Part shown: piece by piece, positions 1-64,000 of the stretch
Position numbering within the stretch: position 1 is the first letter of the stretch
Layout: the number at the start of each line of letters is the position of its first letter
From: a virus
IMG/VR virus record: IMGVR_UViG_3300045242_000006
Coordinates: 1-64,000 of that record
Length of the DNA: 64,000 nt
Direction: 5' to 3' (one strand)
Program-made: the position numbers and the translations under genes
The notes under the pieces: generated by a model
What the model saw: the letters and a program-made list of their open reading frames with translations, nothing else
Told to the model about the DNA's origin: nothing
Database searches by the model: none

Positions 1-125
1 TTTAAGTTCACTGTAAAACGCACTCTCTGCCCGTGACCGTACAATATATAATCCTTGGTCTGTCATAGGAATATTATTCATTAATATCAAACTGAACACG
101 TAACTTTGAATAGCTGATAATAGAT

Positions 126-680
126 TCATTTCCCCTCCTTCAACATTCGTGTGATTTGCTTTCTACGATCTTTAACAAGACGTGCAGGAACCTCACCCCT
201 TTGAGTGATCCATGATTTTACCTCAGTTGCGGTTCCTTTGCAAATGATAATTGCTTGTTTCTCGATAGCTGCATCTTCGTGTGACATACCTTGACGTTCA
301 GCTAGAGTTTTTATTTTGTGGCATGGCTTACACAGGAATGCCAAATCCTCTTTACGGACAAAGACAATCCCTTCGACAAACTTCTGGATGTCGCTGATCT
401 TTCTCAGTGAGTGTTCACCTGATTTATGGTCCACTTCCATATTCTTTAGGATGTGTTCCTTCTTGCAAATCTCACAAATGCCTCCCCAAACTTTAGGTCT
501 GCCTTTGCGTAGCTTCACATTGGGATTGACTATCATCACGCGAGCTTCTTTGACAAACTCAAGCTTTACTGGATTCTTACTCCAAAGGTAACGCCGGATT
601 CCGCCACGAATCCAGCTAAGATACATTGCCTCTGTCTTCCAAATATCAGGGTACTCTTCCCAAGGTTTATATTCACTCAT
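126..680 (-). CDS. HNH-type endonuclease
   Basis: CxxC...EVDH...LCKPCHKIKT HNH/Zn motif; lies in the replication module. Confidence 0.75.
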   Translation of the reverse strand: MSEYKPWEEYPDIWKTEAMYLSWIRGGIRRYLWSKNPVKLEFVKEARVMIVNPNVKLRKGRPKVWGGICEICKKEHILKNMEVDHKSGEHSLRKISDIQKFVEGIVFVRKEDLAFLCKPCHKIKTLAERQGMSHEDAAIEKQAIIICKGTATEVKSWITQRGEVPARLVKDRRKQITRMLKEGK

Positions 681-891
681 TGTCAAGCTCCTTCAGCCGT
701 AATACACAAGCTTCAGTAAGTTTAACAATCACACCATTGGTTATAATGTCATAAGCGCGAAGCATTGGATCATCATAACCTAAGTACCAATATGCCCACG
801 CTACATATTGCCAAGCGAGGGGGCGGTGGACGTTGAAGTCACCGCCCGCCCACTCTTCTATAAACTCCCGTGGTGGTTCAATGCCAATCAC
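673..891 (-). CDS. hypothetical protein
   Basis: 72-aa ORF overlapping both neighbours in an operon-like way. Confidence 0.6.
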   Translation of the reverse strand: MIGIEPPREFIEEWAGGDFNVHRPLAWQYVAWAYWYLGYDDPMLRAYDIITNGVIVKLTEACVLRLKELDNE

Positions 892-1922
892 AAGACACCC
901 AGCTTATCAAGCAGAGCAGCTACATCAATACGGTCATCTTCCCAACGCTGCATATGAGCACAGTCGAAATAGAGCTGCATGATTTCCACTGCATCCTTGT
1001 CTTGCATCTGTCCTGTGTGATCCATGTAGACAACACGCTCAGGATACCAAAGTTTATATTGATTGTAAAGGGCTGTCAAAGCTTCTTTGTCATTGGTGCT
1101 GTCTTTCAGGATGTTGAATGCTGCCACTTCACCGAAGGTAACACTCTTGCCAAGCTTGTCCTGTTCAATCTTCCATAGGTCACACCCATGATAGTTGTCC
1201 ACAGAGTCTCCATAGAGCGCTTGGAAGTAGAGCCACTTACGGCCAGTGCCCTTGATGCCCTTACCCTCTTTGTGCAGCTCACCGAAGCCATGGATGTAGA
1301 TTGGCTTGGTCATCTTCTGAGGGTTGAACAGCCAACCAGAGCATGCCAAGGCATCTTTGTCTTCAGTAACTTGGATGATCTTTGTTTTTGCAAGGTGCCC
1401 ATCATAGGCACGGATGGAAGATTTATCATCAACCTCTCTGTCATTGATAACAACTGCACCCAACTCTCCAATCATGTACGCACGTAACTCTTTGAGTTGA
1501 ATAGGGCGGATAGTATCTTCACGGTTCTCTTTGTAAGCCCCGCCGAGTTTACTCTTGCCAGCCCATTTACCGCACGTTGCAACATGAGTCATTGGAAGTG
1601 GAATCTTATCACGGAAGTTATTCACCCCGCTGATATAAATCTCGTTCTTACTCACTCCAAGACGTGTCTGGTATCCTTTCATCATTTCACGAATCAGACT
1701 CTTACCATAGCTAGAATGTCGTGGCTCTTGTACATCTGTGATTGTGTACATATCCTCAGTGTGAGGCGTGTCTTTAATGAAGGCACGGAACGCTGTACGA
1801 TTGTCCCAGTGCTCAATAACACCCTTCTCTATATGTTGCGTGCTGATTGTTTTGTCTTCATTTGCTGCTGCTGCTTTGTATGCAATACTGTCAGCGTCAA
1901 AGATTAGAATATCCTCGCTCAA
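888..1922 (-). CDS. 5'-3' exonuclease (PIN/FEN-like, T7 gp6-like)
   Basis: IFDADSIAY, YKENR, EVDD, EDKD and GDSVDNYHG acidic motifs; probable TTG start at 1922 after GGAGG. Confidence 0.85.
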   Translation of the reverse strand: MSEDILIFDADSIAYKAAAANEDKTISTQHIEKGVIEHWDNRTAFRAFIKDTPHTEDMYTITDVQEPRHSSYGKSLIREMMKGYQTRLGVSKNEIYISGVNNFRDKIPLPMTHVATCGKWAGKSKLGGAYKENREDTIRPIQLKELRAYMIGELGAVVINDREVDDKSSIRAYDGHLAKTKIIQVTEDKDALACSGWLFNPQKMTKPIYIHGFGELHKEGKGIKGTGRKWLYFQALYGDSVDNYHGCDLWKIEQDKLGKSVTFGEVAAFNILKDSTNDKEALTALYNQYKLWYPERVVYMDHTGQMQDKDAVEIMQLYFDCAHMQRWEDDRIDVAALLDKLGVL

Positions 1923-1944
1923 TTCGTTTCCTCCATAATGCAAA

Positions 1945-1962
1945 ACGGCCCCGAAGGGCCAT
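1945..1962 (-). terminator. hairpin, probable terminator
   Basis: GGCCC-TTCG-GGGCC followed by GTTTT on the minus strand. Confidence 0.55.
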
Positions 1963-1978
1963 GATGGTAGATCAATTA

Positions 1979-2266
1979 TTAATCATTGTAGCCTGTGAGA
2001 GTTTCAAACTTCTCTTTCAGAAGAGCAGACTTCTCAGTGAACTCTTCGTACTTGGCAGCCGCTTCAAGTTTGGCAGCACCGAATACAAGACCGATATCAG
2101 CAGCAGAAATACCCTTTGGATTGGTTTTCTTGTTGAATTTGTTATCTTTCTTGAGCTGAGCAATATCGTCAGCAAGGGCTAGTTGTTCGCCAACCAACTC
2201 TACTAGACGATCAAACAGTTCCTGTTCAGTCAGGTTAATGCGTTCTACAGTGGAAGCTTCGGACAT
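1979..2266 (-). CDS. hypothetical helical protein
   Basis: AAGGAG RBS before ATG at 2266 (MSEAST...). Confidence 0.7.
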   Translation of the reverse strand: MSEASTVERINLTEQELFDRLVELVGEQLALADDIAQLKKDNKFNKKTNPKGISAADIGLVFGAAKLEAAAKYEEFTEKSALLKEKFETLTGYND

Positions 2267-2276
2267 AATGTTCTCC

Positions 2277-2846
2277 TTATTGGGTACGATAGTTGGTTGT
2301 CGAGGCAGATGCTTGCAGGTAGGCATATTCCATACCAACACCATCAGCTACGAAACTACGGGTTGCACCTTTAGCAAAACCAAACGAAGCACCTACAGCC
2401 ACTTCGTCAATGTTAGCTGCGAGGAACACAACTTGGTAACCTTTGGCTTCAGCTAGCTTGACAAGCTCTTTAACTTGCTCTGGAGCATACTCACGGGAAG
2501 CGTTCTCATAACCATCAGTGAAGATGTTGATGATGGCCTTAGCAGGCGAGTCATCCAGAATGCGGGATAATGCGATACCAATGGCATCATTCATTGCAGT
2601 ACCACCACTTGGTGAGTAGGACGCTGTAGTCAGGTCAACTACATCAGTCAGTGGCTTATTCTCAAACACTGTCTTAATAGTGGAAGCGAAAGTGATCAGC
2701 GTGACATCAGCCTCACCTTCAATTTTCTTTTGATCAGCGATAGTGGTGTTGAAACCGCCGATAACATCTTGACGCAAGTGGCCCATCGAACCAGATTCAT
2801 CAAGTACAAATACGATCTTTACTGCTTCTTTATCCTTTACGATCAT
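2277..2846 (-). CDS. von Willebrand factor A (vWA) domain protein
   Basis: VFVLDESGSM MIDAS motif, GGTAMNDA and FTDGYEN. Confidence 0.85.
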   Translation of the reverse strand: MIVKDKEAVKIVFVLDESGSMGHLRQDVIGGFNTTIADQKKIEGEADVTLITFASTIKTVFENKPLTDVVDLTTASYSPSGGTAMNDAIGIALSRILDDSPAKAIINIFTDGYENASREYAPEQVKELVKLAEAKGYQVVFLAANIDEVAVGASFGFAKGATRSFVADGVGMEYAYLQASASTTNYRTQ

Positions 2847-2848
2847 TC

Positions 2849-2968
2849 TCAATCCTCCAAAGCTGCTAATACTACAAGTAAGATGTACCAGCCAATGGAG
2901 ATATCAACTCCCGGTACAGCACAATCAATTATAACGCAAATCCAAAACAAGAGTGCGAACATACTCAT
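2849..2968 (-). CDS. small hydrophobic protein (39 aa)
   Basis: AGGAG RBS; translates MSMFALLFWICVIIDCAVPGVDISIGWYILLVVLAALED; below the ORF-track cutoff. Confidence 0.5.
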   Translation of the reverse strand: MSMFALLFWICVIIDCAVPGVDISIGWYILLVVLAALED

Positions 2969-3028
2969 GTGTTTCTCCTTTTAAAAGTGAGGGCACATCT
3001 TACAGACTGTGCCCTTTGGTGTCAACCC

Positions 3029-4072
3029 TTAAAATGGGACGTCATCATCGAAGTCATCATTCTCAGGCGCTGGTGCACTTGGAGCAATGCCAGCAGGTTT
3101 TACAGCTGCTTGGACAGGCGCTTGTGATTGTCCACCATTACCACCTTCCAATGCTTCCAACTCTGCCTTGATGATCGAATCTGGGAACTCATTCCCGTTC
3201 TCGTCAGTACGTGCAGCGTAGTTAATCGCACGCTTGATGTGGTTCTTAATGCACTGACGCAGTTGTTTAACTGCCTCTGCATCGTTAGCACCGCTACGTG
3301 GGAAGAAGTTAACACCATACAGTGTGCCTTCTGGAGCCTCTGGAAGCGGAATACCCTCTGGAACCATACCAACCAGTTTTACAGTTTCAGTGAAGTACTC
3401 AGTACCAGCTTTCTTGCCCGGTTTCATGAACACTTGAAACTGGAATTGTGCAACTTTGCCAAGCAACTCACCAATACGGTTCTTTGTGAACAAACCGTTT
3501 GCATCCAACAGACCACATGCATCAGCCAGTTTATGCAGACCGTTGTTCTTAGCGAACGCCCAAGTGGTTTTGTTACCCGGCAAATCATGCTTCATTTCCT
3601 TGATGTTGTAAGGAGACGCTACAATCTTGGTGTTGATACCCGGAAGAGTGAACTCACGGTTCAACAGCATACGCAGTGGTTGCGGGTTGCTGTTACCGAA
3701 GTATTTACCCTTGTCCACCATAACTTGTGGGAAGTCGATGGTGATGCACATTTGTTGGCAAGGCTTCTGAGGCCAGCATTTCAGACGTGCAGGCTTGCCT
3801 TTGTCGTCAACACCATCTTTGAAGTAGGTTGCAGGCTTTTCAGCGATTGCAGCAGCTTCAGCAGCAGCGTCACCCGTGAACACCTGCTCAGCATCGTCCA
3901 ACACCTGCTCACCAAGGTCGATGATACCAGAAATGATACCCGGAATAGAGCGAGCTTTTTCTTGGGTCTTTGCCATTTCAATGACGTGGCTATTCATGCC
4001 ATCCCAGTCAATCTCACGCTTATTGCCGCCGCCAGTGGTTTGCGAGTTAGTTGTAGTTACAAATTCAAACAT
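3029..4072 (-). CDS. putative ssDNA-binding/annealing protein
   Basis: Flexible G/A/P linker ending in acidic tail DDFDDDVPF typical of SSBs; lies in the replication module. Confidence 0.6.
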   Translation of the reverse strand: MFEFVTTTNSQTTGGGNKREIDWDGMNSHVIEMAKTQEKARSIPGIISGIIDLGEQVLDDAEQVFTGDAAAEAAAIAEKPATYFKDGVDDKGKPARLKCWPQKPCQQMCITIDFPQVMVDKGKYFGNSNPQPLRMLLNREFTLPGINTKIVASPYNIKEMKHDLPGNKTTWAFAKNNGLHKLADACGLLDANGLFTKNRIGELLGKVAQFQFQVFMKPGKKAGTEYFTETVKLVGMVPEGIPLPEAPEGTLYGVNFFPRSGANDAEAVKQLRQCIKNHIKRAINYAARTDENGNEFPDSIIKAELEALEGGNGGQSQAPVQAAVKPAGIAPSAPAPENDDFDDDVPF

Positions 4073-4161
4073 TATATATCTCCTATCTTAAAACCCATTA
4101 TTGGGCGATGTGGGGCCACTCGACCCCGTTACGTTAACCTGTGCTTGTGCACAGCATCAGA

Positions 4162-4593
4162 TCAGCGAATTTCCTTTACAGCGGCATATTGGAAGATGCG
4201 AACACCTTTCTTCTTGCCACCATAAACAGATTTCATCTCACGTGCAGTGTCACGTTCGTGAGTAGTGTACAAAACTTGGTCATGCTTATTAAGGATGGCA
4301 TAGATTACCTTAGTTGGTAGGGTGGTGTCAACCTCTTTCTCAGGCTCTTTACGAAGAACAATCATTTTCACAGTATCTTCAACAGCTTCAGTTTTAAACA
4401 TCTCGTAGTGGGATGCTTTCAACCAAGAATTGGTGCCATTCTGGTCTTCGAAGAGTTCCCAAATCGGGTTGAGGTCGTAGACCCTTCCAGTTGCAGTCAC
4501 AACAGTACCGTGGTTAAATGAGTGATAGTCACCATTACCAGCAGTTGGGCCACCGCCAATTATCACTACCTTTGTACCTTTCACGTGTGCCAT
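4162..4593 (-). CDS. hypothetical protein
   Basis: GGAGG RBS, ATG at 4593. Confidence 0.65.
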   Translation of the reverse strand: MAHVKGTKVVIIGGGPTAGNGDYHSFNHGTVVTATGRVYDLNPIWELFEDQNGTNSWLKASHYEMFKTEAVEDTVKMIVLRKEPEKEVDTTLPTKVIYAILNKHDQVLYTTHERDTAREMKSVYGGKKKGVRIFQYAAVKEIR

Positions 4594-4594
4594 T

Positions 4595-4777
4595 TTAATC
4601 CTCCTTTGTATCAATAATTAACTCAACTTGCTCATCAGTGAGACGTTGTTGAATACCTTTGTCATTCACGTAGATGTAAGTGTCGAGAATCTGAGCACTA
4701 CTCACACGCTTGACAATCTCTCCAAGTGCGTACATATGGTAGCCAGATTTGCTGACCACCTTGTATTTGTCTGTCAC
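4595..4777 (-). CDS. hypothetical protein
   Basis: GTGA overlap with the upstream gene. Confidence 0.55.
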   Translation of the reverse strand: MTDKYKVVSKSGYHMYALGEIVKRVSSAQILDTYIYVNDKGIQQRLTDEQVELIIDTKED

Positions 4778-5055
4778 GACAGCAGATCAGCGAAACGACC
4801 TTTGATTCGTTCCAGACGGGAATGCGACTCAGTGGCAGATTCTAACAGTTTGGTACGCTTCTCGATTTCAGCTTCGTGGTCAGCCTTCTGAGCTGCGATT
4901 GCCGCTTGAGCTTCTTCAAGTTTGGTTTGTGCATCTGTAAAGCCTTGGAGAGCATCCTTTACCAGTTGGTCTGGCGTCTTAGTTTCCCTCTTACCGAAGA
5001 AGCCAGTGATGTCGAAAGCGGAAGTACCTACAGTTGGTTCGTTACGGGTAGTCAT
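4774..5055 (-). CDS. hypothetical coiled-coil protein
   Basis: GGAGG RBS; helical A/E/K-rich sequence. Confidence 0.65.
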   Translation of the reverse strand: MTTRNEPTVGTSAFDITGFFGKRETKTPDQLVKDALQGFTDAQTKLEEAQAAIAAQKADHEAEIEKRTKLLESATESHSRLERIKGRFADLLS

Positions 5056-5078
5056 GTTATTTCCTCCAGTGTGTTTGA

Positions 5079-5333
5079 TTAAATCAACCAGCCGTCTTCG
5101 GCAGTATAAATAGTGTGAGCTGAGCTGTCTGCCATTTCATGGGCATACATCGAAAGATCCACCTCAACCCCGTGTACATTACCAGTGGTAACCTCTTCGT
5201 TGAAGTTTCTCTTAATTCCAGCATCATTGCCACCCCAAGCGTGATAAGTGAATGGTACACAAATACCACCACCAATGTCAAGGATCGTGGTGTCGGTTGC
5301 TGGGCTTACTACAATTCGGAGTACCTTGCTCAT
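5079..5333 (-). CDS. hypothetical protein
   Basis: GGGAG RBS; operon context. Confidence 0.6.
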   Translation of the reverse strand: MSKVLRIVVSPATDTTILDIGGGICVPFTYHAWGGNDAGIKRNFNEEVTTGNVHGVEVDLSMYAHEMADSSAHTIYTAEDGWLI

Positions 5334-5348
5334 TGTGTTCTCCCTTGA

Positions 5349-5534
5349 TTAACTTGGTTTGGTATCTTCTGGCATCATTTCCATGACCCAGTTTAAGATA
5401 GATTGTTGTGCTTTTCGATGAACCCGGCCATCAGCAAAAGGGTCCATGCCAAATGGACACTCCATTGGGTTGTCAAGCTTCTTGATTTGAGTCTCAATCA
5501 AATCCTTAAACTCTTTCATTTCATACTCAGCCAT
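5349..5534 (-). CDS. hypothetical protein
   Basis: GGAG RBS downstream of a sigma70-like promoter. Confidence 0.6.
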   Translation of the reverse strand: MAEYEMKEFKDLIETQIKKLDNPMECPFGMDPFADGRVHRKAQQSILNWVMEMMPEDTKPS

Positions 5535-5563
5535 GTGTAGCTCCGTTGTGTTTGATATGGAGA

Positions 5564-5592
5564 ATTGTAGAGACATCCTTGTCCATTGTCAA
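5564..5592 (-). promoter_or_regulatory. sigma70-like promoter
   Basis: Minus strand TTGACA-17nt-TACAAT. Confidence 0.7.
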
Positions 5593-5605
5593 CCCCTATT
5601 TTCAA

Positions 5606-7867
5606 TCAATGAATGTCGCTGTAACGTGAGCCAAATTGTGTATCACAGTCCAGCATACGACGAAGACCGTAGTCTGTATTCACCTTGTTAACAGCGTCCT
5701 TGATGATCTTGGCAATCGCTGCACGGTTCTTCTCGCTGTCACCCATACAGATAATGCATTCATCGTGGAACGAGCCAGAGAGTGTCTTACGACCAAAGAC
5801 TTTTACCATTTCAGTGAGGATGTTGTCAACCCACATATCAAAGAAATACGATCCTGTCCCTTGAGCTAACGTCGAGAATCGGTCAGCCTCAGAACGCAAG
5901 CTGTAGCAGAAACCGTTCACAGGGTTAATCAGCCACTTGTTTCCGCGACTATCCTTAAACACCACCTGTTCTTCTGCAATAGCCTTTACAGACCAGTTCA
6001 ACTCCCAGTAAGCCGTGTGTAACATCTTACCCGTCTCAAGGTCTACGCCAGCAGCTTGAGCGATCTTAGCAGCACCAGCATTGTACACAGAGGCGTAGTT
6101 TGTAGTCTTACCATCCTTACGACCTTTCTTAACGTGAGCAGGATGCTTACCTTTTGGGTTAGCTTTAAAAGCATCAAACTCTTCCTGACTAATCATCATG
6201 GCTGTCAACGCCATAAGGATGTGCGGATCGAAGTCTGGAGCCTGCATTGTTGCTACATACGCTGGGTCATGAGGCAACATAAAGTGGTGCTTCACACGGT
6301 CTTCAAGAGACGACATGTCAGAGCCCACAAGGATACGTTTCAACCCTGCAATCAAACTACCACGAATATCATAACCATAGGGCTTGTCAACACCCGGAAG
6401 GTTAACCAGTTCCCGGTGCTTCACTCGTAGCGTGTTTGTAAATCCACCAATACGAGCCTTCAACCACTTGTCATCTTCCATGTCACGGAAGAACCCCAGA
6501 AGCACGTTACGACGGTTCTCTGCCACCTTATAGTCAGCGTACACCTTAATCGCTGGAACCTCTTCAGCGAGGTCAAGGAGGCTGTGGCATAGCTCTTTAC
6601 CATCGTCACCACCTACAGAGATTTGTGGAATAGCTCTCTCTGCTGGACGTGCAAGCTTCCAACGTTCCCATTGCTGGTGGCTGGCTTTACCTTGTGGTTT
6701 GCTATTGACCCAAGCTTCAAATGCAACATCATCTTTTTCATACTTGAACGTTTGAGGAACCCAGCCTTTTGAGAACAAGAAGTCTTTAACCTGCACAGGA
6801 CTCCCCGGATTAGGCTCTTCATTCTTGTTCCATACACGGTAGAACGGGTTACCGAATTCGTCATTGCCGTCTTCTGGTTCAACATACACCATGACAGCAC
6901 CAGTCTCAGGGTCTTTCTCACCCTCAGTTAGCTGCCTCATTGTCTCATCCCACTTAACCCAGTGGGCGTTACGATCCCCGTTCTTTTTGAATGGGTCAGC
7001 CTTTGGTTGGCTCTTCTTTGTGTATTTAGGAACCAACGGCATAACTGCTGCCAAGCCTTGGCGAGCTTCCAATACAATCCCTTCCAACTTATCTAGAGCT
7101 TGACGACAATGGTCTACGTCCACTTCCCAGCGTGTAGCTTCTTGTAGAGCGGCACAATCCATCTTAAACATCAAGAATGTAAGAATACTATCAATCGCTT
7201 GATCAACTGTGCGTTCTTTCATGTCGTCGATTGGAATCCACTCATCAGCAGAGATGCGAGTCCCACCAACACGAAGGGTTGTTACATTGCCTTTCTTGTC
7301 TTCAATTCGTTGACCGTTGGTGATCAAGTCTTGAGCTGTCGAGTACATATCGATCAGACGTTCCATGTGGTCTAGCCACAAAGCTGTGTTGATCTTAACG
7401 TCCTCCTGACAGCGGTTTTGCATACGATCGAGGAACTCCGCAAGGGTTTCCTCTTCGCCTTGTTCCCAACTATCAATTGGTGGTTTGGCGATACCGTAGT
7501 CATCAAAGAAGCTATCTAAACCATGGACATTACGCTCAGGGCTCAGATACCATGATAAGGCTAGTGTATCAATGACCATCAGGTCATTCAGGTTGAGCCC
7601 TAATACCTTGTTCACAAACCGCACATCAAATCCGATACCGTTGTGCATCACAATTGGTATTTTCTTGTCAATGTGGTATTGGAAAAACTTGGCTACACGC
7701 TCTTTATAGTTCTTGTCATCACGGCGGATGGTGAACACCTTAGATAGATCACCGTTCATTTCACGAATCTGGTAAGACATTACATGCATTTGTGTGCATG
7801 TTGGCAGCAGCCCGTCACCTTCAAAGTCGCAAATGCTTGCTTGGCGCCAGTTTGTAATCTGTTTCAT
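5606..7867 (-). CDS. DNA polymerase, family A (3'-5' exonuclease plus polymerase)
   Basis: Exo motifs DFE, HNGIGFD and RCQEDV; polymerase motifs A (DMSSLEDR), B (RKDGKTTNYASVY) and C (FHDE). Confidence 0.95.
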   Translation of the reverse strand: MKQITNWRQASICDFEGDGLLPTCTQMHVMSYQIREMNGDLSKVFTIRRDDKNYKERVAKFFQYHIDKKIPIVMHNGIGFDVRFVNKVLGLNLNDLMVIDTLALSWYLSPERNVHGLDSFFDDYGIAKPPIDSWEQGEEETLAEFLDRMQNRCQEDVKINTALWLDHMERLIDMYSTAQDLITNGQRIEDKKGNVTTLRVGGTRISADEWIPIDDMKERTVDQAIDSILTFLMFKMDCAALQEATRWEVDVDHCRQALDKLEGIVLEARQGLAAVMPLVPKYTKKSQPKADPFKKNGDRNAHWVKWDETMRQLTEGEKDPETGAVMVYVEPEDGNDEFGNPFYRVWNKNEEPNPGSPVQVKDFLFSKGWVPQTFKYEKDDVAFEAWVNSKPQGKASHQQWERWKLARPAERAIPQISVGGDDGKELCHSLLDLAEEVPAIKVYADYKVAENRRNVLLGFFRDMEDDKWLKARIGGFTNTLRVKHRELVNLPGVDKPYGYDIRGSLIAGLKRILVGSDMSSLEDRVKHHFMLPHDPAYVATMQAPDFDPHILMALTAMMISQEEFDAFKANPKGKHPAHVKKGRKDGKTTNYASVYNAGAAKIAQAAGVDLETGKMLHTAYWELNWSVKAIAEEQVVFKDSRGNKWLINPVNGFCYSLRSEADRFSTLAQGTGSYFFDMWVDNILTEMVKVFGRKTLSGSFHDECIICMGDSEKNRAAIAKIIKDAVNKVNTDYGLRRMLDCDTQFGSRYSDIH

Positions 7868-7941
7868 GTAGCTCTCCTTTAAACGACGAAAGGGATCATA
7901 CCTAAGCACAATCCCCTTGTCAATCAGCTATTTAGTGGTCA

Positions 7942-9834
7942 TCAATACTTAGGCTCATAACCACCATCACGACTATCACCTTCTGCATCCTGACCTCTCT
8001 GGTACAACTCAGCGGCTTGCGGATTCCGGTCAAGGTAGTCCTCAAGATCGTGCACAGTGTGAGTTGCATTGTCATAGTAATATTTACCAGCATTAGGACT
8101 TGTGTTGCCTGTCCACCGGCACTTAGTCATCTTCATACTGGTGATATTTCTTGTGATTTCACACTCTGCTTCTTTGTTACGTGTGAACAACAAGTTGCAT
8201 GCAGCAGACTTGAAGATAGCGGAAGAACCTTGGAAGTCTTCTTCAAACAGATCAGCACCAGCCGAGTTGGCCTTAGCACCACCAGAACTTTTACGAACGT
8301 GGTTGATCAGAATGAAAGATACATCGTGGCTCTTCACCATACCTTTGAGCCACTTCATGAAGACAGCTTGCTCTTCATTGCTCATGCCATCCATGATGTC
8401 TTGGAGAGGGTCAATGATGATCACTTTGCACTCACATGCAACGATCAGGTTCATGATCTTCTCTTTGATGTCATCCAGAGAGCCGTCACGCTCTTCAATC
8501 AAGTGCCAGCGGTGTGAACCATCCTCTTTGAAGAACAACTCATTTGCAGCGTCCTCAGCCTCTTGAGAGTTGAAGAATGCAATCTTCTCAGAGTCAGTCA
8601 TCAGGTCAATCTTCTTGCCCATATGACGCGACAACATCTTATTACCGTACTGTGCACAGTCACTTTCAAGCGAAAGAACCCCCGGCTTGTGTGGACTATT
8701 GAAAATCCAGTGATAGACACATTCGTCTACGTGTGTGGATTTACCAGTGCCAGATGCAGAGCCAAGGTTGACAATCACTTTCAGTGGAATACCACCGCCC
8801 ATCATCGCTTCAACACGGTGCATATAACGTGGCAATGGAATCTTAGGGATTACCGCTGCCTTCTTCATCAGACTCATCAGGCTACCAGAGCCTACGATAC
8901 CAGATGGAGTGTAAGGCATTGCCTTGTAGAAGTCTTGTACAAATTGGAAGCCTTTATCAGCCTTCAGGTATTCGTTCGGGTCTTTAAGAGCCATCTCCAT
9001 GATGTAGGCTTTACCCTTTGGCAGAGCTTTACAAACCTTCTCTGCTGCCTCACGTCCTGCTGCATCGTTATCCATACAGACGATGATACGTTCGAAACGG
9101 TTGAACCATTCATACTGACCTACAATCTGCTTCTCACAGCCTGTCTCACCGATGGTTGGAGACACAACAGGGATTGGATCATAGGATGTTCCGTTCTTTG
9201 CGTTGTCACGGTTTGTCTTGTCAGCAAGCATTTGGAATGCGGACAGTTGGTCAACTTCACCACCAACAATCAGACAGTATTTACCACGTGCACGGATAAA
9301 CTTGAACTGACCAAACAATTGACATTCACGCCCAGTTTCTCCCAATGCTCCTTTGAAGTCTTTAGGGAGTTGCCGACGTTTATATCCAGTGAGGATAAAA
9401 CCATGGTCGTTCTCAGCTTCCATTGTACAAGGATAATATTGAACTGCCACTTCACCTGTCGCTGTATTGATTTCATGACGAACACCAAATGCAGCAGTTG
9501 TGTCTTTACGGATACCACGCAACCCTTTTGAGTCAGTGGTTGTCACTTCTTTCATCTTTGCATGGATTTCGTCGTTAAACTCTGCTCCCACGATATTGTA
9601 CTCCTGCTCTTCTACCACACCATTTTCTTCCAGCCATTCCTCAGACGGAATAGTGAAACCACCGCAACCACCAAAACAATGGGCGCCTTTATGGCGCCCT
9701 ACATCATCACAACCATACACCATCAGGTTGTCACCAGTACGGTCATGTCCTTTCTCAACGCATTTAGGGCAAGCTACTTTTCCATACGTGTAAAGGTCAA
9801 TGCCGTACTTCTCTGCTAATTCTAAACTTGTCAA
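7942..9834 (-). CDS. DNA primase-helicase (T7 gp4-like)
   Basis: N-terminal Zn finger CPKC...HCFGGC, TOPRIM GEVD/MDNDAAG, Walker A SASGTGKS, DnaB-like IIDPL and HVRK. Confidence 0.93.
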   Translation of the reverse strand: MTSLELAEKYGIDLYTYGKVACPKCVEKGHDRTGDNLMVYGCDDVGRHKGAHCFGGCGGFTIPSEEWLEENGVVEEQEYNIVGAEFNDEIHAKMKEVTTTDSKGLRGIRKDTTAAFGVRHEINTATGEVAVQYYPCTMEAENDHGFILTGYKRRQLPKDFKGALGETGRECQLFGQFKFIRARGKYCLIVGGEVDQLSAFQMLADKTNRDNAKNGTSYDPIPVVSPTIGETGCEKQIVGQYEWFNRFERIIVCMDNDAAGREAAEKVCKALPKGKAYIMEMALKDPNEYLKADKGFQFVQDFYKAMPYTPSGIVGSGSLMSLMKKAAVIPKIPLPRYMHRVEAMMGGGIPLKVIVNLGSASGTGKSTHVDECVYHWIFNSPHKPGVLSLESDCAQYGNKMLSRHMGKKIDLMTDSEKIAFFNSQEAEDAANELFFKEDGSHRWHLIEERDGSLDDIKEKIMNLIVACECKVIIIDPLQDIMDGMSNEEQAVFMKWLKGMVKSHDVSFILINHVRKSSGGAKANSAGADLFEEDFQGSSAIFKSAACNLLFTRNKEAECEITRNITSMKMTKCRWTGNTSPNAGKYYYDNATHTVHDLEDYLDRNPQAAELYQRGQDAEGDSRDGGYEPKY

Positions 9835-10004
9835 GCAGTTCCCTCCAGAATTGTAACTTTAACAGATAGTGAGCAAGACTCTTTATAGTCTTCATACAAT
9901 CTGTACTTTGCATCAACTGCATCAGTGTGTTTGTCGAATACAAGAGTTTGGCAACAAATCGACTCATTATGGTACTTAACAGTTACGAATAGTGTTGTGC
10001 TCAT
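9831..10004 (-). CDS. hypothetical protein (57 aa)
   Basis: MSTTLFVTVKY... overlaps both neighbours by 4 nt. Confidence 0.5.
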   Translation of the reverse strand: MSTTLFVTVKYHNESICCQTLVFDKHTDAVDAKYRLYEDYKESCSLSVKVTILEGTA

Positions 10005-10333
10005 GCTGCTCTGGCCTCCGTATAAGTTTGTTCCCAGATCGAAGTGCTACCCGGTGTACCACCGCCCGGTGGGGTTCCATCAGGACTTCCTGACGGTCCT
10101 GTAGGAGGCTTTGGTTTGTCATCAGGCTTAGCACGTGCCCTAGCTCCATGTAAGACGCCGGGAATCACAGCCTCAAGGTCCAGCGTCACGGGCGTTGACA
10201 GGCTAAACCCATCAGGAGTTTCACGCACTGCAAACTGGGTTAGCTGAGTCAGAACTACGAAGTCCCAGACAGCCTGCAAACTTTTAAAAGGGATAATGAT
10301 TGTGTTGCCATTCATCACTGCGATACTGCTCAT
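10001..10333 (-). CDS. hypothetical protein with Pro/Gly-rich tail
   Basis: GGAGGTG RBS; MSSIAVMNG... Confidence 0.6.
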   Translation of the reverse strand: MSSIAVMNGNTIIIPFKSLQAVWDFVVLTQLTQFAVRETPDGFSLSTPVTLDLEAVIPGVLHGARARAKPDDKPKPPTGPSGSPDGTPPGGGTPGSTSIWEQTYTEARAA

Positions 10334-10334
10334 A

Positions 10335-10517
10335 TCACACCACCTCCACTTCATCAAAAGCAAACCAGAGCACATCCTCATCATTCTCTATGTCTTCGCT
10401 TAAAATGACACCGACGCCAGCCAATGTGAACACCACAACTACAGTGGCGAGCATGTTATACATATCAGAACTACGATTTACAATCTTAACACGATCACCA
10501 ATCTCAAACTTATTCAT
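10335..10517 (-). CDS. small KOW/SH3-like hypothetical protein
   Basis: KFEIGDRVKIV motif; AGGAG RBS. Confidence 0.6.
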   Translation of the reverse strand: MNKFEIGDRVKIVNRSSDMYNMLATVVVVFTLAGVGVILSEDIENDEDVLWFAFDEVEVV

Positions 10518-10622
10518 TCTACTCTCCTTTTGTGTTTGTCTTTACGACGGTATTTGGTGCGATCCCGTTCAATCTTAGGGATATTAACACGTCTATTTGG
10601 TCCTGCCAAGGGGTTTCTTATG

Positions 10623-10838
10623 TTAGAAGCCATCAGTGCCCAAGTCTCGTATCCAAGTGTGAGTAGCGGAGTCTACTATGTATTTCTCTGCGTGTGTAGC
10701 ATTCTCGATGTGGACCAAATAAACAGGACCATGAGTACCAGTAGCTGATTGTACACGTACTGAATACGAGCTGTCACGTGCAAGAACACGCTTTTCAAGC
10801 TCATCACACATGTTTAGGATTTGACCTTCAGTAATCAT
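10623..10838 (-). CDS. hypothetical protein
   Basis: AGGAG RBS after a TTGACA-16nt-TAGAAT promoter at ~10865-10892. Confidence 0.6.
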   Translation of the reverse strand: MITEGQILNMCDELEKRVLARDSSYSVRVQSATGTHGPVYLVHIENATHAEKYIVDSATHTWIRDLGTDGF

Positions 10839-10920
10839 TCTTCTCTCCTGTTGGTAATCCGAGCATTCTACACCACTCTAAGCCTTTGTCAACCCTCAGA
10901 TGTTCGATAAATCTCAGATG

Positions 10921-10950
10921 TGAAAAAGCCCCACACGTGAGTGCAGGGCT
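10921..10950 (-). terminator. intrinsic terminator after the putative ncRNA
   Basis: AAGCCCTGCAC...GTGTGGGGCTTTTT on the minus strand. Confidence 0.75.
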
Positions 10951-10961
10951 TAACTTGGTTT

Positions 10962-11276
10962 CATGCTTACGACAGCTCAGTGCATTGCCCGCGTCCGTCA
11001 CGTAGATACGTCTCAACGTTTATCTAAGATTTGGAGAAGCTTTTACCTTTACTACCTGAAACTTTAAAAGGTTGAGTATGCCATTCGGCTGACCTTTTAG
11101 CTTTGCAGCTTTCCTATTTGAACTTTGATCGTAGTCAATGCGTTGTGGGGTACTGCGACCCCAATCATATGCAAATGATTTAAGATTTTGGTTTAAAAGA
11201 CCATTCTTTAAATAGGCTGCCCGGATATACCCCCGAGCATTGGGTTACGTGAATTTAGGCAATTCGTCGCAGCATG
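10962..11276 (-). ncRNA. putative ~315-nt structured ncRNA with AAAG-type repeats, co-transcribed with the 205-aa gene
   Basis: Nested long-range helices CAUGCUGCGAC/GUCGUAAGCAUG, AUUGCCU/GGGCAAU, UCACGUA/UACGUGA and CAAUG/CGUUG; internal hairpins; terminator follows. Confidence 0.7.
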
Positions 11277-11296
11277 GGTAACTCGTTAAAACTCGC

Positions 11297-11914
11297 TTAC
11301 GCTTCGATCAGAGTCTTAGCGTTTGCCTCACTCAGAACGAAGTCTACTTCGAAGAGGAAGCCATTGATATCAGACTCCATCTTGGAAATCACAGCCTCGA
11401 CACCGTTAGGGTCTAGAGGGCTTGTAATGTTGGAAGCTGTGTACGGCTTGCTGATAGCATCAAGCTCTTCTTCAGTAGCTTTACGCTCTTTACCAACAGC
11501 AGTTTGAATCATGGTGTCGATACGTTGTTGCATTTGAACGTTGTTACGTTCTACAACAGTTCTCACTTGACCCAGTTGTTGTTGCAGGACAGACATTAGA
11601 GCACGCTCTTTGTCAATGCTACCCTTACGTTCAATGGCCTCAGCTACGCTCATATCAACACCGTTGATCGTCACTGTGGTAACAGCGTTTGAACGGATGA
11701 TAGCGGCCTTGACAGCTTGACGACGCTTGATCAGGTCTTGAACCGATTGTAGGTTAGACGTCAACAGGTTGGTTGCTGTCTGAAGGTCTTGGCCATTAGT
11801 GGTCTTGCCACCAACAGTTACTGTAGCGAATACAGTGTTACGAGTCGCTTTTTCAATACGATCGTTCAGCGATTTGATTTCAGCCAAAGCGCGTGTAATA
11901 GAAATCTGAGTCAT
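11297..11914 (-). CDS. helical/coiled-coil protein (resembles DIP1984/DUF6847-like family by recall)
   Basis: AAGGAG RBS and own promoter; ISITRALAEIK...SNAVT...VAEAI...LSEANA pattern. Confidence 0.7.
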   Translation of the reverse strand: MTQISITRALAEIKSLNDRIEKATRNTVFATVTVGGKTTNGQDLQTATNLLTSNLQSVQDLIKRRQAVKAAIIRSNAVTTVTINGVDMSVAEAIERKGSIDKERALMSVLQQQLGQVRTVVERNNVQMQQRIDTMIQTAVGKERKATEEELDAISKPYTASNITSPLDPNGVEAVISKMESDINGFLFEVDFVLSEANAKTLIEA

Positions 11915-11946
11915 CTTAATCTTCTCCTTTGATGTTTAATATGGTC

Positions 11947-11974
11947 ATTGTAGCAGGCTTTCGCCTGCTGTCAA
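11947..11974 (-). promoter_or_regulatory. sigma70-like promoter whose spacer is a perfect hairpin
   Basis: TTGACA-GCAGGCGAAAGCCTGC-TACAAT. Confidence 0.7.
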
Positions 11975-11979
11975 GCTCT

Positions 11980-12312
11980 TTATTCAGGCTTGTCGATCAA
12001 TTTGTACATGGTGTTACGTGTCTCGATGTACGTTTCGCCGTCAATCTCAACGATCTGCTTCACTGTGGAAGTGCGAACCTTGTCGCCATCACAGAAGATG
12101 CCACGAGAATCATTGAAGATGAAACCGTGAGCCACGGTGCTGCCGGGGAACATCTCATGGTCTAAACGCTGGAACACCATCTCAGCGACAAACTTGTCTT
12201 CTGGTTTTGCATCCAGTGGAAGGACACGCCAGCTACTATCACCAAAGAATTCACTTGTGAGATTCTTGTCACCACACATAATAAGTTCTTGCAAGTCTAC
12301 TGCACCGAACAT
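11980..12312 (-). CDS. hypothetical protein
   Basis: AAGGAG RBS, ATG at 12312. Confidence 0.65.
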   Translation of the reverse strand: MFGAVDLQELIMCGDKNLTSEFFGDSSWRVLPLDAKPEDKFVAEMVFQRLDHEMFPGSTVAHGFIFNDSRGIFCDGDKVRTSTVKQIVEIDGETYIETRNTMYKLIDKPE

Positions 12313-12322
12313 TGTATTCTCC

Positions 12323-12682
12323 TTAGTTTGCATTATTGAGGATTGCGAATGGATTGTCGTCAACCCAGATATCAACCCGAATATTTTGCTTCGCCATGTA
12401 CACTTGCTTAGCTTGGCCAGAAGTGTAGAACACTCCAAACCCCTTGTCAACAAGAAATTTCAAATCTTCTGGATGTGTCGTTGGTGTTCTCCACGTCACA
12501 ACAATGCAGTGATAGCCTTGACGTTCCAACAGGAGCATCACCTGAAGCCACGCACTCTCATTATCACTAATCGTTTCATCGTAATCAAAGGCTACAACCT
12601 TTGGTTCAGCCATCATAAAGTCAGTACGTGCCCAAGGATCAATCTTCCTGACAGAAGGGCTGATTTCAAGAGTGTGCTCCAT
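12323..12682 (-). CDS. HAD-superfamily phosphatase-like protein
   Basis: AFDYDETI (DxDxT), VTWR, K and VDDNP motifs. Confidence 0.7.
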   Translation of the reverse strand: MEHTLEISPSVRKIDPWARTDFMMAEPKVVAFDYDETISDNESAWLQVMLLLERQGYHCIVVTWRTPTTHPEDLKFLVDKGFGVFYTSGQAKQVYMAKQNIRVDIWVDDNPFAILNNAN

Positions 12683-12876
12683 TACTGAAACCTCAACATT
12701 GCATTTTCAAGTTCTCTGATTAGTCCTTCGCAACTTACTTTCTGGAGGATTCGGGTTGCATAATCCAAGTTGGATTCATGTGTTGATTGCGTCAAATTCA
12801 AATTCAAGTCTTGAAGAACGGTGACACGTTCACTCACGCGGAGCCTGTGGAATGCAACTGCTAATTCACGATTCAT
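12682..12876 (-). CDS. hypothetical protein
   Basis: Overlapping operon ORF. Confidence 0.55.
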   Translation of the reverse strand: MNRELAVAFHRLRVSERVTVLQDLNLNLTQSTHESNLDYATRILQKVSCEGLIRELENAMLRFQ

Positions 12877-13103
12877 TGTACTACCCTCCCTTCAAGGAAT
12901 TTACCAGTTACATTACCCATTCGGTATCTAATGTTGCCTACGATACAATTCACCTGATAGATCGTACCATCTTGAGTTGTTACATAGGAGACAACTCCAT
13001 TCTGCTTTAGACACGAATTAGTTGTAAATTCAATCTCATCCTGATCGAGTGCACAGCCAGAGATTAGTGTAGCTAAGACAACACTCAGAAGAATTCTTTT
13101 CAT
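12873..13103 (-). CDS. putative lipoprotein
   Basis: MKR + hydrophobic stretch + LISGC lipobox. Confidence 0.6.
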   Translation of the reverse strand: MKRILLSVVLATLISGCALDQDEIEFTTNSCLKQNGVVSYVTTQDGTIYQVNCIVGNIRYRMGNVTGKFLEGRVVQ

Positions 13104-13312
13104 TTGTACCCTCCATTCCGAAATTTAAGAACCAAGTGCATTTTCATACACTCGTATCTGACGGGAATACCCACGTCACTGTGCAACACAGTACCACTCC
13201 CACCCGCTTTAATGCAAGCTATCTTTTCTTCGTTGAAGTGTTGAGCCTGAACAAAGAATATGCTTCCAAACATAGCTACCGCAAACAGACACAATCCTAA
13301 AACAAATTTCAT
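13100..13312 (-). CDS. small membrane-anchored protein
   Basis: N-terminal hydrophobic helix; ATGA overlaps. Confidence 0.55.
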   Translation of the reverse strand: MKFVLGLCLFAVAMFGSIFFVQAQHFNEEKIACIKAGGSGTVLHSDVGIPVRYECMKMHLVLKFRNGGYK

Positions 13313-13710
13313 ACATATACTCTAAAAGCAAATTTCACTTTGCGTTTTGGTTTGTGTGAGTGATCATACACCACTCCGTCAATTACTGCAAGAGCGTGAG
13401 CCCTCACAAATACCCAATAACGTCCTACAGGGTGATCCTTGCAGAATTTAGCAAGCGTTGGTTCATCTCCTTTTGCCCACTCCCTCTTTGCCATGCGAGT
13501 CTTTGGGCAGCGTGCAATAGCATCACGACATTTATCTGTGTCAGTACCTCTGCGGTTACGCCTCCCAAACATATTCTTGATATGGGTATGTGCAGCTTGG
13601 TAAGGAGCACCCCAAACCTCACAGAAGGACACTACAACACAATCCTTCGTCTCTTTCATCTTGTTACGCTCTTCTTTATACTTCGGCCAATTGTGTACGA
13701 ATGGCTCCAT
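13309..13710 (-). CDS. conserved phage hypothetical protein
   Basis: DCVV...HALAVIDGVVYD motif; GAGGT RBS after a promoter at ~13743-13772. Confidence 0.65.
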   Translation of the reverse strand: MEPFVHNWPKYKEERNKMKETKDCVVVSFCEVWGAPYQAAHTHIKNMFGRRNRRGTDTDKCRDAIARCPKTRMAKREWAKGDEPTLAKFCKDHPVGRYWVFVRAHALAVIDGVVYDHSHKPKRKVKFAFRVYV

Positions 13711-13774
13711 GATTCAACCTCTATAGATCGTTTGAAGGTCGTACCTTACACTAAAGTCCTTACCACTGTCAACC

Positions 13775-14070
13775 CTCAGATTCCGCATATCCTAAATCAG
13801 TTTCGTATTGTCGAGATAAACCTATCCCAAGGCTCGCCATACGAATTTAATCGCCTAAGACGTGCCTTGGGGTCTATCTCATATGCTATCCTAAATTCAG
13901 ATCGCAAGCCGACGTCATGGGACGTTATAGATTGAGAGCCTTCCTTCTATACGAAGTCATCGCTGCACTGTTCTCTCATTCAACCTCAGCTACCCCAACA
14001 GCTTACTCTTCATAGGGCGTGTATCCGCAGGACGGTGAGTGAAGCCCTTCGGCTGACATGTCTCTCTGCG
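13775..14070 (-). ncRNA. structured element copy A (homologous to 47700-48012)
   Basis: Shared blocks and compensatory stems versus copy B; G-U pairs work only on the minus strand; lies directly downstream of a leftward promoter. Confidence 0.7.
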
Positions 14071-14078
14071 ACGTGTGC

Positions 14079-14138
14079 ATTGTTACACGACATCCCCTGC
14101 CTGTCAACCCTTGACAAAAACAATATCCGTGATAGACT
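14079..14138. promoter_or_regulatory. back-to-back divergent sigma70-like promoters
   Basis: TGTCAA-CCC-TTGACA at 14102-14116; leftward -10 AACAAT, rightward -10 TAGACT. Confidence 0.65.
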
Positions 14139-14160
14139 GACTCTTTTTCATGGAGGTTGT

Positions 14161-14805
14161 ATGAGTTTAATAGAAATCAATGGAGTAAGCAAGACGAGGG
14201 TTGAGTGGTGTCAGGAGTACGGTATCGACACAAGCACGGTGTCACAAAGAATGAAACGTCTCGGCTTGACATTAGTAGAGGCAATCACTCACGTCAAGCC
14301 GAAAGCTGAGTCCACCTTAAAGAAAGAAGCGAGAAAGGCAAAGAAGTTGACGGATGAGCCTCTGGCACCAATTCCGGGTTTTAAGAATTATGCTGTCACC
14401 GAGGCAGGTATAGTTTGGAATGTGAAGCTCCGGCGTCCGCTGGTCAGCTCCTTGTCAGATACTACCCCTTATGCAAGAGTAAATCTTAAAGGGGAGGCGC
14501 TATATGTACATAGGCTGGCTTGTATGGCATGGCACGGAGAGCCTGAAGAGGATTTGAACGTGGTCGATCATATAGACATGGATTACCTCAACAACCACAA
14601 AGACAATTTGAGGTGGACAGATATGAAAGGTAACGCCGATAATAGGAAGGACACGGTTTGGACCTTGTATGGAGGAGAGAAAGTCAGACTTCAAGACCTC
14701 CTCATGAGTAAGGGTTTCATGCCGCGTACCACGGAATATCAAAGATATCGGTACAGAATCCACGTCATGGGTTTACCAGCAGATAAGGTTTTGGAGTGGA
14801 TTTAA
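14161..14805 (+). CDS. HNH homing endonuclease (NUMOD4/HNH_3-like)
   Basis: IPGFKNYAVT, YVHRL and VVDHIDMDYLNNHKDNLRW; GGAGG RBS before 14161. Confidence 0.85.
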   Translation: MSLIEINGVSKTRVEWCQEYGIDTSTVSQRMKRLGLTLVEAITHVKPKAESTLKKEARKAKKLTDEPLAPIPGFKNYAVTEAGIVWNVKLRRPLVSSLSDTTPYARVNLKGEALYVHRLACMAWHGEPEEDLNVVDHIDMDYLNNHKDNLRWTDMKGNADNRKDTVWTLYGGEKVRLQDLLMSKGFMPRTTEYQRYRYRIHVMGLPADKVLEWI

Positions 14806-14813
14806 AATACCTG

Positions 14814-14841
14814 TTGACAGGATTCTGAAACGCTATACACT
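14814..14841 (+). promoter_or_regulatory. sigma70-like promoter
   Basis: TTGACA-16nt-TACACT. Confidence 0.6.
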
Positions 14842-14879
14842 GGCCCACATCGAAAACACACCACAACGGAGAAACAAAA

Positions 14880-15014
14880 ATGCAGGTCTATGTCGTAACT
14901 GTACAAGGCAGGTTTGTAGATGTATTCTCCAATATAAAAGATGCAGAAGCATTGAAGCATTCCCTCTACATGGGCGGAAATGATGGAATAGCCATCGTTC
15001 CAAAAACTATTTAA
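14880..15014 (+). CDS. hypothetical protein (44 aa)
   Basis: CGGAG RBS; MQVYVVTVQG... Confidence 0.5.
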   Translation: MQVYVVTVQGRFVDVFSNIKDAEALKHSLYMGGNDGIAIVPKTI

Positions 15015-15032
15015 ACAACGGAGGAAACAAAA

Positions 15033-15329
15033 ATGAACACTGTAAAAACTGACGCTGTATCCAAGCAAATCGCTGCAATGATCTACGCCAATGGATCTAA
15101 ATTCTTTGGTGTTACCTTCGTGAAGAAGGACGGTACTGAACGTACTCTCAACGGTCATGTCCGTAAAGTGGCTGGTCATGCCGACCGTAACACATCGGCA
15201 CATTTTGAGAAGTACGTCACCATCGTACTGAACACCAAAGACGATCAAGGCCGTGAGCAGTTCCGTAACGTCAACACTGAGACTATCAAATCGTTGTCGA
15301 TTGCTGGTCGTAAAATTACTTTCGCTTAA
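15033..15329 (+). CDS. SH3/WYL-like beta-barrel hypothetical protein
   Basis: FGVTFVKKDGTERTL...FRNV motif; GGAGG RBS. Confidence 0.6.
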   Translation: MNTVKTDAVSKQIAAMIYANGSKFFGVTFVKKDGTERTLNGHVRKVAGHADRNTSAHFEKYVTIVLNTKDDQGREQFRNVNTETIKSLSIAGRKITFA

Positions 15330-15342
15330 TAAGGAGAAACAA

Positions 15343-16497
15343 ATGTCTGAACGTTCCCTCGCCCGAGTTGTTACCATTGATGAGCTGATTGCTATTGAAG
15401 GTGCAGACCGCATCGAGTTGGCCATTGTAGGCGGTTGGCAGGTAGTTGTGCAGAAGGGTTTGTATGAGCCTAATAAAACCTTGGCTGTGTATTTCGAAGT
15501 GGATTCTCTGCTGGATACTGAGCGCCCATACTTCAATTCGTTGGCTACTCTGTCGAGCAAACTGCTGCATGTCGTAGACGGCAGAACTCATGCACGTATT
15601 AAAACCATGAAGCTGCGTAAGCAACTGTCTCAAGGGTACTGTATCCCTCTATCCGAGGTTGGTGACATGCCTAAACGGCTGACTGATATTGGGACAGACT
15701 TGACAGAATTCCTTGGTGTTGTCAAGTATGAGAAGGCTGAAGAAAAGTCCATGAATAACAATGGAGGCGCTGGCGTCAAGAATGGCACTTCGGCTTTGGG
15801 CTTCCCTAAGTTTGTCCCTAAGACTGATCAAACTCGCGTGCAGAATATCTCTGCATTGTACTTGAAGGCTGTAGAACAAGGAGAAGAGTTTGAGGAATCT
15901 TTTAAGCTGGACGGAAGCTCTCTTACTGCGTTTGTTCGTGACGGCGTGGCTGGTGTCGCTAGCCGTAACGTCGGGTTCCGGGTGGCTGATGAAAAGCTTG
16001 GGCTGTTTACTACTCTTAAGCGTTTCCTTGGGCATTGTCGTACTCGCGGTATCCGCAATGCAAAATGGGTGAGTGTAATCCCTAAAGACGACAACACATT
16101 CACTCAGATGGCTGCTGAAGCTGGTTTGATCGAAGCAATTCGTCGTGATGGACGTAACCTTGCCATTCAAGGTGAGATGTGCGGCCCTTCGATTCAGAAT
16201 AACTTCGAAGGTTTGGACAAGAACACGTTCTTCTGCTACGATGTTTACCTGATTGATGAGCAACGTTACATGCTGCCTGCTGAACGACTTGAATTCTGCA
16301 CTGATCAAGGTGTTAAGCATGTACCTGTGAATTTCACTGGCCCTCTTCAAGCTAAGACAGTAGCTGAGGCTCTGAAGCGTGCGGATGGTCCAAGTGGTTT
16401 GAAGGGTAAATTTAGGGAAGGGTTCGTACTTAAATCAACCACTCGGGATTTCTCGTTCAAAGTGATTAGTAATGCTTACCTGCTGAAGGAGGAGTGA
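15343..16497 (+). CDS. RNA ligase (Rnl2-like, DRB0094 family)
   Basis: IEGADRIEL N-domain, KLDGSS motif I, IQGE, REGFV and FKVISN. Confidence 0.88.
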   Translation: MSERSLARVVTIDELIAIEGADRIELAIVGGWQVVVQKGLYEPNKTLAVYFEVDSLLDTERPYFNSLATLSSKLLHVVDGRTHARIKTMKLRKQLSQGYCIPLSEVGDMPKRLTDIGTDLTEFLGVVKYEKAEEKSMNNNGGAGVKNGTSALGFPKFVPKTDQTRVQNISALYLKAVEQGEEFEESFKLDGSSLTAFVRDGVAGVASRNVGFRVADEKLGLFTTLKRFLGHCRTRGIRNAKWVSVIPKDDNTFTQMAAEAGLIEAIRRDGRNLAIQGEMCGPSIQNNFEGLDKNTFFCYDVYLIDEQRYMLPAERLEFCTDQGVKHVPVNFTGPLQAKTVAEALKRADGPSGLKGKFREGFVLKSTTRDFSFKVISNAYLLKEE

Positions 16498-16703
16498 TGG
16501 AATACTCTACTACAATTGAGGATGACTTTCTCAAGTTCACAGACCGTTGGAATGATGAGTTACTTGTCGAACTTAACAGCCAAGGTCGTATTGAAGTTTC
16601 AGTGCGAGGGACTTACGTTCTTCTTGAGAAACCTCAAGTCTTGGACTTGATCCAAAACCTCATAAAACACATAGCAGATGTTGAAGGAGGGATAACATGT
16701 TAG
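16497..16703 (+). CDS. hypothetical protein
   Basis: TGATG coupling to the ligase gene. Confidence 0.55.
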   Translation: MEYSTTIEDDFLKFTDRWNDELLVELNSQGRIEVSVRGTYVLLEKPQVLDLIQNLIKHIADVEGGITC

Positions 16704-16906
16704 CTTCAGAGTATGCTCGAAAGTTATTAGAGCAAGTGGTTATTCATGGTGACTACCCTGTTTGTGTAACTCAGTCAGGGTATTACGCGGATGGAGTTTT
16801 CGCTGACTGGTACGAGCCATCAGCACCAGAAGAAATTAGTGAGTATAGTTCCAAGTATGAGCCTAAACCTTACTACGTTCTCGGTCACTCGTACCAAAGC
16901 TACTAG
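16697..16906 (+). CDS. hypothetical protein
   Basis: GGAGG RBS. Confidence 0.55.
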   Translation: MLASEYARKLLEQVVIHGDYPVCVTQSGYYADGVFADWYEPSAPEEISEYSSKYEPKPYYVLGHSYQSY

Positions 16907-16915
16907 GAGAATGAA

Positions 16916-17107
16916 ATGGTTAAAATTGTGGAAGTGGCGCCTGCTAAGCGGGTTACTTGTTATAACTGCCGTGCTGTCCTTGAGTACACTCATACTGACA
17001 TTACTGAAGAGTATGTTCGTGATTGGAATGGTGGAGGTGATACGTACTATCGCATCGTTTGCCCAGCTTGCAATCTGAAGAACAATGTAAGTAGTTGGCG
17101 ACGTTAA
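16916..17107 (+). CDS. small Zn-ribbon protein
   Basis: CYNC...CPAC. Confidence 0.6.
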   Translation: MVKIVEVAPAKRVTCYNCRAVLEYTHTDITEEYVRDWNGGGDTYYRIVCPACNLKNNVSSWRR

Positions 17108-17118
17108 ATCGTAGACAA

Positions 17119-17153
17119 CAAAAAGGCCGCCACGTTACCGTGTGCGGCCTTTC
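17119..17153. terminator. bidirectional terminator between convergent operons
   Basis: AAAAAAGGCCGC...GCGGCCTTT. Confidence 0.7.
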
Positions 17154-17458
17154 ATTCTTTCTCTAATGTCATCAATTTCACGCTTAATCCTTTTAACGTC
17201 GTCATCAATCAGATCGTACCGCTTGTTTCCAATAAATTGCAAAGCAGTAACTTGTTCCTGAAGGTTATTGATCTTTGATTCATACTTCCTGTCAATTGCA
17301 GAGAGTTGTCTCTGGTAATCCTGCTTCGCAACTTCCAACTCTAGTTGGCTTGTCTTGTTATTATATGTAGGGAAAGCCAGAAGAAATATGCAAAAAAGGA
17401 GTGCGGCAAGAAGACTACCAATTGCGACCAGCCAAGGCCATTCTGTTCTTCTTGTCAT
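17135..17458 (-). CDS. membrane-anchored coiled-coil protein
   Basis: N-terminal TM helix followed by heptad region. Confidence 0.6.
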   Translation of the reverse strand: MTRRTEWPWLVAIGSLLAALLFCIFLLAFPTYNNKTSQLELEVAKQDYQRQLSAIDRKYESKINNLQEQVTALQFIGNKRYDLIDDDVKRIKREIDDIRERMKGRTR

Positions 17459-17469
17459 AGAGACTCCTG

Positions 17470-17766
17470 TTAATTCTTGTTAGCTCTGCCCTCAAGTTTG
17501 TCCATTACACGCTCCAACCACTTGTTCGTAATTTGTTGCTCGTTACGAATACTTGTGATCTTGGTGTCCATTTCGGAAGACAGTCTATTGATTGCTGTAT
17601 TAAGTTTATCTTCAGTTACTGTTGTGGCTTGTAGTGTGTAAAGACGGTCATCAAGTTTGTTAATCTGAGATTGTTGATATCCAACAACACCAACACAAAC
17701 CATCAGCAAAGCTCCAGCTACATAACTGAGTACGGATTTAACCATATCATTTGTTGTCGTTGCCAT
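17470..17766 (-). CDS. membrane-anchored coiled-coil protein
   Basis: Single N-terminal TM helix followed by coiled coil. Confidence 0.6.
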   Translation of the reverse strand: MATTTNDMVKSVLSYVAGALLMVCVGVVGYQQSQINKLDDRLYTLQATTVTEDKLNTAINRLSSEMDTKITSIRNEQQITNKWLERVMDKLEGRANKN

Positions 17767-18007
17767 AAATTTTCTCCTGCTTTTCTAGCCAGTCTTTATA
17801 AGATTGGATTCTGTTATTGCATGTCCATACCTGAAATGTATTGACCACGTAACCGTGGGCTAATGCACGAACTGTATCTTCCTTTACACGTTCTGGCTTG
17901 CATAGTTGCAAGAATTCACTTGGTGGTTGTAGTACAACCGTCTTTGTCACCGTGACAGTACGCTGTGTCGAGCAAGCGCATAAGGTCAGGACTAAGACGA
18001 TCATCAT
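17747..18007 (-). CDS. o-spanin (Rz1-like lipoprotein)
   Basis: MMIVLVLTLCAC lipobox and PP motif; overlaps the 3' end of the i-spanin gene. Confidence 0.75.
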   Translation of the reverse strand: MMIVLVLTLCACSTQRTVTVTKTVVLQPPSEFLQLCKPERVKEDTVRALAHGYVVNTFQVWTCNNRIQSYKDWLEKQEKIYGNDNK

Positions 18008-18359
18008 CAGCAAAGGGCTGAACCTTTGTAGATACCTCTTGAGATGCTGTAGGAGCTGCATTAGCTTTCTCCTTGATAGTCAGGGTGGGCAAGGCTAAGA
18101 TAGCGTCTCCAGTGGCCTTCTGAGAGGTCTGGATGCTACTCTGCTCTTGATAGTAGGAGTTAAGCGAGTCAACCGTAATCAAACACGCCTTATCAGCGTC
18201 CTCTTTACCTTTCAGGTTGGTTGCTGCTGCATCCTTATACGTGTTCACGTCCTGTGTTAGTTTTACAATCTGTCCAGACTGGTGATAGGCGAGCCCACCA
18301 CAAGCAAGTGTAGCTGCAAGCAAGATTGCTATTAGGTATTTAAGTAGCATATCAATCAT
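17916..18359 (-). CDS. i-spanin (Rz-like)
   Basis: N-terminal TM followed by periplasmic helical domain; follows the holin gene. Confidence 0.75.
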   Translation of the reverse strand: MIDMLLKYLIAILLAATLACGGLAYHQSGQIVKLTQDVNTYKDAAATNLKGKEDADKACLITVDSLNSYYQEQSSIQTSQKATGDAILALPTLTIKEKANAAPTASQEVSTKVQPFADDDRLSPDLMRLLDTAYCHGDKDGCTTTTK

Positions 18360-18582
18360 CTTTCTTCTCCAGATGTTCCATATCCTCAAGCTGTTCGTTT
18401 CCAAACTTACCCAAAGCCCAGATTGTTCCAAACACTGCGGCGTTCGCTACAAGCACAGGAGTTGTCAGAGAACCAGAGAAGACTCCAATCACAGCAAATG
18501 CTGCTGTAGCAACTGCAATCATGGCGTTAGTGACCATAATATAAGCTGCGTAGTGTTCTTTCAAATGTGCTTTAATATTCAT
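18352..18582 (-). CDS. holin (two TM segments)
   Basis: 76 aa, two hydrophobic helices, charged C-terminus; between endolysin and spanins. Confidence 0.65.
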   Translation of the reverse strand: MNIKAHLKEHYAAYIMVTNAMIAVATAAFAVIGVFSGSLTTPVLVANAAVFGTIWALGKFGNEQLEDMEHLEKKDD

Positions 18583-18583
18583 A

Positions 18584-19135
18584 TTATTTAACTCCAGACA
18601 TTACGTCGATAAAGTCGCCATCTTTGTATGAATCAAAAATCCTGTTAGCTTCATCAATGGCTTGTTTGTTGTTACCAAGGCAAACTTCCATTTCAGCCTT
18701 TCTTCTTTTTGTGAGTCCTGCATAAACCTTACCACCAGCTTTGTTATACTTCATCAAGTATTGACAAGCTTCAGTTGCATGGCCTTCGTTAAGCAGTTTT
18801 AGTGGTGTACCTCTTTGCCAAGTGCCTTCACCAACGTTGTACACGAATGAAGTGAATGCAGCTTCCTCTCCGATAGTTAGGGGTACATTCACATATTTCT
18901 TCATCTTTGTGTTGTAGTTGACAAGCTCAGCAGCGAGTTCATCAGTACACTGATCGTCAGTCTTTGGTTTAGTTCTGTCCACACTATTATTGTTTCCGTA
19001 ACACTGAGTCCAAACACCAACAACATCTTTATAAGCTGTATTCTCTTTACCCTCGAAAGGGGCAACCAATGTGCCCCCTGCAAGGATAAGAGAAGCTGAC
19101 AACCCTGTGGCTGCCAGTCTCTGTTTAATACTCAT
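18584..19135 (-). CDS. SAR-type endolysin (GH24 lysozyme)
   Basis: G/A-rich N-terminal anchor; FEG...YKDVVGVWT catalytic E-D-T pattern; GLTKRR. Confidence 0.9.
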   Translation of the reverse strand: MSIKQRLAATGLSASLILAGGTLVAPFEGKENTAYKDVVGVWTQCYGNNNSVDRTKPKTDDQCTDELAAELVNYNTKMKKYVNVPLTIGEEAAFTSFVYNVGEGTWQRGTPLKLLNEGHATEACQYLMKYNKAGGKVYAGLTKRRKAEMEVCLGNNKQAIDEANRIFDSYKDGDFIDVMSGVK

Positions 19136-19147
19136 TGTAGTCTCCTG

Positions 19148-20626
19148 TTAACCAGTATAGACGAAAGCCACCCATGTATACGCGTGCCATGGTCCAGTGT
19201 TGTAGTTGTTACTCACACGGAAAGAGCTGCTTGTCCATGCGTCTGTAAGGAGGCACGGTCCAACACCGTCAGTGTAAACACCCAACCCTGTGACTTGCAC
19301 AGACATAATGTAACCCGGAATGTGGATTCCTTGGATTACTGCCGAATCATCACCCAAAGCCGGACCTTGACCCCACTGAATAGTTAAACCACCCGGAAGT
19401 TTCTGGTAGCCACCACCCGGATTGATAACATTAGAGAAATCCAAGTCGCCCGGTACATTGTACACACTACGTGTGGACAGGTTTCCAAGGCCCAAGTTGT
19501 TGCGAGCGGTTTGTGTGTTAGGCAAATCGCCCAAGTTATTGACACGGACCAGCCATGTGTTGCTTGGATACAAGACAGAATCCTGTAGACCCAAGTTGGA
19601 ACGTGCGGCAGCAGGGTTCACTCCAGCAAGGTTATCACTCTTGAACATAACCAAAGCAGGGTTTGTTGTCGCAAGACTTGTCAGTCCTAGGTTGCTACGA
19701 GCCGTAGCTGTGTTACTAAGATCAGATAGGTTGTTAGCTCTTGACAGGAATGTTGTGGAAGGCAGTATAGCAGAGTCAGACAATCCAAGGTTGGAACGTG
19801 CGGCGGCTTTATCGGAAAGGTCCGATAGGTTGCTTGCTGTTTGTAGGAAAGCTCCAACGTTTTGAGTTGCAGCAGTACCCAATCCAAGGTTAGTACGGGC
19901 TGTTGCAGGGTTAGCCAATCCAGCAAGGTTTCCACTCTTCTTCAAGTAGACAGTGTTGGCTTTCAAAGGTGTGATTGCTGTTAGATCATCGACACCGCCC
20001 TCAGTTAAACCGTTTGTGGCGAGTTTGACAGTACCAAGAGCACTCTCTGTTGCTTGTGTTAGCAGGCTAGATACCTGACCAAGACGTACAGCATGTTCTG
20101 GTGCAGTAGCTACAGCCACGTTGAACACTTGAGCAGAGCTGCCATTCAAACCAGCAAAGCGAGTATCACTTTCAGATTTGGAGTAGACAGAGAGGTTTGC
20201 ACGTGCACCAGCAAGGTTTCCAATAGCGGAGAGGTTTTGATAGTTGTTAATGTGAACTGCAAGAGCATCACTTACAATCTGAACACTACCGAATGTTTCG
20301 AAGGCAACAGCCCAGTAGGCAGAGTTAAGAGAGTTAGATGGATCTTTGTTTGTATTGGTTGCAATACATTTGTAGATGATTCCGTTAGAACCTTGAGTGT
20401 AGCTCAGCAATCCTTGGTATTCAGTCGCACTATCCCATTCAGGAACACCATGCTGACTGAAGTGAGCAATAGCTTGATCCTGACGGTTGTCAACCCAGTT
20501 TTGATATTCATAGGGAGGAAGTTGTACAACCCAACCAATGTTATATTTAGATGTACCCGGATCAATCTTTGTACCACCAGCAGCCCAGATTGCACTGAGG
20601 TTGGATGGTTTTGTAATATTAGGCAT
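19148..20626 (-). CDS. tail fibre protein with ~33-aa repeats
   Basis: N-terminal domain shared with the 815-aa fibre; NL..L...AR.NLGL repeats; GYQKLPGGLTIQWG C-domain. Confidence 0.85.
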   Translation of the reverse strand: MPNITKPSNLSAIWAAGGTKIDPGTSKYNIGWVVQLPPYEYQNWVDNRQDQAIAHFSQHGVPEWDSATEYQGLLSYTQGSNGIIYKCIATNTNKDPSNSLNSAYWAVAFETFGSVQIVSDALAVHINNYQNLSAIGNLAGARANLSVYSKSESDTRFAGLNGSSAQVFNVAVATAPEHAVRLGQVSSLLTQATESALGTVKLATNGLTEGGVDDLTAITPLKANTVYLKKSGNLAGLANPATARTNLGLGTAATQNVGAFLQTASNLSDLSDKAAARSNLGLSDSAILPSTTFLSRANNLSDLSNTATARSNLGLTSLATTNPALVMFKSDNLAGVNPAAARSNLGLQDSVLYPSNTWLVRVNNLGDLPNTQTARNNLGLGNLSTRSVYNVPGDLDFSNVINPGGGYQKLPGGLTIQWGQGPALGDDSAVIQGIHIPGYIMSVQVTGLGVYTDGVGPCLLTDAWTSSSFRVSNNYNTGPWHAYTWVAFVYTG

Positions 20627-20664
20627 GTTATTCCTCTTGGGGTTAAGGGCTTTGTAAGCCCTTA

Positions 20665-23112
20665 TTATAGTTCAGCAGAAAATGTAGCAGAGCCGGTAAC
20701 AACCACAGTACCTGTTGCAGTAGCGGTCCCTGCACAGTTGAACATTTGGTTGTCTGGAGCCGTCACGCCAGCGCCAGTAACGTTTGTAACTGTACCGGGA
20801 GTAAACGCTACAGTAGGTGTAGCACGCATAGGCACAGCGTGAGAGACATAAGTACCAAACCCATTGCCACCTGTTTGGTATGCAATCCAACCTACTGTCT
20901 TGTTCTGGTAGTACCGTTGACACAGGAGGGCTTCATGAGCCATCGAGCGGTGTTCGAATGGAGTTGCTGCTGTTCCAACTTCAAGTTGCAAATCACCTAC
21001 AGAAATAGTAGCTCCTGACTGTAGTGCCCAGAATGCTGTAGGAGTTGCACAAATATAGCTTGAGTTCTGCCAAGTGTTGAGTGTCGAAGTAGCGTATGTT
21101 CCGTTGTTTTGTGCTCCGATCCAAATGCCCAGCCCAGATGCACTACTATTCGGAATAGAGGCTCCAGTCGGGATTGCTGGAAGGTTCACAATAACTCTCT
21201 GGACTACGTTTGCGGTCGCAGTGAATGTTGTAATATACGAATATGCCGCTGAGCTATCACGAACTGCTACGCTGTAAGTACCACTAAAACTAGCTTTGAA
21301 CAGGAATGAAAGAGTGACGGCTTGACCAATTAGATCGTAACTATTAGATCCTTCGATATACTGGACAACCCCAGTCCAAAGCTTAGTCCCAGTGAGGTCT
21401 GTTGCAACAGAGTTAACAGTTTGTGTAACACAGTTTTTTGTTACAGATCCGTCTACCAATGTTCCCGACGATTGTGTGAACTGTCCACCAGCGGCTGTAT
21501 TAGCTGCATAAAATCTATCCGGACCGCCGTAACCAAATGTGTTGTTTGACGCAACAAATGATGCCCCTCGCTGAGAAAGTCGGCAATCACCATTAATGAT
21601 GCGGTTCTTAGAACCAAGCATAGAGCTGGCAATCTGGTTAGATACATAAGCTGTGCTAGCAATTTTAGTCGAGTTATCACTTACAGACTGTGTCGGAGCT
21701 GTAGGAGAGCCTGTGAGAGCTGGGCTGGCACTTAGCACAGTAGATCCAGTACCTGTAGATGTAGTTACACCTGTACCACCCTGAGCCACGCTTACAACAG
21801 ACAAAGGCTGTCCGCTATATCGACTGTAACTCAAGCAACGCCAGTTACCACCACCAAGCGACACAAACTCAGCAGTGTCATTAGCGGCTGTGACGATGTT
21901 AGTGGCATTAGGTAGAGCAAGTGCAGCACTGTTGGTAAGTGTCAACGCACCGCTGAATACCATTCGGCGTCTAATACCATCTGCTACAGTGTCAAATGCT
22001 GTGATGGTTGTTGTACCTGTAATAGTCAATGTGTTGGCCGCAGCTGCCCCAATGTTAACTGTCGCAGCAGAGGCTAGTGAAACTCTAGGAGCCTCGTTGA
22101 TCGCACCGCCTACATTCAACTGACCGGGTAGTGTAGTGATACCGGAGTTGGAACGAATTGCAGAATCCCAAGCTGACCAGACACTAGCATTCAATACACG
22201 GATGTATGTGGCACCAGAGGCTACCTGAGTAAAGTACTGGGTGCAATAGGAAGAGTTAATACCTGCAACCCTCAGCCAACCTTCAACTCCTGCTGGGCTG
22301 TTGACTAACGAACCACTGCAATAGTATTCACCGGAGTTGATCAATGTATTCAAGTCAGTGTTTGGTAGTAAAACTGGACTACCTACACCAAAATCACCAA
22401 CCTTCAGCAGGCGACCAGCAGTTGTATCTGTGTTAGAAGTTGTGACGTTGGAAAGGGCGGCAGTTCCAAGCCCAAGAGTTGTACGCATTGCTGCGGCATC
22501 AGATCCACTGAGCAATGTACGAGCAAAACCAGTAAAGGTTGTAACACCCATATTACCGCTACCAGTGAAGTATGGTAGGTTGTTGGAATCACCAGCAACG
22601 CCAGACAAGCCAGTGAGGTTGGCATGTGCCGCTTGAGCCGAAATCAATGTACGAGCAGCAGCTGCATCAGCAACGTTACCAATCTGACGCCCAAACGAAC
22701 TGGAGGCAGCGTTCTGAGCAACACCAGACCCATCAATATAATGTTGAGTGTTGGGGGTCACTGCAAGGGATTTGATTGCTTCTAGGAATGGTGTGGAGTC
22801 AACGAAAGCTTTAACCCAAGCAGTTAGGGCAATCGGATCAGAGTTTGTGCTTGTAGCAGTCGCACGGTATACAACTCCGTTACGCTGTACATAAGACTTG
22901 TTAATAATATATTGTGTGGTACTATCCCATTCTGGGAAACCTTTTTGAAGCATGTATGCAATGTTGTTATCTTGACGGTTTTCAAACCAGTTCCACCATT
23001 GACGAGGAACAACTTCAACACCCCAACCAGCACGCACTTTAGAGGAGTCTGGGGCAACCACGTCACCAGCAACGGCCCAAATGTCCGTCATGTCATACTT
23101 AATAAGATCCAT
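20665..23112 (-). CDS. long tail fibre protein
   Basis: Follows baseplate genes; fibre motifs ARTLL...LGLG, pyocin-knob-like DLNTL..SGEY, KNRIINGD and LCQRYY. Confidence 0.88.
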   Translation of the reverse strand: MDLIKYDMTDIWAVAGDVVAPDSSKVRAGWGVEVVPRQWWNWFENRQDNNIAYMLQKGFPEWDSTTQYIINKSYVQRNGVVYRATATSTNSDPIALTAWVKAFVDSTPFLEAIKSLAVTPNTQHYIDGSGVAQNAASSSFGRQIGNVADAAAARTLISAQAAHANLTGLSGVAGDSNNLPYFTGSGNMGVTTFTGFARTLLSGSDAAAMRTTLGLGTAALSNVTTSNTDTTAGRLLKVGDFGVGSPVLLPNTDLNTLINSGEYYCSGSLVNSPAGVEGWLRVAGINSSYCTQYFTQVASGATYIRVLNASVWSAWDSAIRSNSGITTLPGQLNVGGAINEAPRVSLASAATVNIGAAAANTLTITGTTTITAFDTVADGIRRRMVFSGALTLTNSAALALPNATNIVTAANDTAEFVSLGGGNWRCLSYSRYSGQPLSVVSVAQGGTGVTTSTGTGSTVLSASPALTGSPTAPTQSVSDNSTKIASTAYVSNQIASSMLGSKNRIINGDCRLSQRGASFVASNNTFGYGGPDRFYAANTAAGGQFTQSSGTLVDGSVTKNCVTQTVNSVATDLTGTKLWTGVVQYIEGSNSYDLIGQAVTLSFLFKASFSGTYSVAVRDSSAAYSYITTFTATANVVQRVIVNLPAIPTGASIPNSSASGLGIWIGAQNNGTYATSTLNTWQNSSYICATPTAFWALQSGATISVGDLQLEVGTAATPFEHRSMAHEALLCQRYYQNKTVGWIAYQTGGNGFGTYVSHAVPMRATPTVAFTPGTVTNVTGAGVTAPDNQMFNCAGTATATGTVVVTGSATFSAEL

Positions 23113-23122
23113 GTTTGTTCCT

Positions 23123-23857
23123 TTATGTAATTAGATTGGATAGGAATCCACCGACAGATGGATCATTCAGATCACCAGTACCGAGGCCACCGGGAAATCC
23201 ATCTGTAGCAAATACCCTTCCAGCTTGGAATTCAGAGTAAAGGTAAGATACTCCAGCAGGTTTAGGGAGCAACTGACCAGCACCACCAAGATCGAATAGC
23301 AAACCACGCTCTACGTTATTTAGGATCTTACCGATCCCAATCCTCACTTGAGCAGGGCTAGTTTCTTCAATGGTGACTTGAGATGCACCGAACAAAAACT
23401 TGTAAGCGGAGATTACATCTTCTGGTCTTGCGAGTGTTCTGTTCTTGATGATCTTCGCTTTGAGGATCAATCTGTACTCATCATCAGATGGTGCACGACT
23501 GATTCCAGTTGGTGCATCCAAGCTGTACCACTGTCCACCAACTGTAGGGTCAGTTGTGGAAGAGAATGACTGACCTAGTGGTGCAGTGTCAAATCCGAAG
23601 TAATAGAAGATATCAGAAGTTACAAGACCACGTGCACGGCCTACAATCTCACCAATGGTATCAAGTTGTGCACCTGTCGCCGTATCAAGAGAGCGAAGCT
23701 GCATTGTATCTTTAATGACGTTTTGCAGTTCAACTTTACCAGAAAGAAGAAGCTGTAAATATTTATCAAAGATTGGTTTGTTCTTGAATTGTTCAGTGAC
23801 ACGCGAACGTGCCACATCAAGGAACTCATCAACAACAAATGGATTGATTTCAGACAC
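23123..23857 (-). CDS. baseplate wedge protein (DUF2612-like)
   Basis: LDTATGAQLDTIGEIVG, DDEYRLILKAKI and PKPAGV. Confidence 0.8.
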   Translation of the reverse strand: MSEINPFVVDEFLDVARSRVTEQFKNKPIFDKYLQLLLSGKVELQNVIKDTMQLRSLDTATGAQLDTIGEIVGRARGLVTSDIFYYFGFDTAPLGQSFSSTTDPTVGGQWYSLDAPTGISRAPSDDEYRLILKAKIIKNRTLARPEDVISAYKFLFGASQVTIEETSPAQVRIGIGKILNNVERGLLFDLGGAGQLLPKPAGVSYLYSEFQAGRVFATDGFPGGLGTGDLNDPSVGGFLSNLIT

Positions 23858-23868
23858 GTCGCCTCCGG

Positions 23869-25326
23869 TTAAACAATAGTTACTGTAATATGGTCAGCAG
23901 AAATGGTAGCAACATGATCGAATGCAACAACAATGTTGGATGTTCCTGTTGGGCTTGGTGCAGTGCCAATTGTCAGAGAGTTAACTGTAAACCCCGCAAC
24001 GCTGTTAATTGGAGTATACAAACGAGAGTAGATCACGTCAGTACCAATGAAGAGGTTTGAGTCAGAGTAGTTAACAAGGTTCTGTTTAATCTGTGAGTCA
24101 GCGTCACCCGGCATGTTACCAAGGTTGCTAATGGTCATCGTGATATAAACAGGCACTTCAACGGGCTGCATATAAGAAATGTTATGCAGGAAGCCTTGGC
24201 TGTCTGCAATTTGAACTGTTGTGTTGCCGACAGATGGAATACCTGTAGGTTTATTCTCCCAAATAGCTTGAGCAATGTCAGATGGCAAGCCACCTAGAAC
24301 AAGAGGCTTAAAACTATGAGCTGGAACACCGTTGGCATCAGTGGTCGCTGTGTCGTTTTCGTAGATGATTGCATCTACAACCCCACTCACGTTCTTTAGG
24401 GCATCAAGGATACCTTCGACGATGTTCTGAGATTGGAAGAATTTGCTGTTACGGAAACGTTCACGAAGCTCTTCGTCTGTCTCTGTCAGACGTCCTGTAG
24501 TCGCAGCCACAGGGTTAATAACAGAATCCCATCCAGAGATAGGTACGGAGATTGTGTCAATCGACAAAGCTTCTTGTGGGAAGATACCAACTGTATCATC
24601 AGTGGCAATGCCAAGCTTTCTTACTTTCTGAACTGAAACGTTTACGCTTGTGGAGAAGTCAGCAACTTGGAAAGGATCAGTCCTTGTAATGTATAGTCTA
24701 CCACCACTTTGGTAAGTTGTAAAGGTGCTGGAGAACAAAAGTTCAACTCTAGCCTGCAAACCGTCAAGAATCACCTGAGCTGTTGTGCCAGAGCTTGGCG
24801 ATGTGTAGATAGCATCCAGAAAGTTAACACCATCAGTCGAATAACTGAACCTATAGTCTGTGCTATTTGATACGGTTGTAGGATAAACACCAACACCTGA
24901 CGCAGAGAGAAGATTCATTGTAACTGGGTTGAGAATACTGAAAACACGTTGTGTGCTTGAACTGTAGGCTTTACCTTGTGGAGAACTGATGATGATGTTT
25001 AAGTCACCTTCTAGAATCACCTGTGCACGTGTAGCCTGTGCTGTGAGGCGTGTGATACCGCTTAAGGCGATGATGTTGTCTAGGGCCACACCGATAGCAG
25101 TTGTAGGGTTAAAGCTGTCCCACACCTGTTGCAGGGCTTCCCAGACGCTGGCTTCAGCAGGGGCGATAACACCAATCAAACGACCAAGGGTGGAGACTCC
25201 AGTAACGTCTACAACGTCACCGGCAGGAACTTGATCAGAGAAGATGGATGCGGCAGTTGTTTTGTAGTCTGTCAGAACGTCATCCAACGTTTTGATTTCA
25301 AGACCTTGGCGAGAAAGACCAGCCAT
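23869..25326 (-). CDS. baseplate J-like protein
   Basis: GVALDNI and ETDEELRER motifs; gene position. Confidence 0.85.
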   Translation of the reverse strand: MAGLSRQGLEIKTLDDVLTDYKTTAASIFSDQVPAGDVVDVTGVSTLGRLIGVIAPAEASVWEALQQVWDSFNPTTAIGVALDNIIALSGITRLTAQATRAQVILEGDLNIIISSPQGKAYSSSTQRVFSILNPVTMNLLSASGVGVYPTTVSNSTDYRFSYSTDGVNFLDAIYTSPSSGTTAQVILDGLQARVELLFSSTFTTYQSGGRLYITRTDPFQVADFSTSVNVSVQKVRKLGIATDDTVGIFPQEALSIDTISVPISGWDSVINPVAATTGRLTETDEELRERFRNSKFFQSQNIVEGILDALKNVSGVVDAIIYENDTATTDANGVPAHSFKPLVLGGLPSDIAQAIWENKPTGIPSVGNTTVQIADSQGFLHNISYMQPVEVPVYITMTISNLGNMPGDADSQIKQNLVNYSDSNLFIGTDVIYSRLYTPINSVAGFTVNSLTIGTAPSPTGTSNIVVAFDHVATISADHITVTIV

Positions 25327-25329
25327 TGT

Positions 25330-25695
25330 TTAACCTCCGATAGTAAGTGTAATTGGTAGAGATGTTGTATTGTCAGCAACCCTAACTTGGAAGATCATTG
25401 TATAACCACGTTGTGGGGACACTTCAGAAGAGAAGGTTAGGATTTCAATAACACCCGGATCAGCTGCGATCAAACCTTGAAAGATCAAGTCAATAGTAGA
25501 CTTCCTTTGAACCTTGGTGAAAATCTGCTGGATGTATGGAACTCCGATGGTATTGTCCAGAAACCACTCACCATAGAAAGTGTACAATGTGATTCGTAGT
25601 CGTTGAGCAACGATATCAGCCATAAGCTGTGTTACAGGAGAAGCCCCGTTTTTGAAAACGAGGTCGCCTGTTAGAGTATCAAGTAGTAAGTCCAT
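25330..25695 (-). CDS. baseplate/sheath initiator (gp25-like)
   Basis: MDLLLD...GDL and GEWFLDNTIGVPY. Confidence 0.75.
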   Translation of the reverse strand: MDLLLDTLTGDLVFKNGASPVTQLMADIVAQRLRITLYTFYGEWFLDNTIGVPYIQQIFTKVQRKSTIDLIFQGLIAADPGVIEILTFSSEVSPQRGYTMIFQVRVADNTTSLPITLTIGG

Positions 25696-25703
25696 AATAT
25701 TCC

Positions 25704-26465
25704 TTATGCTGTAGCCACACCAGAAGTACCAGACCCCGGAGTAACACCAAGATGTTTGTGAGTTGCAAACGGGATACCATTGAATGTAGATGTACCAGTC
25801 TGTGTGTAGTTGCCAGTGTGTGTGATATTGCCAGCCCATGTTGTGGCTGTAGCATTGATATTTAGTTGTGGCGTAGTGATTGTGTAAGACTCAGTTGCAT
25901 TCATTACACCAGTTTTACAATTAACAGTGACGGCTTGTTCAGTGTTGATAATCAAGTCACCAGACTGTTTCAACAGGATGTTAACTTCAGTTCCAGACGC
26001 AATATTATGTGCAATACACAAATCTCTATTGGAGTCGTGTGGGTACTTACGAAGCTGTGGACTGTTCAAGCTCTTTCCGAATGGGAATAAACCGGGGATG
26101 GCAACAGCATCTTGGTCAGAAAACTTTCTGTAGTCGTTGGCTGTTGTTGGCTCTCCATTACCAATCTTGAAGTTATCCATAGACCGTTGAGAGAACATCA
26201 CCCAAACTGTATCACCCGGATTAACTGGGAAGCTAATTAAGGTGGACTGACTACCCGGAAAGATAATGGGCACACCAAGAATCTGCATACCATCTTCTCC
26301 GCTACCGTCTTTCAATAGGTTGTTCACAGAAGGAACAACATCCACTTTCTGTTGTTCATTGTTGCCGTACACATTGACAATCTTACAAGGAATCGCCGTA
26401 TGTACTTGTGACATATCAATCTGAAACTGTGTTCTGATGATATCCATAAAATCTTCAAAAATCAT
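25704..26465 (-). CDS. baseplate central spike
   Basis: OB-fold-type N-terminus, beta-repeat region and C-terminal HKH metal motif. Confidence 0.85.
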   Translation of the reverse strand: MIFEDFMDIIRTQFQIDMSQVHTAIPCKIVNVYGNNEQQKVDVVPSVNNLLKDGSGEDGMQILGVPIIFPGSQSTLISFPVNPGDTVWVMFSQRSMDNFKIGNGEPTTANDYRKFSDQDAVAIPGLFPFGKSLNSPQLRKYPHDSNRDLCIAHNIASGTEVNILLKQSGDLIINTEQAVTVNCKTGVMNATESYTITTPQLNINATATTWAGNITHTGNYTQTGTSTFNGIPFATHKHLGVTPGSGTSGVATA

Positions 26466-27385
26466 ACCAAGTCCTCCGCTTGAACTTCAGAACAGAAGCA
26501 CTCTACATACCACTCGTTGCCACGGAAGTCTCCAGAGAAACGAGCAGTGTTCACACGAAAATAACCATTAATCCATTTAGACTCAAGCTTCACAACTTTA
26601 CCGGGAACAATATCTGTATTCAGAAGTGCTTTAAACTGTACTCCACGGCGACGCTTCTTATCCTTCTTAGGTTTACGACCTGTCTCAGATGTATAGAATG
26701 GAAGATCAATCAACCCGGTGCTGGCATTCAATACTGGAGCTAGGGTTACGTCCTTCGACAACAACCCGTTCTCAGCAGAGACATTCAAAACGCCAGAGTT
26801 GATGTTGTACTCTAGATTCTGGGCTTCACAAAGCTTCATAAGCATCTCACGTGGGCTACCCTTCAATCTCCAACCAAAGACGATTGGGTTGTTGAGGTTT
26901 GTCCCTGTGTAAGCACCACGAGCAACACCCGGCATCTGTTGTCTGATTTCTTCCAACACATCAGCAACAGTTTTACCCGGACTCACCATCTTAGCAAGTT
27001 GTTGGTGATTGAGGTCTGTGTACCCTTCTCCAATCTTCAACTGTGTGACATAATCATTACCACTTTTCACTGTAGAAGTTTCTGTGACGTTACCAACTAC
27101 AAGAGTGTGTGCACCGGAACTCTTATACCCAACAGAGAAGTTCACCTCAAGATAATCACTCTCAAGCATTTTGATTTCGGAGTCGGATAGGTTGTAAATT
27201 TCAATTACGGCAGAGTTGCCATTATTACGTTTGTTGTCTGCTGCCTTGGAGACATCGAATTTAATCTGCCAAGGATTGCTAACCAACATTCCATCAGCAT
27301 CCACGCGAGGATTCTCAATCAGCAAACCATTACCTGTCTTATAATCTCCGACAGTTAGAGAAAAGACCCTATCCTTCTGTGCCAT
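26462..27385 (-). CDS. baseplate hub protein
   Basis: IEIYNLS and TGLID.P motifs; position upstream of the spike. Confidence 0.75.
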   Translation of the reverse strand: MAQKDRVFSLTVGDYKTGNGLLIENPRVDADGMLVSNPWQIKFDVSKAADNKRNNGNSAVIEIYNLSDSEIKMLESDYLEVNFSVGYKSSGAHTLVVGNVTETSTVKSGNDYVTQLKIGEGYTDLNHQQLAKMVSPGKTVADVLEEIRQQMPGVARGAYTGTNLNNPIVFGWRLKGSPREMLMKLCEAQNLEYNINSGVLNVSAENGLLSKDVTLAPVLNASTGLIDLPFYTSETGRKPKKDKKRRRGVQFKALLNTDIVPGKVVKLESKWINGYFRVNTARFSGDFRGNEWYVECFCSEVQAEDLV

Positions 27386-27388
27386 AAG

Positions 27389-27727
27389 TTACTCCTGATC
27401 GTATATATAAAAGAGGGAGAAGAACTCCGGCATGATCGAAGACTCTTCAGTGATTTTGTTAGAGATGGTTGAGTTGATTGGAAGCAACACGAAGTAGCCT
27501 GTAAGGCCAGCATCTTCTAAGTTGTAATCCAACACCATCGGATATTGTGGTACAAGAGCATACCCCAACAAAACTGGAGTCTGATCTTCTTTCCTCAAAT
27601 CCATATGCCATTGTGCACATCTAGTATTCCAATAAAATGTAAACTGCCAAGACTGACCCTCTAGAGCCATCCCATAGCGATACTTCAAATCAGAGTACAG
27701 AGGCATTTCGATATAAGCTACAGTCAT
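27389..27727 (-). CDS. virion/baseplate protein
   Basis: WNTR...WHMDL motif; synteny. Confidence 0.65.
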   Translation of the reverse strand: MTVAYIEMPLYSDLKYRYGMALEGQSWQFTFYWNTRCAQWHMDLRKEDQTPVLLGYALVPQYPMVLDYNLEDAGLTGYFVLLPINSTISNKITEESSIMPEFFSLFYIYDQE

Positions 27728-27729
27728 TA

Positions 27730-28485
27730 TTAATTACCTCCGGGGATCAAACCTTTACCAACATCTGCTGCGCTTTTGTTAGACAGATGCTTTGGCTGGT
27801 TTGGTGTATTAGGTGGGATGACTTCTGGCTTTACCACCTTACCAGTCTTACGCCCTTTGTTAGATGTTTTGATCTTAACCCTTACTTCCTGCAAGTCAGT
27901 GAACTCCACTTGCTCAATTGTCATGTTAGGGAACACACCTTCACCAGTTGTCTCATCTTCTTTGAATGAAAGATGGGTAAAGACGCAAGGACTGAACTGA
28001 TCAATAACAAAGTTGTCAACGATGTCCAGCACTTGGAATTCTTCACGTGTCTTCCACATACTCACCAACTCACGTTTTACAGCCAAGGCAGTTTTAGCTT
28101 TCTCTTGTGGAGTGACATAAACATTTGGGATTGTATCCTTCGTGAACTGTGCTACAACTTCTGGAAGGATTTTATTGATAGTGGTGTTCTGGTGGATAGT
28201 GACAGGATAGACCGTTTGTGTATTGTTTGTATATTGTTTATTCTTTGAAATATCACTACCATCAGCAGCTCTAACTTCGATCAATTGTCGGGTAACGTTA
28301 AAGTCAGCGTCAGAGAAGATTCCATTGATTTGTAGTACGACGTTATCAGTAGTTGTGTGGTCAGAAACAAACCCGCCAGTAGCGACGGGATGTTTCGTAA
28401 CGCTTGCCGTATACTTGGTGTCATAACCAGTAATGGCGTCAAACCAGATAATGTCTCCGTTAGCTCTACGAAGAACGATAGCCAT
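27730..28485 (-). CDS. tail tube initiator/Dit-like protein
   Basis: VTKHPVATGGFVSDH motif; follows the tape measure gene. Confidence 0.7.
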   Translation of the reverse strand: MAIVLRRANGDIIWFDAITGYDTKYTASVTKHPVATGGFVSDHTTTDNVVLQINGIFSDADFNVTRQLIEVRAADGSDISKNKQYTNNTQTVYPVTIHQNTTINKILPEVVAQFTKDTIPNVYVTPQEKAKTALAVKRELVSMWKTREEFQVLDIVDNFVIDQFSPCVFTHLSFKEDETTGEGVFPNMTIEQVEFTDLQEVRVKIKTSNKGRKTGKVVKPEVIPPNTPNQPKHLSNKSAADVGKGLIPGGN

Positions 28486-30836
28486 TATTGCCTCTCTGCT
28501 TGTTGTGATCTAGCTGAACCTAGCATCTTTTTAAGTGCTCCGTCCATCAGGGTTTCGAAGTGTGGAGACAGTTCAGTTGCGAATGTTTGAGCATCCTTAC
28601 CTTCTGGAGCTGTCACTTGAATTGTTAAACTGATTGGTCCAGTTGTTACTGCACCACCAGAACGATCAACTGTACCTGTGTAGGTTGTAGGTTGATCAGT
28701 AGGCATACTACTTCCACCAGTAGCCCAGTCTCCAATAGCACCAGCAGCGTCAGACATAGCACCTGTAATCTTTGGACCCCACCATCTAGCTGGAGCAAAG
28801 AGTGGGTTCTTATCGATCATCACTTCTTTTGGTCCGGGCAGATTAGAGAAGGCTTCTTTAAAGTCTCCACGCATAAGTGCAGCAATACGCTGTACCAAGC
28901 TTTCAATCATTTCAAGTTGCTCTCTCACCTTAGTAAGTGCTGTCAAGAAGATATCATTCATCTTAACGTCTTTAAGGTTGAGCTTATCTAGGACGGGCTG
29001 TGCGGCTTCACCAACATCATCGATAGCTTGTTTTAACCCTTCCCATGCTTGAGAGATTTTATCAATCTCATCTTGAGCACCCGGAGCATCAGCAACCATC
29101 TGACCAAAGACACTCTCACCACCACTGAAGTATGTAATCAAATCATCGAGTGCAAGAGCTACAAGTCCGATAGTTACAAGGAAGCCACCAAATGGGAGCA
29201 TGAACAGTGCCAGACCAGCAGCGAATGTTGCGAGAGCTTCTTTAGACACACCAAGTGCATCAGAGAATTTACCCCAGTTCTCACCAATAGCTCCAACAAT
29301 ACGAATCATCGCGTTAACTGGTAAGATCAGAATTTCGAAAGCTTTACCAAGAGCTTCAACAAGAGGTGCAGCTCGTTCCAAGTTTTCAGAGATTGTCCTG
29401 AAGAAACTTCCCATTCCTTTGTCGAAACCACCTTTGGCAAATAGAACAACAGAATCCTCAAAGGCGTTGTTCATTCTACCTTGGGCAACACGTGTTGTTT
29501 CCAAAGATTTGGCGTAAGCATTGTTCTTATCAGCTAATGCTTCCATAAGCTTACCAAGTTCTGGTAAGATTTTCTTAGGGTCAGCATTACCTTTCTTCAT
29601 CAGGTCGCCAAACTCAGCTACAGTGCCCTTCTTTGTCATCCCGGCATTCTTAGCAGCTTCAGCCAGCAATGCCATACCATTGGGCATACGTTCAGAGAAT
29701 TGTTGACGAGCTTCTTCAGATTGAATCTTGTCTTTACCAAACATCTGGCTCAGAGCAACCATCGAACCCTTCATAGCTTCTTTGTCAAGACCGTGTACAG
29801 TACCATATTTCATGATACCACGGAACATATCCTGAGTACCTTTAACACCAATTGACGGTGCAGCAGACTGATAGATACTGGAGAACTGCGGAGCAACATC
29901 ACGGAAGTTCAAACCTTGTTCTTTGGCAAGGTTGTTTACGAAGTTTTTGTTGGAGTTGAACTTCTCTTCATTACCGGAAACAGCCTCCAAGCTGTTAGAG
30001 GCAGCCACAACCCTCTGGTTGATATTGTTCATGCGGTCAAGAGCGAACGCAGCTCCTAGACCCGGTAGGGCGCCTCTAGCGAAGCCTTCCATAGCAGACA
30101 ACCCACGATGAGTTTGTGACCTGCCATGCCCAGTTGTACCACTAGATCCACCAACGTGTGAATTTCTGTCTCTTGTTGCACCAACACGGATCTTGAATTC
30201 AGAGCTAGCGATAGCCGCTCTAATCTCATCTACAAGATGTTGCTTATCAACCTTCAGTCTAACTTGTGGATCAGCAATACGGAGCTTCAATGGACCCATG
30301 TTGTTTTGGGCTTGTTTCAAAGCACGGCGAAGCTTAATAATAAACTGTGTTACGTTGAGGTGGCCTTCAACCTGAATCCTTTGACGTTTACCGACAGCAG
30401 CTAACTCAGTCTTCAATTCTCTTTCGAGTTGGTTAAGACCAAGCTTAACAGGAAGTGTAAGCTGCATTTGACCAAGCAGGGTTTTAATGAATCTCTTCTG
30501 TTCAACAAGCTTGCCAATATCAACTTTAACATTGTTTAGGTTGATGGTTGTTTTGTTGAGGTATTCCTGAATACGCCTGCCTTGATGTACAAGCGCTTCT
30601 TGGGAGATGTCAACATTAGTTAGGCTGATTTTAGTTTTGGTTGCTCTCTCAATCTGTCCACGAAGAGACTTACTGTCCAGACTCACCTTAACTGTAAATT
30701 TTTTGTTGGCTAGAGTGGAAAGCTCCCTCAGCATGGTCAACACGCCACCGAGCTTCTTCTCAAATGTAGCCAATGGACGGTTGTCAACTTGGAATACAAG
30801 TTTACCCGTTAGGCGAGCGATTTCCTCATTAAGCAT
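28485..30836 (-). CDS. tape measure protein
   Basis: Long helical protein with ALSQMFGKDKIQSEE..QQFSER tape-measure motif and a TM segment. Confidence 0.88.
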   Translation of the reverse strand: MLNEEIARLTGKLVFQVDNRPLATFEKKLGGVLTMLRELSTLANKKFTVKVSLDSKSLRGQIERATKTKISLTNVDISQEALVHQGRRIQEYLNKTTINLNNVKVDIGKLVEQKRFIKTLLGQMQLTLPVKLGLNQLERELKTELAAVGKRQRIQVEGHLNVTQFIIKLRRALKQAQNNMGPLKLRIADPQVRLKVDKQHLVDEIRAAIASSEFKIRVGATRDRNSHVGGSSGTTGHGRSQTHRGLSAMEGFARGALPGLGAAFALDRMNNINQRVVAASNSLEAVSGNEEKFNSNKNFVNNLAKEQGLNFRDVAPQFSSIYQSAAPSIGVKGTQDMFRGIMKYGTVHGLDKEAMKGSMVALSQMFGKDKIQSEEARQQFSERMPNGMALLAEAAKNAGMTKKGTVAEFGDLMKKGNADPKKILPELGKLMEALADKNNAYAKSLETTRVAQGRMNNAFEDSVVLFAKGGFDKGMGSFFRTISENLERAAPLVEALGKAFEILILPVNAMIRIVGAIGENWGKFSDALGVSKEALATFAAGLALFMLPFGGFLVTIGLVALALDDLITYFSGGESVFGQMVADAPGAQDEIDKISQAWEGLKQAIDDVGEAAQPVLDKLNLKDVKMNDIFLTALTKVREQLEMIESLVQRIAALMRGDFKEAFSNLPGPKEVMIDKNPLFAPARWWGPKITGAMSDAAGAIGDWATGGSSMPTDQPTTYTGTVDRSGGAVTTGPISLTIQVTAPEGKDAQTFATELSPHFETLMDGALKKMLGSARSQQAERQ

Positions 30837-30849
30837 ATAGCCTCACTTG

Positions 30850-31074
30850 TTATTGATTTTGTCTCGCTTCTTGTTCTCTCTGGAGACGTGCAACATCATC
30901 CATTTCAAATTTGACATCGAGCAATTCTAGTATGTTGTAAATGTCCTCTACGTTGCAGACGGTTTGCAATTCAACATAGGTGGGGAGTCCTCTGATTTCA
31001 CTTGTGATGATACGGAAGATTTCCCAATCCTGTGTGTAGCCTTCCTCGACCTTCTTCAATCGAGGATGTACCAT
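30850..31074 (-). CDS. tail assembly chaperone, frameshift extension (gpT-like)
   Basis: Lies in the -1 frame of the upstream chaperone; reachable via GGTTTTT with no intervening stop. Confidence 0.7.
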   Translation of the reverse strand: MVHPRLKKVEEGYTQDWEIFRIITSEIRGLPTYVELQTVCNVEDIYNILELLDVKFEMDDVARLQREQEARQNQ

Positions 31075-31094
31075 CTGTGGTTCCGCGTTAGAGT

Positions 31095-31454
31095 TTACAG
31101 GACGCCGGAACCTAGCATCTGAAAAACCGATCCGTAGTTAAACTCCACAATTTCTTTAACAAGAAGGAACAGTTTATCGTACTCACCAGCAAATTCAGAG
31201 TTGAAGTTGATAGCCATATTACCTTTAGTAGCAGATGTCACAAGTGCAATCACCAAAGCTTCAGCGTTATCATCTAGGTTTTCAAACAGGATGTTCAAAG
31301 CCTTAGCAACACTGGCTTCTTCTCCTTGCAGTACAGCGAAAGCAGGACCAAGAGTTTTGATCAGTTGCTTACCAAGCTTCAGTCCAGTCATGCCCGGCAG
31401 TTGAGTCAACAGGTAGGCTTGTCCGTTTACGAAAACCTCTTTTTGTTCGATCAT
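31095..31454 (-). CDS. tail assembly chaperone (gpG-like)
   Basis: Position between tube genes and tape measure; slippery site near its end. Confidence 0.75.
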   Translation of the reverse strand: MIEQKEVFVNGQAYLLTQLPGMTGLKLGKQLIKTLGPAFAVLQGEEASVAKALNILFENLDDNAEALVIALVTSATKGNMAINFNSEFAGEYDKLFLLVKEIVEFNYGSVFQMLGSGVL

Positions 31455-31469
31455 TATTTATCTCCTAAG

Positions 31470-32003
31470 TTATTTAAAGAATCCAGCGATACTATCAAGA
31501 CCATTGTTGACAATACCTTCAGCACTACTAAGTGCACCAGATAGAATGTCCGTGATGTCAATTCCGTTAGAGGCGTTACCACCAATGTTCCCAGAATTTT
31601 TAACGAACGATAGAATTTCGATATGCCACTTGCGAGTTGAGATTCCTTCAGCATTAAAAGAAAGCTCTGGGAATGTGGCAATGTAAGCATCAGTTGTTGT
31701 GAAGCGAGATGTACCAGATGTGTCCTTGAGCATCACTTCAAGGCGGCCCGCATGCTCGGAGGCATCTTGTAGGACGATGTCTGTAAACACATCATTGGCG
31801 ACAGACGTTGGAAGAACTTCCAGAATAAGTGTGGCTTGTCTATCTGGTTGATAGATCCTTGTGTGGACGCCACGAATCCCTTTACGAAGGGTGAAGACAG
31901 AAGATCGCCATTCAAGTTTGACGCTAACAAGGCCGGGAATTATATACCCGCAAACGACAATAGTAACACTACTTGGATCATACGTCAAGACTGAACCAGA
32001 CAT
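31470..32003 (-). CDS. tail tube-like structural protein
   Basis: TYDPSSVTIVVCG N-terminus paralogous to the two upstream genes. Confidence 0.65.
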   Translation of the reverse strand: MSGSVLTYDPSSVTIVVCGYIIPGLVSVKLEWRSSVFTLRKGIRGVHTRIYQPDRQATLILEVLPTSVANDVFTDIVLQDASEHAGRLEVMLKDTSGTSRFTTTDAYIATFPELSFNAEGISTRKWHIEILSFVKNSGNIGGNASNGIDITDILSGALSSAEGIVNNGLDSIAGFFK

Positions 32004-32012
32004 AAATACTCC

Positions 32013-32522
32013 TTAAATAATTTGGAAGGTTTTTAGGACTGGCAGGACAGATGCACCAAGACCGAGAATACTCGAAAGGTCAGAGCCATTATCATCATTA
32101 CCACCAATGTTTACGAGTACATCTGTCGCACAGAATTTCCATGTACGTGTCTCCATTTGATTGGAGAAGCTGACATCAGGTAACTGTTCGATCCAAGCTG
32201 TGGCAGCCATGAACATTGTGCTACCACTTCCATCTTTAATGAACAGTGGGAATTTACCAAGACCTGTCACTTTGTCTACGTTCCAGAAGACAGAGAAGAT
32301 GTCATTGGCACTAGAAGATTGTGCTAGTGTAATTTCTACTTTCCAGCCCGTGTCTGGAGATTTGATACGACTCATAGAGCCATCCATTGCACGAACTGTT
32401 GTAATTTGTTGGGTGTCCTTAGAGATGCGGACGAATGTTCCATCAGCGAAGCCAGTAACGGAGTACAACCCTGCTACTGTAATTGTTACATCACTTGGGG
32501 AATAACTTGCTAGGGTTGACAT
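32013..32522 (-). CDS. tail tube-like structural protein
   Basis: SYSPSDVTITVAG...ITLAQSSSAND. Confidence 0.7.
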   Translation of the reverse strand: MSTLASYSPSDVTITVAGLYSVTGFADGTFVRISKDTQQITTVRAMDGSMSRIKSPDTGWKVEITLAQSSSANDIFSVFWNVDKVTGLGKFPLFIKDGSGSTMFMAATAWIEQLPDVSFSNQMETRTWKFCATDVLVNIGGNDDNGSDLSSILGLGASVLPVLKTFQII

Positions 32523-32542
32523 TATACTAACCTCCTGAAATG

Positions 32543-32571
32543 AAAAAGGGGCCGCCACGAATGGAAGCCCC
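32543..32571 (-). terminator. intrinsic terminator
   Basis: GGGGC...GCCCCTTTTT on the minus strand. Confidence 0.6.
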
Positions 32572-32604
32572 TAACGAATGTATTACTTCAGCGAGCTTGT
32601 GAGC

Positions 32605-33129
32605 TTACTGTTGAAGCCACTTAGCGGCAATAGAACCACCCAGTGTTTCAAGTGTGTTCTGATCTTCTGGACTCAGGATTGCGTTACCACCAGCGTAACC
32701 ATCAAGGTTGAAAGCTTGGATAGCCCAATCTCTATGGTTCATACTGTTAGAGAACGAGGCCGAAGGACGGACACCAACATACGCATCATCAGAGAAGTAG
32801 ATAGAACGACCAGACGAATCTTTCACTTGGATAGAGAACAGACCAGCAGAATTACGTCCATCATTATTAAACAACTGAGAGAGTACGTCGTTAGAAGCAG
32901 AAGTTTGTTGCAGGGCGATTGTCAACGTAGCAGAGTTACTTGCGTTGTAGACACGTGTCCCTGTGTTGTCAGCACCAGTGTACAGTGCGTAGCGAGGGTG
33001 CGACCATTCGATGTTAACGATGGAGTCCTCAGTGTACCCACTAATCTGGTGGGCAATGCCAGTGCTCGGCTGTGTGATGATAATACTAACATCATTTGGA
33101 GCATACGTAGCAAGACGTTGTGTAGTCAT
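32605..33129 (-). CDS. major tail tube protein
   Basis: Follows the sheath gene; TYAPNDV...LQQTSASND. Confidence 0.75.
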   Translation of the reverse strand: MTTQRLATYAPNDVSIIITQPSTGIAHQISGYTEDSIVNIEWSHPRYALYTGADNTGTRVYNASNSATLTIALQQTSASNDVLSQLFNNDGRNSAGLFSIQVKDSSGRSIYFSDDAYVGVRPSASFSNSMNHRDWAIQAFNLDGYAGGNAILSPEDQNTLETLGGSIAAKWLQQ

Positions 33130-33159
33130 TTGATTCTCCTAGTTAGGGAATTACTGTCC

Positions 33160-34443
33160 TTAGACAGTAACGGTCCCTGCGATTTTAACGAAGTGGATAG
33201 CACCTGCCAAACGGGCTTCAAATGTAATACCTTCGAAGATACGTTGTGCACGAGTGTTAGTAGACATGCTCAGAACATCTGGAACTTCAACAGTTGGAGC
33301 TGGAGAAGGAGCAAGACCACCAACGCGGATACCATCGTTAAGTTGAGCACGAATCTCAGCTTCGATGATAGCAGCACCAGCCGCTGTGTAAGGGATTTTC
33401 TTGCTGTTAACCATACGGCTCCACAGACGTTCTTTCATACGCTGTTCTAGCCAGTCTACGAAGATCATAACGTCGATCCACTCACCACCAAACATCTTGG
33501 CACCAATAGTGCTGTTCAATCCACCAACAGTTTCGTAGGTAGTGCCAGCTTTGGTTTGGATGTTTTTAGATTCAGTATCAGACAGACTCGAAACAGTAAC
33601 ACCGCTAAGAGCTTTGTAGGCCCAAGTGTTAGAGCCCGGTTGTTCTTGTAGTTGGTAGCCAACCCAAGCCGCTTCAGGGTACTGAGCATCAGCTGTGGCG
33701 CTGTATAGACCAAAGGTACGTTGATACCCAAGAGCTTGCAGTTTAGAGAACACATCTGTTGTTGCAGTTGTTTTGATTGTAGGGTCTTGAGAAGAGGTAG
33801 CGAAAACTTTCTTCATACCTTCAATCTGACCAGCTACAGCAAGGATGTCTGCATCTACGTGGGATTCAATCATAACGGCATACCAAGTGTTGTTCACTAC
33901 GGTGATGGCATTGATTACGTCAACCCAAGATTCTGTCGATGGGGCGTTAGAGTAAGACATGTTTGCAGTGACTTTAAGAGAGTAGCCAACAGCAGACGCA
34001 ACAGTCAGAGTGCCGTCAAGGTTGTCAGTAACAGTCACACCAGTGATTGGAGTAACGTTATAGGCAGTCTTGATACCAGCAGCAATTGTAATGGTAGTTG
34101 GAGAACCTGTAGCAACATACGTGAACGGCACGTCATCGATTGTCAGTGTGTATGTCCCAGTGGTAGCGCTGCTGATGTTTACAGTAGAGCTTGGAACCAG
34201 ACGACGACCAATTACGATCTGAGCTGGTGTCAATGTTTGACCGAACAAACGTTGAGCAGCAATGTAAGCAGTGTCAGTTGGAGCAAAGTCATTTGCAACA
34301 GCAAGGAGACTAGAGTAAGAACGAGCACGTTCGGCAAACTTAGTGTGAGCAGAGACGAACAGAGGCACGTTGAAGTTTGTTTGAGCAACAGCAGCAGTTT
34401 CGCGGCTGATGTTGATTTCAATAATATCCGTAAGAACGGTCAT
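33160..34443 (-). CDS. tail sheath protein (DUF3383-like)
   Basis: TWAYKALSGV, GEWID...DWL, KIPYT and LAGAIH. Confidence 0.88.
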   Translation of the reverse strand: MTVLTDIIEINISRETAAVAQTNFNVPLFVSAHTKFAERARSYSSLLAVANDFAPTDTAYIAAQRLFGQTLTPAQIVIGRRLVPSSTVNISSATTGTYTLTIDDVPFTYVATGSPTTITIAAGIKTAYNVTPITGVTVTDNLDGTLTVASAVGYSLKVTANMSYSNAPSTESWVDVINAITVVNNTWYAVMIESHVDADILAVAGQIEGMKKVFATSSQDPTIKTTATTDVFSKLQALGYQRTFGLYSATADAQYPEAAWVGYQLQEQPGSNTWAYKALSGVTVSSLSDTESKNIQTKAGTTYETVGGLNSTIGAKMFGGEWIDVMIFVDWLEQRMKERLWSRMVNSKKIPYTAAGAAIIEAEIRAQLNDGIRVGGLAPSPAPTVEVPDVLSMSTNTRAQRIFEGITFEARLAGAIHFVKIAGTVTV

Positions 34444-34453
34444 ACGTTATCTC

Positions 34454-35023
34454 CTAAATAGGTAGAGTGATTTCAAATTGAGTCGTGATTGTATAATCAG
34501 GTGGCTCGTTTGCATCGTGATAAACACCGTTGCCTTTGATAGCAGTGGTGTATTCTTGTTCTGTTGTAACAGACGCTGTGTACGCAAAGATGCAATCAAG
34601 TTGATAGATCATGTACATATCAGTTTCCCGTTTCAACGGTAGCCTACGCAACGTGGTTTTGTTGTAGAGGCTCAGCCTATTGCTAGCCTGTAACTCATAA
34701 CCAGTTGGCGACCTCAACTCATATTGAAGCTGTTGTGCCATTTCGGCTACAGAGGTTTGATCATCGTATTTACCAATGAACTCAAATCGAACAGTTGCTT
34801 CATTATCTTGAGTTGTAGTTTGAATCAGTTTCATTCCATCCTCCCCAATGGTTGGGACAGAACTATACTCACGGCCACATGGGTGCAGCTTCCTAACATC
34901 AATAACCATGTAAGGGTTTACTGGTTCAGCAGCGTTCGTATATGCAAACAGAATGTTCCAATCAGGATGCAATTCGCTCACAATGTTGTACAGAGAGTCT
35001 TCTAGGTCTTGATAAATATTCAT
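34454..35023 (-). CDS. neck/tail terminator protein
   Basis: Synteny immediately upstream of the sheath gene. Confidence 0.65.
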   Translation of the reverse strand: MNIYQDLEDSLYNIVSELHPDWNILFAYTNAAEPVNPYMVIDVRKLHPCGREYSSVPTIGEDGMKLIQTTTQDNEATVRFEFIGKYDDQTSVAEMAQQLQYELRSPTGYELQASNRLSLYNKTTLRRLPLKRETDMYMIYQLDCIFAYTASVTTEQEYTTAIKGNGVYHDANEPPDYTITTQFEITLPI

Positions 35024-35391
35024 CAGGTCAATTCCACTCTTGTGCACAGTGCTTTATAGTGGTTGAGGATTCCCATATCGTATTCAATGACTTTCATAAC
35101 TTCATACAGCTCACCTTTCCAGTAGAAACGATCAGCGGAATATCCGTTAACTCCTTCTTTCAGCTGTCTGATTTCAGCACCCTTGGAATACACTTTAAGT
35201 GTTGCACGTGAGCGGTCAGCTTCTGGAAGTAGGTAAGTGTCTGTGGATTTCAACACCGGTTGAACATTGCATTCAACAGGAACAATACTCTCAGCTCCGG
35301 GGCTTGGACGCCCACGAACGATTATCTCTGCTTCGCGGCGGATAATCTCAAGCGTTGTGTGCCCAGTTAGGAGCAATGGTGGATTTCTCAT
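35023..35391 (-). CDS. head closure protein
   Basis: NVQP...LLPE..R and ADRFYWKGELYEV. Confidence 0.7.
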   Translation of the reverse strand: MRNPPLLLTGHTTLEIIRREAEIIVRGRPSPGAESIVPVECNVQPVLKSTDTYLLPEADRSRATLKVYSKGAEIRQLKEGVNGYSADRFYWKGELYEVMKVIEYDMGILNHYKALCTRVELT

Positions 35392-35401
35392 TTAACACTC
35401 C

Positions 35402-35866
35402 TTATGGGATGATTTCGAATTGAACCGATTGAAGCATCAAGCTTGTGTCGATTAGTGGTGTATCTCTTCCGCCTTTAGATTTAATTGTAGAGGCACTGTT
35501 ACCTCCAGCAGCAGCGTACTGGTGGATACTATATCTCATCATTTCAGCAGATATCTCTCCGAGGGTTTTGAGTTCAGCCATAGGCGACCCACCTTTTAAT
35601 ACCTTCTCAAAGATCTTAGCCATAGTCGATGCCATGAATAGTTGATTCGCTTTATCAGAGAATGTATCACTCATGAATGGTCGTTCTGGGTTGAAGCTAG
35701 TACCGAACTCGTTGTATGCAGCAACTGTAGCTACAGGCAAGTTATGATTCTCTGAGCCATATCGACTTTCTTCAAAGAAACCAACTTCGACTTCCATACC
35801 ATTTAATTTGTCCAGCCTCTTTATGAGAGCTGGGATTTTTGTTTCGTACTTAATACTGAAGCCCAT
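35402..35866 (-). CDS. tail completion/neck protein
   Basis: NEFGT..PERPFM and PLIDT motifs. Confidence 0.75.
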   Translation of the reverse strand: MGFSIKYETKIPALIKRLDKLNGMEVEVGFFEESRYGSENHNLPVATVAAYNEFGTSFNPERPFMSDTFSDKANQLFMASTMAKIFEKVLKGGSPMAELKTLGEISAEMMRYSIHQYAAAGGNSASTIKSKGGRDTPLIDTSLMLQSVQFEIIP

Positions 35867-36332
35867 GTCCACCACCTGTACTATGGCAATTCAACGTTTC
35901 ATAGTTGTACTGCCAGTTACCACAGCCAAGGCGGAGGTGGTTACGTTCAGTGGCGATAATAACAGAATTATTATCAACGTTGATTCTGTTGGCGTGCATC
36001 TCTGATCTAGAGATACCACCAGCATAAGGCATAGCCGCACTGATTGCAGCGTTTGGATCTTTCAGCATCAGTCTCAAGGCTTCGTAGTAATGAGTGAAGA
36101 TATCACCACCATATACTTCGATATCACCTGTACGTTCACGTGTGTAGCGAGACAGAGTAAACATCAAAGACCTTGCAGCATCTAGTGTTGCACGGTTTTC
36201 ATTGCCTTTATATTTGTCGATGAAGTATTGATAATCTTCATCATGCAGCAGTTCCATATCAGGCCAGATATCACCAACGTTCAAACGAACTCTGTCAGTG
36301 GCAGACCCTGATGGGTTATTTGAATATGGCAT
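35850..36332 (-). CDS. head-tail adaptor
   Basis: DRVRLNVGD...L.DE and PYAGGIS. Confidence 0.7.
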   Translation of the reverse strand: MPYSNNPSGSATDRVRLNVGDIWPDMELLHDEDYQYFIDKYKGNENRATLDAARSLMFTLSRYTRERTGDIEVYGGDIFTHYYEALRLMLKDPNAAISAAMPYAGGISRSEMHANRINVDNNSVIIATERNHLRLGCGNWQYNYETLNCHSTGGGHGLQY

Positions 36333-36349
36333 TCTAGGCTCCTAAGCAA

Positions 36350-36380
36350 AGAATGGGGAGCTGTGAAAAGCTCCCCATTT
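36350..36380 (-). terminator. terminator after the major capsid gene
   Basis: AATGGGGAGCT...AGCTCCCCATT inverted repeat. Confidence 0.75.
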
Positions 36381-36383
36381 CAA

Positions 36384-37436
36384 TTAGGCACCAACGATGC
36401 CTTTGATAACCAACTGCGGACGACGCATAACGTTGAGGAAGTTGGACTCAGTTTGGATTTCGATCATCTGACCACGGTTATCACCGAACTCGAAAGCGTA
36501 CAGCTCTTGACCTTGAGTGTTAACATAGTCGAAGTGATCTGCTGGACCGAAGTATTGAACGAAGTTATCACCCATATCGGTTGGCAGGAAGTAAGCTTCA
36601 CCTGTTGGGATGTAGCGAACGCCTTCTGGAGACACACCACGGTATTCTACGTAGGTGATGTTACCGATTGTGAATTCACGGTAACGAGCATCGTAGCCCT
36701 TGGATTGCAGACGATCACGAAGGATCTGTGGAGACTGCTGGTAGGCCAGCCATAGAGCTTTAACGCTTGGGTGAGTGATCAGCTTGCTGAAGAACTCTGG
36801 AGAAGCGATAGCCCAGATATCACCACGAACGCTACCATCACGAGCGTTATCTTGCATTGCTGCGAAGACTAGTTCAGTTTTGGCGATGATGTCGGTTGTA
36901 GCTGTGTTCAGTTCGAAGTCTACTACTACGCGAGACGCACCGAACTCAGTGTACCAGTCGTAGCTCACGTTGCCGTTAGGGGCGTATGCTTGACCAGTTG
37001 TAATTGTGTGCCACAGAGCTGTTTCGTGAGTAGCAGCCCAAGACTTACGGATTACTTCAAGCTTACGTGCACGCACGGCAGCCAGAGTTTCCAGTTCATC
37101 TACACCGAATGCACGCTTACCTTGGATATCACGTGGAGTGATAGAAGCATCAAGTGTGAAGTGTGGAATGGAGAAGGCAGACATTTTGCGAGTTGGATCG
37201 CTAACTACGGTGTGACGAGCGCCACGGTGAACGTCTTTAATCAGACCGTAACCAGCTGTGATTTCTTCAATAGTGATTGTCTCTTGGTTTGTGGTATCTT
37301 TTTCGAAGATTCCCAGTTGTTCACCAAGGAACCAACTGTTAGGGACGATCAGCAATGGAGCCGACAGGTCTGTGTATTCATAGTTGTTGTTACCAAAACT
37401 ACGAGTAGCCTGCTTAGCAAGTTGTACTTGAGACAT
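36384..37436 (-). CDS. major capsid protein (lambda gpE-like)
   Basis: Size and position; C-terminal FGPAD...VNTQG...TESNFL...RP. Confidence 0.9.
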   Translation of the reverse strand: MSQVQLAKQATRSFGNNNYEYTDLSAPLLIVPNSWFLGEQLGIFEKDTTNQETITIEEITAGYGLIKDVHRGARHTVVSDPTRKMSAFSIPHFTLDASITPRDIQGKRAFGVDELETLAAVRARKLEVIRKSWAATHETALWHTITTGQAYAPNGNVSYDWYTEFGASRVVVDFELNTATTDIIAKTELVFAAMQDNARDGSVRGDIWAIASPEFFSKLITHPSVKALWLAYQQSPQILRDRLQSKGYDARYREFTIGNITYVEYRGVSPEGVRYIPTGEAYFLPTDMGDNFVQYFGPADHFDYVNTQGQELYAFEFGDNRGQMIEIQTESNFLNVMRRPQLVIKGIVGA

Positions 37437-37461
37437 TAGTGTTCTCCTGTGTTATTGTGGA

Positions 37462-37839
37462 TTAGTAGGTAATCTGATCAACTGCGAAGATATTCTTCAG
37501 AGCCAGTTTATCAGTAGCGGTTTTACGTTGAGCGTCAGTAGTAACGTCAGATCCGAAAACCAATTTAGCCTTACCTACTTTCGCATGACCACGGGCCAGC
37601 ACCAATACTTTTGTGTATTCAGCAGCAGACGGACGAGTCAGGTCGTCGATAAGAATGTAAGTAGCGTCAGCCAGAGTAGCAGCAACAACTAGAGCACCAG
37701 TGCTGTCAAGAACAGAACCTGTGATCGTTGCGTTTACAGCAGACTTCGCCAACACTTCACGTGTTACGCCAGTACCCGGTTCGTCTTCAAAGAACAACCA
37801 GTTACTCAGACGTTGTACATCAGCAGCATATTGTGCCAT
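37462..37839 (-). CDS. head decoration protein
   Basis: 125 aa directly upstream of the capsid gene; VLARG motif. Confidence 0.7.
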   Translation of the reverse strand: MAQYAADVQRLSNWLFFEDEPGTGVTREVLAKSAVNATITGSVLDSTGALVVAATLADATYILIDDLTRPSAAEYTKVLVLARGHAKVGKAKLVFGSDVTTDAQRKTATDKLALKNIFAVDQITY

Positions 37840-37863
37840 TATGTGTATCTCCTATAAGATAAA

Positions 37864-38814
37864 TTATTTAACGCCGTAACGGGCTTTAAGAATTGCAGTG
37901 GTACGATCAACTTCTTCTTTCGATTCAGCGCCTGCACCAGCAATACCGGTTTCAGTCATCAGGTCGGAATTATCAACGGCAGAAGCCATTGCTTTTAGCA
38001 GATCAACTTGGACACCAAACGATTCGTCATCAAGTGCGGCCAAAGATTTTAGAACAGCTTCCAGTTTTTCAGCAGGAACTTTTGCAGCTGTGAGTTCAGA
38101 TTTACGAACTTCAACTTTAGCAGCAACAGCAATAGCTTCGAACTCGGCCAGTTTGTCGTGGGCAGCTTTCAACAGAACAGCCTGTTCAGCAAACGCGGCT
38201 TTCTCGATAGCAACAGCAGCATCAACTGCTTTAGTGATTTCTTCTTGCAATTTAATTACTCCAGAATGTTTGTGTTCGAACATTTTCTTCAAGTGTTCTA
38301 CAGTGGAAGGGTTTGTTGTGCAGGACTTGACCAGTGTATAAACACCTTCTTCAAGTTTATCCTCTGCATCATCAGACAACATAATGTCGCCATTTGTTTC
38401 TGTATATGTTACAGAAGCTGTAACAGGAGTGGCGATGTCGCCAAGTGTTGCTACAGTCCCATTGTCGCTGATCTTATACGTTGCAACGAACAAGCCGTCT
38501 TGCGTACAGAACACAACAGTAGTATCGTCAAAGTCTTCTACGTAAGCGTATTCATCCCAATCGTCGCCACCGAACTGATCAGTTACAGCAGACTGGAGTA
38601 CATTACGAATCTGGCCGTAGAAAGCAGCCTTTACGACATTACCCTCAAGGCCAAGACCTTCAAGAGCTTTTTCAATTGCTTCAGACATTTCAGCACTTTT
38701 CATAAGCAGAGAGATATTACGACCGTTGGCCGCACCACCTTGCAGTTCATTGTGTGTCATTGCCAGATGCGGGGTGACTTTTTCGTCGTCTTCAGATTTG
38801 ATTACGAGTCCCAT
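37864..38814 (-). CDS. capsid scaffold protein
   Basis: A/E/K-rich helical C-terminal half; between protease and decoration genes. Confidence 0.65.
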   Translation of the reverse strand: MGLVIKSEDDEKVTPHLAMTHNELQGGAANGRNISLLMKSAEMSEAIEKALEGLGLEGNVVKAAFYGQIRNVLQSAVTDQFGGDDWDEYAYVEDFDDTTVVFCTQDGLFVATYKISDNGTVATLGDIATPVTASVTYTETNGDIMLSDDAEDKLEEGVYTLVKSCTTNPSTVEHLKKMFEHKHSGVIKLQEEITKAVDAAVAIEKAAFAEQAVLLKAAHDKLAEFEAIAVAAKVEVRKSELTAAKVPAEKLEAVLKSLAALDDESFGVQVDLLKAMASAVDNSDLMTETGIAGAGAESKEEVDRTTAILKARYGVK

Positions 38815-39311
38815 CAATCTTCTCCGTCAAATGTTACGTTAGTGATTTCACCAGTCTCTTTGTCGATAGACCCTTTACCACCAATACTGACACCACCAAT
38901 CACACCCTCTTTCTTGAGTGTCCAGAGGTCTTCATCGTGATATTTAATCTTACAAACCCAAGCACCGGCTTTGATCTTCTCACCAGTTGCATCAACAACA
39001 ACATCAAATTCTTTTTGAATCCATGTAGATTCAATGGTAAACTTGTCAGTGTTCTGCAAGTGAAATAGGTTGGATTGTACAATACCTTTCTCAAGGTTTA
39101 CATTGAAGTTATCACAAGCAAGTTGCAATGTTTCTTCAGACATCCACTCACCGTGAGCATCCTTAACAAGAGGCTCATATACAATCTCATAACTAATCAT
39201 TTCCTCAGTGACAACTTCAGGCTTTTCTTCCTGAGAGTTGTCACCAAAACTTTTAATGATCACGCTTGTAATCGCATTAGTTAGTGCATCCTTAATACTT
39301 TTCAGGTTCAT
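38814..39311 (-). CDS. prohead protease (XkdF-like)
   Basis: VYEP..KDAHGE, H and GVSIGG motifs. Confidence 0.75.
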   Translation of the reverse strand: MNLKSIKDALTNAITSVIIKSFGDNSQEEKPEVVTEEMISYEIVYEPLVKDAHGEWMSEETLQLACDNFNVNLEKGIVQSNLFHLQNTDKFTIESTWIQKEFDVVVDATGEKIKAGAWVCKIKYHDEDLWTLKKEGVIGGVSIGGKGSIDKETGEITNVTFDGED

Positions 39312-39320
39312 GATAACTCC

Positions 39321-40787
39321 TTATGCGTTATTTGCAGCAGCATTGTCTCTACCAGAAGCTGTCTTACTTGCACCATTACCACCACCTGCTGCCATTCCGT
39401 CACCTGCTTGGCTATCGCCTCCCATGATTTCTTTCTTGTCAACTGGTTCGTCGTCTTTCTTAGGTACAACTTTGATTGCTTCACGGATCTTGTTCGCCAT
39501 TGGACGGTCAAGCTCAAGAGCACCAACACTACCCATACGTTGAATAGCTTTAGAGAACTCATCCAAATCAACTTCGTCAAGATCACCATACTGCAACTTA
39601 GGCAGTTCTTTTGCTGTCAGGATTTCTCCATTCAATGCAAAGAGTTGTGGGACAAGATCGTTGTTGAGTGTGTCTTGAATCTCTTTAAGGCGGGCTTCAA
39701 TAGCCATCGCCATAATGTTTGTTTTAGCACCAGCTAGAGAGTAACTACCAACTTGATCTTGACCCATCTTCAACATATCAGCAAACAGCACCATCAGGAT
39801 TTTGTTATCCCAACGCTTAATGATTGTATCAGTGTCGTACATCTTCCCACCTTGGGTGGAAGTCAGTTCAAACTTGAAGAGAGGTTGACGGCTTTCTGGG
39901 TCGAAAGCTTGTGGCAAAATCAAACCAGATTGCTCGTTCATTTGGATGTTACGAATGACGTTCTTGTAATACTCAAAGATTGCCTTCTCAGAATCACTAG
40001 CGTCTTCGCTCATATAGCGTGGTGGGAGATACAAGGTTGGCATACCGTTCATGTCACGTGTGACACCAATAGCTTCTTGTTCTTCAATCTGTCTACGGAA
40101 GAGCCAAGCATTGTAGCAACCACGAAGAGGGCTGTTGCCTTCTGGGTTGTCACGCTTTGCATCTACACGGAACAGCATAAACTTCTTACGTGGGATCTGG
40201 ATAATACCATCAGAATTCAATGTGACGACATTCATGTAGCGGTCACCGTTCTGGATGCCCGCCAGATTCTGCTCACAGCCAATTAGGTCACGCCCGTCAT
40301 CACTGAACACCCAGCGGGAGATTGTGTCCTGAGAGCGAACAGGGAGCTTCTTGATGCCAATCTTGTTGTCATTGTAAGAAGAGCCAGCATCAAAGGTACG
40401 ACGACGATAAACCTTTTCATGAACAGAGAAGCCATATGTGTACATGCTTGTCACTTCACGAATGAAGTCTTCGAAGCTGTGGTCCATGTCGTGGATAACA
40501 GACTCAAGGAATGCACCACGGGCTTTCATTGCTGCATCAGGCTCTACGCCCAGATCAACAGTCCAATCAACTCTTGCAATCATCATCTCAACGAGAGAGA
40601 TAGCAGCTTTGATTGTAGCGTCTTGTGCCATAGTGCGGAAGGTGTGACATGCTTGTGGGAATCGAAGCTCACGTCTGTTCTCTTCAGCAATAAAACCACT
40701 GTATTGTTTTAGTCCGACTGTCCCCATTTCTCCAAGACGAAGACGCGGCATCGGAGCAGCAACTTTCTCAACTTTTCTCTTAGCCAT
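39321..40787 (-). CDS. portal protein
   Basis: YGFSVHE and NPEGNSPLR motifs; follows the terminase gene. Confidence 0.88.
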   Translation of the reverse strand: MAKRKVEKVAAPMPRLRLGEMGTVGLKQYSGFIAEENRRELRFPQACHTFRTMAQDATIKAAISLVEMMIARVDWTVDLGVEPDAAMKARGAFLESVIHDMDHSFEDFIREVTSMYTYGFSVHEKVYRRRTFDAGSSYNDNKIGIKKLPVRSQDTISRWVFSDDGRDLIGCEQNLAGIQNGDRYMNVVTLNSDGIIQIPRKKFMLFRVDAKRDNPEGNSPLRGCYNAWLFRRQIEEQEAIGVTRDMNGMPTLYLPPRYMSEDASDSEKAIFEYYKNVIRNIQMNEQSGLILPQAFDPESRQPLFKFELTSTQGGKMYDTDTIIKRWDNKILMVLFADMLKMGQDQVGSYSLAGAKTNIMAMAIEARLKEIQDTLNNDLVPQLFALNGEILTAKELPKLQYGDLDEVDLDEFSKAIQRMGSVGALELDRPMANKIREAIKVVPKKDDEPVDKKEIMGGDSQAGDGMAAGGGNGASKTASGRDNAAANNA

Positions 40788-40801
40788 TAATATCCGCCTT
40801 C

Positions 40802-42271
40802 TTATCTATAAAATGCAAATGGGTTTGCCTGTGTCATTACTGGGATGGAGAAGTCAGGAAGATATTGTTCAGAAGACAATGCATGGAATGCATCAGACGT
40901 GGCGTCTACTTGGTCATCTTTAATATTCTTGCTACCATCGAAACGTTCAAGTTCCATTAGATAGTCCTTAGTCCAGTCAGCCTCAATAACCTCAACTGAC
41001 CCAGCTTCACATGTTGCAGCGAAGGGAGCGAATCGAGTGACTTTGGATTTGTTTGTTTGTTTCATACGAGCATAGAAACCATGATCAGCCAAGTCACGAA
41101 TGAGTTGAGCAGCATAAGCTTTACCGGCAGCACCGGGATCGCATGGAACGATAATTTGAACATCATCACCATCGTGTCTTGCAGTTTCAAGAATCATATC
41201 GAATACACCACCATGGCGGCGGCGATCACGAACAACATCTTCAACTGTAAAAATTCCCATCTTATTTCTGCTCATGAGAACACCAGCAGTCCAGTCAGGG
41301 TTACGATTGGTTTCAGATTCGACAGTGCCGCTGATATCCCATGCACGGACACGCTTAATAGAAGCAATGTCTCGTTGAGTTACCATATTGCACCAACTAG
41401 ATTTGAAGTAGCCTGTGCCTTCAGCACGTGCTAACCAGCTTCCATATAGTAGACGTTCTTTCTCAACACGACCAAGACCTTCTAACCAACCAACATATTC
41501 AGGTTGAGCATTACAAAGGATTGGGTTATCGTAAACGTTGGCTGCAATGAATTTGAAGCTGAGGGGTTTAACTTGGTTCTTATGATCTATAGATAGATGC
41601 GGCTTACCATACTTCTCAATCAGTTCCTCTCTCGACTCACCCCACATCATCTTACCATCTTGTTTCAGGAAGTAGCGCATAACACCATCACGTTCAGGAA
41701 TAGGAATTCCTGTTTCTGGGTCAAGCCACCAATCCAACCAATGACGTAGGAAACTACCATAGTCAGGGTTACAAGTGATTTTCATATGAGGTTTAACTTC
41801 AGGACATTTAGGATTACGCATACGAGAAGTGAGGTATTCAACCATCATCTCTTCGAACTGTTGTCCCTCGTCCACGAGGAATTGACTTACTTCCCAACCC
41901 TGAAAGTTTTCTTGGTCTTTTGGGTTTTCGAAGTGACGGAGATAAATCTTAGCTCCGTTAGAGAAGGCGAAGTGGTGTTCTTTATCACGCCATCTTACCT
42001 TTGGATCAATGAGCTTAAAGAGTTCTTCGGCTTTCTCTTGGAGTCCGCCCGGACCTTTAAGTTGTGGTGTAGTACGTCTTACCATACAACCACGGAATTT
42101 TGGATATTGGACATGTTTAAGGAAGTCCATAACTCCTAAGTAACTTTTACCAGCTCCAGCAGCTCCACCAAATACTGTGATGTCCGCTTCGCTGTGCATG
42201 AAGTCATATTGTTTCTGCGACTTTGGCCCGATAACGTTAGGGTCCAAGTCAAAGACCATATCGTCAGCCAT
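40802..42271 (-). CDS. terL: terminase large subunit
   Basis: Walker A GGAAGAGKS, Walker B LVDE, TCNP coupling motif; nuclease AWD...DDQVD. Confidence 0.93.
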   Translation of the reverse strand: MADDMVFDLDPNVIGPKSQKQYDFMHSEADITVFGGAAGAGKSYLGVMDFLKHVQYPKFRGCMVRRTTPQLKGPGGLQEKAEELFKLIDPKVRWRDKEHHFAFSNGAKIYLRHFENPKDQENFQGWEVSQFLVDEGQQFEEMMVEYLTSRMRNPKCPEVKPHMKITCNPDYGSFLRHWLDWWLDPETGIPIPERDGVMRYFLKQDGKMMWGESREELIEKYGKPHLSIDHKNQVKPLSFKFIAANVYDNPILCNAQPEYVGWLEGLGRVEKERLLYGSWLARAEGTGYFKSSWCNMVTQRDIASIKRVRAWDISGTVESETNRNPDWTAGVLMSRNKMGIFTVEDVVRDRRRHGGVFDMILETARHDGDDVQIIVPCDPGAAGKAYAAQLIRDLADHGFYARMKQTNKSKVTRFAPFAATCEAGSVEVIEADWTKDYLMELERFDGSKNIKDDQVDATSDAFHALSSEQYLPDFSIPVMTQANPFAFYR

Positions 42272-42358
42272 TGCCTGTCCTCGTTTTAAATAAGAGAAAG
42301 GGCGTGGCCGAAGCCACATCCCTGTTTTTCTATCTAGAGAATTGCTCTCTGTGTATAT

Positions 42359-42387
42359 TATTGTACATCGGAATTGTCAGTTGTCAA
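42359..42387 (-). promoter_or_regulatory. sigma70-like promoter upstream of terL
   Basis: GGGTTGACA-16nt-TACAAT. Confidence 0.6.
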
Positions 42388-42418
42388 CCCTTTAGCATAC
42401 ATTTATTAAAAATAGATG

Positions 42419-42637
42419 TCAAGCTTTTAGTGCAGCAATAATTGCGTTAATTGCGACCTTGTTAGCGTTAGCCAAAGCTTCTGCTGTAGGAAGGTCTGTA
42501 GCGTTTGGCGTAGTTACCAAAGCAAGTGCGGAAACGGCTGTAGCTTGAGCAGGAGACGGTTGTAGCAATCCTGCAACGATCCCTTCGATAAGACCAAGTT
42601 GAGCTGCCAGACGGTATTGTTGATCAATAGTAAGCAT
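42419..42637 (-). CDS. small Ala-rich protein (possibly virion-associated)
   Basis: AAGGA RBS; ...INAIIAALKA C-terminus. Confidence 0.55.
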   Translation of the reverse strand: MLTIDQQYRLAAQLGLIEGIVAGLLQPSPAQATAVSALALVTTPNATDLPTAEALANANKVAINAIIAALKA

Positions 42638-42779
42638 TTAAGTTTTCCTTCTAATTAGGATAGGTGGGATTGGGATTAAATTACAGAAACAGGAAAACCC
42701 TCAAAGAGAGGGTCATCATGACAAGACAGACTGCAATGATTGCACGTAGCAATGTCTGAGTGGGTCAGTCGTCTGTGTT

Positions 42780-42853
42780 TGGTCGCCTTCGTGGAGTTGC
42801 ACCACATCTTCCGCAGCTTATCCACGGAGCTTTACTGTTTAAGCTATAGGGCG
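42780..42853 (-). ncRNA. aberrant tRNA-like RNA
   Basis: ACCA end, D arm and T-like arm (UGCAACU loop), but 9-nt anticodon loop GGAUAAGCU and mismatched acceptor stem. Confidence 0.55.
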
Positions 42854-42858
42854 TTATT

Positions 42859-42933
42859 TGGAGCGGATAGGGAATTTCGAAATCCCGACGAACAGCTTGG
42901 AAGGCTGACACTCTGCCTCTGAGTTATACCCGC
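42859..42933 (-). tRNA. tRNA-Gly(TCC)
   Basis: Cloverleaf, loop CTTCCAA, encoded CCA. Confidence 0.9.
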
Positions 42934-42940
42934 TTTAATT

Positions 42941-43029
42941 TGGTGCCCCTAGTGAGATTCGAACTCACAACACCTTCCGGCGTGCTGGCTTCTAAGACCA
43001 GTGCGTACTGCCAATACCGCCACAGGGGC
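42941..43029 (-). tRNA. tRNA-Leu(TAG)
   Basis: Loop CTTAGAA, long variable arm, CCA. Confidence 0.9.
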
Positions 43030-43039
43030 AAAACTTTTT

Positions 43040-43112
43040 TGGTGTGAGGCTGGGTACTGACCCCAATCCTTCGTTTCACAGACGAAGTTCCTAACCATCG
43101 AACTACCTCACC
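43040..43112 (-). tRNA. tRNA-His(GTG), atypical T loop
   Basis: Loop CTGTGAA, G-1 present, CCA. Confidence 0.75.
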
Positions 43113-43121
43113 ATTGTTTCT

Positions 43122-43271
43122 TTAAATCCATTCTTCTTCAGAGTGAATTTCTTCAAGTGCTTCTTTGAGGGTCTGTTTATCTAGACTCCTCTCTTTAAAG
43201 TAAACCCTTTCACAACAACCACAAGGCATCACAGCAAACTTCTTCTTGGTTTGTTTTACTCGGACTTTCAT
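43122..43271 (-). CDS. hypothetical protein (49 aa) within the tRNA cluster
   Basis: AGGAG RBS; MKVRVKQTKKKFAVMPCGCCE... Confidence 0.5.
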   Translation of the reverse strand: MKVRVKQTKKKFAVMPCGCCERVYFKERSLDKQTLKEALEEIHSEEEWI

Positions 43272-43289
43272 TTCTACACTCCTATAATT

Positions 43290-43363
43290 TGGTGGACCGT
43301 CAGGGAGTCAAACCCTGCCTTTCGCCGTGCAAGGGCGACGAACTATCGAAATTCTTACAGCCC
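43290..43363 (-). tRNA. tRNA-Ala(TGC)
   Basis: Loop CTTGCAC, G3-U70 identity pair, CCA. Confidence 0.85.
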
Positions 43364-43472
43364 ATTATCGCGTCTACTGCCAGATGTTCCACTCCTACGC
43401 CGTAAGTGGTCGTGCTTGTGGCTGGAACGATAAGCTTGGGTATAAGCCCATATGCCACCTTTACAGTAAAAT

Positions 43473-43546
43473 TGGTCACTCGGGGTGGAGTCGAACCACC
43501 GCCACTTCGTTCCAAACAAAGTACGCTACCGTAACGCTTCCGAGAG
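43473..43546 (-). tRNA. tRNA-Pro(TGG)
   Basis: Loop TTTGGAA, CCA. Confidence 0.85.
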
Positions 43547-43568
43547 ATAAATCATTTACATCTTAAAT

Positions 43569-43657
43569 TGGTCCCGCTTGGTCGGAATCGAACCACGCAG
43601 CCAGAGGCAAGGCGTTTACAGCGCCCCGTAGCATCCCAGTGCTACTAGTCAATCGGG
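43569..43657 (-). tRNA. tRNA-Tyr(GTA), atypical
   Basis: Loop CTGTAAA, variable arm, extended D stem, C1-G72. Confidence 0.7.
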
Positions 43658-43663
43658 TTTGTT

Positions 43664-43740
43664 TGGCAGGCAATAGAGGATTCGAACCTCCCATCTTGTG
43701 ATTAACAGTCACAGACCAACACCTAGTCAGATCATTGCCT
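43664..43740 (-). tRNA. tRNA-Asn(GTT)
   Basis: Loop CTGTTAA, canonical T arm, atypical D arm. Confidence 0.8.
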
Positions 43741-43808
43741 ATAATTCTGATAGAGATTATATTTATACAGCACACTCTATCTGGCTGTACACGTGGGGAG
43801 CACATGTT

Positions 43809-43890
43809 TGGTAGGCCGAGTTGTTGGATTCGAACCAACGTCACCACATCTTACGTGCGGTATCCTGAGCCTCTAGACGAAACTCGACAT
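43809..43890 (-). ncRNA. aberrant tRNA-like RNA (Glu-like body, loop CGUAAGA)
   Basis: Canonical D and T arms, 8-bp acceptor stem with CUACCA overhang, G instead of U33. Confidence 0.6.
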
Positions 43891-43893
43891 GTT

Positions 43894-43975
43894 TGGTAGC
43901 GAGTCCGTGAATCGAACACGTAAGCACTGGGATATGAACCCAGAGACAACACCAGTCAGTCTTAGCCGACTCGCC
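43894..43975 (-). tRNA. tRNA-Met(CAT), initiator-like stem, atypical D region
   Basis: CTGGG-TTCATAT-CCCAG anticodon arm, CCA. Confidence 0.75.
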
Positions 43976-43982
43976 ATTTATT

Positions 43983-44056
43983 TGGTTGCTCGTAAGTGAA
44001 TTGAACACCTCTCACTCGGTTATCAGCCGAACGCATTACCACTATGCTAACGAGCA
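43983..44056 (-). tRNA. tRNA-Ile(GAT)
   Basis: Loop CTGATAA, CCA. Confidence 0.88.
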
Positions 44057-44192
44057 ATTTGTTTGTATCCCTGCTGGCTCTCAACTGCTTTATCTTGAGC
44101 CATTACCATCCGATCAAAGATGTATCACCTTCGTTTCCCGCAACCTTTTAAAAGCAGTAAAAGGAAGCTTCGTATCCGGCTCACAGGCGATT

Positions 44193-44267
44193 TGGTAGTC
44201 ACTAGTGGGATCGAACCACTCTAAAAGGCTTCGTAGACCTTTGCCTAATCCAATCGGCCAAGCGACT
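44193..44267 (-). tRNA. tRNA-Arg(ACG)
   Basis: Loop CTACGAA, CCA. Confidence 0.88.
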
Positions 44268-44273
44268 ATTATT

Positions 44274-44347
44274 TGGTGCCCCATCACAGAATCGAACTGC
44301 GTTCTCAGCGTTACAAAGGCCGAGTAATACCAATATACTAAAAGGGC
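44274..44347 (-). tRNA. tRNA-Thr(TGT)
   Basis: Loop TTTGTAA, CCA. Confidence 0.85.
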
Positions 44348-44414
44348 GGAATTCTTAGGAGCTATAACGTGCCCGAGACGTACAGTATTTAGGGGCTACT
44401 GTAAAGGCCAGCTT

Positions 44415-44489
44415 TGGCGGTCCTACGGAGAATCGAACTCCGTTCCCTCGCTAGACAGGCGAGTATAATAACCGTTATACGATAAGACC
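44415..44489 (-). tRNA. tRNA-Asp(GTC)
   Basis: Loop CTGTCTA, G73, CCA. Confidence 0.9.
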
Positions 44490-44493
44490 AAAT

Positions 44494-44569
44494 TGGAGCA
44501 GTTGACCGGATTCGAACCGGCGTCTTCTTGGTTGAAAGCCAAGCATCCTATCCGCTAGACGACAACTGC
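44494..44569 (-). tRNA. tRNA-Glu(TTC)
   Basis: Loop CTTTCAA, CCA. Confidence 0.9.
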
Positions 44570-44976
44570 AAAATTCCTGCATGTACCTTCCGATGGCAAT
44601 TAGAGCAAAGGATGACACATTTTCTAATCTCTGCCTTTAACGTGTTTGTTGAGTACGTTAATAGGTTACTTGGGTTTGCATCTTTGCCAGATGGATCAGT
44701 GTGATGAAGGTCCAAAGCTACTGGCTCTTTCTCACAGCAAACCAAACATCCGAAAAATGACTTGAACCGTCTCATTAAGTTTCTGTTGTACTCTCTTGTC
44801 TCGGCATTTCTTGCTTTGATAGAGCTTCTACGATTCTCGTTTGTGACGTAACCACTATTATTCTGTGCTTTCTGACAATCACGACACCTTGTCTGTAGTC
44901 CATCAGGCTTAACCTTATTCTTATTGAACTCAGACCGAGGCTTTAACTCATCACAGACTTTGCAGTGTTTTGTCAT
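44548..44976 (-). CDS. HNH endonuclease within the tRNA cluster
   Basis: CKVC/CRDC Zn finger, LDLHH and CVILCSNCHRKVH. Confidence 0.8.
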   Translation of the reverse strand: MTKHCKVCDELKPRSEFNKNKVKPDGLQTRCRDCQKAQNNSGYVTNENRRSSIKARNAETREYNRNLMRRFKSFFGCLVCCEKEPVALDLHHTDPSGKDANPSNLLTYSTNTLKAEIRKCVILCSNCHRKVHAGILQLSSSG

Positions 44977-45098
44977 TTGCCGCTGACAGGGTGTTTGTCT
45001 TTGCGGGCTTTGTTCGGATGACGACCTTTGCTATCTTTCAAGCGAGTCTTATCAACCGGAGTGTGTTCTTTTGTTGCATCGTATGGACGTTGTGCCAT
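44973..45098 (-). CDS. small basic protein (41 aa)
   Basis: AAGGAG RBS; MAQRPYDATKEH...; ATGA overlap with the HNH gene. Confidence 0.55.
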   Translation of the reverse strand: MAQRPYDATKEHTPVDKTRLKDSKGRHPNKARKDKHPVSGK

Positions 45099-45190
45099 TT
45101 CGTTTCTCCTTAATGTCTAGTTCATATGAGTATTTAAACACGACAATTGTACATTGTCAAGCGTTTATTTAAAATTATTTGCACTATCTT

Positions 45191-45265
45191 TGGTAGACCT
45201 GCTTGGGATCAAACCAAGACTAACTCTTTAGAAGAGAGTTGTGCGATTCACTACACTACAAGTCC
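45191..45265 (-). tRNA. tRNA-Arg(TCT)
   Basis: Loop CTTCTAA, CCA. Confidence 0.85.
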
Positions 45266-45271
45266 AATGTT

Positions 45272-45344
45272 TGGCGGGCACCCTTCGATTCGAACGAAGC
45301 TGGAAGTGATTTGGAGTCACGACTGGTCGCCAAGACCGACACCC
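45272..45344 (-). tRNA. tRNA-Trp(CCA), short D arm
   Basis: Loop CTCCAAA, G73, CCA. Confidence 0.75.
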
Positions 45345-45351
45345 CTTAATA

Positions 45352-45481
45352 CGGTTGCAAGTGAGGAAGGATTTGAACCTTCTCATTGTGAGGCGCATGC
45401 TTCCTCAGTGACGAAATCAAACAGAAATCCTTACCTCTATTCCGGGTTACGCTCCCGCTCTACTCCCATAGTCACTTGCAA
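45352..45481 (-). ncRNA. ~127-nt tRNA-like RNA 1
   Basis: 10-bp terminal stem TTGCAAGTGA/TCACTTGCAA and T arm GAAGG-TTCAAAT-CCTTC, with an enlarged interior. Confidence 0.6.
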
Positions 45482-45581
45482 ATTCGAAGGAGACATTTAT
45501 AACACGCAGTCTCCAGTGCGTCAATCAGAGAGTTGGTTTCTCTGTCACATCCCAAGGCGCTTGAAGCTTCAGGTTGTTCTG

Positions 45582-46136
45582 TTAGTAACCGTATCCATCG
45601 AATGGATTAGCGGTTACAGCTAAAGGTGCAAAGCCCATGCTCTGGAATTTATCAGTTGTAATCTTCCAGCCGAGACGCACCCTCAAATCTTTCGTATCAG
45701 ACCAAGGCTTAACAAGGTAGTACTCAAATCCTACAAGCTTGTCTCCATCTTTGAGCTTGGAGAGCATATACCCCGGCACTTTAACCTTATCAGAGATATC
45801 AGGGTTTCCTGTCGTCTCAATTGTAAACGACTCTGACCAAGATAGTCCAGTCATTTTTGAATATCCGTACAAGGGATTCCTGAACATCCAGAATACTCTA
45901 TTTACGTAACCTTTGATGCCAGTCGTTTCATTTACGAACGGTGCACGCGTAGTGACATATCCTTCATCACCTTGTGGTGGGTTGTCATAGGTTCCCCAGA
46001 TCCAGCCCCACGTGTACTCAGACTTATCATGGTCTTGCTCTCTTGTAAAGGCAGCAATGACTGGTGCTGTAAATGGTACAGTAAGTGTTAGGATAATGTC
46101 CAGTACAGAAAGTACAAACCACTTCAGATAAATCAT
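45582..46136 (-). CDS. conserved phage hypothetical protein with N-terminal TM
   Basis: GAGGT RBS; WGTYDNP..GD, WMFRNPLYG and RLGWK. Confidence 0.7.
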   Translation of the reverse strand: MIYLKWFVLSVLDIILTLTVPFTAPVIAAFTREQDHDKSEYTWGWIWGTYDNPPQGDEGYVTTRAPFVNETTGIKGYVNRVFWMFRNPLYGYSKMTGLSWSESFTIETTGNPDISDKVKVPGYMLSKLKDGDKLVGFEYYLVKPWSDTKDLRVRLGWKITTDKFQSMGFAPLAVTANPFDGYGY

Positions 46137-46151
46137 AAATACCTCTTTGTT

Positions 46152-46226
46152 TGGCAGCGGGTGAAAGGATCGAACTTTCGTAACTGGATTCAAAGTCCAG
46201 CGCCTGTGCCACTCGGCCAACCCGCA
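46152..46226 (-). tRNA. tRNA-Gln(TTG)
   Basis: Loop CTTTGAA, G73, CCA. Confidence 0.9.
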
Positions 46227-46232
46227 ATTAAT

Positions 46233-46306
46233 TGGTGCTCAATGAAGGAATTGAACCTCCGTCTGCTGCGTGTAAAGCAGCGGCCCTACCATTAGACGAA
46301 TCGAGC
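46233..46306 (-). tRNA. tRNA-Val(TAC)
   Basis: Loop TTTACAC, CCA. Confidence 0.9.
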
Positions 46307-46312
46307 TTTGTA

Positions 46313-46389
46313 TGGTTGGCCCTCTGAGATTCGAACTCAGAACATTCTCCTTTTGAGAGAGACGCGACTACCAATTGCGCCAAGGGCCA
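46313..46389 (-). tRNA. tRNA-Leu(CAA), short variable arm
   Basis: Loop CTCAAAA, A73, CCA. Confidence 0.85.
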
Positions 46390-46409
46390 TCTGTTTGGTG
46401 TTTCTAATT

Positions 46410-46535
46410 TGGTACGACAAGTAGGAATCGAACCTACTATACATCAGCCGCTAAGCTGATCTTAATGAGCAAAAGACCTATACCACGCCTATAGGAAGTT
46501 TCGAACCCTCCACAACTTGTGTCTCATCTTGCCGT
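46410..46535 (-). ncRNA. ~127-nt tRNA-like RNA 2
   Basis: Acceptor ACGGCAA/TTGTCGT + ACCA and T arm GTAGG-TTCGATT-CCTAC, with an enlarged interior. Confidence 0.65.
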
Positions 46536-46541
46536 ATTGTT

Positions 46542-46635
46542 TGGCGGGTAGCAGAGGAGTCGAACCCCATCCGGCTCTCGCCAGAACCTAGTTTTCAAGA
46601 CTAGTCGCAGGACCAACCCCGCTGCATTACTACCC
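46542..46635 (-). tRNA. tRNA-Ser(TGA)
   Basis: Loop CTTGAAA, long variable arm, G73. Confidence 0.88.
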
Positions 46636-55706: not shown

Positions 55707-56122
55707 TGAGCAATATGACCTTGAGACTCGACACGGCTGGACTGCGATCTTTGATTGCTGAGAACCCAGCTTTTTCTGTTGAAATCCAACAAGCTGTACT
55801 GAACAACATCCGAAACGACAATATTCAGCAAGCAGTGGTTGATCGTGTCAACGGTTGTCTGGATAAAATGGCTCCACGTGAGAGTTACTACGGCTCTGCA
55901 CGTATCATCAAGGATCAAAAGCTGTTGGAAGTGATTCATGCCACTGTTCGTGCAGAGGTGAGCGAGAGCCTAAAACAAGCCGTTGAAGATGCTGTGTCGT
56001 CCGCGACCAACTCCATTGACCTTCGTATTCGCCAAGAGGTGAAGAAGCTTGCCAAGGAAATCATTCTGGAGTCTTTGACCTCTGCTGATGCCAGAGCTAT
56101 TCTGCTGGAGAAGTTGGTATAG
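55706..56122 (+). CDS. hypothetical helical protein
   Basis: Operon ORF. Confidence 0.6.
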   Translation: MSNMTLRLDTAGLRSLIAENPAFSVEIQQAVLNNIRNDNIQQAVVDRVNGCLDKMAPRESYYGSARIIKDQKLLEVIHATVRAEVSESLKQAVEDAVSSATNSIDLRIRQEVKKLAKEIILESLTSADARAILLEKLV

Positions 56123-56514
56123 TGAATCTCTACTTAATTCGTGGCTTGCCGGGTTCCGGCAAGTCTACATTCGCCGCTACATTAGCTGAGTCTTTGGATT
56201 GTCCTCATTACGAGCATGACCAATATCTGTACACAGAAGAAGGTGAATACCTTTGGACGGAAGGGCGTATGGCTTTTGCTTATCGTCAATGTCTGTTGGA
56301 CACTGAATCTGTAATGTTACTTGGATCTGACGTTGTTGTATCGAACGTCTTCCCCAAAGGCAAGAGCATGCGTAGCTATCGTAAACTGGCTGAGCAGCAC
56401 GGCTATCGTATCACGTACATTGTTGTAGAGAACCGTCGTGGAGGTGTCAACATCCACGACGTTCCTGCTGATGTGTTGGATAGCATGCGTTCTGCATTTC
56501 AAATCGAATTATAA
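56122..56514 (+). CDS. P-loop kinase (AAA_33/polynucleotide kinase-like)
   Basis: LIRGLPGSGKST and HDVP. Confidence 0.8.
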   Translation: MNLYLIRGLPGSGKSTFAATLAESLDCPHYEHDQYLYTEEGEYLWTEGRMAFAYRQCLLDTESVMLLGSDVVVSNVFPKGKSMRSYRKLAEQHGYRITYIVVENRRGGVNIHDVPADVLDSMRSAFQIEL

Positions 56515-56523
56515 GGAGGGTCT

Positions 56524-56976
56524 ATGATCAAAGGTAATGAGCTGGCACAACGCGTTAAGGATGCTGTAGAGCAAATGCGGCAGACTGTGAAGGAAGTGAA
56601 ACACGACTTCGAAACGTTCATTGTTGATAAGTCGGTGCCGCTTGACGAGCGTTGGAGTGTATGGGAAGACGCCCCAAACGAGTTGAAAGATCACCAGAGC
56701 TGGATCGTCCGCTTCAAGAATCTGCACGATGATGCCATTGGGTATGATGCACTCATTCGCCATGCAGAACGTCATGAAACAGTGCACATCACTGACTTGT
56801 TCGAAAGCCTTGAAGAGTGTTTTGCAGAATACCAAGAAGGTGAGCCAGATGGCGCCAGTGAGTGGTCACTGCGTTGGTACAAAAACAAAGAGAAAGTTTT
56901 CGAAAACTTCGACATGGATGCCCTGAAGGAAGAGATTCTTGAGATGAATTTAGGGTCTTTTGAGTACGATTGGTAA
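56524..56976 (+). CDS. hypothetical protein
   Basis: AAGGAGG RBS. Confidence 0.6.
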   Translation: MIKGNELAQRVKDAVEQMRQTVKEVKHDFETFIVDKSVPLDERWSVWEDAPNELKDHQSWIVRFKNLHDDAIGYDALIRHAERHETVHITDLFESLEECFAEYQEGEPDGASEWSLRWYKNKEKVFENFDMDALKEEILEMNLGSFEYDW

Positions 56977-56985
56977 ACCTAAAGG

Positions 56986-57028
56986 TTGACAGCATGGGCC
57001 ACTCGTTATAGAATGGCCCCACACAAAC
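56986..57028 (+). promoter_or_regulatory. sigma70-like promoter with GGGCCA/TGGCCC inverted repeat around the -10
   Basis: TTGACA-17nt-TAGAAT; same motif at 58734. Confidence 0.7.
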
Positions 57029-57043
57029 AAAGGAGGGTCTACA

Positions 57044-57913
57044 ATGACCGAGTTTAACGAAAATCTGTTCTACGCTCTCAACCAGAAACACAGCCAGCGT
57101 GTGTCGATTTCCACCATGAAGTTTCCGGGTGGCGAGGTTGGCGTGAATGTCAATACTGGCTCAATCGATGCCTTCACCACACAAGCTCAGGGTATCATCA
57201 CTATCACTCTGACTGCAAAAATTCAGAACAGTGACCACCTGATGCAAATGTTCATGGCAACTGACGCCCTGAAGCGTGTCTACCCATTTGCAAACATCGA
57301 CCTTCTGATCCCATACTTCCCGTATGCCCGTCAGGACCGCGTGTGCAACGCTGGAGAGGCTTTGAGCGTGAAGGTGGTAGCTCAGCTCATCAATGCTATG
57401 AAGTACGCCACAGTGACGGTTGTAGACCCTCACAGCCCTGTTCTCGTAGCTGCTCTAGACAATTGTTACGTCATTGAACAATCTGATGCCTTTAAACGTA
57501 TCAAACAGGATTGGCACAACTGGACTATCGTTGCTCCTGACGCTGGTGCAGCCAAAAAGACTGAAGAGTTTGCCAAGCTGGTTGGAGCTAAGGATGTACT
57601 CTACTTCACAAAGAGTCGAGAGCTGTCCACTGGCCGTATTACTGGAATGAAGATGCTCAATCCAGAGATTCTAACTGGTGAGAACAAGCTTTTGGTGTTG
57701 GATGACATCTGTGATGGCGGTCGCACGTTCGTAGAGTTGTATCAGGCGTTTGACGTTCCTGTACACTTCAATTATGATCGTCTGGAGTTGGCCGTTACTC
57801 ACGGTATCTTCTCGAAAGGTGTTACGGTGTTGACAGCGGTATACGATCACGTATACACTACAGACACATTGCCACAAGGCGAAAACTCTAAACTCACTGT
57901 TATCAAACTGTAA
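57044..57913 (+). CDS. PRPP-synthetase-like protein (probable Adps of NARP1)
   Basis: FPGGE, PYFPYARQDR, DPHS, APDAGA and DDICDGGRT. Confidence 0.88.
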   Translation: MTEFNENLFYALNQKHSQRVSISTMKFPGGEVGVNVNTGSIDAFTTQAQGIITITLTAKIQNSDHLMQMFMATDALKRVYPFANIDLLIPYFPYARQDRVCNAGEALSVKVVAQLINAMKYATVTVVDPHSPVLVAALDNCYVIEQSDAFKRIKQDWHNWTIVAPDAGAAKKTEEFAKLVGAKDVLYFTKSRELSTGRITGMKMLNPEILTGENKLLVLDDICDGGRTFVELYQAFDVPVHFNYDRLELAVTHGIFSKGVTVLTAVYDHVYTTDTLPQGENSKLTVIKL

Positions 57914-57917
57914 GGAG

Positions 57918-58730
57918 ATGTACATGAAAAAGATTATGGCTGGTTTGTTTGGCTTCTTGATGATCGGCGTAATGGCTGTTGATGCAGGTGCGGCCAGCCG
58001 TGTCTCTTCATCTTCATCCCGTTCAAGCTCAAGCTTTTCACGTCCGAGTGTGTCTGCCCCAAAGTCGTATTCGGCTCCGAGTTCTTCGGGGTCGGGATCG
58101 AGCAACGCTGGTCTGAAAGCTTTGGGCTTCAGTCGTCCTGCTTCAAGTCAAACGGTAAAGACACCAAGCGTGAGTGCGAGCCAATCGCCTAGTCGTGTTA
58201 CGTCTGCCCCACAGAAGACCACTTCCACCTCTGGTGGTTGGTTCTCTCGCAAGACTGTAAGCTCTACACCAGCAACCACTTATCGTGCTCCTGTACGTCA
58301 AGTGAACAGCCCCGTGGCTTACCGTTCCACTACACGTAATGTTACAGTAGTGCACAACAACTATAGCAGCTACGGTGGAGGATATGGTGGTCATTATTAT
58401 GGCGGGTACGGCTACGGTTATCACCCAATGGATGATATGCTCACTGGTATGATGATTGGTTCTATGATGTCTTCCCACCACAACTATGGTGGAGGATATA
58501 ATTCTGGGGCAACTGCTGTACAGATTGAACAGGCAAAGCAAGACCAGCGTATCGAGGATAAGCTGGACGCACTGAAAGAGGACCAGAATCGGCTGGCGTA
58601 TAACAACTCCCCAATGGTGCAAACTGGGCAAACAGTTGCTGCACTGCCTGTAGCCCAGCCTCAATGTTTCTTGCCTCAAGATGCACCACTGATGATGAAC
58701 ACAAGTTTTTATTGCCAACCGCAAAAATAA
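57918..58730 (+). CDS. secreted/membrane low-complexity protein
   Basis: Signal-peptide-like N-terminus, Ser-rich then Gly/Tyr-rich segments. Confidence 0.6.
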   Translation: MYMKKIMAGLFGFLMIGVMAVDAGAASRVSSSSSRSSSSFSRPSVSAPKSYSAPSSSGSGSSNAGLKALGFSRPASSQTVKTPSVSASQSPSRVTSAPQKTTSTSGGWFSRKTVSSTPATTYRAPVRQVNSPVAYRSTTRNVTVVHNNYSSYGGGYGGHYYGGYGYGYHPMDDMLTGMMIGSMMSSHHNYGGGYNSGATAVQIEQAKQDQRIEDKLDALKEDQNRLAYNNSPMVQTGQTVAALPVAQPQCFLPQDAPLMMNTSFYCQPQK

Positions 58731-58733
58731 AGC

Positions 58734-58775
58734 TTGACTGAAAGGGCCACTCTGCTAAGATGGCCCCACACAAAC
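58734..58775 (+). promoter_or_regulatory. sigma70-like promoter with GGGCCA/TGGCCC inverted repeat
   Basis: TTGACT-16nt-TAAGAT. Confidence 0.65.
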
Positions 58776-58794
58776 GAACAAGAGGACGGTAATA

Positions 58795-58995
58795 ATGCAC
58801 ACAGTAATCAAGACTTCTGAAGGGCTGCAATCAACTTTGAGTATTGAAGTTCTTCCAGTGATGGAAGAAACTCCGCAGTGGAAGAAGGTAGTTATTGCCT
58901 GTGAAGATAAAGGTGTCGCTATCCACGTCTTCGACGATGAGATTAGTGAGCTGATTACCGCACTACAACAAGCACAAAAGGAGATGAATGTATGA
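58795..58995 (+). CDS. hypothetical protein
   Basis: GAGG RBS; ATGA overlap with the next gene. Confidence 0.55.
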   Translation: MHTVIKTSEGLQSTLSIEVLPVMEETPQWKKVVIACEDKGVAIHVFDDEISELITALQQAQKEMNV

Positions 58996-60815
58996 GCAAC
59001 TTTCTGATGCAACTGGCTACCGATGGCTACAAACTGGGCCATGGTCCAATGTACCGTAAAGGCACCACTCAAGTTGGTAGCAACCTGACACCACGTTCTG
59101 AAAAGATTCACCGCCGTAACTGCACTGCATTCTACGATGGCAAACTGGTTTGGGTTGGTGGTCAAGCAGCAGTACAAGAGCTGCACGAAAACTGGGAACG
59201 CACTTTCTTCTCTCAACCTAAATCGAAAGTGATGCCTGAGTACGAAGAATTCCTGATGGGCTATTTGGGTCGTGAACTTCCAACTGTTGCCCAAATGGAT
59301 ACTCTGCACGATCTGGGTTATCTGCCTCTGGAGTTCCGTTCTCTGCCTGAAGGCTCGCTGGTTCCGATGGGTATTCCTGTCCTGACCATCACCAACACTC
59401 TGGATGATTTCTTCTGGCTGGTGAACTACCACGAAACTCCGCTGTCCACTTCCACTTGGAAGACAGCAACTAACGCAACTATTGCACGTGAGTATCGTAA
59501 GATTTGTGAACACTACACCAAGCTGACTGGCTGCTACGATGCCTTCACTGTTTCGGTAATGTGTCACGACTTCTCGATGCGTGGCATGAGCGGTATTGAA
59601 GACGCTGCACGTAGCGGTATTGGCCACTTGACTCAGTTCATCGGTACTGACACCCTGCCAGCAATCACCTACGCGAAGGGTTACTACGATGCAACTGGTT
59701 TGATTGGTGTCAGTGTTCCAGCAACTGAACACGCTGTAACTTCGAACAACATTCTGTCGATCTTGGCAGAGTTGCAAAATGGTACTTACGAATTCTTGTC
59801 CCGAGAGCAGGCAGCGATTGCATCTCAAATGAGTTACGACGGACAAGAAGAGCGTTTGATCGCTGAAGTGATGTTCGTGTATGACCTGATTACCCGCATT
59901 GTACCTAACGGTATCGTGTCTAACGTGTCGGACACCTACGACTTCTGGGGTATGCTGAGCCGTGGTTATCCGTACCTGAAAGATGTAATCATGCGTCGTG
60001 AGGGAATGGGTCCACAACCGGGTAAACTGGTGGTGCGTCCAGACTCTGGTGATCCTGTTGAAGTGATCTGCGGTGCTATCGCTCTGAATGTTGACGACTC
60101 TGAAGACTTCGGTGAGATTGAGTTCCAAGCTGTTCGCTGGATGGAGAAACACCAAGACCGCTTCAAGGTTAATGAAGGCTACGAATTCACCTTCGTGTGT
60201 AACGATGGCGTGTACGCAACTCTGCAAATCTCTTCGTATCCGGGTGAAGAACACGGCAACGGTGATGATCTGTACTTTGAAGTGCACTGCGGTTGGTACG
60301 AGACTGACGTGACCCCAGAAATGAAGGGTGCGATTCGTGTCCTGTTCGAAACCTTCAGTGGTACTATCACTGAGACTGGCCACAAAATACTTGACTCGCA
60401 CATGGGCTTGATTTATGGTGACTCGATCACTGCCAAGCGTGCTCTGGAGATTCTGGATCGTTTGATGGAGAACGGCTACGCTGCTGCAAACGTTGTGTTT
60501 GGTGTTGGTAGTTTTACATACCAGTGCAACACACGTGATACCTTTGGCTTTGCGGTTAAGGCTACTAACTCTGTCATCAATGGTGATGAGGTGGCAATCT
60601 ACAAAGATCCGAAGACTGACAGCAAGAAGAAAAGTGCCAAAGGTCGTCTGTTTGTCGATCTGGACCACGAACTGGATGGCTACCCATTCTCGCTGCAAGA
60701 TAACGTGTCTGCTGAGAAGGAAGCAAGCCCAGAGAACATGCTGAAAGTGTTCTACCGTGATGGCGTTTTCCTGAGCCGTGTAACGCTTGATGAGATTCGT
60801 CAACGTTCAATCTGA
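58992..60815 (+). CDS. nicotinamide phosphoribosyltransferase-like protein (probable Namat of NARP1)
   Basis: TDGYKLGH, HDFSMRG, VPATEH, SDTYD, VRPDSG, IYGDSI and KKSAKG. Confidence 0.92.
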   Translation: MSNFLMQLATDGYKLGHGPMYRKGTTQVGSNLTPRSEKIHRRNCTAFYDGKLVWVGGQAAVQELHENWERTFFSQPKSKVMPEYEEFLMGYLGRELPTVAQMDTLHDLGYLPLEFRSLPEGSLVPMGIPVLTITNTLDDFFWLVNYHETPLSTSTWKTATNATIAREYRKICEHYTKLTGCYDAFTVSVMCHDFSMRGMSGIEDAARSGIGHLTQFIGTDTLPAITYAKGYYDATGLIGVSVPATEHAVTSNNILSILAELQNGTYEFLSREQAAIASQMSYDGQEERLIAEVMFVYDLITRIVPNGIVSNVSDTYDFWGMLSRGYPYLKDVIMRREGMGPQPGKLVVRPDSGDPVEVICGAIALNVDDSEDFGEIEFQAVRWMEKHQDRFKVNEGYEFTFVCNDGVYATLQISSYPGEEHGNGDDLYFEVHCGWYETDVTPEMKGAIRVLFETFSGTITETGHKILDSHMGLIYGDSITAKRALEILDRLMENGYAAANVVFGVGSFTYQCNTRDTFGFAVKATNSVINGDEVAIYKDPKTDSKKKSAKGRLFVDLDHELDGYPFSLQDNVSAEKEASPENMLKVFYRDGVFLSRVTLDEIRQRSI

Positions 60816-60821
60816 TCTATC

Positions 60822-60846
60822 GCCCCTCTTCGGAGGGGCTTCTTTT
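60822..60846 (+). terminator. intrinsic terminator
   Basis: GCCCCTC-TTCG-GAGGGGC-TTCTTTT. Confidence 0.8.
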
Positions 60847-60978
60847 CAAAGGAGGATTTATGGAATTTGTGATATTTGTTCTTGGTATTCTGGCTATTGC
60901 TGCCCTCTCTGATGCACATGATAAATGGCACGAACGTCAGATGACACAACCAAAGCACTTCAAGGAGACGATTTACGT

Positions 60979-61203
60979 ATGAAGCTACTCTGCACTTACT
61001 TTGCAGCTGGAATTCGATACAACTGGGGCCAAGAGAGTTCATTCCACAGAGTCTTTAAAGTTACTTGTGGAGCACCCTATGATGCTGTATGGGCTGCTGA
61101 CTGGATTCAAAAACAGATTGAAAGCAAAGGTGGTAATGTGGTGTTTACGCAATTCAATATGGTGGGTGCTCCACAGGAGGTGAGTGATGACTTTGAAGTA
61201 TAA
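60979..61203 (+). CDS. hypothetical protein
   Basis: AAGGAG RBS before ATG at 60979. Confidence 0.5.
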   Translation: MKLLCTYFAAGIRYNWGQESSFHRVFKVTCGAPYDAVWAADWIQKQIESKGGNVVFTQFNMVGAPQEVSDDFEV

Positions 61204-61702
61204 GGTTGGTGATATTTGCGATGCTCTGCAATCTGGTGAAGTGAGTGCAATTGGGCACCAAGCAAACTGCTTCAACACTATGAACTCTGGGGTTGCCAAG
61301 GCTATCCGTGCACGCTTCCCAGATGCTTACGATGCTGACTGTGAAACAGTTAAAGGTGACATCACAAAGTTTGGTGATAGCTCTATAGGGACTATGTACA
61401 ATGATACGCACAATATGGGTTTGATCTACAACTTGTATGGCCAGTACAATTATGGTTATGACGCAAAAGGTTATACCAGTTATCCTAAGTTGAAACAGGC
61501 TCTTGAGAGTATGCGTGACGACCTGCTGAGTGCAACCGATTACCACCCACATTACTTCAAAGTAGGTTTCCCTAAAATTGGTGCTGGACTTGGAGGTGGG
61601 GATTGGGATACAATCGCTGAAATCATCGACCAAGTGTTCGACGAACGTTTCAGTGTCACAATCTACGTACTAAGGGAAGACGATGTACCGGGACGCGGTT
61701 GA
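61187..61702 (+). CDS. macrodomain (ADP-ribose processing) protein
   Basis: GDI, HQANC...MNSGVAKAI, NLYGQ and PKIGAGLGGGDW. Confidence 0.88.
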   Translation: MTLKYKVGDICDALQSGEVSAIGHQANCFNTMNSGVAKAIRARFPDAYDADCETVKGDITKFGDSSIGTMYNDTHNMGLIYNLYGQYNYGYDAKGYTSYPKLKQALESMRDDLLSATDYHPHYFKVGFPKIGAGLGGGDWDTIAEIIDQVFDERFSVTIYVLREDDVPGRG

Positions 61703-61832
61703 GTACAAACCGGGGCATTGGCTTGCTCCGGGTAGTGAAACCTTAGAGCTTTACAAAGCTAAAAAATTCAAGGAGCTTGAAGCTCTACTTAAACAAACTG
61801 ACGCCGCTTGGCGTAAACTGGAGGGACGATAA

Positions 61833-62135
61833 ATGATTGCTTCTGCACTGGAATTCTTGTTAAACAACTGGTTGATCATCGCTACTGCATACGGTATCGT
61901 GTATGCCACCTACGTGTTCTACTACCTGTACAGTATCCGTTTCAAAGAGGTGCGTCGTGTCACCACACGTGACTTCAGTGAAGCCTGTGGTGAAGCTGTG
62001 TTCGGTCCATTCATCCTGCCATGCTGTGTCATCGGTGACGCACTGTCCACTGTCAAAGTGAGTATTCTGGCAATGGTGAACATCGGTTTGCCGAAGGAAG
62101 AGCCTAAGAAAGGTTCTGATCGTTCGGTAGTCTGA
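61833..62135 (+). CDS. membrane protein
   Basis: Hydrophobic N-terminus; GGAGG RBS. Confidence 0.55.
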   Translation: MIASALEFLLNNWLIIATAYGIVYATYVFYYLYSIRFKEVRRVTTRDFSEACGEAVFGPFILPCCVIGDALSTVKVSILAMVNIGLPKEEPKKGSDRSVV

Positions 62136-62707
62136 TGAAATTCTACACTGGCGTTGGAAGTCGCGAATCACCAAGTGAAATCCTGAAGTTGATGGAAAAC
62201 ATTGGTGAAAAGCTTGCCAGTCAGGGTTGGACTCTACGCTCGGGCGGTGCCGTTGGTGCCGACCAAGCTTTTGAGAAAGGGATGTTCAAGTTTGCAGGAT
62301 ATGACCAACCCTACAGTTGGTTGCCTGCTGAAATCTACCTTCCTTGGAGCGGTTATGAAGACCATTATAAGGATACCCACGGTGGATTGAACATCCTTCC
62401 CAGCCAAATCAAGCTTGACGACGAACGTATTGCTGAGGGTATGGCAATGGCGATTCACCCAGCTTGGGAAGCATGCAAACAAGGTGCAAAGAAGATGCAC
62501 ACTCGTAATGTGTTCCAAGTGCTGGGAAGAACGCTTGACGCACCATCCAAAATGCTGATAGCATGGACTCGTCTTGATAATCGCGGCAACCCTAAAGGTG
62601 GGACAGCCACAGCGATCAATCTGGCAAATGAAAATGGTGTCTCAACCTTCAACTTGAACAAGCCTGAAGATTTTGAACGCGTTAATAAGTGGATTGGAGG
62701 CTTGTGA
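62135..62707 (+). CDS. SLOG/DprA-like protein
   Basis: YTGVGSR, LRSGGAVGAD, RN..QVLG and GGT. Confidence 0.75.
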   Translation: MKFYTGVGSRESPSEILKLMENIGEKLASQGWTLRSGGAVGADQAFEKGMFKFAGYDQPYSWLPAEIYLPWSGYEDHYKDTHGGLNILPSQIKLDDERIAEGMAMAIHPAWEACKQGAKKMHTRNVFQVLGRTLDAPSKMLIAWTRLDNRGNPKGGTATAINLANENGVSTFNLNKPEDFERVNKWIGGL

Positions 62708-62713
62708 TTGCTA

Positions 62714-62890
62714 ATGAAAGATATCTCTAAGTGCGTTGGCACTGATTGCAAGAAACGTGAAACGTGTGTAAGATTCACACACCCAGCACGTGAAAAGTAT
62801 CAGTCATACATTAACATGTGCGTCTCTGTTAAAGATGTTGACAACTGTAGATTTTATGCGGAGGATTTAGTATGTCTCACGGCGGTATGA
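62714..62890 (+). CDS. small Cys-rich protein
   Basis: DISKC.G.DC..RETC.RF. Confidence 0.55.
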   Translation: MKDISKCVGTDCKKRETCVRFTHPAREKYQSYINMCVSVKDVDNCRFYAEDLVCLTAV

Positions 62891-63114
62891 CCAGAGAACA
62901 GGGCGAGGAATACAAAGCTTACCTTGCACGCCTAAAAGAGCAAATCGTTCAAGGTGTTCATCTACTTGATGACAATGATAAACTCTACCTGCTTGATAAG
63001 GTGGAAGAGTCTCGCTGGGAAACGGGTGCAACCTACAATCGTGGTGTACATATCCTGATGGACGTGATACAATATATTGTGGAAGCGAGCTACGCTTCTC
63101 CTAATAAGAGGTGA
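62872..63114 (+). CDS. hypothetical protein
   Basis: GGAGG RBS. Confidence 0.55.
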   Translation: MSHGGMTREQGEEYKAYLARLKEQIVQGVHLLDDNDKLYLLDKVEESRWETGATYNRGVHILMDVIQYIVEASYASPNKR

Positions 63115-63117
63115 CAA

Positions 63118-63438
63118 ATGACACAAAGAGTTATGGTTTACATTATCTGCCGTTTGATCGAGGTTAGTAACCAAGGGGCTGGATCAATCGTTGACGACTG
63201 GTGGGTTGATTGCACAACCAATGGAAGCAGCGACATCACTGCAATCAAGGCAGCCAGAAACGCAGCGGGCAACAACACTAAAACATCTGTAGTGCAGTAT
63301 CACGTTTACTACGCTGATGGTGGGCACGCTCGCTTCAAAGAGAGCTACTACCTTGCGGAAGAGAAGGCTCTGTGGCCTTCTGACGCGTCTCTGCGTCCAG
63401 ATCCACTGGTTCCTACACCGGAACTACTACCTGCGTAA
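63118..63438 (+). CDS. hypothetical protein
   Basis: GAGGT RBS; hairpin terminator at ~63443-63472. Confidence 0.55.
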   Translation: MTQRVMVYIICRLIEVSNQGAGSIVDDWWVDCTTNGSSDITAIKAARNAAGNNTKTSVVQYHVYYADGGHARFKESYYLAEEKALWPSDASLRPDPLVPTPELLPA

Positions 63439-63494
63439 CCTTATGGGCGTCCAGCGATGGGCGCCTATTTTATTGTCCGAAAAAGGAGAGAAAT

Positions 63495-63884
63495 ATGGAA
63501 TTGTCTAACAAAATTGAAGGTGCACTGTGGTACGAGTTTGATCAGAACAACTCTGGTGGCTACTTCGAACGTGATGATTTTGTGGCTGACGTCGTGTTCA
63601 TTCAAGCGATGAATTATGATCAAGCTGAAGATATCATGCGTGATATGATTGACGAGGCTGATGCTTGGAGTTACTGCGATTGCTGCGGGGAGCGTTGGAG
63701 TCTTTGGGGAGATGTCAAGGGTTTTGAAATGCCAACTCGTTATAGTAAGGACGTGACCAAAGAAGGTCTTGAGTTGTACAGTAGTGATGGTTATGCACTA
63801 TTCCACGGTTTAAATGGTCGCACCTTGAAGTGGAATGGCAAAGATACTCCTACTGAACTGGGGAAACTGAGTCATGGCCTGTGA
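63495..63884 (+). CDS. conserved phage hypothetical protein
   Basis: FDQNNSGG...CDCCGERW motif. Confidence 0.65.
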   Translation: MELSNKIEGALWYEFDQNNSGGYFERDDFVADVVFIQAMNYDQAEDIMRDMIDEADAWSYCDCCGERWSLWGDVKGFEMPTRYSKDVTKEGLELYSSDGYALFHGLNGRTLKWNGKDTPTELGKLSHGL

Positions 63885-64000
63885 ATGTCAACTCTGCAAA
63901 GACCTACGACACCTTAAAGATTGTGGTGTCTCAGAGGAATTTATGGATCACTATCTCGATGAAGGTCTTGATGCAGAATACCGAAAAGCAGTCCTTGACG

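Follow-up and report, generated by a model that had tools for sequence, protein, structure and literature searches.

Regularly spaced motifs in single-stranded RNA are read by oligomeric proteins in TRAP with the trp leader, HutP with hut mRNA, and CsrA with CsrB and RsmZ. tmRNA-SmpB and Ro60-YrlA are ribonucleoproteins whose structured RNA carries a tRNA-like module alongside pseudoknots or closing stems. GOLLD and ROOL are large structured phage RNAs that frequently adjoin tRNA genes (PMC12286853). VIPR combines Vipr, an RRM/RAMP-fold protein with a G-loop and thumb, with vrRNAs of ~100 nt, which carry 9-16 YNNGG 5-nt repeats with hypervariable NN and often occur several per locus (10.64898/2026.04.26.720920).

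Here we describe a gene-RNA pair in a window of 64,000 nucleotides (the whole stretch of DNA analysed), which belongs to a complete Pseudomonas phage genome of 97 kb. The pair resembles VIPR in that a small phage-encoded protein is accompanied by a non-coding RNA with short tandem repeats of fixed and variable positions and with a conserved 3' structure including a pseudoknot. It differs from VIPR in its all-helical protein without an RRM, in its 7-nt AAAGNUY repeats, in the presence of one closed RNA of ~300 nt per genome, and in a repeat tract that is not hypervariable among close relatives. A first-pass annotation of this DNA had proposed that an oligomer coats the repeats, a logic that would be akin to that of TRAP, HutP and CsrA. 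These three proteins have unrelated folds and recognize other motifs with other periods, and the RNAs they bind, 5' leaders or sponge sRNAs, lack a pseudoknotted clamp. GOLLD and ROOL are 2-3 times longer than the RNA examined here, and are not known to have a heptamer tract or a dedicated protein partner. Concerning tmRNA-SmpB and Ro60-YrlA, a likeness is seen in the relatives at loci L132, L157 and L161, whose RNAs contain a tRNA-like domain (Rfam tRNA model, 49-65 bits). On the other hand, the partner protein is unrelated, and the domain is absent from the window's copy of the RNA.

A single transcription unit for the protein and the RNA

The unit spans positions 10921-11974 on the minus strand and is bounded by the promoter of the next unit. 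Its elements, in the order of transcription, are as follows.

11947-11974, minus strand: sigma-70-type promoter of the unit (TTGACA, 16 nt, TG-n-TACAAT; extended -10 TG; 11/12 consensus matches)
11297-11914, minus strand: gene for the 205-aa protein, predicted to be all-helical (ATG ORF; GGAG at 11924-11927; phrog_1491)
10962-11276, minus strand: structured non-coding RNA of 315 nt (covariation and conservation)
10921-10951, minus strand: intrinsic terminator (11-bp stem 10926-10951, UCAC loop, U5 at 10921-10925)
10865-10892, minus strand: promoter of the next unit, forming the boundary (TTGACA-16-TAGAAT, 11/12)

The promoter, ORF, non-coding region, terminator and following promoter had all been claimed from the sequence, and each was found. 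The stability of the terminator (−17.4 kcal/mol, z −3.9) was equalled in none of 200 shuffles, and relatives keep a hairpin and T-run although the stem sequences differ. Judged from the ORF list, 10962-11276 contains no credible ORF, and only 20 nt separate the stop codon of the gene from P1, the outermost helix of the RNA. The surrounding genes are small early genes, and the unit adjoins a primase-helicase gene. The description of the unit as stand-alone and insulated applies to this phage only; same-strand tRNA genes flank the pair in 33 of 74 distinct relatives, where their distance from the 3' end of the RNA is often 10-30 nt.

A closed RNA with two pseudoknots

The minimum free energy (MFE) of the whole RNA (z −1.76) is weak evidence when taken alone; support for the structure comes from comparison with relatives. 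Aligned columns of the RNA were 78-88% identical to those of close relatives, in contrast to 50-62% at the third codon positions of the gene. In an alignment of 23 sequences, 89.7% of the cells were paired, compared with 33-46% when the partners were slid; 27 pairs had changed on both sides, and the observed score was reached by none of 500 shuffles. The non-coding stretch is a conserved, closed, structured RNA with the following parts.

11265-11276 (5' strand) with 10962-10974 (3' strand, one bulged A), minus strand: helix P1; 99.3% of cells paired, 7/12 pairs changed on both sides
11258-11263 (5' strand) with 10984-10989 (3' strand), minus strand: helix P2; 98.6% paired, 4/6 pairs changed on both sides
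11247-11252 (5' strand) with 10998-11003 (3' strand), minus strand: helix P3; 87% paired, 5/6 pairs changed on both sides
11218-11239, minus strand: hairpin P4; 7/8 pairs changed on both sides
11032-11136, minus strand: single-stranded heptad-repeat tract (lag-7 autocorrelation)
11024-11028 (5' strand, CUUAG) with 10976-10980 (3' strand, CUGAG), minus strand: pseudoknot A, crossing P2 and P3
11008-11010 (5' strand, CGU) with 10992-10994 (3' strand, ACG), minus strand: pseudoknot B, crossing P3

Four nested helices had been drawn at the ends of the RNA. Covariation among the 23 relatives bears out three of them (P1-P3), but not the fourth, CAAUG/CGUUG, which is paired in 50% of the cells. For P4, 71% of the cells were paired over a wider set, a figure that is partly an alignment problem. 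Two further small hairpins, AAUCAU/AUGAUU and UGGGGU/ACCCCA, are indeed present in the MFE fold, but they lie in a region that is variable and rich in indels across relatives.

Pseudoknot A was paired in 100% of the cells of the 23 sequences, with CG/UA and GC/AU exchanges, and its pairing also covaries in distant phages, as read from the alignment. The three pairs of pseudoknot B were likewise 100% paired, the first pair being CG in 12, GC in 9 and AU in 2 of the 23 sequences. Neither pseudoknot had been part of the structure in the first-pass annotation. We also considered a local hairpin, ACGU/ACGU, at index 258-269 (index = 11277 − coordinate). This was rejected, as just 65% of the cells were paired and pseudoknot B better accounts for the covariation. 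An AACC/GGUU pairing (index 204-207 with 259-262) was set aside as well, since three of its pairs are invariant across relatives.

An array of heptamers in the single-stranded tract

The first part of the tract reads AAAGUUC AAAUAGG AAAGCUG(C) AAAGCU AAAAGGU. After a clade-specific insert, it continues as UUUUAAA GUUUCAG GUAGUAA AGGUAAA AGCUUCU. The two A-rich tracts that had been noticed here are real and have a period of 7. The lag-7 autocorrelation of the window copy was 0.398, compared with 0.266 in shuffles, a modest excess (z 3.1) that was reached by 4 of 2000 shuffles. In the family the value was 0.435 against 0.292 (z 25), and lag 7 was the maximum in 48 of 62 sequences. The phase profile defines a heptamer AAAGNUY (A.79, A.84, A.65, G.52, N, U.79, Y.86). 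Of 55 distinct sequences, drawn from very distant phages, 36 have a tract of 95-98 nt. The AAAG part of the heptamer differs among distant clades. In the Pseudomonas-phage clade, whose proteins diverge by up to 26%, the first half of the tract hardly varies.

The motif CCAAA(A)UCUUARAU, which had been reported to occur twice, can be read at 11178-11191 and 11022-11034. A GNRA hairpin within the tract (AGCU-GCAA-AGCU) was examined and discarded, since relatives break its pairing without compensation (G-G mismatches) and distant members keep the 7-nt register. Contiguous complementarity between the RNA and its own phage genome was not found beyond chance, the longest match being 12 nt, as in shuffles.

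A helical protein resembling the DIP1984 fold

The protein matches the phrog_1491 profile over its full length (E 5e-72; residues 1-204 on positions 2-208 of 211), and its family comprises 2184 clusters at 50% identity (E≤1e-3). Searches against Pfam, NCBIfam and PADLOC gave no significant match. The label 'tail fiber protein' attached to phrog_1491 was found only in annotation records, and does not fit the early-gene location, the sigma-70 consensus promoter and the helical model. An AlphaFold2 (AF2) model (mean pLDDT 95) is all-helical, with five helices and short strands at one end, and forms a helical hairpin bundle resembling 3KDQ.

3KDQ is the crystal structure of a DIP1984 family protein of Corynebacterium diphtheriae (DUF6847, PF20935), and a resemblance to this family had been suggested. 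At the level of the fold the suggestion stands. 3KDQ was the top match of the AF2 model by both Foldseek (E 2.9e-3, prob 1.00) and VIA-align (Z 9.8, 151/152 residues, 20% identity, ~2 Z units above the next), although helical proteins give inflated Z scores and the likeness thus falls short of proof. A weak profile match to 3KDQ (E 0.086) was also obtained, and in the ESM Atlas neighbour cluster (score 0.89) DUF6847 is found in 16% of the members, which we take as a lead only. At the level of sequence models, on the other hand, the suggestion fails: no DUF6847/DIP1984 model in Pfam or NCBIfam matched the protein at E≤1, none of 53 family members was matched at E≤0.01, and a PF20935 search of the phage genome returned nothing at E≤10. 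The phage protein is also ~50 residues longer than DIP1984. On the basis of the model, a distant kinship with the DIP1984 fold is probable.

When two copies were modelled together, a symmetric homodimer was obtained with an ipSAE of 0.63 (best control, 0.09). Among solved structures, 20 of 30 homo-pairs and 1 of 23 single chains attained this value. The runs shared at least 97% of the contacts, and the pLDDT of the partner was at least 88. We infer that the protein would be a symmetric dimer built on long helices. Its pI is 5.7, mildly acidic (family median 5.8), and seven basic positions are conserved (R8, K14, R19, R65, K69, K97 and K145).

The gene and the RNA are linked across distant phages

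We searched 85 protein-homologue loci with an iterated nhmmer profile of the RNA. A homologue was present within 700 nt downstream and on the same strand in 81 of them, or 82 when one displaced copy is included. In control regions, matches were found in 0/81 upstream stretches, 0/84 reverse complements and 1/82 stretches further downstream, the last being the displaced copy. At three loci (L127, L128 and L173) neither a recognizable RNA nor a period-7 signal was present within 700 nt.

The family RNA profile matches the genome of the window's phage once, at 10962-11276 (E 7e-65), with a single RNA per genome. The window contains all of the elements that define the module, namely the ~205-aa protein, the same-strand RNA, the closing stem, the AAAGNUY tract and a 3' AAAUC(C/U)...GCUG pseudoknot. 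The pair was found in T5-like Bf23, Erwinia Hena1, Bacillus Bc431v3 and a Bacillota MAG, and its range covers T5-like phages, Vequintavirinae, Bacillus Bastille-like phages and Pseudomonas syringae biocontrol phages. With the Bc431v3 protein as a single query only two MAG loci were retrieved, and cellular occurrence was confirmed for the one Bacillota MAG. The pattern GACGGACGCNGNCAATGC was found at 76 loci in IMG/VR, many of them likely by chance since it specifies 16 bases, and these loci were left out.

The module was compared with described families. Rfam 15 gave only three chance-level matches (E>1) in positions 10000-13000 of the window, and none to the RNA itself at E≤10. In the loci of 24 relatives Rfam detected tRNAs only, and no RAGATH-27, ROOL, GOLLD, tmRNA, Y RNA or group I/II introns; ARAGORN found no tmRNA in the window's phage. 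A type III toxin-antitoxin system of the ToxIN kind, in which an endoribonuclease toxin is paired with tandem antitoxin repeats of ~34-45 nt, was dismissed because of the lack of a PADLOC match, the 7-nt repeat and the closed pseudoknotted fold. Our literature search on DUF6847, DIP1984, phrog_1491, phage T5 ncRNA and heptamer-repeat RNAs returned no description of the module, nor did it return a published RNA partner for DIP1984 proteins. The main texts of the Minerva preprint and of the 10,006-csRNA catalogue do not mention the module. The gene-RNA pair is a widespread phage module that was found in no catalogue searched.

Association with tRNA genes

In the window's phage, the unit lies 31 kb away from the tRNA cluster and no RNA-repair neighbours were found, and the link to tRNA therefore rests on the relatives. 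In addition to the flanking tRNA genes and embedded tRNA-like domains described above, the genes flanking the pair in Bf23 encode a cREC_REC protein (E 9e-15) and an Rv2179c-like exoribonuclease (E 1e-7). A weak hint of expression came from one freshwater metatranscriptome that contained 8% of the sampled words, in which the only two contigs on a 1.5-kb stretch both cover the RNA; these are contigs only, come from a relative and may include DNA. The ORF part is uncovered, an absence that carries no information. One of the two runs on its 5' side into the 3' end of a tRNA.

Discussion

Taking these results together, we consider it rather probable that the protein and the RNA form a functional ribonucleoprotein. 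The early gene for the ~205-aa helical protein would be co-transcribed by the host RNA polymerase with a stable RNA of ~300 nt. Three helices and two pseudoknots clamp the ends of this RNA and hold out a single-stranded loop of ~100 nt with about 12-13 AAAGNUY heptamers. The dimeric protein may bind each RNA in several copies by recognizing the UYAAA core that is conserved among the heptamers, and the resulting particle would have a fixed length. More tentatively, the target of the particle might be the biology of tRNA or of translation-linked RNA, or host defences attacking it. This role is proposed because of the same-strand tRNA arrays, the tRNA-like domain inside the clamp and the RNA-end-processing neighbours in T5-like phages. 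Several points count against a ribonucleoprotein: the protein is mildly acidic, the dimer is a matter of model confidence, and synteny alone could mean co-regulation.

The same single promoter and single terminator, the 20-nt gap after the stop codon and the constant position of the RNA 3' of the same gene would also suit a cis-acting 3'-UTR element that stays on the mRNA, where it governs message stability or exerts feedback on production of the upstream protein, without a role in trans. We regard this as rather improbable. The size and complexity of the RNA are conserved from phages of Bacillota to those of Proteobacteria, far beyond the needs of known 3' stabilizers. Some variants embed a tRNA-like domain, and in many relatives tRNA genes follow so closely that the RNA would be excised by tRNA processing. 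To our knowledge, known autoregulatory operators such as those of T4 gp32 and RegA lie at the 5' end, close to the ribosome-binding site. Alternatively, the RNA could be a sponge or decoy, its dozen copies of a short motif, displayed on a constrained single strand, titrating a host factor such as an RNA-binding protein or a nuclease directed at A-rich RNA or tRNA anticodon loops; the phage protein would then only protect or load the RNA. In our reading, the UYAAA core resembles U33, a YAA anticodon and A37 of a 7-nt anticodon loop, and the tRNA arrays, tRNA-like domains and RNA-end-processing neighbours of T5-like phages would fit such a role. However, the heptamers form a contiguous single strand rather than stem-closed loops, and the variation of the AAAG part among distant clades means that any host target would need to be very general. 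The partner protein is present almost without exception, which suggests that it is the main ligand. We consider a sponge unlikely.

It is quite improbable that the RNA works by itself and the gene is merely a conserved neighbour. ROOL and GOLLD, which are reported to form RNA-only assemblies (PMC12286853), offer a precedent for a phage-borne RNA near tRNAs with a complex pseudoknotted fold. On the other hand, Rfam detected no similarity to either of them, the periodic single-stranded motif array resembles a protein-binding platform, and gene order, strand and spacing hold constant in 81-82 of 85 loci from very distant phages, which is seldom seen between unrelated neighbours when phage genomes are mosaic. 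In a guide-like ribonucleoprotein analogous to VIPR, the subunits would grip the conserved part of each repeat while variable bases read a target in a gapped code. The module is phage-encoded, its heptamer has conserved (A, A, U, Y) and variable (4-5) positions, and a conserved pseudoknotted 3' domain follows the tract, as in vrRNAs (10.64898/2026.04.26.720920). Nevertheless, we find this reading highly improbable: the Pseudomonas-phage clade shows hardly any variation in the first half of the tract, unlike the hypervariable NN of vrRNAs, a single RNA is present per genome, contiguous complementarity to the phage's own genome does not exceed chance, and the protein is helical, not a RAMP.

Returning to a ribonucleoprotein of the helical protein and the RNA, we see an even chance that it represents an undescribed class in phages. 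In such a class, the closed, doubly pseudoknotted RNA would serve as a ruler of ~13 heptamers loaded with DIP1984-like dimers, would travel in the company of tRNA arrays, those of phages and some cellular ones, and would target the biology of tRNA or of RNA damage, or else host defence. The presence of the module in T5-like phages makes these proposals directly testable in T5 with E. coli.

The protein family, with more than 2000 clusters at 50% identity, has no matching Pfam model and is routinely mislabelled 'tail fiber', and the ~300-nt RNA paired with it at nearly every sampled locus matches no Rfam family. Hundreds of phage annotations are in need of correction in any case. Phage groups that serve as models or in therapy carry the pair, often within tRNA arrays. 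If the two components form a ribonucleoprotein, they would represent a new type of phage RNA-protein machine and would provide the first functional lead for the DIP1984 fold.

A self-contained unit on the minus strand

The window comprises the initial 64 kb of a 97,286-bp phage genome that is complete and carries direct terminal repeats. In GenBank its closest relatives belong to the Pseudomonas phage genera Otagovirus and Flaumdravirus (VCM, KIL1-5, phiPsa374, Kremar and others), with a nucleotide identity of 72-78% over the region. The order of elements described in the first-pass annotation, namely promoter, ORF, non-coding stretch, terminator and next promoter, was correct, and all of them were located on the minus strand.

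11974-11947, minus strand: near-consensus sigma-70 promoter with extended -10
11297-11914, minus strand: 205-codon ORF with ATG start and GGAG ribosome-binding site
11276-10962, minus strand: 315-nt non-coding stretch, beginning 20 nt past the stop codon
11 nt past the 315-nt stretch, minus strand: terminator, a GC-rich hairpin with an 11-bp stem, then U5 (-17.4 kcal/mol, z -3.9)
10892-10865, minus strand: promoter of the next unit

No credible ORF was found within 11276-10962.

Structure of the RNA

The minimum-free-energy fold of the 315-nt stretch barely surpassed those of shuffled sequences (z -1.76), and the case for a structured RNA thus rests on comparison with relatives. The downstream regions of 13 relatives could be aligned over the entire 315 nt with obvious compensatory changes, and RNAalifold recovered the closing helices P1-P3 and the hairpin P4. 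Covariation was counted in an alignment of 23 distinct sequences, using a structure specified by us that consisted of four nested helices and two pseudoknots. In this structure 89.7% of the cells were paired, in contrast to 33-46% when the 3' partners were slid by 1-3 columns. Changes on both sides were observed in 27 of 41 pairs, and the observed covariation score was reached by none of 500 shuffles. Both pseudoknots were absent from the first-pass annotation.

11265-11276 with 10962-10974, minus strand: P1, 99% paired
11024-11028 with 10976-10980, minus strand: pseudoknot A (CUUAG with CUGAG), crossing P2 and P3; 100% paired, with compensatory exchanges
11008-11010 with 10992-10994, minus strand: pseudoknot B (CGU with ACG), crossing P3; 100% paired, with compensatory exchanges
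about 11032-11136, minus strand: A-rich single strand linking the 5' domain to the 3' pseudoknot domain

Four nested closing helices had been proposed. Three were retained, P1 together with P2 (99% paired) and P3 (87%), whereas the fourth, CAAUG/CGUUG, was rejected because pairing was present in only 50% of the cells. Aligned RNA columns were 78-88% identical to those of close relatives, compared with 50-62% at third codon positions of the adjacent gene, and on this comparison the non-coding stretch is under purifying selection. Judging from the aligned sequences, the 315-nt stretch is a structured RNA. Rfam 15 contained no match to it, even at E<=10, nor was a link to RAGATH-27 found for this clade.

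The element CCAAA(A)UCUUARAU indeed occurs twice, as had been noticed earlier. The copy at 11022-11034 contributes pseudoknot A, and the one at 11178-11191 lies in the variable 5' domain; this second site is retained in the close clade only, with no pairing partner found.

A heptamer tract of conserved length

The A-rich repeats of about 7 nt pointed out in the first-pass annotation were borne out by autocorrelation. At lag 7 the value in the tract of the window was 0.398, against 0.266 in shuffled sequences (z 3.1; 4 of 2000 shuffles as high), and across 62 distinct family members it was 0.435 (shuffles 0.292; z 25), and harmonics were visible at 14 and 21. The highest value fell at lag 7 in 48 of these 62. 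The phase profile of the heptamer was A(.79) A(.84) A(.65) G(.52) N U(.79) Y(.86). Seven units are usually followed by a short U-rich break and about five more, and a tract length of 95-98 nt was shared by 36 of 55 distinct sequences that come from widely differing phages. Where the tract is longer, it carries inserted hairpins, that of the window being at about 11073-11093. A candidate GNRA hairpin, AGCUGCAAAGCU, was rejected, as relatives disrupt it with no compensatory change and preserve the heptad register.

The protein

The 205-aa protein belongs to phrog_1491 (E 5e-72); Pfam, NCBIfam and PADLOC gave no significant match. An AlphaFold2 model based on an alignment of 53 sequences was confident (mean pLDDT 95), with predicted long helices at residues 6-26, 44-78, 90-140, 148-162 and 172-200 and a small sheet at one end. 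Its top structural match was 3KDQ, the DIP1984 protein of Corynebacterium diphtheriae (Foldseek E 2.9e-3; VIA-align Z 9.8, 151/152 residues). The resemblance to DIP1984/DUF6847 suggested in the first-pass annotation therefore holds at the level of the fold but not as family membership, since sequence models of DUF6847/DIP1984 matched neither the protein nor its relatives.

Prediction of a two-copy complex passed its controls (ipSAE 0.63; best control 0.09). Among solved structures, 20 of 30 homo-pairs and 1 of 23 single chains attained this mark. At least 97% of contacts were common to the runs, partner pLDDT was at least 88, and the predicted interface was symmetric along the long helices. 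The modelling supports, but does not demonstrate, dimerization. With a pI of 5.7 the protein is mildly acidic, and it has seven conserved basic positions.

The RNA follows the gene across distant phages

Relatives of the protein, almost all of 200-215 aa, came from 745 phage records of GenBank as well as 2184 clusters defined at 50% identity. In four distant annotated phages, T5-like Bf23, Pseudomonas SYP, Bacillus Bc431v3 and Erwinia Hena1, the gene is succeeded by 400-500 nt without annotation, and the core of this gap could be aligned to the tract of the window. Whether homologues are accompanied by a similar RNA, a question raised at first pass, was addressed with an nhmmer profile iterated from the close-relative alignment over 700 nt 3' of 85 homologue loci. 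The converged profile found the RNA in 81 of them. With the same profile, matches were found in 0/81 upstream regions, 0/84 reverse complements and 1/82 regions further downstream, the single match being a displaced RNA copy in a locus previously scored as a miss. The RNA likewise stands behind the gene in a Bacillota MAG contig, and the genome of the window phage contains exactly one copy. In 441 T5-like records gene and RNA are conserved at 88-100% identity, with the RNA annotated in none. These results show that, in Proteobacteria and Bacillota phages alike, genes of one protein family are almost invariably followed directly by a conserved RNA that has two pseudoknots and a heptamer tract of fixed length.

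The gene-plus-RNA region of two T5-like Salmonella phages (MT653145.1 and PP438655.1) aligns as two pieces, with a homing/HNH endonuclease annotated under the match; this looks like an insertion.

The sole RNA run containing part of the stretch was a freshwater metatranscriptome, in which 10975-11135 and 11156-11281, that is, the RNA, were covered by two contigs of 151 nt that derive from a relative (90-99% alike). One contig continues on its 5' side into an apparent tRNA 3' end with CCA. Given that the evidence consists of contigs and that DNA may be present in the library, we take it only as a hint of expression in that relative.

Genomic surroundings

In relatives, tRNA genes were present within 1.5-2.5 kb flanks of 33 of 74 distinct loci, all on the strand of the module and often starting 10-30 nt past the 3' end of the RNA. 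In Bacillus phages the gene directly follows a 20-tRNA array. Three loci of distant members (L132:2213-2286, L157:2238-2311 and L161:2203-2266) harbour a full tRNA-like cloverleaf in the 5' domain of the RNA (Rfam tRNA, 49-65 bits), inside its own closing stem and directly 5' of the heptamer tract; another clade (L113) retains a canonical T-arm hairpin. One of the three cloverleaves was called a tRNA by ARAGORN, with an abnormal anticodon loop. In T5-like phages, as seen in Escherichia phage Bf23, two genes flank the module (L094:3576-3893 and L094:1488-2189). One encodes a cyclic-phosphate-processing receiver domain, cREC_REC (E 9e-15); the other, annotated 'metallopeptidase', has a 3'-5' exoribonuclease domain of the Rv2179c-like type (E 1e-7). 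These flanks may be an RNA-repair neighbourhood.

None of this context holds in the window phage, where promoter and terminator are the unit's own and the neighbouring genes are uninformative. The 19 tRNA genes of the phage (42.8-46.9 kb) form a minus-strand cluster at 42859-46927, located 31 kb away from the module, which in many relatives lies inside such a cluster. A primase-helicase gene is located at 7942-9834. In phage KIL4 (L001:4347-4675 onward) the primase/helicase gene 3' of the module is annotated as a join of two pieces, suggestive of an interruption by an intron or intein-like element in this phage. A 64-aa ORF (12682-12876, minus strand) matched the GTPase-associated adaptor domain GAAD (PF19976, E 1.2e-6), known from conflict systems. 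An HNH_3 homing-endonuclease-type ORF (14035-14805) lies on the plus strand, opposite to the unit, where gene orientation switches.

Possible function of the pair

We found no paper describing the gene-plus-RNA pair. The nearest published analogue in logic is VIPR (bioRxiv 10.64898/2026.04.26.720920). The fold of the protein, the repeat unit and the degree of variability set the module apart, and it is thus not a VIPR; a VIPR-like guide function is, in our estimate, very improbable. That the RNA acts by itself as an RNA-only machine seems hardly more plausible. We regard a cis-acting 3'-UTR element as unlikely, and a sponge or decoy for a host factor as a slightly better, still doubtful, candidate.

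The reading that we consider most likely, and reasonably probable, is that protein and RNA form a putative ribonucleoprotein. A clamp of RNA would present the heptamer tract, and predicted dimers of the protein would read the UYAAA cores of the heptamers. More tentatively, such a ribonucleoprotein may have a role in tRNA or RNA-damage biology or in counter-defence.

What the first reader, a model, noticed from the sequence alone, without database searches (positions are those of the whole stretch)
13775..14070. Duplicated ~300-nt structured RNA-like element (copy A), paralogous to 47700-48012
Seen: two gene-free intervals 34 kb apart align along their whole length on the minus strand. Shared blocks in order are GAGAGAYATGTC, CACTCACCG, CCTATGAAGAG, AGCTGAG, CCCATG, CGATCT, AGATAGA, ACGTCTTAGGC, GTATGGCG and CAATACGAAACT. 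Stems differ in sequence but keep their pairing: AGCC-GAAG-GGCT vs TGC-GAAA-GCA; ACGTC-CCAT-GACGT vs CCTGC-CCAT-GCAGG; GAGATAGACC/GGTTTATCTC vs GGAAGATAGAA/TTCTATCTTCC; apical GCGA/TCGT vs GCAGA/TCTGT. Several pairs are G-U on the minus strand (they would be A-C on plus), and each copy starts just downstream of a leftward sigma70-like promoter. Inference: a family of phage structured RNAs kept in two diverged copies. I do not recognise it as a described family.
Basis: partly seen in the sequence, partly recalled or inferred. Interest (0 to 1): 0.9.

Follow-up and report, generated by a model that had tools for sequence, protein, structure and literature searches.

The report
New pseudoknotted phage leader RNA family
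Two diverged copies of a roughly 300-nucleotide, intricately folded non-coding RNA sit right behind promoters at the head of this Pseudomonas phage's two long leftward gene blocks; the RNA belongs to a widespread phage family that no database describes, and it carries an unexplained pair of identical, freely evolving short repeats.

Summary
Copy A (window about 13788-14072, minus strand) and copy B (about 47707-48016, minus strand) are paralogues of one structured RNA. I collected 39 distinct full-length relatives from Otago-, Flaumdra- and Pakpunavirus-like Pseudomonas phages and uncultivated viruses, plus about 20 more distant viral contigs that share the 5' domain. On the 39, 71 proposed pairs are 90.8% canonical, against about 40% for slid controls, and 46 pairs change on both sides. 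No Rfam 15 family matches, no ORF is conserved, and I found no paper describing it.

A new hallmark is a roughly 20-nt direct repeat (R1/R2) flanking the 3' hairpin. Its variable 8-14 nt core is identical within each RNA but differs between lineages and between copies A and B.

The RNA usually follows a promoter. It heads replication or morphogenesis modules in unrelated phage types.

Function is not shown. My best guess is a cis-acting operon-leader RNA. Rivals are a self-invading R-loop RNA, a processed trans-acting RNA and a template RNA. Other first-stage readers of this scan noted the same element on this genome and on other genomes.

The parts
14079..14107 (-). Sigma70-like promoter of copy A (TTGACA-17-AACAAT, TG-extended). 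The predicted start is about 14072, one base before P1.
   Evidence: sequence
13788..14072 (-). Copy A RNA, from the predicted start to the end of repeat R2 (about 285 nt)
13933..14071 (-). Copy A 5' domain. P1 is 14071-14066 with 14031-14025, enclosing the invariant GAGAGACAUGUC (14066-14055), the P2 hairpin and CACUCACCG (14041-14033). P3 is 14017-14014 with 13996-13993. The pseudoknot is 14002-13998 with 13966-13962, plus 13990-13987 with 13970-13967. P5 is 13978-13973 with 13938-13933. P6 is 13956-13953 with 13947-13944.
13912..13925 (-). Copy A P8 hairpin (ACGUC-CCAU-GACGU)
13887..13905 (-). Copy A repeat R1 (GCGAUCUGA-A-UUUAGGAUA). It also forms hairpin P9.
13810..13882 (-). Copy A P10, the long 3' hairpin with the invariant internal loop ACGUCUUAGGC (13863-13853) / GUAUGGCG (13842-13835)
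13788..13810 (-). Copy A conserved tail CAAUACGAAACU followed by repeat R2 (GA-UUUAGGAUA; the core is at 13788-13796)
48023..48051 (-). Sigma70-like promoter of copy B (TTGACT-17-TAGTAT, TG-extended). The predicted start is about 48016.
   Evidence: sequence
47707..48016 (-). Copy B RNA, from the predicted start to the end of repeat R2 (about 310 nt)
47867..48015 (-). Copy B 5' domain. P1 is 48015-48009 with 47976-47970. The core is GAGAGAUAUGUC (48009-47998) and CACUCACCG (47986-47978). P3 is 47950-47947 with 47929-47926. The pseudoknot is 47935-47931 with 47899-47895, plus 47923-47920 with 47903-47900. P5 is 47911-47906 with 47872-47867. P6 is 47889-47886 with 47881-47878.
47834..47847 (-). 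Copy B P8 hairpin (CCUGC-CCAU-GCAGG)
47808..47827 (-). Copy B repeat R1 (ACGAUCUCA-AGCGUCAUGAG). It also forms hairpin P9 (AUCUCA/UGAGAU).
47730..47801 (-). Copy B P10, the long 3' hairpin with the invariant internal loop ACGUCUUAGGC (47782-47772) / GUAUGGCG (47761-47754)
47707..47730 (-). Copy B conserved tail CAAUACGAAACU followed by repeat R2 (C-AGCGUCAUGAG; the core is at 47707-47717)

Best explanation
Shown: both intervals encode members of one previously unclassified family of pseudoknotted RNAs of about 300 nt, transcribed leftward. The 5' domain of about 160 nt comprises P1 to P6. It has about 22 nucleotides invariant across the whole superfamily and an H-type pseudoknot, and it is conserved from Pseudomonas myoviruses to unrelated uncultivated phages. 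The 3' part is lineage-specific. It consists of a long hairpin flanked by two copies of a roughly 20-nt repeat, R1 and R2. The variable core of the repeat is identical within one RNA but free to differ between RNAs.

Inferred: the RNA starts within about 10 nt of a sigma70-type promoter and has no terminator of its own. It therefore forms the 5' leader of the two long leftward gene blocks: copy A ahead of a block of about 13.7 kb, and copy B ahead of the tRNA and morphogenesis block of about 30 kb.

My committed guess at mechanism: it is a cis-acting operon-leader RNA. The conserved 5' domain would bind the transcribing RNA polymerase or an elongation or termination factor, and so govern read-through into the long downstream block. 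This is analogous in logic, not in sequence, to HK022 put or to leader riboswitches. The 3' platform would switch between local hairpins (a:b and a':b') and a long-range pairing (a:b' and b:a') that the duplicated hairpin makes possible. The identity of the repeat loops is not explained by this model.
For: Structure: on 39 distinct sequences, 71 pairs are 90.8% canonical against 37-43% for partners slid by 1-3 columns. Of these, 46 pairs change on both sides, and 0 of 500 shuffles reach the observed values. The 5' domain holds up in 30 sequences that include distant members: 85.2% paired against 34-43% for slid controls.

Family: a covariance model of the 5' domain scores true members at 63-133 bits, whereas pattern-only chance hits score 23.5 bits or less.

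Promoters: they lie directly upstream in the window, in KIL1, KIL3 and PAK_P4 as annotated, and in several distant contigs.

Position: the two copies sit at the only two points in the window where gene orientation diverges, each heading the leftward block. Distant members precede helicase genes (L349, L306, L353) or terminase and portal genes (L363, L309). This mirrors the contexts of copies A and B.

Terminators: none lies at the 3' end of either copy. Terminator-like hairpins do lie further down both blocks, for example at 9699-9681, 1962-1945, 42714-42696 and 36379-36352.

Domain conservation: the 5' domain is conserved while the 3' domain differs between the Pseudomonas-phage group and the distant group. 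That is the pattern of a sensor or effector domain joined to an expression platform.

Alternative pairing: the P9 stem covaries (AUCUCA/UGAGAU, UUCU/AGAA, GCUC/GAGC) and is duplicated in R2, so alternative pairings are possible.
Against: There is no expression or end-mapping data for any member. No RNA run holds the locus, and PAK_P4's RNA-seq-based annotation does not mark either of its copies.

Both leftward blocks carry many strong internal sigma70-like promoters. In several A-type copies a new promoter follows R2 immediately (window 13769 onward; L312 and L257). Downstream genes therefore need not depend on polymerase that transcribed the RNA.

Some distant members follow a terminator directly, with no visible promoter.

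The RNA is four times the size of put and shares no motif with it.

The leader model does not explain why the loop parts of R1 and R2 must be identical. No segment complementary to the repeat core exists in the RNA or anywhere in the genome.
Confidence: 0.4

Rival explanations
1. Self-invading (R-loop) RNA. The R1 segment of the transcript is complementary to the template DNA strand at R2, about 100 bp downstream. Once P10 folds and brings the two together, R1 could anneal there and nucleate a persistent RNA-DNA hybrid. This would resemble ColE1 RNA II, where an upstream RNA stretch pairs with template DNA near the origin. The hybrid could prime DNA replication or recombination, or block or release polymerase.
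For: This model explains why R1 and R2 must be identical while their sequence is arbitrary and locus-specific. All 39 members have the repeat. There are 27 distinct cores. Mean identity is 88% within an RNA against 46% between RNAs, and copies A and B carry different cores. Concerted single-base changes occur in close relatives: AGCGUC becomes AGCUUC in L097 and AGUGUC in L347, in both repeats. The repeat core has no other match or complement in the 97-kb genome. The RNA is promoter-driven and lacks a terminator. AT-rich tracts follow R2 in several distant members. A UvsW-like SF2 helicase gene lies directly downstream in L349 and L306.
Against: GC skew changes sign at both window loci. However, in 12 contigs where the flanking genes are co-oriented there is no sign change at the RNA, so skew follows gene orientation and gives no support for an origin. 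The model gives no reason for a conserved 160-nt pseudoknotted domain. No replication data exist for these phages. Both copies point the same way.
Confidence: 0.17
2. Stable trans-acting RNA or ribonucleoprotein scaffold, possibly cut out of the leader at R1 and R2. It would bind a host or phage protein such as RNA polymerase, Hfq or an RNA-repair enzyme, or would present the duplicated loop as a seed.
For: The RNA has about 22 invariant unpaired nucleotides and a complex fold, typical of RNAs that bind a macromolecule. It has its own promoter, and in A-type copies a separate promoter serves the next gene. The related phage PAK_P3 makes abundant processed ncRNAs from UTRs (PMC10914365). Two identical hairpin loops could bind two copies of one partner. 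The A-type copy is syntenic with an RNA ligase gene in the window, KIL1, Psxphi15 and PAK_P4.
Against: Repeat cores differ between copies A and B of one genome, and among phages that infect the same host species. This argues against a shared trans target. There is no terminator and no end data. No protein neighbour is conserved across the superfamily.
Confidence: 0.2
3. Template RNA for repeat-addition or template-jumping synthesis, as in telomerase RNA or the DRT2 ncRNA. A polymerase would copy from R2 to R1, and the product end would re-anneal at the other repeat.
For: Direct repeats bounding a template segment are the hallmark of such templates, and they would enforce identity without constraining sequence.
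Against: The phage genome has no reverse transcriptase: PF00078 gives 0 matches, and the same search did find the family in 3 of the 14 control genomes. The repeat spacing of 94-115 nt is not held to multiples of three. By my own reading, the unit contains stop codons, so no never-ending ORF is possible. I did not scan all frames. No candidate polymerase is known.
Confidence: 0.05
4. Not an RNA at all: a DNA-level element (iteron-like repeats around a palindrome, or a recombination site) or a small protein-coding region.
For: The direct repeats flank an imperfect palindrome. Automatic annotations place short CDSs here in some records.
Against: Conserved G-U pairs would be A-C mismatches on the other strand. 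The compensatory changes include a pseudoknot. No ORF is conserved on either strand. Two different repeat cores in one genome would need two different DNA-binding proteins.
Confidence: 0.03

Closest known systems
HK022 put RNAs (putL, putR): cis-acting processive antitermination RNAs
   Same: Both are promoter-proximal structured RNAs. Both occur as two diverged copies per phage genome, each at the head of a long operon. Both are non-coding, and both copies share a structure.
   Different: put is about 70 nt with two stem-loops (PMC9378689, listed). This RNA is about 300 nt with a pseudoknot, ten helices and flanking identity repeats. There is no sequence similarity. No effect on polymerase has been tested. 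Many internal promoters follow.
ColE1 RNA II (primer RNA forming a persistent hybrid; from my own knowledge of Masukata and Tomizawa 1990)
   Same: Both are long, highly structured, promoter-driven untranslated transcripts. In both, an upstream RNA segment matches the non-template DNA further downstream, so it could pair with the template strand there.
   Different: RNA II uses a G-run and C-run and is controlled by antisense RNA I. Here the matching segment is a hypervariable repeat of 8-14 nt plus a semi-conserved prefix. No origin is known here, and skew gives no support.
Riboswitch or T-box type leader RNAs
   Same: Both have a conserved, tertiary-structured 5' domain followed by a more variable 3' platform in which duplicated strands allow alternative pairings.
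   Different: No Rfam riboswitch or T-box model matches. No intrinsic terminator or Shine-Dalgarno sequestering helix was seen by eye; no dedicated search was run. There is no metabolic gene context.
Large orphan structured RNAs of phages and bacteria (ROOL, GOLLD, raiA and similar)
   Same: All are large, heavily covarying non-coding RNAs found in phage genomes, often near tRNA genes, with unknown function.
   Different: This RNA is smaller, at about 300 nt against 500-800 nt. No Rfam model matches. It is promoter-proximal at operon heads and has the R1/R2 identity repeat.
PAK_P3 ncRNA1 and ncRNA2 (sRNA1, sRNA2) of the sister genus Nankokuvirus
   Same: These are non-coding RNAs of related Pseudomonas myoviruses, located near the tRNA region.
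   Different: They are not homologous. Alignment with ncRNA1 shows no shared blocks. Neither the core pattern nor the covariance model finds anything in the whole PAK_P3 genome. The PAK_P3 RNAs lack their own start site and are processed 3'-UTR fragments (PMC10914365).

Membership tests
Any Rfam 15 family (4227 models) | Score at or above the family's gathering threshold | tested here: not met
   Over the whole window only tRNAs pass. With permissive filters the best hits on the two loci are archaeal C/D-box sR24 at 19.3 bits (threshold 36, E 0.078) and MIR3444 at 20.6 bits (threshold 80). In 12 distant loci only tRNAs pass.
HK022 put-type antiterminator RNA | About 70 nt, two stem-loops with conserved bulges | tested here: not met
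   This RNA has about 300 nt, ten helices and a pseudoknot.
HK022 put-type antiterminator RNA | Promoter-proximal, one copy at the head of each long operon | tested here: met
   Promoters lie at 14107-14079 and 48051-48023. The copies sit at the two points where gene orientation diverges.
HK022 put-type antiterminator RNA | Acts in cis on RNA polymerase to suppress pausing and termination | not testable with these tools
   This needs in vitro transcription or reporter assays.
ColE1 RNA II-type primer / origin transcript | An upstream RNA segment able to pair with template DNA downstream | tested here: met
   The R1 and R2 cores are identical in 39 of 39 members. This shows only that the pairing is possible.
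ColE1 RNA II-type primer / origin transcript | The locus is a replication origin | tested here: inconclusive
   Skew flips at both window loci. It does not flip at the RNA in 12 contigs with co-oriented genes. Skew is a weak test in phages.
Riboswitch / attenuator leader | Expression platform with an intrinsic terminator or a helix that sequesters the ribosome-binding site | tested here: not met
   No stem followed by a U-tract lies at or after the 3' end. No segment is complementary to the repeat core.
Template RNA of a reverse transcriptase (DRT2-like, retron, telomerase-like) | An associated reverse transcriptase gene | tested here: not met
   PF00078 gives no match in the 97,286-bp genome, and the same search did find the family in 3 of the 14 control genomes.
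VIPR vrRNA (guide arrays of GGYNN units) | Tandem 5-nt GGYNN units | not tested
   The definition comes from the preprint 10.64898/2026.10.15.759431. By eye there is no such tandem array in either copy; I did not run find_tandem_repeats.
tRNA / tmRNA | Recognised by ARAGORN | tested here: not met
   ARAGORN finds no gene in 13000-14500. Only copy A was scanned.

The most novel reading that the evidence does not exclude
The RNA is a self-addressed strand-transfer device. The conserved 5' domain would recruit a polymerase or helicase. The freely programmable R1/R2 pair would make a strand that is copied from, or paired to, one repeat re-anneal at the other. This could mean an R-loop that primes replication or recombination at the head of each gene block, or a template-jumping synthesis. 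In either case it would be a new class of phage RNA whose 8-14 nt address evolves in concert at two sites.
Probability: 0.2. Interest if true: 0.9.

Novelty: categorically new. Interest (0 to 1): 0.78.

Why it matters
Large RNAs with many invariant unpaired nucleotides and pseudoknots are rare, and they have repeatedly turned out to be ribozymes, riboswitches or cores of ribonucleoprotein machines. This family is present, usually in two copies, in well over a hundred sequenced Pseudomonas phages. These include the Pakpunavirus therapy candidates PAK_P1, PAK_P2, PAK_P4, PaoP5, K5 and K8, and the Otagovirus biocontrol phages of kiwifruit canker. Its 5' domain also reaches unrelated uncultivated phages with P22-like or Mu-like portals.

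The RNA sits at the entry to the replication and morphogenesis modules. It is therefore likely to matter for how these phages time or secure expression of their largest gene blocks.

The R1/R2 repeat is an unusual evolutionary signal: identity is maintained rather than complementarity. It gives a direct genetic handle. One can mutate one repeat, then restore identity in the other, and see whether function returns.

The two copies are currently unannotated or mis-annotated as short hypothetical CDSs in public records.

Tried and rejected
1. Rfam at gathering and permissive thresholds gave nothing. The weak C/D-box-like hits over CCUAUGAAGAG...GCUGAG suggested a kink-turn. However, the flanking stem that a hairpin k-turn would need is not there, and those segments take part in P3 and the pseudoknot instead.

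2. Homology to PAK_P3 ncRNA1 and ncRNA2 is rejected.

3. I searched for a partner complementary to the repeat core inside each RNA. There is no consistent position. There is also none in the window or the whole genome at one mismatch or fewer.

4. Reverse transcriptase in the genome: none.

5. GC-skew support for an origin is rejected as confounded by gene orientation.

6. Expression data: no RNA holder is listed for the locus. Laying contigs of a doubtful 'RNA?' wastewater run and of a soil DNA run told nothing about transcription. The supplementary tables of the PAK_P4 RNA-seq paper are not held.

7. The loose 3'-motif pattern in metagenome and genome collections returned almost only chance matches. 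Just two true members came from 120 metagenome loci, L097 and L133.

8. The VIPR vrRNA idea, raised by a literature hit, does not fit on inspection of the sequence.

9. Protein neighbours are PHROG families of unknown function, an HNH endonuclease and an RNA ligase. None is conserved across the superfamily.

10. Literature searches found no description of this RNA. It may be one of the 8,495 unnamed IMG/VR candidates of PMC10690425. I could not check this.

Full report
**What the window is.** The window is the first 64 kb of a 97,286-bp virus record with direct terminal repeats. Its nearest sequenced relatives are Pseudomonas myoviruses of the Otagovirus (phiPsa374, PPSC2, REC1), Flaumdravirus (KIL1-5) and Pakpunavirus (PAK_P1, P2, P4) genera. 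Genes run leftward over about 0.1-13.7 kb, rightward over 14.2-17.1 kb, leftward over 17.1-47.6 kb and rightward from 48.1 kb. The 17.1-47.6 kb block includes 15 tRNA genes at 42.9-46.9 kb. The two elements sit exactly at the two divergence points, each on the leftward side.

**Checking the observation.** The 3' composite motif occurs twice in the window against 0 expected. The 5' core motif occurs twice in the whole genome. Each copy starts within about 10 nt of a TG-extended sigma70-like promoter: 14107-14079 for copy A and 48051-48023 for copy B. Neither strand has a conserved reading frame. No Rfam 15 family matches at gathering threshold. With permissive filters only sub-threshold chance-level hits appear.

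**The family.** blastn finds copy A-like sequence in 160 phage records and copy B-like sequence in 61, nearly all Pseudomonas phages. In Pakpunavirus the RNA is at least 99% identical across 123 records. Motif scans of IMG/VR followed by nhmmer gave 39 distinct full-length members, two of them from metagenome contigs. They also gave about 20 further viral contigs that share only the 5' domain. A covariance model of the 5' domain separates members cleanly: they score 63-133 bits, while hits that merely contain the search pattern score 23.5 bits or less.

Two copies per genome is the rule. It holds for the window, KIL1 and phiPsa374 and PAK_P4, at 29,046 and 89,163. The A-type copy is syntenic with a divergently transcribed RNA ligase gene. 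The B-type copy lies upstream of the tRNA cluster. The sister genus Nankokuvirus (PAK_P3) has none, and its published ncRNA1 and ncRNA2 are unrelated. The RNA-seq-based annotation of PAK_P4 marks neither copy.

**Structure.** On the 39-sequence alignment I tested a structure of 71 pairs. Of the pair cells, 90.8% are canonical, against 37-43% when partners are slid by 1-3 columns. Forty-six pairs show changes on both sides, and no shuffle out of 500 reaches the observed values. The helices are as follows.

- P1 (7 bp, six pairs compensatory) closes a loop holding the invariant GAGAGAYAUGUC, a variable hairpin P2, and the invariant CNCUCACCG. An invariant GAG/CUC mini-helix lies inside.
- P3 has 4 bp.
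- An H-type pseudoknot pairs the P3 loop (GCUAC in copy B, GCUGU in copy A) with GUAGC or GCAGC downstream. It extends by GCU(G)/(Y)AGC across the 3' strand of P3. All five pairs of the first helix are compensatory.
- P5 (6 bp, all compensatory) encloses the 3' strand of the pseudoknot and the P6 hairpin.
- P7 is an optional hairpin.
- P8 is CCUGC-CCAU-GCAGG in copy B and ACGUC-CCAU-GACGU in copy A.
- P9 is a hairpin.
- P10 is a 3' hairpin of about 33 bp. Its inner stem ACGUC/GGCGU covaries to AGGUC/GGCCU, AAGCC/GGCUU and AUGUC/GGCA. It frames an invariant internal loop, UUAGGC / GUAUGG.

Conserved G-U pairs fix the strand as minus. The 5' domain structure also holds in an alignment that includes the distant members: 85.2% paired against 34-43%. 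Single-sequence folds are only modestly more stable than shuffles, with z about -2.5. The evidence is therefore comparative, not thermodynamic.

**The identity repeat.** This is the most unusual feature, and it is new. In every one of the 39 members a segment just 5' of P10 (R1) is repeated just 3' of the conserved tail (R2), 94-115 nt downstream.

- R1 reads ACGA-U-CU(C/G)A-N-X.
- R2 reads ACGA-AA-CU(C/G)A-X.
- X is 8-14 nt, identical in R1 and R2.

In copy B, X is AGCGUCAUGAG, at 47818-47808 and 47717-47707. In copy A it is UUUAGGAUA, at 13895-13887 and 13796-13788. There are 27 distinct X cores among the 39 RNAs. Over a 12-nt window, R1 and R2 of the same RNA are 88% identical, against 46% for R1 and R2 of different RNAs. 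Close relatives show concerted single changes in both repeats: AGCGUC, AGCUUC and AGUGUC. The variable C/G in the prefix also matches between R1 and R2, as C-C in 24, G-G in 9 and C-T in 6.

The distant group, whose 3' domain cannot be aligned with ours, has the same arrangement with different prefixes: GGCUCC-R-X, then the hairpin, then UCACC-A-X. Repeats there are up to 16 nt at 68-90 nt spacing.

X has no complementary partner at a consistent place in the RNA, and no other match or complement in the 97-kb genome. R1 folds as a hairpin, P9, whose stem covaries. R2 repeats the loop and the 3' strand, and most of the 5' strand. The RNA can therefore switch between two local hairpins and a long-range a:b' plus b:a' pairing that extends P10. 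That accounts for the duplicated stems but not for the identical loops.

**Context beyond Pseudomonas phages.** Downstream of the distant members lie SF2 helicase genes (L349, L306, L353) or terminase and portal genes: P22-like portal in L363, Mu-like portal in L309. The same dichotomy separates copies A and B. Some distant members follow good sigma70-like promoters (L340, L344, L390). Others directly follow a terminator hairpin with a U-tract (L339, L372, L392, L394, L353).

B-type copies of the Otagovirus-like phages are followed by a G-poor, C/A-rich tract. After that comes a conserved Shine-Dalgarno sequence, an AUG, one or two codons and a UAA, forming a mini-ORF. A-type copies are followed at once by a gene or by a fresh promoter.

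**How it may work.** Three things are shown: a real, conserved, pseudoknotted RNA fold; the strand; and the position of the RNA. I infer that the RNA is the 5' part of the transcripts that enter the two long leftward blocks, because it has a promoter and no terminator.

I commit, at about 0.4, to a cis-acting operon-leader role. The conserved 5' domain would engage the elongating polymerase or a termination factor, and the 3' platform would be a conformational switch. What supports this is the recurring position at the head of replication and morphogenesis modules in unrelated phages, and the pattern of a conserved domain joined to a variable platform.

Several points weigh against it. Internal promoters are abundant. 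A promoter follows some A-type copies directly. Some distant members follow a terminator. The loop identity remains unexplained.

The R1/R2 signal is better explained by models in which a strand complementary to one repeat must re-anneal at the other. One such model is an R-loop, with RNA R1 pairing to template DNA at R2 as in ColE1 RNA II. Another is template jumping. The R-loop/origin idea gains nothing from GC skew. Skew flips at both window loci, but it does not flip at the RNA in 12 contigs with co-oriented genes. The template idea lacks a polymerase, since the genome has no reverse transcriptase. A processed trans-acting RNA remains possible, but the locus-specific X argues against a shared target.

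**Comparison with known systems and novelty.** The RNA works most like put in placement and copy number. It resembles RNA II in the repeat logic, and riboswitch leaders in domain organisation. It is a member of none of these: each membership test either failed on a defining feature or could not be run. No Rfam family matched, and none of the papers I could search describes it.

Other first-stage readers of this scan flagged the same element on this genome and on at least three others. One proposed a put-like role and one noted the duplicated loop. I treated these as leads only.

I rate the element as a new RNA class of unknown function. The structural claim carries high confidence, and every mechanistic claim carries low confidence.

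Noticed in passing
window 47634-47700 (minus strand): Directly after copy B lies a tract of about 45 nt that is G-poor and C/A-rich (ACACUAACCAACACAUACAACCACCUAACC). It resembles a rut site or a Pseudomonas Hfq/Crc (ARN)n 'CA motif'. It is followed by a conserved AAGGAG-N6-AUG, one or two codons and UAA, forming a mini-ORF. Both features are conserved after B-type copies in about 15 related phages.
   Followed up: partly
L406:1547-1850 (PAK_P4 NC_022986 about 29,046-29,345) and L374:5164-5460 (about 89,163-89,460): The model therapy phage PAK_P4 carries both copies of this RNA in gaps of 440 nt and 350 nt. These gaps are unannotated even though the record's annotation was refined with RNA-seq.
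   Followed up: partly
L263, L265, L270, L266 (Psxphi15, UNO-G1W1, Bitten, KIL3 records): Automatic annotation places one to three short 'hypothetical protein' CDSs on either strand over the RNA gene. In phage Bitten one is a 91-aa antisense CDS. None is conserved across the family, so they are probably false gene calls.
   Followed up: partly
L339, L372, L363 and L292, about 20-70 nt after R2: In the distant group R2 is followed by an AT-rich near-palindromic tract (UAUAUAUAUAGUAUAUAG). After that come tandem G-rich units, GGGGAU repeated two or three times. This resembles an unwinding element with iterons, or a G-quadruplex former.
   Followed up: no
window 14161-14805 (+) and 15253-16497 (+): An HNH_3 homing-endonuclease gene is inserted between copy A's divergent promoter and the RNA ligase gene (RNA_ligase plus PHA02142 OB fold). 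In KIL1 and PAK_P4 the ligase lies closer, without the HNH gene.
   Followed up: partly
window 42862-46927 (minus strand): There is a cluster of 15 tRNA genes downstream of copy B. Other first-stage readers noted additional structured spacers and oversized tRNA-like RNAs within it, at 44067-44191, 45352-45481 and 46410-46522.
   Followed up: no
window 47414-47611 (minus strand): The first gene after copy B encodes a 65-aa protein with two CxxC pairs (zinc-ribbon-like). It matches phrog_10364, of unknown function. By CDS position and length, a similar 64-65-aa gene lies about 100 nt after B-type copies in the Otagovirus relatives; I did not compare the proteins.
   Followed up: partly
window 13769-13735 (minus strand): A second sigma70-like promoter, TTGACA-N17-TAAGGT, starts about 20 nt after copy A's R2. 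Stronger equivalents occur in L312 (TTGACA-N17-TATAGAAT) and L257. The gene after copy A may therefore be transcribed independently of the RNA.
   Followed up: partly
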